Assembly: GCF_035594765.1 (NCBI RefSeq)
Contig: NC_085846.1
Span: 14,247,190-14,311,189 of the forward strand
Direction: 5' to 3'
DNA length: 64,000 nucleotides
Origin: Anolis carolinensis
Lineage: Eukaryota
In this document: positions 1 through 64,000 of the stretch, in pieces
Layout: the number at the start of each line of letters is the position of its first letter
Position numbering within the stretch: position 1 is the first letter of the stretch
Translations under genes and position numbers: made by a program
The notes under the pieces: model-generated
What the model saw: the letters and a program-made list of their open reading frames with translations, nothing else
The model's database searches: none
Told to the model about the DNA's origin: nothing

Positions 1-3000
1 GCTTGGGATGTCGAATGGTGGAGGGCTTGGGATATTTGAGGCTGGTGGCTTTTTTGCTTTGGATTCTTCCGACTCCTCATTGCTCTTGGAACTCTCTGAA
101 GCCTCCTCGTCCTCTTTGTCCTCATCTTCTTTCTCCTCGTCCTCTTTGTCTTCATCTTCTTTCTCCTCGTCCTCTTTGTCCTCATCTTCTTTCTCCTCGT
201 CCTCTTTGTCCTCATCTTCTTTCTCCTCTTCTTCTTCTGCCTTTTTCTTACGACGGTAGTACCTATAACCAAAGTGACAGAAATTGTAAATACAGCTTGT
301 CCTTAGAGATACAGAAAAAAGGCTGTCCTTTTTTTTAGCAGCACTCCCCAGGGAGTGGGGAAAAATTGATGGGGGAAATCATGACAAGTGCCTTCAATCT
401 TCACAATGTCTCATCTGTATTATCCACCTTGTAACAACCTCCTAAAGTGAACTCACCAAACCCCACCGCCTATGCCCAGCAAGAGGAAAAATGTCACCAG
501 CACTCCTGCCAGAACGTTAGCCCCTATATAAGAAAAAGAAAAAGGAGAGGAATCATACCTGGTGAAAATTTCAATGGGTACTATGACATAATTGCCTACT
601 TTTAGTACACCCTCTGTCTCAAATTGGTAAGGGCAGTCCCTATTAATCTTCTCTTTCAGCTGCTATTAAAATATTCCAGTTTCCCTCCTCCTCCTTTTCT
701 CTTTTGTCCCTCAGTTTATTTCAGTAGCTGCAAAATGAATTCAAAATGCCAAAGTAGAAGAGTAGAGGCGAAAGCAGAATCTTGCCCCTCCCAGGCAGCT
801 CAGGCAAAAGCAAACTGTTGCCACCTCTCCTGTTCTTTCACATCAATACCTTTTGCCATCTTGGTCATATTCTGTTGTTACTTGTCCCCATGTGTCCAAT
901 TTTCCATCTGTGAAATTTTGGAAGGTATGCTTAAATATTTCATTTCTTAGAAAGGTTAATGAAAACTCCTTTGAAGTTGTCAAGTCTTCAACAATATTCG
1001 CTTTTTTAAAGTGCTTACATAGCATACACTGGATCGCTTTGCAAGAACCAGATACTCTCCTTGTGAGTGATTTGTGACTATGCTAACAAGAACTTCTTGA
1101 ATACTGTGTCTTAAAGAATTTAAGATTGTTAATGGTGAACCTCATTGGTTCACTTAAATTATCGAGGCAAGAGAGTAAATTATTCCAAAGAAGAAAGGTA
1201 TAATTCTAGCTTAGGGTCTTGGATGCAGTTTTTAATTTCAGTGGCAGTTGGTAACTATGATGTAAATGGGAAAATGAATCTCCTTCAGGATTTAGTTTTT
1301 ACTTTAAAAAGGCTTTGCTAGTGTGGAAATGTATCCCTCAAATCGGCTTTGAAGAGCGGGTGCACAGAAAGATGAAAGTATGTTACGTTTGAAGGAGGGA
1401 TGGAGAGGCGGGGAAGAAGGAGAAAAGACACTTACCTGCACATACTACAGGGTCATTGCAAAAAACGTTGCTAACCTGGCAGTCAATGCAGTGAGCCACT
1501 TCATAGGGCCGAAAGCGAGACTTGGCTATGGAAATGTCAGAAAAAGGTTTGATCCAATCGTGAAATGGTTCAAACATTAAATAAAATTGTCATCGATTTA
1601 GATGAATGACAAACCATGGTTTGCGACTTCTGAACCAAACTAAATGGTTCTCCAACAATCTGAAGAAACAGTCTGGAATATGTTTGTGAATCATGGCTTG
1701 GTCAAGTTGTGGTTTGGTACCCCCATATGAATCAACAACCTTAGTCTAAGACATCTGGTTCAGAAGCTATTGCTTCTCAAGGAAGGTGAGTAAAGGAGGA
1801 AACAACACCTATCATGATTTTCTAGCATATCTGATTCAAAACCTCAAGTATGATTGGTTAGCACAAACCACAGTTTGTTATTACATCTGAAGCAACTCAA
1901 CCTACTGACACAAAGCTGTTATGAGTTGGATCCAGACTTTAGCAAACCCATTAAGTTGGAGCTAGGCCTAGATTTACTAAGAAAAGTCTTACGAAAATTA
2001 ACAGGACTCAAGGGAGTCAAATTTGAATCCCATTGTTTTCAGTATGTCTTTATGAAGTATGATTATGTTTGGATCCAATCCTTTATAGTGTAAGTTTATA
2101 GAGTCATGAGTTTCTTCATTTTGACTGGACACTAATGTGGTTTAGAATTGTCAACATATGCATGGATGTCTAAACAAGATCATCTTCATTCATTTCTAGT
2201 TTGTTTGGAATTATGTCTCCATCTGTACAACTCTGTATCCATAATCCTATGCTCTCCACATTGATGTCAGAGGAGCCAATATGAGACAGAAAGAGAGTAC
2301 AAATGTTCTTTTGACAACTACAAATGCACATTAATTTTCAGATGAGCTGTTCTCTTTTCAAGATTGGAGGATGTTTATCAGATTTTATCTCATGTCGTTT
2401 CACAGATCCTCAGCCTCTTTCTTATTGCCATCAGCCACCTTCATCATCTTTTGAAGTGGCAGCTGCATCACTCCATCCATCTCTCAGAACCTTGGTCTCT
2501 TCATCCTTGCATCTCATTAATTTGCTACTTGTGTTGTGTATGAGTCACAAGGCTGAGAGAGACTGAGGATCTGAGAGACAGACAAACTGTCTCTCAAACT
2601 GCAGCCACCATCTCAAATGTGGAAGTGTGTAGCTGGTGGCAAAAAATTAGGTTGTTTGAAAGTTGTATTCAGAACATTTTTGATTTAGGCCCTACTTGGG
2701 GCATTCTTAAGAACAGTAGTCCAAAAAGTAACATTTACAAGTTATGCCTATATTTTGCCAGTGTTGTGACTCCAAACAACAGGGAAGGGAATGGGTCTAG
2801 TTTGGAGAAGGGTAGAAAAATTGGTACCTCCTATCTAACATTTAGAATTCACATCACCCTTGACACTCACATATGCAGCTAAGCAAGCAAATTAAAAATG
2901 TACCCCAACGGACACCGACACATGTATGCACCCCAGGCAACAGATGGCCAGACAGAGGCACATCTGGTTTAGACAGATTGACTCACCGCAGGAAAGGCCG

Positions 3001-5832
3001 CAGACTGTGAGGGTTAAAACAGGAGGAGGTAGAGAAAAAAAGAACAAATTAGGAGAATCAGCAAATGGAATTTTCTCCAACACAATACTTGCAAAGCCTA
3101 TCCAGGCTTCCATTGCCCAATCCTACCCAACACAACAAAGTACGTTTTCCTTTGTTATGCTTCCATTACATTCTTATGGCTGATCTATATTCAGTATATA
3201 GTCCCAAGACTATTGAAGCCATCACTTTTTATTCTGAGCTCGGGATGAAGACAACAAAAGACGGGAGTTAGGATACTCTGGATCTAGTCTTCAACAGACT
3301 GTCAAATTTACTGGATGATGTCAAATTACACATTTTGTCTCAACCTGGCCAACCTCACAGGATTGTTGTGAAGATAAAGTGAGCGGAGTATAGAACCACC
3401 ACGTCCTCATTGGAAGAAAGGTGGAATATAGGTGAAACAAACTACCAAACCCCACATTAATAAATCCACCTTTATTCTCTGGAAGAACTGGCTGCATTTT
3501 CACAGCCACCTGAAGTGGAGTAAAAAAATCATAAATAGGCCTTGAAAGGGCATTAGTGAAAAGTTAACCATTCTGCCCACACACAAGTGTTGCTTTTGAG
3601 GATGTATCTACATGTAGAATAAATGCAGTTTGATATTACTTGGAGTCATAAGTTGTAGTTTTGCAAGGTTTTTAGCCTTATCTGCCAAATAGTGCTGATG
3701 CCTACAACTCCCGTGATTTTAGAGTCTAGTTTTTTCTCACTTTTCACAACAAATGGCAACAAGTAAAATGACTTAAAGCAAAGAATATCCGACTACCTCT
3801 GAACTCAGCATTAGCTGTGGAATATAACCATCCAACTATAGATGGTCCTAAATTCAATTGCTGGCATTTTTAGACAGGACTAAAAATCTTCATGAGAAAT
3901 GCTGTCTTGAGATAAAACAGCAATGTCAAAGTGCAAGTACTCAAAGCTAATCAAATTATTTCAGAACATAAAACAAACTTCCACAAGCTTCTTTCCTTGT
4001 TTTGTCATTAAATCAATCACTTAAAAGGTACTGCCCTTCCATGGCACCCAATATCTGGTGCCTGAGTTTGCTCTGTAATATCACAAACAGTCACTGTTGG
4101 CCAATGCAGACAGCAGTAATATAGATACTCAGCATAAAATATCTTCCTATGTATCTGGATCATTCATCAACACAAACTGAGGAATTTAGGATGGAATGGC
4201 ACTTACGTTGCTTCATAAAGGCATTGGATGCCTCTTCCAATTTCTTGACAAAGTTCTTTTTTTCCTCCTCTGCTGCACCTATCACATGTTCTGTGGGATT
4301 TAAAAAATGCACCGAAAAAGAGCAAAATACTTTATTGGACTAAAACTTCTATGATCTTTCAGCTAGTGGGATTGTGGGAGCTCTGGTCCCCCAGAATAAT
4401 TTCCAAGCTCTGAGTAATGAAGAAAAGATAATGCCTGGGTGAGATTTAGGAGCCAGATACTTTTATAGTTATGGCAAAAGTGCCACGATTGGTATTGAGT
4501 AGGAACTATGAATATGAACCTGGTATGGAAGTTTATGTCTAAGTTACGCATCTCTAATTGTGATCGTGATTTCCAGCTATTGTTGTTATAGAATAGGATT
4601 TATTGTGGACCTTCAAGTCATTTCCAACTTATGACGATCCTAAGGAAAACCTATCACACTTTTTTGCAAGTTTTATTCAGAAAAGGGTTGCCTTTGCTTT
4701 CTTCTGAAATTGAGAGAATGTGACTTGCTCAAATTCATCCAGATTATCACTTGACAAATGTATCAGAAATTATTATGGTGCAAGAAGATATTTTGATAGC
4801 AAGCGCAGCTGCCATCTAAGAATGTTTTCTCTGTCCAAAATAGCATCATTTCCTACCTTTTCCTCTTGTCGAAATAATATTTTCAATCCGACGAAAGAGT
4901 TGCCCAGCTTCACGCTCCATGTGATCTCGTTCTGCATAAATAAGGGCAGATAACACAAAAGTTGAGGCGCAGAGTTCCTGACCAAACCCTCCTTTTGGAA
5001 CATCATCTCCCGCTTTGAAGAAGACACTAGGAATAGTTTGACATATTGTTGTCATATTTATTTTAGACTTCTGTGCTTCCTGGAGATGACATAAATTGTA
5101 ATCCAATGCAACCAGCAGGTACCAGATCAGGGAAAGATGGTGTTTCAGAATTTAGAAAGTTATTGTTGAAGGTATTTATTTACAAGCTTGGTTCCCCACA
5201 AAATATTTATCATTGTTCTGTAGTTACATTTTTACAGTAAAGAGTTCTGATGGAAAGATACATGACCCATAGCTTCCAATCTATCTCTGAAATCAAGATC
5301 ACTAGCAATGCCTTTCCTAGCATCTCAAAAGATGTCGTGTGGCCTTTCTCTTCCATTATTTCTATGTTGAGTTGGTCAAAATGCAGCCTGTAAGCTCAAT
5401 GCAATCCCAGTACCAGCAGTCATTTTTGGCCCCTTCGAGAGGGGCATTTTTGCCATGTTTCTGGTGTCTTGGGTGACAAAATGCCATAGAGGGCATCAGG
5501 GGACAAACAACATTGAAGAAATGGCATTAAGGGAGATTGTAGTATATTGTACTGGATTGTTGCAAGGAGTGTGCCTAACACTCCTTTGTGGTCCCGTAGA
5601 CTCAAACCATTGCCCCGTCCTCATTTATACCCAAATATCTTCTGCCATTGGAAGTAGTGTCGCCCAGGAAGATGTTCACCAGGCTCCGAGCGGCTTCTGA
5701 ATCCTGACCAAGCAGCAGATTGGCATCGTAGCCAAAGCTCACTACAGCATCTGGCCAGCAGCGGAGACATGTGCCAGCCAACTGCATGGGCAGAGTCCAG
5801 GCCAGCAATCCTATCAGAGGTCCTTTAGCCAT
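1..5832 (-). CDS. TEX51: TEX51-like single-pass Izumo-domain sperm membrane protein; complement(join(<1..262,457..523,1436..1525,2987..3004,4207..4290,4857..4931,5631..5832)); 3' end outside the window
   Basis: GT-AG exons with matching phases splice to MAKGPLIGLLAWTLPMQLAGTCLRCWPDAVVSFGYDANLLLG...RRYL/ERDHMEREAGQLFRRIENIISTRGK/EHVIGAAEEEKKNFVKKLEEASNAFMKQ/LCGLSC/AKSRFRPYEVAHCIDCQVSNVFCNDPVVCA/GANVLAGVLVTFFLLLGIGGGVW/YYRRKKKAEEEEEKEDEDKEDEE... The motifs CLRCWP..YD, RDHxExE and CxDC..CNDPxxC match human TEX51 as recalled. An in-frame upstream ATG exists at 5889. Confidence 0.8.
103..229 (-). repeat. Coding tandem repeat, 4 copies plus a partial copy of a 30-bp unit encoding KEDEDKEDEE
   Basis: Unit ctcctcgtcctctttgtcctcatcttcttt repeated from 103 with a single substitution, inside the last exon of the TEX51-like gene. 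Confidence 0.9.
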
Positions 5833-6101
5833 GAAAAGCAGAACGAAAAGGCTAGAGCCAAACACTGCTTTGAGGAAGAACAGAAGCATGGAAGATCAAT
5901 AGGAACCTGGCATCAGTTCAGTGTTCCAGCTTCTACATAGCTGACATCACTTTGTGTTCTAGATCTAGCATCATAGAGACTCACACCACCATTTGCCTAT
6001 ACACTCGCTCTCCTTGGCAACCTTTTCTGACTGATCTCCTTGCTTTAAGAGAGGTTGTTTTTGCCATTGCGGCATTTGGTCCTGATTTTGGGGCTGCTTC
6101 C
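5833..6101. promoter_or_regulatory. Putative bidirectional promoter between TEX51-like and IZUMO3, with a CRE-like TGACATCA at 5942-5949
   Basis: Divergent start codons at 5832 (or 5889) and 6102; the CRE variant lies between them. Confidence 0.6.
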
Positions 6102-9100
6102 ATGGTGCCTTGGTTCCTATCAGTTTTCCTTCTGTTTCTGCTCTCCTTCAAAGCAGCATCTGGTTGTCTGCAATGTGACCGCCGCTTCTTGGATTCTGCA
6201 GCCACCGTCATGAAGGAAACATTGCCTGGAGACGTACCTGACCGTGAAATGCTTATTGAACGGCATGTTGAGGCCTTGTCAAATATTCATGGCACTTACC
6301 TCCGACAGAAATACGAAAGAGTGCTGGGTGCGACCTGAACAGAGATGCATCACTGGGGCTGGGAAAGCAGAGGAAAAGTGTAACATAATCAGAGTTTGGG
6401 AAAGTTACCTTTGGGGACTGTAGCTCCCAGAATGCCACAAACAAAGTGGCTGGTGTCCATGCTCACTGGAGGATCCTGGGAGCTGCAGCACCACAGTAAT
6501 TTTCCAAGCTCTGGCTTTAGCATCAGACATGTAGAGTTAAATCTGTGGATGTCTTCTTTTAGATGTACGTGGAGTGAAGGCTATTAAATCAGATATTATC
6601 AGTCGTCTGCGAGAGATAAAGGCCGGCACGTGGAAAGGTATGTTGGGAAGCTGGTGCATGTGGGATTTTCCCACTGAGATTGGATTGTGGGGAACTCTTA
6701 GCTTCATACAGTAAGTTTTCGTGTGGATACCATAAAGGTATTCTCCTAAATGTAGCATTCTCTTAGCTGTCTTGAACTACAGACCCAATTATCCTCATCA
6801 ACCCTGGCTGAAAATGAGAGCCAGCATATTTCAAGCTTGCCCTTCTTAAAAGTTGCAACAACACTAATAGCTTTCATCCTTTTGAACAAACTCTAATGTT
6901 TGGATACACATGTCCCAGTTTTCATCTCTGAAATGTTGGCAAGTACGTCCTCACTCCCTCTGCTTTGCTTTAGCTCCTTTTCCCTTCTTTCCACTTAGGG
7001 GTTTTCTTGTGGCAACTCTCCTTGTACGAGATTAGAACCTCCCTGCGACAGCGCATGCAACGGATGCTGGAGAAATTCGCCGACCTTGGTACCAATCGTG
7101 CAGGGAAGGGCAGACCCACCAGGGCCCAACTCCTTATAATCATTTGCTGTGTTTCCCAAACTCTGGTCTTCCAGGTGTGTTGGACATCCCTGATAATTAG
7201 CCAAGGCAGCTGAGGCTTCTGGGAGTTGAAGTCCAAAACATGGAGGACTAGAGCTTGTGAATCACTGAACTGATGGGGATTCCCTATATGTCAAGGGTTT
7301 GGTGACGCGTGTTGTTGAGCCAGGGCTACAACCTGTGATGCACCATGGGTTTCTTTTTCTAAAATGAATATGATAGCTAGGAAAGACAGACAAACAGAAA
7401 ATACAGTAGTCTCTCACTTATCCAACACTCGCTTATCCAACGTTCTGGATTATCCAACGCATTTTTTTAGTCAATGTTTTCAATATATCATGATATTTTG
7501 GTGCTAGATTCGTAAATACAGTAATTACTACGTAGCATTACTGCGTATTGAACTACTTTTTCTGCCAGATTTGTTGTCTAACATGTTTTGGTGCTTAATT
7601 TGTAAAATCATAACCTAATTTGATGTTTAATAGGCTTCTCTTTAATCTCTCCTTATTATCCAACATATTCGCTTATCCAATGTTCTGCCGGCCCGTTTAT
7701 GTTGGATAAGTGAGACTCTACTGTATACAGAAAAATAAGAAATACACAAGCAACGGCTAGAATCCTGTTGATGTCTTACATACATCTGAGTTCTGTGGTG
7801 AAAAGAGCTAGACATTGTTGACCAGTTGGAAATATCCATTCTATCCAAATTTGTGGCCCCAAAGTTGCACATAAGTTCCATTGTGTACGCATTTCAACAT
7901 ACAGATGCACACTGTAAATGCCAGTAGGAATTTTACATGCAGATGAGCATGTGCTTTCCTTGTGCAACATCACAATTCACTCACAAGGTGGCATTCTGCA
8001 ACCACCAAGTCACTCTCAGCATAAAGCTGTCCCACATTTCATCTGGGAAACATTAGAGGGTGTAATTAGTTTTATGACTATGAATTGTTGATTAACTAAC
8101 ATAAAACCATGAATTGTATAAGAACGAAGCAAGAATTCCTGCAAAATTATGATCCTAATCCAATCTTTTCTCTTCTCTTCCCACAATTCAGCTTGTTCAG
8201 AGGACTGTAGTAAGTATTGTGTCCCCCTTTCCCCTCCCCATTCCAAACACTTCTCTGAACCCTTCCAAGTTTTTTTAACCAGCCAGTCCCTGAAATCTTC
8301 TGTGTCTGAAATGTATGACACCCCAAGAGCTTTGGGTTCTTAGCCGTGATGTTCTTCCTTTTGGCAGCTGTGACTGAAGGTCCCATTTTGGACTGCTGGA
8401 CATGCTTACGGATTCTTGCCCAATGTTATGATGGAGAGCTCTGTGGAGGTATGCCATAGAAAAGTATGGTACCTAATATATGGCAGGACTTGGTACTGAG
8501 TTTGTGTGTGCATATACGTGCCTTCAAATCACCTTTTAATTGATAGCCCCAGGAATTTTGTAGGGTTTTCTTTGGCAAAGTATACTCAGATGTGGTTTGC
8601 TATTGCCGTCTTCTAAAATAATAGCATACAGAAACTGGTGTTCCTTGGTGATCTCCCATTCAGGCTTGACCATGCTTAGCTTCCAAGATCTGAAACTCTC
8701 TGTTAACTTCAGGTATTTATGTGGACACATTGGTAGTTTGGTAATACAGTATTCTGTTTCTTGTCTCAATTCCCAAAGCAATACAAGATGTTAATATGGT
8801 GTTCCTTTTGCTTCTTAGTGGAAGACAAACGTCTTGCAGAATACAATGAAGTTGTTCTTTACGTGTTCCTCGTTTGTGAGTCTGTGGTGTTGACCTCAAC
8901 TCTGCTTATGTGAGTAACTTGCTCCGCCATGTCCCTCCAGCCTCCTATGAAATTCGGGAATTCAAACTGAGGTTTTTGTTGATCTTCTTGTATCTCTTTG
9001 TAATTCTTTCCCAAAACCCCATTGATGGGAATTACTCTGTATACTCATGTATAAATCTTGAATTTTTAGTCAAAAATCAACCCCCAAAACCTGGGTTAAC

Positions 9101-9806
9101 CTACCCACAGGTCGATGTGTGTACTCTACCTCAATTCTTATCAGAGAATGTACCATTCTATTATCTGAGTGGTGTGGCGGAAGGCAAGAGCTTAATCCAC
9201 CCCAAAAGAAAGTAAAAGAAGCACCGATCCTCTCTACTCTCCCCACCGTAGAGCATCTTCTTGCTTTTTTAAATGTCTGGGTGGAGAAATAGTTGCAGTG
9301 GCAGCCAAGGGCAGCGGCCCCCTGAAATGACATTGGTTTTTCCCCTCTCTATGGAATGACCCTCAACGTATCTGTGGATCATATCAAGTTCCATAATTTT
9401 TTCCACAAAACCTTCTCTCGAGTTATACATGAGGTTGGGTTATACATGAGTATAAACAGTATGTGGTCCACCATATGTTATTGGACGGCAGGTCCCAGCA
9501 ATGACAGTCAAATGTGAAGGAAATGTTGGGAGTTGTAGTTTCACAACTTCTGGACAACTACTTACTACCTTGTAGCCCTATTTGGATTCATCAGGCTATG
9601 GCTGGAGAATGCTGAGATGGTAGAAAGACAACTAAGGGCCTTAAGGACGAGCTTAAAACTTTTCTCAATGAAGGACCATGTTTAGATGAGGCCTGATTTG
9701 TGTTCTAGAAGATGAAGGAACCTCTCCCCTTCCTAACTGTACCTCCAGATACATGGTGTGCATAAAACACACGAGGACAAGTCTGCAGAAAGCTTTGGCC
9801 CGTTAG
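6102..9806 (+). CDS. IZUMO3: Izumo sperm-egg fusion protein 3; join(6102..6327,6563..6637,6999..7088,8192..8209,8368..8448,8819..8909,9749..9806); 212 aa
   Basis: The 639-nt spliced ORF reads signal peptide, [119 protein letters not shown]..stop. TWKGVF, ACSEDC and [12 protein letters not shown] match human IZUMO3 as recalled. AATAAA at 9883-9888. Confidence 0.92.
7404..7723. mobile_element. Tc1/mariner(Tigger)-type MITE, family A. Other copies: 12185-12500, 12921-13242, 16339-16661, 22934-23211, 25368-25517, 26948-27374, 35798-36139
   Basis: TIR CAGTAGAGTCTCACTTATCCAAC...GTTGGATAAGTGAGACTCTACTG, TA target duplication and near-identical interiors. Confidence 0.85.
9037..9459. mobile_element. 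Older Tc1/mariner-type non-autonomous element; a related degraded copy lies at about 53200-53610
   Basis: Imperfect TIR ctgtatactcatgtataa / ttatacatgagtataaacag with a flanking TA. Confidence 0.5.
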
Positions 9807-10281
9807 CTGTGTTGGAATCCAGAAGATTTCCCAACGCTGCACCACCTTCCAACATATCCTTCACCTTTGAACACTCAGAACAAATAAAAGGACATTTCTC
9901 TAAGGAAGAAGGTTTCTGTCTTCAACAGAGGAAAGCCAATTTGGAATCTCATTTGGTTCCCTGGGATGGGAGCGATGCCTCGTGAATTAGTCATGAAGAC
10001 AAGAAGGGTGCTGGCTGTCAAACACCTGAAGGAGATAGGAGAATGCCATTCAAGATCTCTGTAGACCAAAACAAAAATAGAAAAGGCACAAAACTAGGTT
10101 TTGTATTTATTTTGGAAAATTAAGAGATTTGAAAAAAGACAGGGTTCGCGTTGTTTGGGTCAGAAAAAGATTTTGAGTTCAAAGGTTGTCTGGATACTTT
10201 GGAATCTTTTCCAGAAGACATCCTTTGTGGGTGAGAATACAGTGGGTCTTTCAACTAAACACGTTCAGGCAGGACTTCCAA

Positions 10282-13200
10282 CTAAATATATTGAAATAGC
10301 CAGTTCCTCCAGTAGACGATAATCCTGGAGAGAAGGGAGAGTTAGTGTCCCTCTGCCATCCTCCCTAAATCTTAGCCTTTAATGTGGCGACAAATTTATT
10401 TGAGATGGAGAGCTTGGTTGTTGGTGATACTCACGAGAATAACATCACCAGAAAGAGCACTGCACCCATACACAGAACAATGGCGACTCCAGTTCGGGCA
10501 ATATTGGGGTCCTTCAGGGGCTGTCCATAACGGAGGGACAGGCGTTCCTCGAAATCAACTGCAAGGGGAGAAGTTCCAGATTTGGTATTTGGATGGAAAC
10601 AGCAATTTCTAGTCTCTTCTTTCTACCACTTGAGCTCATACCCCAAGCAACTTAGAGGGCCCTTCCACACAGCTATATAACTCAGAATATCAAGGCATAT
10701 AATCCACAATATCTGCTTTGAACTTGATTATCTGTGTCCACACTGCCATATAATCTAGTTCAATGTGGATTTTATTCAGCTGTGTGAAAGGGGCCAGAGA
10801 CACTCCAGATTAGATTCCCAACACTTGGGGTCTGGTTCCTCTTCATTGGCCCTACGGAAGGAGGGGGACTCTCAGGAAAAGGACACGGCCTTGAAAAGCA
10901 TGTGTCTGCATGACTATAAATACCTCACATTTATGTGTTTCATTCTTATATGATACACTATCAAGAGCTGCACTTTTTGTAACATCACGAAGGCCTGAAA
11001 TATCACATTTGCTTGTCTCTAGGGGCGTATCTACACTGTAGAATCAATAATTTGACACCCCCTTCACTCAATGCTATGGAATTGCAGGAGCTTCTTGATC
11101 TTTATTTTAAAAAACCCATCTATGTCAGTCCTTCTCTTTGGCTTGGACAATACGAGCTCTTTGCTGACATTGCTGTGATTGGCCAACTTTGTTTTTTAAT
11201 TGCTTTCATGTTGGAGGACATAAATCCAGCAAGTCTTGAGCGAGGCACGCCATGATACTAATCTCCTCCTCTGCTGCATGCAGCCTCGTGCCTTCTGTCA
11301 CACGCCTGCTGTCCACCCACCACCTCATATTTCCAGCAGGACTTACCAAAGCACTGGCCTATAGTCATGCAGTAAGCCGCAGTCGCATGGCATCCTTTGC
11401 AATTCATCACTTGATAGTTGAGTGTGCCTGAAACCGGGGCAGGCCAGGAATAGGATGGAGGAAGGAAATATAGGTCACACCAGCCATAGAATAATCCCAG
11501 TCATATAAACACTGGCAGAGCCTATTCCCAAAACTCGTCCCACGGATTTACACAATTCCTAAGACAAAGGGAAGATTCTTTATACTTCTGAGATGTTTCA
11601 TGACATGATTCCATCTTAGGAATCCTGGGATTTGCAGTTTAGGAAGGGACCTTTAGAATCCTCAGCGAAAGAGTATTCCATAGGACATTGCCATGCAGCT
11701 AAAGGGGAAGGATACTGCTATAATTGTTTGTAGGAATTGTAATTGTTGGAAACTTTCTGAATGATACCCCCTCCCCGCGAAACATGGCTATAATGATATT
11801 TTGGGAGTTGTAGACCAAAATAATTATTTTTCTTAGATACTTTGGAGACAGCAGTGATTCGTTTTTTCTAGAGACACTCAGCCATTGACAATGCAAATGG
11901 GATTTCTCAGCTCACTACAGTTTGCTCCTTTGAATTCCTCCCCAACCACATCCCATGCACTCATAACAATAGCTTTTATTTGCCAGATCCCCCTCAAATA
12001 TTCTGCTTCAAATATTCTGAAAGTAGATTAAGTAAACTTACCACATATTTTTTTATTACAAGCTGTGAAGAATGAGAATCTGACATTAGTATACCATGGC
12101 AAAAAGATCCATTGTCCACAAGTCTATTTTCGCATCTCTCTCCACTCCCCTTCAATTCTAGAATCATGTGCTTGTATATACATACAGTAGAGTCTCACTT
12201 ATCCAACACTCGCTTATCCAACGTTCTGGATTATCCAACACATTTTTGTAGTCAATGTTTTCAATACATCGTGATATTTTGGTGCTAAATTCGTAAATAC
12301 AGTAATTAATACATAGCATTGCTGCGTATTGAACTACTTTTTCTGTCAAATTTGTTGTTAAACATGATGTTTTGGTGCTTAATTTGTAAAATCATAACCT
12401 AATTTGATGTTTAATAGGCATTTCCTTAATGCCTCCTTATTATCCAACATATTCGCTTATTCTGCCAGCCCGTTTCTGTTGGATAAGTGAGACTCTACTG
12501 TATAAAGGAGCCGCAGTGGCACACTGGGTTAAACCCTTGTGCCAGATGAACTGCTGACCTGAAGGTTGGGTTGCTGACCTGAAGGTGGCCGGTAGAAATC
12601 CGTGAGACAGGGTGAGCTCCCATCTGTCAGCTCTAGCTTGCGGGGACATGAGAGAAGCCTCCCAGCTATCACATCTGGGCATCCCTTGGGCAACGTCAGG
12701 AGAGAATGCTTCTGGAAAATGGCCATACAGCCAGGAAAACTCACAGCAACCCAATATTTTCACTGTTAAAGGTGGGAGGTGGGAAGTCTATTTTGATCTT
12801 GGATTATCATTTTTATTATTGCTTTTCAATAGGGCAGGTGGGGGAAACTAGTTTAAATGGATATGCATAGCGCTGTAAGTCATAGAGGGGAAAATTATTG
12901 TCTATATCAATTGTACAATACAGTAGAGTCTCACTTATCCAACACTAGCTTATCCAACGTTCTGGATTATCCAACGCATTTTTGTAGTCAATGTTTTCAA
13001 TACATCATGATATTTTGGTGCTAAATTCGTAAATACAGTAATTACTAGATAGCATTACTGTGTATTCAACTACGTTTTCTGTCTAATTTGTTGTATAACA
13101 TGATGTTTTGGTGCTTAATTTGTAAAATCATAACCTAATTTGATGTTTAATAGGCTTTCCTTAATGCCTCCTTATTATCCAACATATTCGCTTATCCAAC

Positions 13201-16065
13201 ATTCTGCCGGCCCATTTATTTTGGATAAGTGAGACTCTACTGTAATACTTATATTGCTAGAAAAAATAATAGTTTTTTTTAAAAAAAAGGCTATTTTCTG
13301 CCTTGAGCACTCAGTCCTCAAAAGGCCTGCCGAAATACAAAGGTCTCCAATTATGGGACTTAGAGAGAACCCAATACCTTTCACCTGGTGTTCTTTTAAT
13401 GCCCGCTTCAGCTTCAGGGTGGTAGCCTTCCGGAAAGCGACCAGTTTTTCCAGCAGATCCTCATCTGGGAACAGAATGAGAAGATGCGTGGCTGGGGAGA
13501 GGTCCCCTGCAAGGTTGGTTCAGGAACCAAAAGAGACTTCCTGGCAAAATAGCATATTGGTTAGACCAGGGCAAACTTGGGCCCTCCAGGTGTTTTGGAC
13601 TTCAACTCCCACCATTCCTGGCCTCAGGCCCTTTCCTTTTCCCCCTCAGCCGCTTAAGCGGCTGAGGGGGGAAAGGAAGGGGCCTGAGGCCAGGAATGGT
13701 GGGAGTTGAAGTCCAAAACACCTGGAGGGCCCAAGTTTGCCCATGCCTGGGAGAGACAGCTTGGGAACAATCCCAATATAAAGGCACTTTAGGAAAGGAG
13801 GAGTTAATATCCTCACCTGTAAGTGTTGTTTTAAGGAGTTCTGCAGTGGTGGCTCTCACCTCCACGATCAAGTCGTCAACTTTTCTCTTAACTAGGAAGA
13901 ACACAAAGATGCCCCTTACCCAAATTATATAAAGAAAGCACACTGCACCTCTGAGTATATGACAGAAGACGAGAGTCTGCAACAAATAATGGCACATTGC
14001 ACTTTCCCAGTTTAATTTGATATTTTTTTAAAATCATATAATGGAGTGGTTAGAAGGTTCAATTAAGAACGTGGAAGCCCAAGTTCTAGTTCCTACCAAA
14101 ACATGAACTAAATGTTCTTCAGCTAGTTCTCCTCCCTGCCAGTCCATAATTGTCAGTCCAGAGGTTTTATGGGTCAACCCTGAGACCTAGGGTTGGCCCC
14201 TATTTAATGTCATGTAGTGAAACACATTACTGATGGCATTAAGTGAAATGTATCACCGGAAGAACATATTTTCCGGTTTGGAAATTAAGACAGAAATCTG
14301 TTCAAAGTGAGGTGATAATTCCTTCTCACTGACATGGGAAAATAGGACAAGGAATTGTTAACCCATCCCTTTTGTGTCTATCCCAGAGGTAAATGCAGAG
14401 CGGAGTGGAAGGTGAATCCTGGCACTGTAGTGACTGATAGGGAACTTTTTTTCATGAGAAACTGGTGTGAGAGAACTGGCTGTCTGCAAGGACGTTGCCC
14501 AGGGAACGCCCGGATGTTTTGATGTTTTTACCATTCTTGTGAGAGGCTTCTCTCATGTTGCCGCATGGAGCTGGAGCTGATAGAGGGAGCTCATCCCCAC
14601 TCTCCCCAGGTTGGATTCAAACCGGCAACTTTCAGGTCAGCAACCCAACCTTTAAGTCATCAGTCCTTCCAGCACAAGGGTTTAACCCGCTGCACCATCG
14701 GGGGCTCCCATAGGGGACTGAAAACCTAACAAAGTCGATATCTAGATTCTCCTTAGAATCCGATGAAACTTTGGAAAGTGTACCAAACTCTTGCACTCCC
14801 AAGTCCTTGCTGCTTGTCTGGACCTAAATGGGAAAATGTGCACCTTCGCCTGAAGATGGACCTTGAAAACTGGAAACTCAGGATCTGGGATCTGGCAACA
14901 TTACTCTGTCTGCTTGGCTATAAGTATACAGTAGAGAGGAAGAAATGTCATTGGAGGAAAAGTGTGATATAAGTAGAATCAATAAAATGCCATGCAGTTC
15001 AATGTAGTTAAACTTCATTATATGAGTCTGTACCAGGCATGGGCAAACTTTGTCCCTCCAGGTGTTTTGGACTCCAACTCCCACCATTCCTAACAGCCTC
15101 AGGCCCCTTCGCTTAAGCGGCTGAGAGGGAAAAGGAAAGGGCCTGAGGCTGTTAGGAATGGTGGGAGTTGGAGTCCAAAACATCCGGAGGGACAAAGTTT
15201 GCTCATGCCAGGTCTATACTGATAGAGCCTTTAAGCAGAGGAAAGGTTTATGAAATAAGGAGTGTTTCATACCTGTGGGAAGACAGAAATCTTGCTGACA
15301 TTGTCAGTTAGTTACCTTTTAATTATGATCCTTTCTATTGTCTAAAAAGTTTGTAAATTGCCTTAAGTCACAATATTGGAGAAAGTCGGGGCATTCATCT
15401 CCAGCAGTAATAAGTATTTATCCCCCCCCCCCCTTTTTTAAATACTAACTTCTGTCAAAGTGCCTTAAAAAAACTCCTGTGCTGATGTGGTCTAAAAGTG
15501 GATTTAATTTTTAAAATGTGCTGAGAACCACCCTTTCACTAAGTTAATTACATGGCTCAAGCAGGATGAAGATGTCATGAGTTAGTGATGTCTCAAGCAC
15601 GAGCTAATAACTATCCGTATAATTCTTGCATGAATTGATGAATTTCACTTTGCAATTCACAAAGTACATTAAAGAAACGTTACCACATCTTCTCAGCAGT
15701 GAGATGGGAGAAAGATACACGTTGGGGACACAAAGCGTGAATTCTTCACACCGTCACAACATATCCACCGAAGCAACCCCAAAGTTTTGATTCTAATTTC
15801 TGACCACGCAAAATGGAGCCAAGGCCATACCGGCAAGGCCAGGAAACTGGTTGTTGGCGTAGTTGTAGAAAAAGTTTTTTTCAAGGTCTTCGAGGAGAAC
15901 TTCAGCCCGTCCCTTGATGCGGGTGTCATGGATCTGACGCGGCACGACTATCGTCCGGAGTTTTTCCACATTTTCCTTGAACTGTTCATCACATTGCAAG
16001 CAGCCCAAGGCAGCTGTGGGCAAACAGAGCAGAGACAACACAAATGGAAGACCTGAATCAAGCAT
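10282..16065 (-). CDS. IZUMO2: Izumo sperm-egg fusion protein 2; complement(join(10282..10324,10435..10558,11347..11427,12042..12062,13378..13464,13817..13891,15831..16065)); 221 aa
   Basis: The 666-nt spliced ORF reads MLDSGLPFVLSLLCLPTAALGCLQCDEQF..RAEVLLEDLEKNFFYNYANNQFPGLA/VKRKVDD../DEDLLEKLVAFR..HQVK/ACNKKIC/GTLNYQVMNCKGC..C..QCF/VDFEERLSLRY..TM helix/IIVYWRNWLFQYI. It aligns with human IZUMO2 (FFRDYA, DEPLLEELV, ACNPKLC, CFVD) and is head-to-head with the myosin gene as IZUMO2/MYH14 are in human. Minus-strand AATAAA at 10106-10111. Confidence 0.92.
13567..13749. mobile_element. Fully palindromic hAT MITE. Other copies: 15034-15211, 27814-27943, 33153-33935 (interrupted), 35283-35413, 46151-46284, 51771-51964, 57014-57207; half copies near 22580, 37775 and 44102
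   Basis: CAGGCATGGGCAAA...TTTGCCCATGCCTG ends; the longer copies fold about CCGCTTAAGCGG. 8-bp TSDs include gtgtagag (46143/46285) and atgtatag (33145/33936). Confidence 0.85.
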
Positions 16066-18004
16066 GGCGCAAGCCAAGAAAGTTGCTCTTTCGAGGTTCT
16101 GTAGGAAATGACATCATAATGGAGGGTGTTGCATTATTCTCAGCACAGAAATTGAGAAAGTTCTTTTATGGGATTTTGCCTCTCAGGACCCATCTACACT
16201 GCCATATCACACAGTTTCAGAATGTAGATTAACTGCATTGGACTGGACAGTATGGCAATGTAGGCCTCTTCTACATTGCCATATAATCCAGATGATCTAA
16301 TCAGATAATCCACATTATTTTATTATTTATTTACTGTACAGTAGAGTCTCACTTATCCAACACTCGCTTATCCAACGTTCTGGATTATCCAACACATTTT
16401 TGTAGTCAATGTTTTCAATACATTGTGATATTTTGGTGCTAAATTTGTAAATACAGTAATTACTACTTAGCATTACTGCGTATTGAACTACTTTTTCTGT
16501 CAAATTTGTTGTATAACATGATGTTTTGATGCTTAATTTGTAAAATCATAACCTAATTTGATGTTCAATAGGCTTTTCCTTAATGCTTCCTTATTATCCA
16601 ACATATTCGCTTATCCAACATTCTGCCAGCCTGTTTATGTTGGATAAGTGAGACTCTACTGTATTTATATTCCACCCTTCTCACACCAAAGGAGACTCAG
16701 GGCGGATCACAATGCACATATACATGGCAAATATTCAATGCCATTAGACATATGACATATAGACAGACACAGAGGCAACATTTTCCAGCTTCATGAGGGT
16801 ATACTCGTTTCCAGCCACAGGGGGAGCTGCCGCTTCATCGTCCACTTGTGACACCGAGTCCTTGATGGAGTACTTCCTCATTCCTTTCCGCACGCTGCTG
16901 GAAGTTTTTACAGTGTTGTAAATTAGTTAAATTAGCCTCCCTGCATAAAGCAGTACTTAAATTTTCTACTCGACAGATGCAACTGTCTTTTGAGCTGCTT
17001 AGGTCAACAGCAAGCTAGGCTATTAAATGGTCAGGAACTCAATCCGACCCGGGCTTCGATCTCATGACTTCTCGGTCAGTAGTGATTTATTGGAGCAGGC
17101 AACTAACCATCTGCGCCACAGCCCAGCCCTTCCTTGTACTGGATTATCTAAATCTATACTACCACAATCTAGTTCAAATCACATAATCTGGATTTTGTAT
17201 GACAGTGTAGAAGGGGCCATAAATTCATATAATCCAGTTCAACACAGTTCAATCTGCATTATATGAGTCTAAGCTGACCATATAATGCAGTTCAAATAGT
17301 GTTATAAGGTCATGTAGATGAGACCTCAAGCTCTTCTCAAGTTTTGGTAAAGTTTGATGTTTCGAAGTGATGGTAAATTTGTGGCCTCCTACATTTTGTT
17401 ACCTCCACTTTTTCCATATTCAGTGCCATGCTAGTTGTATCTGTTGGGAATTTTAGTCCCACAATAATTCACAAATTGTCCAGACTTTTGGAGCTAAGCA
17501 TCTGTGAACATGAACACCAGATTTATTGTCACCGATCCTTGTTTAAGCTCATGGATCACACAAAATGCCCAATAAGAAGGCTGTGTGTAATTACATGATC
17601 ATATTCCAGAGACATACACATTATGATTAGGTTTCATTACTTATAAAGCATTTTAAAAATGTATTAAATATGTATTTATTCCAAGTGGTTTACAGATCAA
17701 GACAACAGATAGATGGATGGTTAGAAAAAAAGAAAATTGCACTTTCAATCTTACAATCTAAAAGACGTTATATGAAAGGAAAATGTAGGGAGGAAGCACA
17801 GTAAAGCAGCTGCCATGGACAACAGGCATGTGGTGCTATGGAAAGTAAAAAATATTCATTATTAATATTTTTAGCCTGAACAAAACCACTGTTCAGGTGG
17901 GCAAGAATTAATCTTGAGTATAAGAGCAAATGGCAATGTTTTCAAACACAAATACTACAGTTTTGTGAGAACAGAAGCATCAGCCTAAGTATTAGGTCTC
18001 TTTG

Positions 18005-20205
18005 TTATTTCTCGGAGTTCTGGTTCATGTGATTCTCTGGGGCTGTAGGTGGAAATAGCTGAGCCAAGCCTGGCACGGTTCGGAAGAGGTGGGAGGTGGC
18101 ATCACCGGCATCCCTTTGGCGCAGGTAGCACAGAAAAGCTGTCCACACAAAGGAGCAGGCGCCCACGTAAGTTGTGCGGAACATGGGTGGCACAAGAGCA
18201 AAATTCACTGCCTGGTGAAAAGGAGAGAGATGACAAGCTGGAACATTAACATTTTGGTTGAAGTGGATTTTCCAGTATGATGCCTCTTCTCATCTCAGAC
18301 TGGCTGGGACATACCTAGAGTTTGGAAACATGATTGCCTTGGGAGAACAGCTCCTCCACCTAGCATAGTCAACCCAAAGTTCCTTCTGTACTTCCTTCTG
18401 AAACTGGTTTTTCTAGGTCAACCTAGACTGGGATGCTGGTGAGGTTTGGAGATGTTCTAAATCTAGTTGAAGAAGTCATGACTTTCCAGATGTCATTAGA
18501 CTCCATTGAAGCCCAGGTGGCGCAATGGGTTAAACTCTTGTGCCGACAGGACTGCTGACCAACAGGTTGGCAGTTTGAATCCGGGGAGAGTGGGTGAGCT
18601 CCCTCTGTTAGCTCCAGCTCCCCATGCAGGGACATGAGAGAAGCTTCCCACAAGGATGGTAAAACATTAAACATCCAAGCTTCCCCTGGGCAACGTCCTT
18701 GCAGACAGCCAATTCTCTCACACCAAAAGCGACTTGTTGTTTCTCAAGTTGCTCCTGACACAAATAAAAATGGACTCCAACTCCCATTAGTTCGAGATAC
18801 CATGACCAGTAGTTGGGCAGAGTGGGAGTTGTAGTCCTGCTGTTTTTGGAGAACTAATGGGTCCTCCAGAAGCTGCAATAAACTGAATTTAAAATGGAGA
18901 AGTATGTTTGACACCATAGCTGTTTAAAGGCACTGAATCCATCATTTCCTTCTCTGCATTCAAAAACCTATTAACTCCATATTTCAGGTAGTGGGACTAG
19001 AAAAGGAAAGTGAAATCAGAAACACTTACCTGGAACAAAGTCCAGCACAACACCCCAGCCTGAAGGAAGAGGAAGCAAAAATAAAAAATGGAGCATCCAG
19101 ACTAAGTGTCAAAGTCCCTAACAAGATCTCTCTTTAAGCACTGAAAATTTTGGACCAGTGGTTCTCAAGATGTGGGATCCCAGATGTTTTGGCTTCAACT
19201 CCCAGAAATCCTAACAGCTGCGATTTCTGGCTGGCATTTCTGGGAGTTGTTGGCCAAAACACCTGGGGACCCACAGATTGAGAACCATTATTTTAGACAG
19301 ATGATCCCCCTCCTGAATAATACTATGGTTAACTTTTGGTAAAAGCATATCATAGAATTCTGCTGGAGGACCTAGTAAATACCTAGAGAGAAAATTGTAT
19401 TGGCCATTTAAACAAATTCATGGGTACAAGTTCCATTGGTATGTTAGTTTTTCTGTATAATATTTAATATTTATTGATGGTAATTGAATAATATAAATGT
19501 TATATGTTAACATTTTTATTTCATATTTAATAGCAGCATCTATCACGGCATCATCAATACAATATTCCATCAGGAATCCAGAAATCACAGAGCTGTGATG
19601 AAAAATCTCACCCTGTTTCTAATGTGGGGAAAACACAATAAAAGTCTCACACAAAGCAGGCATAATTTTTATCCCATAGTTTCTATGACTCTCAGTTTTG
19701 CAGGGTTATGAAAATTAATATACAACACATTACCTTGTAAGATGACCAGAATTTTTCCCGCAAATTCCCGAAGATGTCACGTTCACCATCCAGAAGAGAG
19801 AGGCCTGGAAAACACAGAAAACTGGTCTCCAAACCATGTCACCATATTTGGAAGACACCCTTCTCACCTGTACCTTCTCTCACCTGTGTAAAATGCCCCA
19901 ATGGTGATTGGGGCGGCTATGGCCTGGTCACATGCCACCTTTACAATCACCTTGGAAACATTTGCTCCTGGAAGAAGACGTTCCAAGGCCCGGAACCAGA
20001 CATAATTGAAGTTGGCGTGGAAAGTGAACCCTACCAGCGCCACTTTGGCCGTCTGCTTCAGGTCCAAAGCAGTGCACCAAAGCTGGTCCTGATGGGCCCT
20101 TGACAATACCTGCTGGACCACATCGGCTGCAGAAAACAGAGTCCCATAGGCAGCAACATTCAGCACCCAAGGATGGCGATGCACCAGGCTGCGCAAAGGG
20201 CGCAT
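18005..20205 (-). CDS. Mpv17-like protein (Mpv17/PMP22 family, MPV17L-type); complement(join(18005..18211,19030..19059,19734..19804,19884..20205)); 209 aa
   Basis: The 630-nt spliced ORF reads HPWVLNVAAYGTLFSAADVVQQ..DLKQTAKVALVGFTFHANFNYVWFRALERLLPG..KVACDQAIAAPITIGAFYTG/LSLLDGERDIFGNLREKFWSSYK/AGVLCWTLFQ/AVNFALVPPMFRTTYVGACSFVWTAFLCYL. FHANFNYVW and the 71-nt and 30-nt internal exons are MPV17L-type. A strong acceptor at about 20294 implies upstream non-coding exon(s). Confidence 0.9.
18512..18762 (+). mobile_element. tRNA-derived Anolis SINE2-type element. Other copies: 12507-12697 (+, truncated), 14455-14708 (-), 36528-36800 (+), 47540-47785 (-)
   Basis: A-box tggcgcaatgg, B-box gtttgaatcc and the shared body gagagaagcctcccacaaggatgg...gggcaacgtccttgcagac...ctcctgaca. 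Confidence 0.75.
19156..19288. mobile_element. Second hAT-type palindromic MITE family; copies also at about 55478-55610 and 63332-63467
   Basis: CAGTGGTTCTCAA...TTGAGAACCACTG type termini. Confidence 0.7.
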
Positions 20206-20741
20206 TTAGTTGGCACACCAAAGTGGCAGAAGAGCAGTTCCTCAAGGTGGTGAATCTCTCTTTTCAGATGGATTGTAATAGCAGTTGTGTTGTCTACAAA
20301 TGCACACAGAGAGAGATGGAGGGAAAGACACACACACATTTTTGAATTTAAAAAAACCCCTAAATTATTAGAAACCAATAAGTTTTTAATTTTGTAATTC
20401 TGCAGAATGGAGGAAAAAAACATCTGAGAAATAGTTTCCTAACATTTAGTTTCCCCCCCAAAGCATATTAACTTGAACAGGTATTTATAACCTTGTGCAT
20501 TTTACACATAACCTCTATTGATTGGCATTGCATCATTTAAATACAACCGCATTAGAAAAATTCCTAAATAACAAGAAATTATCATAAAATTAAGCATGAA
20601 TATTTGTATGTAATGAAGACCCCTTTTTCATGGTCTGTACCAGGCAGATTAAAAGGATTCTAAGTCTTATTAGAAAGTCTTTCAAGTCCTCTGACTCTTA
20701 GGAGATGGTACCTCTCTCCTTTCAAGACAATTAAGTTGCAA

Positions 20742-21511
20742 TGTGTTGTCGAAGGCTTTCATGGCCGGAATCATTGGCTTGCTGTGAGTTTTCCAGGCTG
20801 TATGGCTATGTCCTGACATTTTGGCCACATCTATGGTAGGCATCCTCAGAGGCCGTGAGATCTGTTGGAAACTAGGCAAGTGGAGTTTATATATCTGTGG
20901 AAGATCCAGGGTGGGAGAAAGAACTTGAGGCTGGTGTGAATGTTGAAATTGGATACCTTGATCAGCATTGAATGGCTTTTCAGCTTCAAAGCCTGGTTGC
21001 TTCCTGTCTGCGGTAAATGTTAGCTGGCCCTGATTGTTTCCTGTCTGGAATTCCCCTGTTTTTTTTTAGTGTTGTGCTTTACTTACGGTCCTGATTTTAG
21101 AGTTTTTAACACCATGAACAAAATCTGGCTACCAGTATTTAAAAACCCTAAAATCAGGACAGTAAATAAAGAACAGCACTCAGAAGACAGGGGAATTCCA
21201 GACAGGAAACAATCAGGGCCAACTAATACTTCCCAACAAAGAATTCACTCGGCAGGAAGCAGCCAGGCTTTGAAGCTGAAAGGCCATTCAAAGCTAATCA
21301 AGGTGTCCAATTGCAACATTCACACTTGCCTCAGGCAGAAAAGAGTTCTTTCTCCCACCCTGGATATTATTCCACAGATATATAAACCCTACTTGCCTAG
21401 TTTCCAACAGACCTCACAACCTCTGAGGATACCTGTCATATATGTGGGCAAAACGTCAGGAGAGAATGCTCCTGGAACATGGCCATACAGCCCGGAAAAC
21501 TCACAGCAACC
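20742..21511. mobile_element. Penelope-like element, inverted pair of terminal (pseudo-LTR) segments. Similar pairs: 24982-25220, 26656-26866, 31296-32350, 55901-56600, 59920-60830; single copy at 34753-34873
   Basis: The shared sequence gtgttgtcgaaggctttcatggcc..gaagcattctctcctgacgtttcgcccacatctatggcaggcatcctcagagg recurs in both orientations and contains a hammerhead core. The 13-bp direct flank caattaagttRca occurs at 20728 and 21512. Confidence 0.75.
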
Positions 21512-23446
21512 CAATTAAGTTACAGTCCTTTAGGGAACTTTATTGGCAGGAAAAAAAACCTTTGAATGAACCCTGTAAATAAATAAATAGTAGTGGGCAC
21601 ATCTTCTAGGGCACAACACAGAATTGTTGTGTGTGCCTTTCAGTCATTTCTGACTTATGGCAACCCTGAGGCACACCTATCATGAAGGTTTTGGAGGCTG
21701 AGGGTATGTGACTTGCTCAATAAATGAACGTCACACCTGTAGTCCCGTGCTCAAACTACTGTACGATGTTGGCTCTCAATCCATAGTCAGATCTCCCCTT
21801 TGATCTAATAGTTAAGTAGAAACAATTTTATTTAATTTGTAGTATGTAAATACGCTGTCAACATGTCTGTGTACTTAATAAATGTGTTAATCTCATGCCT
21901 AAATTTTCACAGCACATGACACTCCACACCCATAATATAAACCTTTTATCCATGCATACACTAATATTCCGCACCTTATACAAACACATTGTGTGCACGC
22001 CAACACTGCATGCCCCTGTTTTAACACTGTCTGATTTCTAGACTCAGAGTGAGAATTGTGCAGCCAGTTTCAAACTGCATTATATGGCAGTGTAGATGGG
22101 GCTATAGAAACATATCATGCATCCTTCTTAGGCATCTAACAGTATACTTCCCTCACAGTAAGGTAACCCTATGTCCTCTTATGCACATTGTGAAGACAGA
22201 CTCCTACAGACCTTGTCTGTATTAACCTGCCGAATGCTTTCCATATTCACATGGCATTAAGAAGCGACAGCCCCATTCTTCTTGGGCTTAACATATGTTT
22301 GCCTCCCACAGCACTTCTTTTCGTGCTGAAAAGGATAAGTGTTCAAAGCAGCCCTGAAAGCCACCTACGCCTATAGAAAAGTTTTGATTTGTTCGACAAG
22401 AGAACGGTCTTATCCATATAACCTCAGTAATAGCTTCTAGGGAGAAACCTGTGAGTGGGTTCTGACAGACATCTAGGATCCTGTCTTGTGGTATGTGCTT
22501 ATTTTTACACTTAAATCTCCCCCAAGGAGTCTAAAGTGACACATGATCACACTATTTTATCATCACAACCTACCAGCTGTTAGGAATTGTGGGAGATGAA
22601 GTCCAAAAACACCTGGAGGGCTGAAGTTTGCCCATGCCTGTCTTTGACCCTCACCCCTTCAACCTTTCTCCTAATCACATTGTATTTATATTTCTTACCC
22701 CAGATATCTTGGTGGTAGAAGGAAGACAGGATGGCCCAGCCTCTCTCTCTGCTCCACAGAACTAAAAATAGCCGGACATGTGGGAAGGGTGTGGAAATGA
22801 AGACCAGCTGAAGCAAAGGGGAGAGAAACCCACCCAATGCATATTGACTCCTCTCCCTTTACAAGCTGATTTCTAGCTCCTCTCTGGGGGGAAGGTATGG
22901 GCAAATTCCTGGAGAATGGGAAGAAAATTATTACAGTACAGTCTCACTTATCCAAGCTAAATGGGCCGGCAGAACCTTGGATAAGTGAATATCTTGGATA
23001 ATAAAGAGGGATTAAGAAAAAGCCTATTAAACATCAAATTAGGTTATGATTTTACAAATTAAGCACCAAAACATCATATTATACAACAAATTTGACAAAA
23101 AAGTAGTTCAATACGCAGTAATGTTATGTTGTAATTACTGTATTTCAGAATTTAGCACCAAAATATCATGATATATTGAAAACATTGACTACAAAAATGG
23201 AGACTCTACTGTACTACTACTACTATTATTATTATTATTATTAATTCATTTCTATCCCACTTTTCTCCTATGGGTGGAACTCAAAGTGGCTTACAAAATA
23301 CAAAACCAATACAAATACATCCACACACAATACATAAACCAATACAAAAACCCAATTTAACATATCATATAAAACAGTTAAAACTTACAGCAAGCACAAT
23401 TTAAAGGCATCTATAACTTCTGGCCACTGAGGTTATTTGTCAAATA

Positions 23447-23762
23447 TTGTGGTGGCGCAGCAGGTTAAACCGCTGAGCTGCCGAACTTGCTGACCGAAAG
23501 GTTGCCAGTTCGAATCCAGGGAGCGGAGTGAGCTCCCACTGTTATTCCCAGCTTCTGCCAACCTAGCAGTTCGAAAACATGCAAATGTGAGTAGATCATT
23601 ACCAGCAGTAAGGTAACAGCACTCCATGCAGTCATGCTTATGGCCACATGACCTTGGAGGTGTCTATGGACAATGCCGGCTCTTCGGCTTAGAAATGGAG
23701 ATGAGCACCAACCACCCAAAGTCGGACACGATGAGACTTAATGTCAGGGGAAAACCTTTATC
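23447..23762 (+). mobile_element. Sauria SINE; a full-length copy lies on the minus strand at about 57668-57998 and a partial one at about 51145-51285
   Basis: tRNA-like head (tggcgcagcagg..gttcgaatcc), body aacctagcagttcgaaaacatgcaaatgtgagtagatca and a BovB-like tail ending in ACCTTT repeats. Confidence 0.8.
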
Positions 23763-24098
23763 TTTATTATCAAACTGCCAGTGCCTATTATCAAATTTGA
23801 GAGCCTATTTTAATTATTTGTTTAGTTATTTATTACTTATTTATAGCCTACTGTCAATATGGTATCGGGGGGGGGGGGGGACAAGGAATTAACGATGACC
23901 CACCTCGAGCCATGAGGAGAGGAGGGTAAGAAATAAAATTATTATTAGTATTATTATTTGAGCAAGAACCAGTCAGCGGTTCTCGTGTAGAGTTCCCAGA
24001 GTGAAAACTGGAGAGGGATCCATTTAGTCTTTTTTGCTGATCCTGGGGCAATTGACATTCCTCTGCTGCAAGAATAGAGTACCAGGGCCTCTTCATTC

Positions 24099-24116
24099 CT
24101 CCACCAGGGGGCGCTG
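24099..24116 (+). promoter_or_regulatory. CTCF binding motif
   Basis: CCACCAGGGGGCGC at 24101-24114 matches the canonical CTCF core and lies outside recognisable repeats. Confidence 0.7.
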
Positions 24117-27100
24117 TTATACTTCTGTACTACTGTAATAGTTCTGAGAACTATTAAGGCTACATCTACACTGTAGAATGAATGCAGTTTGACACCATTT
24201 TAACTGCCATGGGAGAAGTATCAATTGTACTTTGCTTCAACCCTGATAGTAGCTGGATGGGGGACCCAAAGAATAGCTGATGCCGCTGAATTACTGTAAG
24301 TTTTCCGGGCAGTGTGGCCATGTTCCAGAAGCATTCTCTCCTGACGTTTCGCCCACATCTATGGCAGGCATCCTTAGGATATATTTCAGAAGAAATCAGT
24401 GGCAAACCATCTCTGAATATTCTTTGTTAAATGGAATGTTAATTCACGGGGTTGCCATCAGTCGACAGATGATTTGAAGACACCCACACATAGATTTAAA
24501 TGATGTGGTGGGTGGGAGAGCCTTAAAAAGGTGTTGGAAGTATTGGAGAGAAGTTTGAAACCCATTATGTAGGTGTGTCTTCAATTCACCTGACGACTTA
24601 TGGTAGCCCCATGAACTTTATAGGGTTTTCTTAGGCAAAGAATAGTCAGAGGTGGTTTTGCCAGTTCCTTCTTCTGAAACATAGCCTACAGCACCTGGTA
24701 TTTATTGGTGGCCTCCCATCTAAACATAAAGCAGGGCATTTAAATATCAAGCAGGGATCAGCTTAGCTTCCAAAATTAGATGTGATCTGGTACCTTTAGG
24801 ATAGTTAGGACCCCCTCACACAATATATAGTATTAGCTGTGAATGGGAGACTACCAATGATTACCAAGCATTGTAGGCTATTAGAAGTCATAAATGACTT
24901 GAGCACCTAGCAACAACATAATCCAAAAATGTTTTTTCCAAGGCTCTGATGTATCAATGCTGTTTGCCAAAGTCACATTACGTGTTGTCGAAGGCTTTCA
25001 TGGTCGGAATCACTCGATTGCTGTGCTGTATGGCCATGTTCCAGAAGCATTCTCTCCTGATGTTTCACCCACATCTATGGCAGGCATCCTCAGCGGTTAT
25101 GAGGTCAGTTTCCAACAGACCTCACAACCTCTGAGGATGCCTGCCATAGATGTGGGTGAAATGTCAGGAGAGAATGCTTCTGGAACATGGCCATACAGCC
25201 CGGAAAACCCACAGCAACCCTCACATTATGTGCTTTGGCTACTGCCTATCCAAAGCAACCTGAAACATTTTGTTAATATTTTGTACTGCATTCTATAATC
25301 ATTGTGGTTGATTAGTGGAGATTTATTGTGTTTGTTAGATATTACGGTATTTAACAAGAAATTAATACAGTAGAGTCTCACTTATCCAACATAAACGGGC
25401 CAGCAGAACGTTGTATTGAAAACATTGACTACAAAACCACCGACTACTAAAAAGCAAACTGCGTTAGATAATCCAGAATGTTGGCTAAGCGGAGGTTGGA
25501 TAAGCAAGACTCTACTGTACTACTCTTTAACATTTAGTAAGCATAAATACAGTATGACCTCCGTATCCATGGGATGAGTACCTGTGATTTTATTTACCAT
25601 GTCCAACAAAATATGTCATTTCTAGGCATTTTCTAGATCCTTCAGCATGACTCTATGGCCCTTTCTACACTGCCATATAAAATCCAGATGTTCTGCTTTC
25701 AACTGGATTATATGGTTGTGGAGACTCATATAACCCAGCTCAAAGCAGATAATGTGAACGATCTGTTTGATAATCTGGATTATATGGCATTGTATGGTAT
25801 TATTGGGCTAGAAATCCTTTACTTCAACAGTGCTTGCTATTATCTGAAGTTTCACATATTCACATAAAGTCCAGGAACGCACTTCTACATTGCCATAAAA
25901 TAGAGTTTATCAAAGCAGATAATCAACGTGATCTGCTTTGAACCGTATTATACGAGTCTACCTGGATTTTATATGGCAGTGTAGGAGGGCCCATAGTATT
26001 CTGCATGACTATAATAAGGCTTGATCCAGCCAAGACCAAACTATGTGATGGAGAATTTCTTGCTTGTGTAAGCAAACATATTATTTCATTGAGTAGCAAT
26101 GGAAAAACATATCATCTATCAGGATTTCAAGGAAGTTCCTGCTACCCATGTCTCCTCTCATTCACTTTGCATGTGCCAAGAGTTTGCTTGCATATCATAC
26201 CTTAAAATATAGCAACACACGACACAGCCTTAGCACTCTGGATGGAGGTCTACATCGGCCGGTTTGTTGAGTCACTTCTACCTCTAAAAGTAGCTCAGGA
26301 ACCCTTTCCTCCAGGCCCTGTCCCAACCCATTGCATTTATGGTGCGTGGTCCTCTTCCGTCATCTCCAATGTAGTTTTGCTGCGTCATTTGCAACATGAC
26401 CCTCGCTGGAAATAAACAGGCGCCGTAGCCTTTTAGGAATACAGCGGGACTCTTATCTGCCAGAGGGCTGCAGTGTGGCATTGGAAAGTAAACCATTATA
26501 TACAAGCAATCAGTAGAAAACTATTACATTTATTATGGCATATATTCAGCGGACCTCAGTCTATTTCAGAAGATAATACAGTCCATAAAGATCTAGATCA
26601 TAACATATTAGTTTAATCACATATTAGGTGTGTGAATTAGACTGTGATATTTTTTGTGTTGTCTAAGGCTTTCATGGCTGGAATCACTGTGAGTTTTCCG
26701 GGCTGTATGGCTATGTTCCAGAAGCATTCTCTCCTGACATTTTGCCCACATCTATGGCAGGCATTCTCACAACCCCTGAGGATGCCTGCCATAGATGTGG
26801 GTGAAATGTCAGGGGAGAATGCTTCTGGAACATGGCCATACAACCCAGAAAACCCAATGCAACCCATTTGAAGGTTTTATTATTAATAGTTTTAATATTT
26901 CATCCTGTTTTATTTAATGTTCGTTTTTTTAGCTTTCAAATTATATACAGTAGAGTCTTGCTTATCCAACATAAACGGGCCGACAGAATGTTGGATAAGC
27001 AAAAATATTGGATAATAAGGAGGGATTAAGGAAAAGCCTATTAAACGTCATGATTTTGCAAATTAAACACCAAAACATCATGTTTTACAACAAATCAACA

Positions 27101-28366
27101 GAAAAAGCAGTTCAATACACAATAACATTACGTAGTTATTACTGTATTTACAAATTTAGCACCAAAACATCACAATGCATTGAAAACATTGACTAAAATA
27201 AAGATAGAATTGCATAAAATGAACGTACAGTAACAACATTGTCGGAAGTTAAATCCATAAAAAGTTCAGTCCTTGCTGCCTAGAGAAACAACTGTGGATA
27301 TGTGCAGGAGGCAGACTGCGTTGGATAATCCTGAATGTTGGATAAGCGAAGGTTGGATAAGTGAGATTCTACTGTATTGTATATAATATATATATATATA
27401 TATTCCACTGCCGAACCATTCTTACCATCAGGAAGTTATTTCTAATATTTAGGTAGAATACCTATTCCTGAATCCATTGCTTTAATACTTTCCTACGTTG
27501 CTATCAAAGCAAAGTCATGCTATGGTTGGAATGCTGGACGTTGGTTTAGAAAATCAAGATTCTAGCCCTCATTGAGCCATAAACTCACTGGATTGTGAGC
27601 ATTCACTCCCTCCACTTGTGATATGCCATAGTGATTTTATAAAGGTGTTAAATCATATGCCATTTTGACAGATGACACTGTGCCCTCCAGATCCATCATT
27701 TCATATTTCATATTATTAAATGCAACGATGTGAACACAGACATGCTGAAGTTAATGCATACATACTGCTGCATCATTGGGAATCTCTATGACCCGCATCT
27801 ACATTGCATTGACCAGGCATGGGCAAACTTCGGCCCTCCGGGTGTTTTGGACTACAACTCCCACAATTCCTAACCGCCTACCGGCGGTTAGGAATTGTGG
27901 GAGTTGTAGTCCAAAACACCCGGAGGGCCGAAGTTTGCCCATGCAGATGTTGTGGATCATCTGCCTTGATATTCTGGGTTATATGGCTGTGCGGAAAGGC
28001 CCTGAGCCTCATCTGAAGGTTCTTATCTGATTGCGTTTAGCACAGAGAAAAAAAATGACCCAGGTTTTAGGTTTTGAAAAATCCCAATAAATGCTAACAT
28101 TAAATCAACTCAACCAGGGAAAAGTAAAAAAGAAACACAGGAGAAAGACGCCCACTCACACACCTGGCACATAGCAACATTGTGGAGCAAGCAACACAAA
28201 TATTGTGTCTATGTTTAGCTCTGTATCCAACATGATTGCATGGTATTACTGCATACGCACCAAGATTTCGCAGATGTGTGGCCCAAGGAATATAAGAAGG
28301 TGATCAAAATGTCAATATTAATAAGCAAGGAAAGAATGCAGAAGTCGCTTTTCCCCCGTATCCACG

Positions 28367-29360
28367 GCTACTTCTACACTGTCATATAATCCAGATTATC
28401 AAAGCAGATCATCCACATTATCTGCTTTGAACTTGCTTATATTAGGCCCCTTCCACACAGGTGAATAAAATCCCACATTATCTGCTTTGAACTGGAATAT
28501 ATGGCAGTGTGGACTCACATATCCCAGTTTAAAGCAGATATTGTGGGATTTTCTGCCTTTATATTCTGGGTTATATGGCTGTGTGGAAGAGCCCTTAGTC
28601 TACACCGCTATATAATCCAGTTCAAAGCAGATAATCTGGATTTTATATGGCTATGTAGAAGGGGCCGCCACGGCCATATAATACAGTTTCAGAATGCAGA
28701 TTAACTGCATTGAACTGGATTATATGGAAGTGTAAACGCATATAATCCAGTTCAATACAATTAATCTGCATTCTGAAACTGTATTACATGGCAGTTATAG
28801 ATGGGGCCTCCAGAATATCAAGGCAAATAATTCACATTATCTGCTTTGAAGTGGATAATCTGAGTCCACACTGCCATACAATCCAGTTCAAAGCAGATAA
28901 TCTGGTAATGTAGAAGGGGCCTAATTGGCCATGTATCCTCATATCATTCATTTATATGCATATCATGTATATGTATATGTACATCAATTAATTAAGTAGA
29001 GATATGCCAGCCATTAATGAATTAACCGAATGAAAACTTTTGCAGTTTGACCTCAACACCCTTCCATGCAGCCATATAACCCAGAATATCAAGGCAGATA
29101 ATCCACAATGTCTGCTTTGAAATTGATTATCTGACTTTACACTGCCATGTAATCCAGTTTAATGTGGATTTTATACAGCTGTGTGGAAGGGGCCTCAGTT
29201 AGCAGTGATTAAACTAAAAAAAAAAAAAAGATGGAGAGAGAAACTGGAGATGCATCTACACTATAGACCTATTGCGGTTTGATACCACTTCTAACTGCCA
29301 TGACTCAGTGGAGTTGTAGCTTGACAAGGCCTTTAGCCCTCTCTGCCAAAGAGTTCCGAA
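28367..29360. mobile_element. Cluster of nested PIF/Harbinger-type MITEs; dispersed copies at about 10656-10795, 36284-36422, 43110-43315, 48476-48685 and 58822-59075
   Basis: TIRs ggcccc/ttccacacag and gcatctacac, with TTA duplications at 28442/28595 and 36281/36423. Confidence 0.65.
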
Positions 29361-29519
29361 TCACAATCTCCAGGATTCCATAGCATTGAGCCATAGCAAT
29401 TAAAGTGGTATCAAACTGTGTTAAGTCTACAGTGTGGACAATGTGAAAACATCTGAAAAAAGTGGGACGACAGGGAATTAAAGTGGGATGATAGGGGATT
29501 AATGAAATAGGAATGGTAT

Positions 29520-29522
<3 letters not shown>

Positions 29523-29562
<40 letters not shown>
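29523..29562. repeat. (AT)n microsatellite; others are (ACAT)n/(AT)n at about 47480-47538 and (AAT)n at about 50206-50273
   Basis: Read directly from the sequence. Confidence 0.9.
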
Positions 29563-29565
<3 letters not shown>

Positions 29566-29839
29566 ATTCCATAGCATCAAGCCATAGGCATTAAAGTGGT
29601 ATCAAACTGCGTTAAGTCTACAGTGTGGACAATGTGAAAAATCTGAAAAAAGTGGGACGACAGGGAATTAAAGTGGGATGATAGGGGGATTAATGCAATA
29701 GGAAGGGTATGGCATATAATTCTTTGGCAGCATGGCCTTCCAAAGTTTGGGGATCTTGTGGATCTTTTAGATCCATGCATGATCTGAGAGGGGAAGGAAG
29801 GAAATGCATGGCTTTGGGGAAGAAACTTGTGGGGGGTCC

Positions 29840-30190
29840 AGCCTCTGACGTCACCCCAACCCCCTCCCAGCAGACAATAGGCCTCATTCATCCTCCCCCG
29901 CCCGCCTTCGCCATCCTCTCACGATCTGCTCACACACAAAGAGGCCCATTCAGCTTCCAAAAGGGTCCGGCTCCTTTTGGTTGGCCGACTCGCCTGTCAT
30001 TCATCCAAAAGGGTGTGCGCGGCGGCCTCCTTCAGCCTATCCTCTCCTCACGATTCGACCCCACCCCTTTATGCACCTGATTGGTCGTAGTGGGCGTGGC
30101 TAAAGGGCCCGGACTCCTCCCCCGAGGCAGTGGCAGTTCAGTTGCGGTTGGGCCTTGGAGGAGAGAGGATCTCTGTCTCCGGAGGTACAG
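29840..30190 (+). promoter_or_regulatory. CpG-rich promoter and probable non-coding exon 1 of the myosin gene
   Basis: Palindromic CRE TGACGTCA at 29846-29853, inverted CCAAT (ATTGG 30080-30084), GC/KLF box GGGCGTGGC at 30092-30100, Inr-like CAGTT and a donor GAG|GTACAG at 30184/30185. The first coding exon at 51366 starts with an acceptor, so a 5' UTR exon is required. Confidence 0.6.
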
Positions 30191-31380
30191 TATATAGACC
30201 TTGCTTAGGGCCCTGTCTGGTTGTTTTTCCTTCTTTTCTTTTGCCGTGTCCTATAAGGATCCTTTCCTTATAGGACACAGACTTTGTGCCCTTATGTAAT
30301 TTTTATTTATAAGTGCCATGGCTTGAAATAGTTGATGAGCTTAAGAAGAGGTGTGATCCTTTCCTTGTCATTGGGAGGGTCTGGCTTAGGATCTGCAAAG
30401 GAAAAAAATGGCAGGGAAGCTGTGATTTAGCCTTGCATGGTTGTGGGTTGGGTTTGGGATGGAAATGGCACAGAATATTATTTTATTTTTGTTATTATAT
30501 TGTTGATTTTGTGATTATATTATTTTATTTTTGTGACTATATTATATATATTTTTGTTATTATAAATCTGCATTGCTTTGACATTTTCCAGCCATTCCTT
30601 GCTCTCACCTACCTGTCTTATTACCCCCCCCCCCCTTTTGGATGTTTTCTCTATAGTCACCTGCCTTTTTTATCTTTTCTCTATACTGGATGTCATTCAT
30701 TGATTCAGCAAGCTGTGCTCTACAATCCACCCCTTTTGTAGCCATTTCATTACCTTATCCTTGACTTTGGGTGTCCATTCCTCCATCTATCTCTAGCCTT
30801 TATTGGTGACCAGCCAGAGAATGTCAGCTGCTGGATTTCTGCAGGGTTTTTCTTTCCTCCTGGTGCTTTATTTTTTTCCCTTTCCCCCATCCCCGCCTAC
30901 ACTCCATTTGGGGCTTTGCTCAGGTACAGATCTGCGGTCCTTTCCAAGCTTGTTTTGTCATTCAAATAAAGAAAATATATATTTTTAAAGGCACACATTA
31001 CTGCTAATTTAGAGGTAGGAAAAAGAACTACAGAACCTCAAAGGCTTTTTGTTGGGGGCATGTATGTGATGGGTGGATTTGCTCCCCTTCTTTCTTAACA
31101 TTGTAAAGCATTATAATTATTATTATTGGGTTGCTGTGAGTTTTCCAGGCTGCATGGCCATCTTCCAGATGTTTTGCCCACATTTATTCTAGTTAAGTTT
31201 TATGTGATACATTGAATTTTTACCACTATTCAACACTTTTGAATCTAAGAGAGAATAAATTGGTATACAAATAATAATAATGATGATGATGATGATGTGT
31301 TGTCGAAGGCTTTCATGGCCAGAATCACTGGGTTGCTGAGAGTTTTCCGGGCTGTATGTCCATGTTCCAGAAGCATTCTC

Positions 31381-31422
31381 TCCTGACGTTTCGCTCACAT
31401 CCATGGCAGGCATCCTCAGAGG
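31381..31422 (-). ncRNA. Minimal type I hammerhead ribozyme within a Penelope repeat (best-preserved copy)
   Basis: The minus strand reads cct-CUGAGGA-U-gccugc-cauggau-gugagc-GAAA-c-GUC-agg: conserved core, stem II, palindromic ACGU stem III and a 3-bp stem I. Confidence 0.65.
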
Positions 31423-33211
31423 TTGTGAGGTATATTGAAAACTAGATAAGAGAGGTTTATATATCTGTAGAAAGTCCAGAGTGGGAGAAGGTACTCATGT
31501 CTGTTGGAGGCAAGTGTGAATGTTGCATTTAATCACCTTGATTAGCATTGAAAAGCTTTGCAGTTTCAAAGCCTGGCTGATTCCTGCTTGAGGAATCTTT
31601 CGTTGGGAGGTGTTAGCTGGCCCTGATTGTTTCATGTCTGGAATTCCCCTGTTTTCTGAGTGTTGTTCTTTGCTGTCCTGATTTTAGAGGTTTTTTTTAA
31701 TACTGGTAGCCAGATTTTGTTGACTTTCATTGTGTCCTCCATGCTTGTGGATTTCAGTGGCTTCTCTGGATTCCCCTAATGAAATTAGATCGCTCCCCAC
31801 CCTCCTGGCCTTCAGAAAATGACTAAAAACATGGCTTTGGGGTCAGGCTTTTGTTAAATAATGGGAGCAGTGCAATAATAGACTATAAACTAATTCAATG
31901 ATGACTCGGACTGGATTGGTCTTGGAATATGATTTGGATCATGTGATTTTAATTCTTGTTTTAATGTTATCTTTTAATTGGTTGGTTTTAATGTTTTGTT
32001 TATTCATTGATGTATGTATAGATGCAGCATTGAATTGTTGCCTTTGTAAGGCCGCCTTGAGTCCCCTTCGTGGTAGAGAAAGGCAGGATACAAGTATGGT
32101 AATAATAATCAAGGTGATTAATTGCAACATTCACACTTGCCTCTAACAGACGAATTTTTTCTCCCACCCTGGACCTTCCACAGATATATAAACCTCCCTT
32201 GCCTAGTTTCCAATATACTTCACAACCTCTGAGGATGCCTGCCATAGATGTGGGAGAAATGTCAGAAAAGAATGCTTCTGGAACATGGCCATACAGCCCG
32301 GAAAACTCATAGCAACACGGTGATTCCCGCCATGAAAGCCTTCAACAACACATTATTATTATTACTTTATTATGACACAGCAAACAAAATAGATATGCTG
32401 GATTTCGTATCACAAAATCACAAGTCGAACACTTCCCAAGTGTCTAGGACTCTGTGATGTATTTTTGGATGATGCGTGCAGATCCCAGTAGGGTGGCCTT
32501 TTGCAGTTGGCAGATCGTGATTTTGTCAATCTCTATTGTTTTCAATGCCGGCTGAGATCTTTTGGCACGGCACCCAATTATTATTATTATTATTATTATT
32601 ATTTATATACCACTTTATTCTCTCTTAGATTCAAAAGTGTTGAACAGTGGTAAAAATTAAATGTACCATTTAGAACTTAACTAGAATTAAATGCAGAACT
32701 CTCTAAACATGAATAATCAAAACCTATGTAAAATATATTTAGAAGACAGAAAGCTATTACTGTAAAAACAAAAAGGACTGGTTGTAGTGCTGATTTCATT
32801 TGTAAACAGAGGAATGACAAGGGAGGATATTACATGAGGATATATGATAATTAAGGTTTCTGATATAACACCCATTTGTCAATTACACTGTAGATTTCAT
32901 ACAGTTTGAAGCCATTTTAACCGCCATGATTCAATGCTATGGACATATGGGAGTTGTAGTTTTACAAGGTCTTTAGCTTTCTCTGATGAACAGTGCTGGC
33001 CTCGCCATACTACAGCTCCCATGATTCCACAGCTTTGAGTCATGGTAGTTAAAGTGGTGTCAAACTGCATTATTTCTATAGTGTAGCTGTACCCCTAGAT
33101 ATACTGGATCAGAGCAGGCCATGTTTGGACTCATAGTAACTTGCATGTATAGCAGGCATGGGCAAACTTCAGCCCTACAGGTGCTTTGGACTTCAACTGC
33201 CACAATTCCTA

Positions 33212-33858
33212 CCCTGTTTCCCCGAAAATAAGACCCCCGAAAAATAAGACCTAGTACAGGTTTTGCTGAATTGCTAAATATAAGGCCTCCCCCAAAAGTA
33301 AGACCTAGCAAAGTTTGTGTTTGGAAACACACCTGCCAAACACAATACCAGAGCATGCAGGATCAATAAATGTATGTACCATAGATTGTTGTACATGGAA
33401 ATAATGGGCTCGGGCTGTAGCGCAGGCTGGAGAGCAGCTGCAATGAATCACTGCAATGAATCACTCTGACCAGGAGGTCATGAGTTCGAGGCCTGCTCGG
33501 AGCCTATGTTTGTTTGTCTTAGTTCTATGTTAAAAGGCATTGAATGTTTGCCTATATGTGTAATGTGATCCGCCCTGAGTCCCCTTCGGGGTGAGAAGGG
33601 TGGAATATAAATGCTGTAAATAAATAAGTAAATAATGGTAGTAACAAGAAATTATTGATAGGATTCACAGTTTGTCTGGTTATGATGGTTTGTGATGACA
33701 ACTACTGTACAGTGTATAATAAATGTTTATTTTTTGTTCAACAATAAATGTGAATTCTTCTTCATGGAAAAATAAGTCATCCCCTGAAAATAAGACCTAG
33801 CACATCTTTGGGAGCAAAAATTAATATAAGACACTGTCTTATTTTTGGGGAAACACGG
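33212..33858. mobile_element. Tigger-like MITE inserted in a hAT MITE and itself carrying a SINE (33408-33629)
   Basis: TIR ccctgtttccccgaaaataaga / tcttatttttggggaaacacgg with TA duplication. The inner SINE is flanked by the 9-bp direct repeat aaataatgg. Confidence 0.8.
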
Positions 33859-36800
33859 TAACAGCCTACCAGCAGTTAGGAATTGTGGGAGTTGAAGTCC
33901 AAAACACCCAGAGGGCCCAAGTTTGCCCATGCCTCATGTATAGGCTTCTTACTGTCCTGAATTCGTGCTATTGTTCCTAAAGCCAAATTCTCAAAGATAA
34001 TGTGGTTGCACGAAACATCTGTGTGCATTTATATATGTGTGTGTGTGTTTTTGTCGTGCATAAGTGCAGTTATCTGTTGGCCACCGCAGTGGAATCACTG
34101 AGCCGAGAGAGAGAAAGATTGGATGCATGCATCCATGGCATTTTGGAGCAGAAGTGCAGGAATTTCTCACTGTGATGCCCAAAATAATACCAAGTATTTC
34201 AGGAATGCGGTTGTATGTTTTCTTGGTGAAAAGGGAGGTATTTGTCATTTGGCTCAGGGCAGGGGGAGCATTGCTTGTGCCTCTCACCCTCTAATTCAAG
34301 GCAGCTGAAAAGAACCATCCAAATGTATTCAAACCAATTAGGAGTTTTATCTAAAAGTCCCAACAAAATGCACGGATCTGATCCGCAAATCCGGGGAATG
34401 CTTAGCATTTGGAACTTGCTGTGTCAACAGAATCCTGAATTCCAGAGGAGGGTGGCTGTGTTGATCTGATGCAGTGAAAACAAGAGTCCTGTGGGCAAGA
34501 CTTCATGCACACACAGACACACATATATATTCTTGTGTAACTTTCCATCAACTAGGGCCTGCTTTGTCAAATATGTGGAAAAAAACAATGGAAATCTTAC
34601 ATTGTACTCTGTGTTTGTAGGGAGCAAAGATGAGCGTGATCTAAAAGGTTGAATTTTGCAGGCATTTGGTTTCAAAGTTGTATGACTGACTATAAGCCCC
34701 CACTCTATATACACATGTTGAATTTTTAAGTTTGTGAAATTAAAGAAATAGATGTGTTGTTGAAGGCTTTCATGGCTTGCTGTGAGTTTTCCACGCTTTA
34801 TGACCATGTTCCAGAAGCATTCTCTCCTGACGTTTCACCCACATCTATGGCAGGCAGGCAGGCATCCTCAGAGATAGCTCAAATATAGAACTAGTCATCT
34901 TTTGTTTCGATATGTTGATAACAATAGGACTTGGATTATTTTCTGTGATTTCAGTTGATTTATTTCATGTAGGGCTAAATCTATTTCCCATCCAGTAATT
35001 TCACTGTTTGAAAATTTGAGGTGTTTCTTAAATCAGCAATTTGAATATAATCACTATTTTTTGATCTATATTTTTTTCATGTATGAATATGGTTGTTCAA
35101 AACGCATTTGGGTTGTGTTTTTGTTGTTTTGTTTTGGCAATTGGAAGCTCTTTGGGTCTAAAGATTGTCTGCCTGATTTTCTCACCTGGAAACAAGTTAG
35201 TACAGTATGATCCTGTATCTGTGGAATTGGCTTCATTTATCATATCCTGACAAAATATGACCTCTTTAAGTATCTTCTAGGTCAGGCATGGGCAAACTTC
35301 AGCCCTTCAGGTGTTTTGGTCTTCAACTCCCACAATTCCTAACAGCCGGGCTGTTAGGGATTGTGGGAGTTGGAGTCCAAAACACCTGGAGGGCCGAAGT
35401 TTGCCCATGCCTGTTCTAGGCCCTCCAATATGACTATATTATTGGAATGGATTCTTCATTTCAATAAGTTTTACTGTTATCAGTAGTTTTTTGAGCAAAG
35501 CCTGAAAATGTATCCCTTTGTAGATAGCAAGATCATACTATATTTTGCCAGAAGTGGATTTTGATTATGGATTTATTTATTCATCTTTGATATTGCATAT
35601 GTTTCCTATACATTTGTGAACTCTTGTTAAGAGTTTCTGGTATGCATTTTATAGGAAAGATGATTAATGCTGGTAATTTATGGAGGCATGTGCTAATTTG
35701 TGCTCATTTATTTAGCTATGGGCTAAATTGGAGCATTCAATTCCAAATTGCTGAACGGAGAACCCTACAGAGTTGTGTTATTATATCATTATTAGTACAG
35801 TAGAGTCTCAGTTATCCAACCTAAATGGGCTGGCAGAACGTTGGATAAGTGAATATGTTGGATAATAAGGAGGAATTAAGGAAAAGCCTATTAAACATCA
35901 AATTAGATTATTATTTTACAAATTAAGCACCAAAACATGTTTTACAACAAATTTGACATAAAAAGTAGTTCAATGCATGGTAACGTAATGTAGTAATTAC
36001 TGTATTTACGAATTTAGCACCAAAACATCACAATGTATTGAAAATAATGACTACAAAAATATTGACTACTAAAAGGCAGACTGTGTTGGATAATCCAGAA
36101 TGTTGGATAAGTGAATGTTGGATAAGTGAGACTCTACTGTAGTAGTATTTATACCCACTTTTTCTCTGCCAAAGGAAACTCAGAAGAACTAACATTAAAA
36201 ATCATAACAATGTATGGATTGAAACCTAAAACATATTTAAGGCATACAAATCAGAGAGGGACGTAAAAAGAGAAGGAGACTTAGGGCCCTTCCACACAGC
36301 CATATAACCCAGAATATCAAAGGGGATAATCTATAATATCTGCTTTGAACTGGGTTATCTGAGTCCACACTGCCATATAATCCAGTTCAATGTGGATTTT
36401 ATACAGTTGTGTGGAAAGGACCTTAGATTCCAGAAAGAAAAAAAGAATGAATGTATTTCAATTCTGCTAGCTTTAAGTCAGACTATGGGTGAGTCTACAT
36501 TGTAGAATTAATACAGTTTGACAATACTTGGTGGCACAATGGGTTAAACACTTGTGCCAGCAGGACTGCTGACTTGAAGGTTGGGTTGCTGACCTGAAAG
36601 TTGCCGGTTTGAATCCGGAGAGCGCGCGGATAAGCTTCCTCTGTAAGATCCAGCTCCCCATACAGGGGCATGAGAGAAGCCTCCCACAAGGATGGTAAAA
36701 CATCAAAACATCCGGGTGTCCCCTGTGCAAAATCCTTGCAGATGGCCAATTCTCTCACTTCAAAAGTGACTTGCAGTGTCTCAAGTTATTCCTGATATGA

Positions 36801-37059
36801 AAAAAAGAGAGTTGTGGTTTTACAAGCTCCTTAACCTCTTCTGCTGGAGTCCTGGTGCCTCATCAAACTACAACTCCCAGCATTCCATAGCATTTAGTCC
36901 TGGTGATTAAAAGTGATATTAACCTGCATGAATTCTACAGTGTAGCTGCACACATAGTTTGTCTTAATGCAACCATAATTGAGAGAAGTTCATTCTTATT
37001 GCTTTTCTGGGTTTCCTAAATGCTGTGTCTGGGCCAGAGGACTAAAGAGATGTGTTCTC

Positions 37060-37360
37060 CACAGCTGGTATTTATAGCAGCGATGGGCATGCAAGCGGGC
37101 TGCTCCCTGCCCCCCATCTCCCAGCCCTCCTGCCTCATTCCTAAACTTGGAACAGGGATTTCTGGCAGAAGGGTCTGGGGACGTTGGGAGTTATATGAGC
37201 CGGCCGGCAAAACAATTAGCAGGCATGTCGTCAGCTCCGGAGAAAGGGGAGGGAGCCAAGACTCAGAGGGCAGATGCCGAAGTGTTGCACACTCGCCGAT
37301 ATATAAACTTGACACAAGCACAAGGCACCCATGGAGTGACACACATTCAAGTCAGGTTTG
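37060..37360 (+). promoter_or_regulatory. Possible alternative TATA promoter and short first exon of the myosin gene
   Basis: E-box CAGCTG at 37062, MEF2-like GTATTTATAG at 37068, TATATAAA at 37300-37307 and a donor CAG|GTTTGT at 37355/37356. Confidence 0.3.
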
Positions 37361-37865
37361 TTTTTTCAGTCTGTGACTAGGAGAGTTACAAAGATAGTGG
37401 CTGTTGTCCCAGAGAGGCCTGGAGTACTTGGGAGTCCTGGCTCCCCGCCACTTGGCTGGGACACACGCGGCCCTCCATCCTGTTTCCAGATGAATCTGGG
37501 AGCCCTTTCTCTTCTGTCCTTCTTTCGCTTTAATGCATTGCTTGTGACTTTCCTGCTAAATAACCAAGGACTCTCCAGTTCAAAACACAGAGCCTGGACA
37601 CATAATTTGGGGAACTACCAGAAGATTCCCAGAAGAATTCTGGCTCTTCTGCTACCAAACAAAATTAGGTTTTAAAATAAAAATTCATTTTATTTTCATA
37701 GCTCATTCTTTAACCCTTTTCTTGGGGAATTCAGTAGTTTGTCCCCTGACCACACCCCAAATAATCTCATAGACCAGGCATAGGCAAACTTTGGCCCTCT
37801 AGGTGTTTTGGACTTCAACTCCCATAATTCCTAACAGTCTGTAGGTCGTGATGATAAAATAGCCT

Positions 37866-38420
37866 CAGGCTGGTGTCGCTGTAAGGAGGTCCTCTGTTGT
37901 GCATATGGCAGGGCTCAGACTGCATTGTAGTAAGTGGTCTGTGGTTTGCTTTTCTCCACACTCGCATATCGTGGACCCCACTATGTTTAGCCTCATTTTT
38001 TAAGGTTAGCTCTGCATCTCGTGGTAGCAGAGCTCAGTCTGCTCACCGCCTTCCAAGTGGCCCAGTCTTCTGAATGTCCAGGAATGAGTTTCTCATCCAG
38101 CCTTAGTCACTGATTGAGGTTCTGGGTTTTAACCTGCCACTTTGGACTCTCACTTGCTGAGGTGTTCCTGCGATTATCTCTGTAGATCTTAGGAAGCTAT
38201 TTCTTGATTTAAGATATTGGCATGCTGGTTGATATCTGAACAGAGGATAGGCTGGAGATGTCAATGCCATGGTCCTTTCATTACTGGCTGCTACTGGTGG
38301 ATTTCAGATAGTGCAATACTGGCTAAATGGTATAATTTCTCCTGTAGTGTAGGGTGTAGACATCTCAAGTGTCTCAAGATGGAGAACATGGAATATCATA
38401 AGGCGTGCCCACATGTAGAG
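37866..38420 (-). mobile_element. Degraded Vingi-type LINE 3' fragment
   Basis: Minus-strand translation gives WATWKAVSRLSSATTRCRANLKK and then CECGEKQTTDHLLQC (CCHC knuckle), with stops and frameshifts. Confidence 0.6.
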
Positions 38421-41400
38421 TGATGTTAGTTTTCCAATTTGTTCTGATTTAATAACTGCGGCATTTATATTATTGCAAAAAGAAACAGATTTTTAAAATG
38501 TTTATTTCATAGTAGATAGTGGATATCACCAGTTGTTAAATTCAGGACTGGATGGATAATTTATCCTCAACTTCCAAAACCCGCAGCCAAAATGATTGCT
38601 AAAAATTGAGCATCTCTTATATGAAATTCCTGCATTCAAGTACTCCAAAGTTTAGAAATATCCATATAAGTGGCTAAGATCACGATGCCTTTGCTTTCTG
38701 ATGGTTCTGTATAAACAAACTTTGCTTCATGTATTAAATTATTAAAAATAATATATACAATTGTCAGCTTATGTGTATAAGAGGTATATGAAACATAAAT
38801 GCAATTCATGTGAAGGCTTGGATCCCATCTCCATGATACCTCATTATGTATGCATATGTAGATACAACTATTTCAAAATCCATAATATTTATGATCCAAA
38901 GGATTCTGTATAAGGGATACTCAATTTCAGCAGGGCCACAGGTTTTCTACACTGAGTCCTTCTGCTTTTCTTCGACTTTAAAGTCCTTCAGTTTTAGCGA
39001 GTAATATGCCATGAACATCTCAATGTGGAGATATAATAATAATAATAATTTTATTTTTATACCCCGCCCCATCTCCCCGAAGGGACTCGGGGCAGCTTAC
39101 ATGAGGCCAAGCCCGAACAGAACAATAAAAACAAAACAATAAAACTAATAAACCAATAAGATATATATGCTCTGTGAGATGTAGGTAAATGTATATTTGA
39201 AAATTGGTATGTCAGATTTGCAGCTATGAATTGAGTGGGTGGTCCTCTCTCTTCCTCCTTATATCAGCTGTCCCCTTTCCCCTTCTCACGAGAGGCAGCT
39301 GCCAGAGCTCCATGCTACAGAAATGGCAAGGCGGCTGCTTTTGCAACTCGTTCTGTCAGCCTTAAACCCTCAAGGGTAGCGGAGAGCTTAGAAGCGTGGC
39401 CACCGTAGCGTGCCATGAAGATGCAGAATTGTATATGCTCTCTCATCTCCCTTGCGGTCTCCATGAGTTAAGCGAAATGCAAGGAGTACAGGTGGTGGTC
39501 CTTGATGTTCAAGTGATGAGAAACAACACGGGGAACTGGTCTTCCAGAGGCAGCTTCTCCAACCTGGGGACCTCCAGATGGGTTGAACTGGGGCACCTTT
39601 GGTACTATGCAGTTATAGCATAATATCCCACATTTCCATTCTGTGCTATTTTGGGGGTTGCAGTTAGGCATCTCAGCCAGGTAACTCAGCAAACTACAAA
39701 CCCCAGGATTCCATAGGATGCAGCCGTGGCAGTTGATGTGGAATCATGGTGCTATAACTATGCAGTGTGAAAGTACCCCAGATTGAGAAAGCTGTCATAG
39801 AGGAAAAGATGATGTGCTGAGAAGCTGTGCTAGGCCCTAGACGTGGACAATAATGATTTGCCCACGTGGCTTCCCTTCTATTTTGACCTTAGCTATCCTG
39901 TAATGCAAATATCCAAGCTGTTATCTTGATTTTTCCTTTTGACAAGAGGACCGACAGCATTGCAAAGGAAACACTACAGGATTAGTGAGGCAGTTTTCTG
40001 CATATTGATATTGCTTTGTCTAGAACTTGGGAACATTTATTCTGTGACTATATTTCTTAGTTTCCCACTGGTCATATTGACTGATGGATTCCAGTCGGTA
40101 TAGTCCTCAAAAGTCATGTGCTTAACCTCCATCTTTCTCCATGTTGTAGTTCTAAAAAGCTAGAATTACAGGGGCAGAATGAGGGAACATTGTTTGCATT
40201 TACAACTGGTGTCTGCTTCCCCAAAGATGGTTGGTCTTCGTCCTAGGTGTGCAGGAGAGTGGTACAGTGCCACAAAATTATATTTCCGAAGGTCCATTGG
40301 CTGGGTTTTGCCATTATTCCTTATGGAAAAGACATCACTCAGCTTGGCTTGCTGAACTGCCAAACTCTGATCAGTCCTTTGAGCTGACAGCAAAACAAGT
40401 AAGACCTGTTCAACATTTGTCAGATGATGAAAAAGTCTAGGACTGGAGAGATTTCCAGTCCACCCTGGTGACAGAAAACAGGAGTCCCTGGCTTTCTGGG
40501 AGCTGGGAGGCCTTCTGTGCTGATTCAGGGAGCGGCTGGCAGTTGTCTGAAGTTCATTGGGGTGCACGGTGCAAAGTGGCTTTTGTTGGCGTTTCTGTAT
40601 TTGCATTCACATTTTTGTTGCTGTTGGAACAAGATCTTTTGACAGGTGAACAGCAGCAAGGATGACTCTTAAGGATGACTCTTAAAGGAAGTAGGCTTGA
40701 GCAGGCAGCCGAGGAACAAGCCGAGCGTGTGAGGAGGGCACCGCCTTCTTGGGTTTTAACTGGCCTCTGAAATCGGGGAGGCAGTGCTCCAGAAATTTTT
40801 CAGTCATCCCAAACAAAACAAACTCTGCTGGTTATCATAACTAACAATTATGGGAAGGCTTCAACCCGTGGGATGTCGGTTCCCGCTCTTAACCCCATGA
40901 CGCCTGTTCCCTTCTCATCTCGCTTCTCTGTCCTTCTGATGTGATCCCATCCCGGGACCGAAAATTCAGAAATCCTGGCTCCAAGCCTCTCCCTGTTGGA
41001 AAGCTGGGCACCACACCCTTCTTGGTTCCCATCCTCAACCAGCTTTGAAGATGAGATAGCTCGACTGGCACCTCGACAGAGATCTGCGTTTTTCTGCCTC
41101 TTTACCCATGCCGCACCCCAGAGGGAGACGCATTTGGAACCAATTACCCCCGGGCACGGTGCCACACCTTGTGGCTTCCTTTCCGAATATCCGGGCCAGA
41201 TCAAACCCACAGCCTAGGATGACCTGAAAGTAATGTGACCGATCCATATTACCCCCGAAATGTATTCTTCTTTCTACCTCCAGAACTGGCCATCTACGTT
41301 TATTTTTGCACGGCAATGGCTTGAAGCACCCGTGATGTCCAGGTTGCCGTACTTGCTGATGCCAATCAGGCTGTGGGTTTTCAAGGGCATTCTTGTGATT

Positions 41401-44400
41401 CCATTGCGGGCGCTGCCAGTTTCAAACCATCAGCCGAGCGCAAAGGGGCATTGGCAGGGCAGTCTCTGTGGAGCAGGATAGAGAAAGGATTTGCATCCCT
41501 CTTTTAATATATATACAAAAACTGTTGTATTGGCATCTGCTTTCTTTAACCCACTGCTTTTTATTTGTAATTTTTTGCAATTTGCAATCCCAGTTAGAAC
41601 TTTTTTCTCTTCCATCCTTTGCAAGTTTGCATCCGGAGAGACCAGAAATACATCCTCTGATAACATCTCCGTCATTGTACCGCCTTCTCCTTTCTTGAGA
41701 AGGGTGTCCATTAGTTCAGTTACATGTGTGTCCACATGCATGGGTTTCAGCAATCCATGGAGGCATAATGTGAAATGAATGAATGATTCATCACCTATTT
41801 AAAAAGAATCTTGTGATGTTACTAAGCCTGGTTCCTCGAGCATCCATGCATGGGAGTAATAGCAGAACTCCAACTTTTTTAAATCTAGTAGACCTCCTTT
41901 CCTTCCCAAGGCATTTCAGGATCCAGTTTTCTGAAATTTCATAGGCATTCCCAGCAGAGCGGCCAACTGAAAAATTAAGTGCATATTCAAGTTTTAGTGT
42001 GGAAATCTTACTTTTTGGACTACCAATTCCAGTATCCTTTAGTATGACTAGTAACTAGCTGGAGGAGTGTGGGAGCTGTAATCCAAAAGTAAGTTTAGCA
42101 AGAAATGAAGGATGTACAGTCCTTGTCCGGCTTTGTAGACAACTTCCATCACTCCAGTCATTAGTTGTACTAATAAGACTGATGGGAGTTGTAGTCCAAC
42201 AACATCTGAAAGGCCACAAGCTTCTTGTCCTCCTATCATCAGCAATCAGATTGGTATAAATGAGTACTGTAAGTATTTCTGTCTTGATGCTGCCCAATAA
42301 TGCATAATATACTTCTCCTAAGGGGGTAAGAGAAGAGTTAGTTGTTCTTGTCATGCTCTTTCTTTTAAAAAATCCTGGCCCTTTGGCACCTCTAGTCCCT
42401 TTATTATTCCCTTGTTCTAATTGTCAGCCACATTATGATTGCTGCCACATTTTCTTTGGCCAGGATTCTTTGCCTTTAGAAGTGAAGCAATTGCCTGAAC
42501 TTCAGAAGGATTGCACCCTCATGTTCTAGAAGAATGTGGCTGTTTGCTTTCTGAATAAGTGCAGTTTTCTGGAGGCGCAAAAGCATTGCCGAGAGGACGC
42601 CAACCTGGCACGTTTCGGCATTACGCAGCTTGAGCAGGAAGTGCTATAAAGTCCCAAATTTCCTTCTGGTTAACCCACTAACACCTCAGTGACCTGCTTT
42701 TTCTTTTGGTTGAAGTTGGAGCCAATCGGGGATTTTTGGGGAAAGGAACACTGTTTGAGGGATTCTGCTTGGCTAAGGCTTCAAGGGGCCTGCGGCCATT
42801 GTTTGCCACCTCCCGAACGGCTTCACCCTGGGATTGCTCAGCAAATTAATTAGCCAAAGAGGGCGCAGCTGGTGAGTTAGTGCCACTTGGCCGGGCACGG
42901 TTTGGCAGGACTCGGAGTTTCTTGGCGTTGGTCTAGCCTCCGACTCACTCAGTTGGGCATTGTCCAATCCTTGCAGGTGGGGAAAGGAGCGGGGCCCACT
43001 GGGAGACAGCGTGGAATGTGCTGGATGGAAAATTATTTTAAAATTAAAATATGGTCATGGTAGGAGAAAGCTAAAGCCAAGACTCATATGTTCTTGAAGC
43101 AAGGACCAGAGGTGCATCTACACTGTAGAATGAATGCAATTCTGCTCCACTTCAACTACCATGGCTCAAACCTATAGAATCATGGGTGTTGTCGTTTTAT
43201 TTCTTTGTACAGTAATGGTGCCTCATCAGACTGCAAATCTCAGGACTCCATAGCATTGAGCCATGGCAGTTCAAGTGGTGTCAAATTACATTAATTCTAC
43301 AGTATAGATGTACATTAGGACCTGATAATTTGCACTAATGGGAGTTCTTTGGGTGCATAATTGGGCCAAATGCTTTTGTGGGTGGTTGTTTTTCCTCTAA
43401 ATGCTAGGTGCGGTACCGAAGCCCTGTGTTTTGTGACGATAAACTTTGCATGCCTCAATGATAAACAAACCTATGGAAGTATTACTGTTTTGTGGCTCTG
43501 AGTTTCCCTGGGATCATTAAAAAGAATGTAATGGAGCCACAAGTCTAGAGTCTAGACTGTTTGGGGGAAACTGCATTCCCTGAACAGGGGATGGCATGTG
43601 AAGGCGGAAAAGTACATAGGAATAGAGAATAACAAATGCTTACCACTCAGTCTATTCACATTACTTTTGTTGAAGTTTAGCAAATGTTTTAAATTGATTT
43701 TTAGATATTTGTAACTTTAGAGTGGCATAATCTTTGATTTTAGGGTTGGGATTTTGGACATTTGTAGCTTGTGATTTTAATTGGGTTCTTATTAAAATGT
43801 AGACCTGATAGTTGCCCTGAACTCTTGAAAAGTGGGTGAGGAGATGATAGTGATAGTGATTTGAGGAGGTGATGATGATGATGATTTGTACCCCACTTTT
43901 CTCCCGGGAGTGGGACCCAAAACAACCCAAAATCTTACCCTATATAGTTTTAGAGCCTATAAATTATATATAGTAAAATAAAATTAAATATTTGAATGAT
44001 TAAAAATAGTAAAAATTGAGGGTTTCTGATAATTGTAGTCCATAGAAGCAAACTTTCCAAGCTTCAGCTATGGTATGCTGTGTGTCTGCCTCTGTATATA
44101 TCAGGTATGTGCAAACTTCGCCCTCCAGGTGTTTGGACTACAACTCCCACAATTCCCACAGGTGCAAAAACTTAAAATATAATTAAAAACAGTTAAAATT
44201 TTAACTGTTTGATAGCCCTCAAAATCTGGCTCCCAGCATCCCCAGGAGCTTGCCCCTCCTGGCACAACAGGAAAGGTATTTAGTTGTTTTTGATTAATCC
44301 AAAGTAAACAGACATGATGGTAGTACCAAATTGTTAGAGCTAGGCATGAGCGATAATGAGGTAAGATTTTGGGGTTTTCTACTTATGGCAATCCTAACAT

Positions 44401-47400
44401 GATCTGTCATGGCATTTTCTTTGCAAGATGTGTTCAAAGCCTTTGCCTTCCTCTAAGAGAGTGTGACATGCCTAAGGTTGCACAGTGGGTTTCATGGCTG
44501 AGCAGGGATTCAAACCCTGGTCTCCAGAGTGGTAGTCCAAAGCTCACACCACTACATCATCCTGGATCTCAATTTAAACATGTTGGGAGTAGGACTGAGT
44601 ATAAACCTGATTGTGAGGGTTCTCCAGATAAGGGCCCTGTGCACTCAAGAGCCAGGATAGGAGCTCTTCCGTTCTCTGAGAAAGGTGTGTCAGCTTGGGC
44701 AGGTGGTTGCCAGGCAAAGGTACATTCAGCGGGTTGCACCTGCCTTGGTTGGCAGCCAAAGGGCGTCACCAACCACCCTTTGGTCTTTGAAGGAAGAACT
44801 GGAGCCATTTGCTTCCTCCGCTTTATTAGAACCACATGTATCCCCCCCCTCACCCTCTTGCTGCTTTTTTATCCTGGAACTATCTAGATTAGAAAATGTA
44901 TCCATCAGTGCACACCCTGCATACTTATTCAGGTGGGCAGACATCTCATTCCCCTCCCTGATGTGTTTTTGACTATTGATAGGTCAAAAGGAAGTGGGAT
45001 CAAAAGGATCCTTTGTGTGTTTTTAAATATGAATATTTACGAGTATATCCTAGTTTTCGCCCATTAAAGGGACTCAGGGTGGCGAACGACACATTTAAAC
45101 CAATACAATCAAAAGCAATTACAAAAGTATAAATGTTACATTTTAATAATCGTTAAACAACTCACAAAGTTAAGACATTAAGCATTAACATATTAAAATA
45201 TAATAAAAGACTGTGTGTACCTCTCCAAGTTATCTGTTGACTTACGACGCCCCCGTGAATGTATTTATTTATTTACAGTATTTACATTTTGCCTTTTTCA
45301 CTCTGAAGGGGACTCAGGGCGGATCACAGAACATACATAGGCGGCAAACATTCATTGCTGTTTATACTGACAAGACAGACTATTGTACATAGATAGAGGT
45401 ATATATAAGCTTTTCCAATCTTCGGCATCTTGGAAGCTTGTGCTCAGATCTAGCCACTTTGGGGGGGCGGGGCGGTGCTGTCGCTCTATCTCCCTGCCAA
45501 AGAGCATTGTTCGTAAACTTGCTTTTTGATCAAATCAGCATTTTTTTTCTAGCATTTCCTTATGGATGCCTTTAAAATACCTATTCATCTACGTACATTT
45601 AGTTTTTGAACCACCAGGTAGGCAGAAGCTGGGCTAAAGGCCAGGTGCTCACCCTGACCCGGGCTTTAAACTTTTGATGTACTACAGCTGGTGGTTTAAC
45701 CTGCTGTGCTAAAGCCTGAATTTCCTAAGGGTTTCTTGGTCAAAGTATCCTCAGAGGTGGTTCCTTCCCCCGAAATGTAGTCTACGTCACCTTGTAGTCA
45801 TTATACAAACTTAAAAGCCCAGTTAGTCAATTTATAAAAGCTTGACAGCACAAAAGTGCTTTGACCTCCCAACAAAGGAGAGCAAGGACGGGGCCATCAT
45901 GGCCTCTTTAGGGAGAGAATTCCAAAGCCTGTCTCCGTTGTTACCACTTAACAAAGCTTGGAAGGTGGGGTGGAGGGAAGGACACCTCTAGACTATCTTG
46001 GAGCTCTAGTAGGCTCACAAAAGGAGATGAGGTCCTTCAGTTAATCTGGACCCAAGCCATGTTGGGCTTTATTGCATTTCTGCTTTGCTTTGATTCACAG
46101 ACTAGAACTCTGAAGATGTGCATTGGCTGTAGTAGTTTGACAGTGTAGAGCAGGCATGGGCAAACTTTGGCCCTCCAGGTGTTTTGGACTCCAACTCCCA
46201 GAATTCCTAACAGCCTATCGGCTGTTAGGAATTGTGGGAGTTGGAGTCCAAAACACCTGGAGGGCCAAAGTTTGCCCATGCTTGGTGTAGAGGCACCCTA
46301 AGTACTCATTTTGATGACCTCGATGTTTTGTTAGGACAGGAGCCATTATATGAGAATGGCTTTGAGCCTAGGCAGAGTGCTTTCTCATTGCTGCAGTTTA
46401 GCAAGTTCCCACACATCTGGGGCCTGGAGTCTCGGTGTACCTTGCAGGTCTGAATGGCTTGACATCATGCTTCCTTTGGGACTCCAGCCGTTCTTTTTTT
46501 AGAAACTGAGTAAGGGATCGGAGAGAAAGCTGCAAAGGCCAAGACGGGAAAAAAAGGATCACGCAGAGTGTGCGAAGGACATAAAGTATTATTTGAAAAT
46601 CGCAGCGACGGTTGAGCGGTCCTCTTTCTCCGCAGTTCTGTTCATGCAAAGAGGAAGCCAAGCCTCTTATCCTAGGGGAGACCCCCACGGACGTCTGGAA
46701 CAAGGGCGCGAGTGTCTGGGTCTAGCAGCTCAAACAGGCGAAGCGGCCGCTTACGCCAGCCAACCCAGCGGGGGTCCAGAGGGGGCGAATGGAAGTGAGA
46801 TGGAGAATTGGAAAATCTTGCTCATCAGCCAGACGGCTGGCTGGGGGCACTGGGCCTGGATGAGAGGAGGGAAGCCTGTGTTTTCTTAGAGGAGATATTA
46901 CTCTACTAGGGTCTTTTAAAAGGGGGACGTTGAGGCAGGAAGAAGTGAGCACAACACATTTTTTTGGGGGGGGGGGGGGATCCTTGACATATCTATGACA
47001 TGAATGGATTTTCCAGCCGTGCTTGGATCTGCCCTCCTTGCCTTGGCTCTTCCTATCTTTTCCCAAACGTCCTTGTTCAAACCATTGCACTCATTATGTC
47101 TAGAACTTAAGTTTCTGTGATTTTCCTTTTTTCTATTGTTAATTCATTTTTATAACAGAAAAAGAATGCAAATATAGAAAACAATGATACTTATATGTAC
47201 ATACATACATACACATGATTAAATACACATTTTCTCTTGCTAACAGTTCCTATGGGGAGAAAGACAAGAGTATGTTAATAATAACAACAACATACAGCTC
47301 TACTCTAATTATATCTGACTCTAAAATACAAATATAATGCATAAATTAGCTTTAAAAGAGGATTTCCTACTTCCCTTTTGTCAGTTTCTCTGTAGTTCAA

Positions 47401-47482
47401 CATTTTTTCTTCCACCTTATATCTAGCATATTATGTACTTTGCTTGTTTTTACATTAACAGAGGAATACCCCAACAGCTTAC

Positions 47483-47541
<59 letters not shown>

Positions 47542-50218
47542 GTCAGGAGCGACTTAAGAAACTGCAAGTCACTTCTGGTGTGAGAGAAATAGCCATCTGC
47601 AAGAACGTTGCCCAGGGGATGCCCGCATGTTTGACGTTTTACCATCCAGCGGGAGGCTTCTCTTATATCCCTGTATGGGGAGATAGAGCTGACAGACGGG
47701 AGCTCACCCTGCTCTCCGGATTCAAACTGCCGATCTATCCATCGGCAGTCCTGCTGGCACAACCCTAACCCATTGCGCCACTGGTTCAAATATAATGAGG
47801 TTATTACAGTTGGAGATGCCTGTTTTACAAATGCCAGTAACCGATGAGGTTATTACAATTGGAGATACATTTTTGCAGTTGTAATAACCTCATATTAAAT
47901 TTTTTTATTTTTGTATGAGAGAGAAATTGCGCATCATGATAGCTTTTGAAAAGCTCTGGTTTTCAAAACGAGTAAATATTTTGCTTCACCTTTCCTTCCT
48001 GTATTTTGTTGATTCATCTGTCGCTAGTTATGATTTATTACTTGTGGTCAAATACTGGCCCATCATTCCCTCCCACACCAGCTTAGTTTATTGGGCTGCT
48101 TTATCCTTTAATATCATATAAGCTTGGATGGGTGGGCATTTTCCTGGGTCCTTGCCAGTGTCATGCACAAATTGAAATGGCTGCCTATGATCTGTGTCGC
48201 TTCTCCTTCCAGTCTCGTGATGGAGAGAGGCGAATGCAGAGGGGGGAACCCTCTTTAAATGGTTTATTTTGTTATCCCAATCTGGATCGGAAACTGAAAA
48301 CATGGGAAGGGAAAATGGAAATACTGTAATCTCTGAATTATGAAGAAATGGTAATGATGGTAATCTTTTCTGCTCACATACTTTATATAAAAGTTGGTTC
48401 TTCAAACTTGTGGAATCTCATTTTTTAAAAAGAGGAATGTATTAGTTATTTGATTTGTATGACACCTTTCTTCTGGGGTGCATCTACACTGTGGAAATAA
48501 TGCAGTTTGATACCCTTTTAACTACTATGGCCAATGCTATGGAATCCTGAGTGTTACAGTTTGTTGATGCACCAGCACTCTGGCAGAGAAGTCTAGAAGA
48601 CATTATAAAACTATAGCTCCCATTCATCCATATTATTTAGCTATGACAGTTATCATGCATTAATTCTACAGCGTAAATGCACCCCTGCAGCAGGATTCAA
48701 GGTGGCTTCCAAGCGCAGTAGATTAAAATTTAAAATGTTTACAGTAAACAGTGATCCATCGCTTAGAGTGTGGTATAAAAGAATTCTGAGTACTAGACTT
48801 GGATAATGCTTACAGTCCTTCCACACACAAAAATGGTTTATTTCAAGCTTTCTTAATTTCAGAAGTATTGTTTATGAGAAGAGGAGTCACTTTATTGCTG
48901 CTTCTGTTGTTAAAGACTTGAGAGTGAGAAATCCTCCTTAATTCATTCTAAATCACCGCAGGTCTACCAGCAGACCCATGTATACTCTTTCCACCCTGAG
49001 CTATGTATCCCCTCATCTAGATTGTCCTCCTCATCCCATCAAAACCACCGTCCCCTATCTGGGGATTATCATCTTGGCTCCAGCCAGCCTTTGCTTCCAT
49101 AGCAGAGAGTTCTTTCGCTCGGTTTTATTTCCCAATGATTGTTCTGTAAACACAAGATTCTCTTTCTATTGGCACTACAATGTTTGCACAAGACTCTTCT
49201 GAGTCTAAAGGTTTGTGTTAAGTTTTGTGTTTTGATAGTCAACTGAATGCTACAAATATTTCCACTCCCCATCCACTTCTGAAAAAAATGTGATATTTTT
49301 TTTGGAGGAGGGGAGGAAAAAGGGGAAAGGGTCAGTCAAGTTTTGTGTCCCCAATTTTTCCAGGCATGCCATGCCACAGTTTGGACCGAGGGAAGAGAAG
49401 TGGGAGAAAACAGTGGAATTGTTTTTTTAACAGTCTAATTCAGAATGTGTTTGTCTGGAGCTTTTCCAGTCCTGTAGAGTTTGAGAATGTTACTTTTTTA
49501 TTTTTTGGATGCTTTTGGCAGAATCTTTGTCCAGAAAAACATTCTCAAACTCTGGTTATGTGTTCTTGTTGCTAATATCAATATCCTGCCCTTTTCCCAG
49601 TCTGGGACTCAAAGTAGCTAACAAAGGTTAAACCAGATACAGCTAAAAAAACCCCTCCTTATCATACAAAGATTAAAAAATATATAATTAAACTGACAGT
49701 AGAATCCAAAATCCATTGATGCTCAAGTCCTATCTTATATAGTCAAAAAATTGTATCCATTATGTATAACCAGTATTCAAGATTTGTTTTTTGGAGTATT
49801 TACAAGCCATGGATAGTTGAATCCATGGATACAGAAAGCCTACTGTATAGCAGATTCTGAAACGTCCTTTCCCTCAGAGAAGTCAGCCATCAAAGCCCTG
49901 CTTAAACAAAACAAATTATCACCTACGTATGAAAGGATAGCAAAGGGTTGACAGTCTAACCTTTCTAGTAAAGGGAGTTCCAGAGCCTCGGAGCTGCTTC
50001 CAAAAAGGTCCCCTCCTGTGTTTCCACCAGATGTATCTATCAGTGGAACAGAGAAAAAAACATCTCCCGAAGACTTCAAGAAATGGCCAAGTTCATGTGC
50101 CATAAAAAAAATTACCCCAAAGAGGTATTGCCTAGGAACAGGTTGTTGCTGGGAATGGCAGCCACAGGAGTGGGATATTGGATTTTGGGGGGTGTGATTG
50201 TGTGGAATAATAGTAGTA

Positions 50219-50269
<51 letters not shown>

Positions 50270-50274
50270 TAATA

Positions 50275-50716
50275 CTTCCGAATCCAGACTGACAAAGTTC
50301 TGGAACACAACACACCAGACATCACAGTTGTGGAAAAGAACAAGGCTTGGATCATTGATGTTGCCATCCCAGGTGACAGTCGCATAGATGAAAAACAACA
50401 GGAAAAACTCAGCCGCTATCAGGACCTCAAGATTGAACTTCAAAGACTCTGGCAGAAACCAGTACAGGTGGTCCCGGTGGTGATGGGCACACTGGGTGCT
50501 GTGCCAAAAGATCTCAGCCGGCATTTGGAAACAATAGACATTGACAAAATCACCATCTGCCAACTGCAAAAGGCCACCCTACTGGGATCTGCACACATCA
50601 TCAGAAAATACATCACACAGTCCTAGACACTTGGGAAGTGTTCGACTTGTGGTTTTGCGAAACGAAATCCAGCATATCTATCTTGTTTGCTGTGCCATAC
50701 AACGTCGTTGTGTTGA
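50275..50716 (+). mobile_element. 5'-truncated R4/Dong-clade non-LTR retrotransposon (restriction-like endonuclease end); second fragment on the minus strand at about 32365-32576
   Basis: The ORF end FRIQTDKVLEHNTPDITVVEKNKAWIIDVAIPGD..EKLSRYQDL..VVPVVMGTLG is the PD..D RLE motif. Both copies are embedded in (TAA)n. Confidence 0.85.
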
Positions 50717-51367
50717 TAATAATAATAATATTTATTTATATTCCGCTTTATTTTCCCGAAGGGACTCAGAGCGAATTACAGTACACATAAAAGGCAAACA
50801 TTCAGTACCTTTTACACAACAATGACATGCAATACATGTACACAAACAAAGGTAAAGACCTTTGCCTTTCATCTCCTGTGTCTGGAGGTGATGCTCAACT
50901 CCAACCATGGAGAGGTGCTCTTGTTCCATTTTCCATGCTGAGGAGCCTGTTGTCCGTAGACATCTCCAATTGTGTTTTGCCGGCATGTCTGCCCTTTTAC
51001 CTTCCGCCGAGGCGATCCCTATTGATAATAATAATAATAATAATAACTTTATTTTTATACCCCGCCCCATCTCCCCGAAGGGACTCGGGGCGGCTTACAT
51101 GGGGCCTTGCCCGATAAAACAATCAAATATCAAAACACAGCAATATTGATCTACTTGCATTGCATGTCTTCGAACTGCTAGGTTGGCAGAAGCTAGGGCT
51201 TACAGTCAGGAGCTCACCCCGACTTGCGGCTTCAAACTGCCAACCAGCAGATTTCCTGCAGCTAGCGGTTTAACCCTATGGCAGAGTGTAGGTGTAGGAC
51301 CGTTGTAGAACTCAGTCCCAAGAATGATAACCTGTCTAAACTTTTCCTTTCCGTTTCTTTCCCAGCC

Positions 51368-61302
<9,935 letters not shown>

Positions 61303-63801
61303 TAAAGTTAATTTAAAACTCCCATAATCTCCCAGCCATCACTCATGCTGTCTGGGAGTGTTATGGGAGTTGTCATCATGAAAGTAATCTCTCCCACTAC
61401 AATGCCTACTCACATGAGCAGAACAGAAGTCTTGAAAGCACATAATTTTTAATTTCAAATGGACCAGCCAGTCTCCAATCCTATGTTTTCATATTTCTGA
61501 ATAGGAGCTCTCCCCCTCCCTCTCTCTCATCCACATCATGCCAATGAAGTGAGATCCCATTGGAGCACAGCAGCTTCCCAACATCCACGGTTCAGTTTTG
61601 AGTCAGGGTTTACCTGGAAGGTGTCCTAAATGCAAATGCTCAGCTTTGGAATGTGTTGAAGTAGCGATAAAGGGAAGTGCTGCTTAAGCACTTGCAGAGT
61701 GCTTTTCCTTCCTCAGTCGCTTTCCACACCCAGTCTGTGCTTCTTTGGAATTTGGATGCCACATTTCTGGTGGGTGGCATCTAAGTAGGAAGGAGTGCCA
61801 GCATACTTCCCCCGTATCCAATTACCTTTTTGCCCATACTAGTCACTCCCCCACACTTGTATGCCACTGTTCACTCTGTTCTTCCCATCTTCCCCGTGTG
61901 CCTCTTGGTCTCTGTATTCTTTTTTGTGTTTGCCTCCCTCACAGTCATTATAGTTCTGTTGTAGCACCTTTACAGGTTGCTTTCCAAATGCTTCTCAAGG
62001 CCCTTTCACATTACATTGTTTAGTTATAGCGTAACCGTTTCACTTTTACTGCCACTTCTCAGATCATGGTGGATCCCATATTTTTCAGGGTCTGTAAACA
62101 CATTGGATGGAAATCTTTCAGGAATGCTTAATTTATATCCCAGCATGGCATATTGTGATGGCCCTTGTGATCCCCTCAATCAGATTCTGTGATTTTCAGG
62201 CAAAGAACTCGGTTGTCTTGCCAAACCACAATCCTGGAAATGCAGCTATTTTGTTGTTAAAGTGGAATCATAGTGCTGTAATTATGTTGTGTGAAAGGAC
62301 CCTCATTATTACGAAAGCAGCACATTATCCTATACCTCCAAAGAAAGGATAGTATCCCATACACCCTAAGAAAGACCTGATATAAAGAATACGGTTTTCA
62401 CAATTTCCCAGCTACCAGGAGTGGAGCCCAAGTAATCAAATTGCCAATCGCTGGAGATTATTGTCTTCTGGTTGGGGGATTTGGGGAGTCATAGTAAAAA
62501 AAGTCATCTTTCCAGGCTCTGATGATAGGGGATTCAGGTAGCTGCAATCCTTCTAATGCAGTGTGAGCTGTGGCTAGTTGTGTCAGGAGAAAACTCTTCT
62601 CTTTATCCAAAAGTTATGAAATTTACCAACCCTACCACCTCCCCTTCATGTTGGCCATGTCTTAGTTGGAAGGTGTGCAGAATAGAGGTTAATTCCCAAA
62701 CATCCAAAAATGCAGACCACCAGGTTTGTATCTGTATAAAATTTATTTTGTCAAACCTAAAGACCTTGAGCAGACTTCTCTGAACAATGTCTCCTAGATG
62801 TATTAGTTAGGCTATCACTTCTGTCATTTTTGAGCCAGCAACAGAGCCAGTTGGTGAAGGGGAAAGAGGCCGCTGGAAACTACAGTAGTTGAACTGTTCT
62901 CCATTCTAGATCTGATATGTTCTTCCATTGCCTATTACAAGCTGCTATAGTTAATGAATTGCTATCATTAAGCTTAGCAATAATAATAATTATACTATGG
63001 TCACATCACCATTCAGGACTCCTCCCAGAACAACAGAGGCCAAAACCTCTGTCTGTGGGAGGGAAATGCAAAGCAAGGATTCTCTCTGTTTGGTTGTGAT
63101 GTGTTTGAGCACTCAGTGAAAACTGAGACCCCCCATTTACATACACTGCTATACAATGCAGTTTTAAATTACAGTATATGGCAGTGTAGATGGGGCTTCA
63201 GATTCAGGCACTTGGTTGTTCTGATTTTTGAGAAACTGAGTCTGAGCCCCAGTGCCCCAAACCTACTTTTCTGGACTGCAGCCCTCTTAATTCTCTAGGT
63301 AATTAATACCAGTGGCTACAATGGCGTAGTACAGTGGTTCTCAATCTGTGGGTCCCCAGATGTTTTTGTCCTACAACTCCCAAAAATCCCAGCCAGTTTA
63401 CCAGCTATTCGGATTTCTGGGAGTTGAAGGCCAAAACATCTGGGGGCCCACAGGTTGAGAACCACTGGCATAGGAATTCTGGAAGACATCGTCCAAAGAA
63501 GTAACCATTTCTCCAAGCTCTGCCAAAGCCACTCATGCAGTTTCCTTGGCAAAGTTTGTGTTTCACCCCTGAGCCTTGGGCCCTCTCCATCAAAGCACAG
63601 TTCTCTGCAGTGCTTCTTTTCTGCAATCTGGGTCACACCGAGACCACACTGCTTGTTGGAAGATATTATTTGAATTTTTGTGTCCAAACAAAATGGTTTT
63701 GGGGTCTTGTCTCTGACAGTGTTTGTGTGTGGGAGGGTGTTCTCCTGGGTCGTCGAGGGGAGCTGGTATTAATCCCCCCCTCTGTTGTCTTACTGCCCCA
63801 G

Positions 63802-63828
63802 CCGGAGTACCCGACCGAAGCCAAACAG
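63802..63828 (+). CDS. Candidate alternatively spliced loop-1 insert microexon of the myosin gene (PEYPTEAKQ)
   Basis: Pyrimidine-rich acceptor ..tgtcttactgccccag, 27 nt in phase 0, donor CAG|GCAAGA (GC type) and TGCATG at 63844-63849. It resembles the MYH10 B1 insert PESPKPVKHQ and follows the exon ending DHNIP. Confidence 0.55.
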
Positions 63829-64000
63829 GCAAGAGAGAGCACTTGCATGTTGCCACAATGCCAATCCCCCCCTATCCCTGCACAGCCCCATCCTCCTCCT
63901 CCCCGTCCATCCTCCAGGGCTGACTGCTGGTCACTTACATTGGCTGCTGCTCTTGCCTCCTTTTGGGGGCTCTAACTCTGGCTTAAAAGCTTTGATTGTT

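Follow-up and report, generated by a model that had tools for sequence, protein, structure and literature searches.

A stretch of Anolis carolinensis DNA of 64,000 nucleotides (hereafter the window), which contains no N, harbors at its left end three intact seven-exon genes, at <1-5832, 6102-9806 and 10282-16065. These genes (A, B and C, respectively) encode TEX51, IZUMO3 and IZUMO2 and lie on the minus, plus and minus strands. Such a cluster within ~16 kb had been proposed in a reading of the sequence alone, and the three spliced ORFs and their matches to database proteins bear it out. The last exon of gene A extends 101 nt beyond the left edge of the window, which makes the cluster a little longer than 1-16065. 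The features are:

1..5832, minus strand: gene A, TEX51; coding exons 5832-5631, 4931-4857, 4290-4207, 3004-2987, 1525-1436, 523-457 (TM) and 262-<1; from spliced contigs, homologues and the NCBI call
5833..6101, no strand assigned: candidate common divergent promoter region, with the two start codons 269 bp apart; from contig ends and start codons
5944..6025, no strand assigned: conserved non-coding core with a CRE-like element, two other blocks of conservation and, near 6010-6021, a half site resembling an RFX X-box
6102..9806, plus strand: gene B, IZUMO3, 212 aa; coding exons 6102-6327, 6563-6637, 6999-7088, 8192-8209, 8368-8448, 8819-8909 (TM) and 9749-9806; AATAAA at 9883; agrees with the NCBI call and orthologues
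10282..16065, minus strand: gene C, IZUMO2, 221 aa; coding exons 16065-15831, 13891-13817, 13464-13378, 12062-12042, 11427-11347, 10558-10435 (TM) and 10324-10282; poly(A) signal near 10106; agrees with the NCBI call and orthologues
18005..20205, minus strand: flanking MPV17/PMP22-family gene, a synteny marker outside the cluster, between IZUMO2 and the myosin gene
51317..64000, plus strand: 5' part of a flanking non-muscle myosin II heavy chain gene, MYH14 from its position; among solved structures, MYH10 matches best

All three spliced ORFs have GT-AG introns and zero internal stops, and the NCBI gene calls (318, 212 and 221 aa for A, B and C, respectively) have the same ends as our models. 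Five junctions of gene A and its 18-nt microexon are present in contigs of two runs, each from a different study, and these spliced contigs set the TM exon at 457-523; guessed positions for this exon 6 (559-613 or 851-908) were discarded. An upstream ATG at 5889 is in frame with gene A, and the homologues begin at the Met of 5832. The models of genes A and C coincide with database proteins P0028 (100% over 183 unmasked aligned residues) and P0046 (221/221, named IZUMO2 of Anolis carolinensis). Genes A and B are arranged head-to-head, and genes B and C tail-to-tail with separate poly(A) signals ~220 bp apart; the arrangement is thus inverted rather than a head-to-tail tandem. A short inverted-repeat transposon is present in or near the cluster in four almost identical copies (7405-7710, 12185-12500, 12920-13240 and 16340-16660).

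The three genes share one skeleton. Their intron phases are 1,1,1,1,1,2, exon 2 has 75 nt in each of them, and a microexon of 18-21 nt with two cysteines is found in all three (2987-3004, 8192-8209 and 12042-12062). As had been noticed from the sequence, the proteins consist of a signal peptide, an Izumo domain and one TM helix and have no Ig domain; the Izumo domain has eight cysteines, with two CXXC motifs, in ~145 aa, at a spacing of 3/97-109/4-5/10-13/3/7/6. Signal peptides and TM helices were identified by hydropathy for genes B and C, and the TM exon of gene A by the spliced contigs and by reading the sequence. The proteins are predicted to be type I membrane proteins with a four-helix bundle, a hairpin and a TM helix. 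The chance of finding three consecutive genes out of 7-10 family members among 20,000 genes is near 1e-6. Linkage, intron phases and the microexon are genomic evidence that TEX51 is a true paralogue of IZUMO3 and IZUMO2. Several database isoforms (P0012, P0027, P0075 and P0076) lack the microexon, through either alternative splicing or faulty annotation.

A profile built from the first exons of all three genes retrieved 18 proteins, and from these squamate proteins named TEX51 and IZUMO2 were reached, as were IZUMO3 proteins, including those of six mammals. The profile links were E 6e-12 for B-C, E 1e-5 for A-C, and weak for A-B (E 0.015). Gene B is 64-71% identical to full-length squamate IZUMO3, 34-42% to mammalian IZUMO3 and 23% to gene C. 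The Pfam IZUMO domain is recognized in its single exons (23.3 and 24.3 bits) and in its gecko orthologue (105.6 bits). Gene B is orthologous to mammalian IZUMO3, with E-values down to 1e-55 in the local set and identical internal exon sizes (75/90/18/81/91 nt in both shrew and anole). Gene C, which has a full-length Pfam IZUMO match of 82.5 bits, above the cut-off, is mostly 55-73% identical to squamate IZUMO2; in a comparison without mammalian IZUMO2 it groups with a turtle IZUMO2 fragment, and its position fits that of mouse Izumo2. A divergent IZUMO3-like first exon was also found on a Logan contig (L001 1-443), with two CRE-like octamers just upstream; this contig and a second one (L008) do not reach far enough to include neighboring genes.

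Gene A is 15-21% identical to its two neighbors, and BLAST searches with B or C do not detect it. Its identity to squamate TEX51 is 53-66%, and NCBI gives the name TEX51 to eight of its squamate homologues. The Pfam IZUMO model (PF15005) has no hit in gene A, and its homologues score 13.7-16.2 bits, under the cut-off of 25; this model is present in only 12% of the TEX51 cluster of the Atlas. Among Atlas structures the nearest to gene A is the TEX51 cluster, followed by SPACA6, while by language-model features the IZUMO3 cluster ranks first (0.94), with TEX51 at 0.90-0.91 and the TMEM95 and IZUMO2 clusters also found. A nematode cluster of unnamed 197-aa proteins reaches 0.88-0.89 to TEX51 by the same features, level with TMEM95, and is a lead only. 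The structure model of gene A from an alignment seeded with IZUMO2 and IZUMO3 (pLDDT 66) has four helices and two strands forming a hairpin. Its matches to SPACA6 (Z 7.5) and IZUMO1 (Z 6.8) are weak, rank below unrelated helical proteins and are partly circular given the seeding; these two are the best-ranked solved folds that cover both the helices and the hairpin. Foldseek with a low-confidence model from nine TEX51 sequences only (pLDDT 48) gave no match.

In an unrooted tree, built with no outgroup and without mammalian TEX51 or IZUMO2, gene A falls into one clade with the squamate proteins named TEX51 (support 100/100) on a stem of ~5 changes per site. The IZUMO2 clade, including the turtle fragment, has support 96/100 and a stem of 2.9; IZUMO3 does not form one supported clade, and the path from lizard to mammalian IZUMO3 is ~1 change per site. 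Such long stems, compared with ~1 change between lizard and mammalian IZUMO3, argue against lizard-specific duplicates, an outcome that would have overturned the sequence-only reading. Gene A could still be a fast-evolving inverted duplicate, confined to reptiles, of IZUMO3 or IZUMO2 that received the name TEX51 by similarity, with only the IZUMO2-IZUMO3 pair ancestral. The composition of the tree, the top language-model match and the long tail of the protein speak for this. The cytoplasmic tail of squamate TEX51 has 81-121 aa, first acidic and then proline-repeat (two to five PSPP-type repeats), whereas the human isoforms have 166-203 aa in all (PMC12615630) and lack such a tail. We consider this origin improbable in view of the length of the gene A stem separating it from IZUMO3, its low identity to the neighbors, the nearest structure and the NCBI names; moreover, PSI-BLAST with TEX51 as a query retrieves lizards, snakes and turtles (PMC12615630). 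In the anole, the tail is encoded at 1-262 on the minus strand (residues ~198-318 of P0028), and a 30-bp tandem repeat lies within this region at 103-236.

The corn snake has the trio in the same order and orientation as the anole. In the geckos Heteronotia and Eublepharis, IZUMO3 and IZUMO2 are annotated, and TBLASTN revealed an unannotated TEX51 ~250 bp upstream of IZUMO3 (L002 9750-5326, minus strand, and L007 21663-25802, plus strand, respectively), again in the same order. In addition, the head-to-head TEX51/IZUMO3 pair was found on a Logan contig, and the tail-to-tail IZUMO3/IZUMO2 pair in Thamnophis. Because geckos diverged at or close to the root of the squamate tree, the trio is at least as old as that split. 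The microsynteny proposed as a check thus holds in squamates, and together with the tree it supports old linkage.

The flanks are conserved in part. The MPV17/PMP22-family gene has a 76% identical counterpart at the same place in Eublepharis and none within 10 kb in Thamnophis. The myosin gene had been taken for MYH14, which its position supports and its sequence does not: the first exon is closer to MYH10 (197 bits) than to MYH14 (143 bits), so the name rests on position. In the mouse, the order is Myh14, Izumo2, Zfp473 (PMC12270595); Izumo2 lies beside a non-muscle myosin II gene as in the anole, but Izumo3, Tex51 and an MPV17L-type gene are not listed there, and the other flank in the anole is an epsin-family gene. 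The latter (ENTH domain, DPW and NPF motifs; L006 20692-25991) is located ~4.7 kb past the TEX51 stop. In human, EPN1 likewise maps to 19q13, as does IZUMO2. The chromosomes carrying the trio (120 Mb in the anole and 145 Mb in the garter snake) may be anole 6 and the snake Z; if the latter is true, the trio would be Z-linked in snakes.

The sequence-only reading had IZUMO3 and TEX51 moving away in the mammalian lineage with their introns intact. For IZUMO3 this is shown: in bat and shrew the gene stands by itself, as the 10 kb to its left and right contain no called gene and yielded no paralogue in TBLASTN searches (with squamate TEX51 and IZUMO2 probes of limited sensitivity), and the identity of the shrew internal exons to those of the anole indicates that IZUMO3 moved as DNA. 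Mouse Tex51 is on chromosome 18 (PMC12917576), and its separate departure may be assumed. If all three genes predate the amniote split, their linkage does too, and the breaks occurred on the mammalian side.

The expression of genes A and B appears to be coupled. In the same two runs, X8 and X4 (presumed RNA), the contigs of gene A stop near 5902-5921 and those of gene B start near 6014-6024, leaving a gap of ~100 bp, although contig ends are not equal to start sites. Hence, the 5' ends are divergent and less than 1 kb apart, and both genes are transcribed in the same samples if the runs are indeed RNA, as in a bidirectional pair. The core at 5944-6025 sits in this gap and is the longest anole-snake non-coding match over 16 kb (E 2e-4), the others being 19-28 nt long and repeat-like. 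It contains the CRE-like element TGACATCA at 5942. The three-part core motif has a single occurrence in the whole 64-kb window and a single one per gecko or snake locus in the four named squamates, from whose sequences the pattern was derived. It is absent from the bat and shrew loci, and alignment of the squamate core with the upstream DNA of bat and shrew is unconvincing (shuffle p 0.04-0.55 over four tests); the only core-type feature detected there is a full X-box-like site at -48 of IZUMO3. Co-regulation, suggested earlier as a possibility for all three genes, is thus supported for TEX51 and IZUMO3 only and does not cover IZUMO2. The CRE-like octamer of the core is also found at 16109, ~50 bp upstream of IZUMO2.

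By their consensus, the CRE-like and X-box-like sites are assigned to CREM and RFX2 as the putative factors binding the core. Izumo3 is a predicted Crem target in one mouse single-cell study (PMC13616282). The bidirectional spermatid promoter of PLCZ1 and CAPZA3 (PMC4834118) likewise serves two back-to-back sperm genes, but these are unrelated to each other, while TEX51 and IZUMO3 are ancient paralogues.

Alternatively, the linkage may be ancestral but neutral, preserved by slow rearrangement in reptiles, and the conserved block may belong to a single gene only, as its promoter or 5' UTR. In mammals the genes came apart and none was lost, and neighbors such as the MPV17L-type gene are partly conserved as well. 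On the other hand, the start codons of TEX51 and IZUMO3 are kept ~250-270 bp apart in four squamates while introns change in size and share no sequence, and the core is not part of the transcript contigs of either gene. We regard neutral linkage as rather unlikely; it does not conflict with what the explanation that we prefer says about evolution.

The earlier suggestion that the trio might be fusion genes acting together on reptile sperm is not supported. Two studies describe Tex51 knockout mice: in one, fertility is reduced and the head, the anchoring of the acrosome and the tail are defective (PMC12615630); in the other, the head is malformed but litters are normal (PMC12917576). The loss of Izumo3 is reported, with reference to Inoue 2021, to abolish the attachment of the acrosomal granule (PMC9976968). 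In these mutants sperm are still able to fertilize (PMC12615630, PMC12917576), in contrast to the loss of the gamete-fusion factors IZUMO1, SPACA6 and TMEM95, which blocks sperm-egg fusion. The role of IZUMO2 is listed as unknown (PMC12615630). The knockout phenotypes point to acrosome building as the likely job, and TEX51, IZUMO3 and IZUMO2 most likely work in the assembly and anchoring of the spermatid acrosome rather than in gamete fusion. One complex of the trio that acts when gametes adhere or fuse, possibly owing to the lack of JUNO in reptiles (JUNO is absent outside mammals; PMC4807442), would agree with the IST fold and with a promoter common to two of the three genes. We find it very doubtful, since the knockouts affect sperm shape and the acrosome, the trio has no Ig domain, and IZUMO3 is reported, in a passage citing Ellerman 2009 (PMC3432370), to form homodimers only. 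A narrower scheme, for which we see some, though limited, likelihood, is that TEX51 and IZUMO3 originated together by inverted duplication around a single spermatid promoter and to this day make up one acrosome-anchoring module, perhaps as a heterodimer, in all amniotes; mammals would have split the genes, and mild single knockouts would hide a shared essential role. If so, a double Tex51/Izumo3 knockout, or a triple one with Izumo2, would expose this role.

Taken as a whole, the following account is probable. The Ig-less membrane-anchored IST genes TEX51, IZUMO3 and IZUMO2 would have been born at this locus before the mammal-reptile split, through local duplications of DNA that were accompanied by inversion, and all three would have been retained in squamates. 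In the mammalian line IZUMO2 would have remained next to Myh14, and IZUMO3 and TEX51 would have departed separately by DNA rearrangement. One compact bidirectional promoter, most likely of the spermatid CREM/RFX type and presumably active in testis, would drive squamate TEX51 and IZUMO3 and may help to hold them linked, and the proteins would have a role in the acrosome.

Parts of this arrangement are known. Adjacent Izumo2 and Izumo3 on reptilian contigs, both present in mammals too, were described by Grayson (2015; PMC4807442), the same adjacency as in the anole; the available text of that work names no third gene, TEX51 or promoter. TEX51 was placed in the IST family by fold (four-helix bundle, hairpin, two CXXC motifs, TM and no Ig; Dupuis 2025, PMC12615630; Vance 2022, PMC9482655). 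Gene A shares the two CXXC motifs, the TM helix, the lack of an Ig domain and the presence in squamates, and may share the bundle and hairpin, but differs in its tail, and these papers provide no synteny or exon evidence. RefSeq already annotates TEX51, IZUMO3 and IZUMO2 in several squamates; TEX51-IZUMO3 linkage was not found in the literature searched, which mostly excluded subscription journals and in which a single paper mentions both genes, in passages that are silent on linkage. What is new here, useful if modest, is TEX51 as the third member, head-to-head with IZUMO3, the exon layout common to all three genes and a conserved, putative divergent promoter.

Linkage, intron phases and the microexon give genomic support for TEX51 in the Izumo family, to which it was formerly tied by predicted fold alone. 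The picture of sperm-egg fusion is unchanged by the trio. A common birthplace of TEX51 and IZUMO3 may explain why the Tex51 and Izumo3 knockouts are alike, and double or triple knockouts may reveal any redundancy.

What the first reader, a model, noticed from the sequence alone, without database searches (positions are those of the whole stretch)
457..5832. TEX51 looks like a cryptic Izumo-family paralog: same exon-phase skeleton, microexon and 8-Cys spacing
Seen: coding exon sizes are 202/75/84/18/90/67/>262 (TEX51-like), 226/75/90/18/81/91/58 (IZUMO3) and 235/75/87/21/81/124/43 (IZUMO2), all with intron phases 1,1,1,1,1,2. Each has CxxC after the signal peptide, a Cys-pair microexon (CGLSC / CSEDC / CNKKIC) and CxxC-x6-C-x5-C. 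Amino-acid identity is otherwise low. Inference: TEX51, not named as an IZUMO gene, folds as the Izumo four-helix bundle. The human sequence as I recall it lacks the CxxxC microexon peptide, so the lizard form may be the more ancestral.
Basis: partly seen in the sequence, partly recalled or inferred. Interest (0 to 1): 0.85.

Follow-up and report, generated by a model that had tools for sequence, protein, structure and literature searches.

The report
Lizard TEX51, a known Izumo-fold gene
This is a real, spliced lizard gene for the sperm membrane protein TEX51, whose kinship with the Izumo fertilisation proteins was published in 2025; the less familiar part is that in lizards and snakes it sits head-to-head with IZUMO3, beside IZUMO2, with the same exon layout.

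Summary
All seven coding exons, their phases (1,1,1,1,1,2) and the 18-nt Cys-pair microexon are in the sequence. Contigs from one probable RNA run support every junction.

The ectodomain model (pLDDT 82.8) hits IZUMO1, SPACA6 and TMEM95 first. Squamate orthologues are named TEX51 in NCBI records.

The headline inference is already published. TEX51 was placed in the IST (IZUMO1-SPACA6-TMEM95) superfamily, including lizards and snakes (PMC12615630); a second knockout paper notes its IZUMO1-like fold (PMC12917576). IZUMO2-IZUMO3 adjacency in reptiles is also known (PMC4807442).

Not found in the papers searched: an IZUMO2-IZUMO3-TEX51-epsin array in five squamates; a conserved 252-269 nt head-to-head TEX51/IZUMO3 spacer; and a shared intron skeleton. 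These argue for origin by tandem duplication.

The claim that humans lost the microexon is untested and doubtful. A gecko annotation omits the microexon although the genome has it. No mammalian TEX51 sequence was reached, so orthology rests on names and Atlas hits.

The scan's other note on this cluster is the same DNA.

The parts
5631..5832 (-). TEX51 coding exon 1 (202 nt): signal peptide, first CxxC, helices 1-2; phase-1 donor
   Evidence: junction; homologues
4857..4931 (-). TEX51 exon 2 (75 nt), helix 3
   Evidence: 75 nt in four other squamates
4207..4290 (-). TEX51 exon 3 (84 nt; 90 nt in other squamates), helix 4
2987..3004 (-). TEX51 18-nt microexon, CxxxC (CGLSC)
   Evidence: included in X4 contig; present in L001-L004
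1436..1525 (-). TEX51 exon 5 (90 nt): beta-hinge with CxxC-x6-C-x5-C
457..523 (-). TEX51 exon 6 (67 nt): transmembrane helix; phase-2 donor
   Evidence: hydropathy
1..262 (-). TEX51 last coding exon (runs off the window): basic stop-transfer segment, acidic repeat, PSPP repeats of the cytoplasmic tail
   Evidence: join seen as loose ends
5833..6101 (.). 269-nt head-to-head spacer between the TEX51 and IZUMO3 start codons; conserved blocks at 5942-5949 (CRE-like), 5957-5973 and 6009-6021 (X-box-like); likely bidirectional promoter (inference)
6102..9806 (+). IZUMO3-like gene, exons 6102-6327, 6563-6637, 6999-7088, 8192-8209, 8368-8448, 8819-8909, 9749-9806
   Evidence: Pfam IZUMO hits on single exons; junctions not tested with reads
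10282..16065 (-). IZUMO2-like gene, exons 15831-16065, 13817-13891, 13378-13464, 12042-12062, 11347-11427, 10435-10558, 10282-10324
   Evidence: junctions not tested with reads

Best explanation
The gene is the squamate orthologue of TEX51, an Ig-less member of the IST (Izumo-fold) superfamily. Shown: it is spliced as modelled and encodes a signal peptide, an 8-cysteine ectodomain, one transmembrane helix and an acidic, proline-rich tail. Predicted: the ectodomain is an Izumo-type four-helix bundle plus beta-hinge. Inferred from IZUMO1 disulfides (my knowledge): counting from the ATG at 5832, C22-C139 and C25-C142 tie the first helix to the hinge, and the two microexon cysteines C122 and C126 pair with C149 and C155, so the microexon is structural. 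Inferred from mouse knockouts: it works in spermatids as a membrane organiser that helps shape and anchor the acrosome, probably by associating through its bundle with itself or other IST proteins, rather than as the egg-binding or fusion factor. Inferred from gene anatomy: TEX51, IZUMO3 and IZUMO2 arose by tandem duplication, and TEX51 and IZUMO3 share a short bidirectional promoter.
Confidence: 0.85

Rival explanations
1. The gene is an IST protein but a reptile-specific duplicate of IZUMO3 that automated pipelines named TEX51; mammalian TEX51 is a separate paralogue.
For: It is adjacent to IZUMO3. The best Atlas feature hit is IZUMO3. Exon 1 is closer to IZUMO3 than to IZUMO2 (z 11.7 against 1.7). 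Exons 3 and 4 have the same sizes as in IZUMO3.
Against: IZUMO2 and IZUMO3 exon 1 are much closer to each other (z 26.7) than either is to this gene, and the TEX51/IZUMO3 exon-1 match covers only the signal peptide and CxxC. The Atlas structure search ranks the TEX51 cluster first. PMC12615630 reports PSI-BLAST hits of TEX51 in lizards, snakes and turtles. From memory, unverified: mammalian TEX51 shares the CLRCWP motif and an RDH-x-E-x-E motif with this gene.
Confidence: 0.08
2. In squamates the protein acts directly in sperm-egg adhesion or fusion, like TMEM95, rather than in sperm head building.
For: It has the same Ig-less architecture as TMEM95. Mouse knockout sperm fertilise zona-free eggs less well. 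It has a long, conserved-style cytoplasmic tail that could be regulated.
Against: Mouse knockouts still fertilise, and show acrosome and head defects. There are no lizard functional data.
Confidence: 0.15
3. The resemblance is convergent: a small disulfide-rich helical protein with generic phase-1 introns, not a descendant of an Izumo gene.
For: Exons 2 and 3 show no sequence similarity above shuffles between any pair of the three genes. Phase-1 introns are common in extracellular proteins (my knowledge).
Against: Identical 8-Cys spacing, a 75-nt exon 2 in all three genes, a microexon at the same place, intron positions fixed relative to the cysteines, physical adjacency, and IST-only top fold hits.
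Confidence: 0.02

Closest known systems
Mammalian TEX51 (IST superfamily member, PMC12615630; PMC12917576)
   Same: Signal peptide, four-helix bundle, beta-hinge, double CxxC, single transmembrane helix, no Ig domain. Squamate orthologues carry the same name in NCBI records.
   Different: The lizard protein has a 80-120 aa acidic and proline-rich tail; human isoforms are only 52-203 aa in all. The mammalian gene lies apart from IZUMO2 and IZUMO3 (human chr2 per the paper; 19q13 and 9p21 for the other two from my knowledge). Microexon status in mammals was not tested.
IZUMO2 and IZUMO3 (Izumo family, Pfam PF15005)
   Same: Eight-cysteine pattern, seven coding exons, phases 1,1,1,1,1,2, 75-nt exon 2, Cys-pair microexon, type I topology, adjacent genes.
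   Different: About 15-26% per-exon identity; Pfam IZUMO below cut-off; much longer tail.
IZUMO1, SPACA6 and TMEM95 (solved IST structures)
   Same: Top three structural neighbours over nearly the whole ectodomain.
   Different: No Ig-like domain (IZUMO1 and SPACA6 have one); no helix 1-2 disulfide of SPACA6 and TMEM95; 11-16% identity; those three are essential for fusion, mouse TEX51 is not.

Membership tests
IST superfamily (PMC9482655) | Distorted four-helix bundle of Izumo topology | tested here: met
IST superfamily (PMC9482655) | Triangular face with a short perpendicular N-terminal helix | tested here: inconclusive
IST superfamily (PMC9482655) | Two CxxC motifs, one on the first helix and one at the tip of the hinge hairpin | tested here: met
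   C41/C44 and C158/C161 of P0024; strands 115-119 and 124-128 of the model flank the second motif; conserved in all orthologues
IST superfamily (PMC9482655) | The two CxxC motifs are disulfide-bonded to each other | not testable with these tools
   Inferred from IZUMO1 and SPACA6; the tool gives no atomic distances
Izumo family in the narrow sense (IZUMO1-4) | Eight conserved cysteines with four helices between the motifs | tested here: met
   Eight ectodomain cysteines in P0024; definition from PMC8999778
Izumo family in the narrow sense (IZUMO1-4) | Pfam IZUMO domain PF15005 above its gathering score | tested here: not met
   Best E 0.0027 among 14 orthologues, none for this protein; 13.7 and 15.6 bits against a cut-off of 25. 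Filed under IST, not as a fifth IZUMO by Pfam
TEX51 orthologue group | Best database hits are annotated TEX51 | tested here: met
   Nearly all named hits are squamate testis-expressed protein 51; the rest are hypothetical or uninformative names
TEX51 orthologue group | Reciprocal best hit or clade with mammalian TEX51 | tested here: inconclusive
   No mammalian sequence retrieved; Atlas TEX51 cluster first by structure, second by features
TEX51 orthologue group | Testis- and spermatid-specific expression | not testable with these tools
   Spliced contigs exist in run X4, but tissue labels are coded

The most novel reading that the evidence does not exclude
The squamate IZUMO2-IZUMO3-TEX51 array is the ancestral amniote arrangement, later dispersed in mammals. 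TEX51 and IZUMO3 are co-transcribed from one roughly 260-nt bidirectional spermatid promoter and act together, perhaps as partners, in acrosome building; this would explain their similar mouse knockout phenotypes. The divergent mouse lncRNA Gm44577 could be what remains of that promoter's other direction. The Cys-pair microexon may be present but unannotated in mammals, so the reference TEX51 proteins used for modelling may be incomplete.
Probability: 0.3. Interest if true: 0.5.

Novelty: already known. Interest (0 to 1): 0.27.

Why it matters
The main claim is correct but published, so it is a good positive control for the scan rather than a discovery. The extra value is modest. The gene-structure and synteny evidence turns a similarity of predicted shapes into a case for common descent. 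It suggests a testable TEX51-IZUMO3 co-regulation. It also warns that database TEX51 models can lack a structurally important 6-codon exon.

Tried and rejected
Pfam on single TEX51 exons found nothing relevant. PDB sequence search with a squamate profile found no IST protein. Three word-index searches and one full phmmer search reached squamates only. The look-up of encoding contigs had no record for P0015 or P0013. The paper's supplements are not held. Paper searches for IZUMO plus microexon found nothing; IZUMO3 plus TEX51 found only PMC12615630, which has no mention of synteny, cluster or intron. Weak Pfam hits (hemerythrin, FAM163, TMEM154) and the CMV IE1 rows were rejected as generic helix or transmembrane matches. 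The microexon as an artefact was rejected.

Left out under the operators' notes: the joined spliced model was never sent to a search tool; searches were exon by exon by reference, and full-length work used database proteins returned by the tools (P0024 and others) by id. 

Full report
Observation. The minus-strand gene has coding exons 5631-5832, 4857-4931, 4207-4290, 2987-3004, 1436-1525, 457-523 and a last exon from 262 off the window end. All introns are GT..AG with phases 1,1,1,1,1,2 and an open frame. The two neighbours have the stated sizes and the same phases. The CxxC-x6-C-x5-C motif occurs once in each gene; shuffled sequence gives 0.01 on average.

Transcript support. Contigs of run X4 join 5631 to 4931, 4857 to 4290 and 1436 to 523. 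Between 4207 and 1526 they carry the letters of 2988-3004 at depth 168, which is the microexon. The 457 to 262 join appears as loose ends in X4 and X10. X4 is only guessed to be RNA and its tissue is coded, but precise GT..AG skips at high depth over low intronic depth are what a spliced transcript gives. It is one run, and contigs cannot exclude minor skipping. A database protein, P0024, contains every exon peptide.

Identity. Exon 1 alone finds ten representatives, and the named ones are squamate proteins, mostly called testis-expressed protein 51. Full-length searches add Pogona, Paroedura, Podarcis, Zootoca, Sceloporus and several snakes under that name. No mammal or turtle was reached, so orthology was not tested reciprocally. 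The Atlas puts its TEX51 cluster first by structure (TM 0.49/0.51) and second by features (0.90, behind IZUMO3 at 0.94). PMC12615630 reports TEX51 in lizards, snakes and turtles by PSI-BLAST. The host is probably an iguanian lizard (exon 1 is 72% identical to Sceloporus); the species was not established.

Surroundings. The order IZUMO2-like, IZUMO3-like, TEX51, ENTH-domain gene is the same in Pogona, Paroedura, Gekko and Pantherophis; the ENTH gene ends in an epsin-type NPF motif. TEX51 and IZUMO3 are head to head, with 252-269 nt between start codons in all five species. That spacer has 54 invariant columns and a run of 9, against 7-27 columns and runs of at most 3 in eight intron controls. 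Two conserved blocks resemble a CRE variant (5942-5949) and an RFX X-box (6009-6021). Reading them as CREM and RFX2 sites of a bidirectional spermatid promoter is my inference, and part of the spacer is untranslated leader. I found no paper on this linkage, within a library that lacks most subscription journals.

Exon skeleton. In the other squamates TEX51 internal exons are 75/90/18/90, IZUMO3 75/90/18/81 (78 in Pogona exon 2), and IZUMO2 exons 3-5 are 87/21/81. Exon-by-exon sequence similarity is detectable only in the cysteine-bearing exons 1 and 5; exons 2 and 3 are at shuffle level even between IZUMO2 and IZUMO3. Shared intron positions plus adjacency are thus the best evidence for descent by tandem duplication. 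IZUMO2 and IZUMO3 look closer to each other than to TEX51. Whether the array is ancestral for amniotes needs outgroups that I could not fetch.

Microexon. It is present with strong splice sites in all five genomes. The Gekko protein model P0008 lacks it, yet the genome has it at L003 15209-15226. Absence from a database protein is therefore no evidence of loss. Folding the natural microexon-less gecko sequence leaves the bundle confident but drops the hinge to pLDDT 40-48, against 81-87 with the microexon. This suggests a structural role, though the two proteins are from different species.

Mechanism. Shown: splicing, topology motifs, conservation, gene order. Predicted: the Izumo fold. Inferred: disulfide pairing as in IZUMO1, with the microexon cysteines locking the hinge; a role in the spermatid acrosomal membrane as in mouse; co-regulation with IZUMO3. 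A direct fusion role in lizards is not excluded but has no support.

Limits kept. The joined model was not sent to any search tool; searches were exon by exon, or used database proteins by id. No human contig was fetched or compared.

Verdict: observation confirmed; main inference correct but already known; modest new comparative detail. Interest 0.27.

Noticed in passing
window 5833-6101: Conserved 252-269 nt head-to-head spacer between TEX51 and IZUMO3 in five squamates, with CRE-like and X-box-like blocks. Mouse Tex51 has a divergent lncRNA (Gm44577) per PMC12615630.
   Followed up: partly
L003 15209-15226: The Gekko kuhli genome has the TEX51 microexon, but the annotated protein P0008 omits it. 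P0013, P0016 and P0017 also lack it; P0004 and P0006 skip other exons.
   Followed up: partly
window 5887-5889: In-frame upstream ATG adds 19 hydrophobic residues in database protein P0024; not shared with most squamates. It lies inside the X4 exon-1 contig.
   Followed up: partly
window about 90-235: Roughly 30-nt tandem repeat coding an acidic E/D/K tract in the TEX51 cytoplasmic tail, followed by PSPP repeats; tail length varies from 81 to 121 aa among squamates.
   Followed up: partly
window 455-2531: Run X10 has one unspliced contig across introns 4-5 yet shows the 457 to 262 join; X14 is similar (459-1921). It could be a partly processed or internally started transcript. Unexplained.
   Followed up: no
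window about 7400-7725, 12185-12505, 12920-13245, 16340-16660: Four copies, seen by eye, of a roughly 320-nt element with inverted ends (MITE-like) in the IZUMO3/IZUMO2 region.
   Followed up: no
   Followed up: partly
window 51278-51745 (+): First coding exon of a myosin heavy chain (Myosin_N and Myosin_head hits), consistent with MYH14, the neighbour of human IZUMO2 (my knowledge).
   Followed up: partly
L001 20309-27728, L002 20048-26329, L003 22620-27484, L004 26605-32381: An epsin-type ENTH gene lies tail-to-tail with TEX51 in all four loci; which epsin was not determined.
   Followed up: partly
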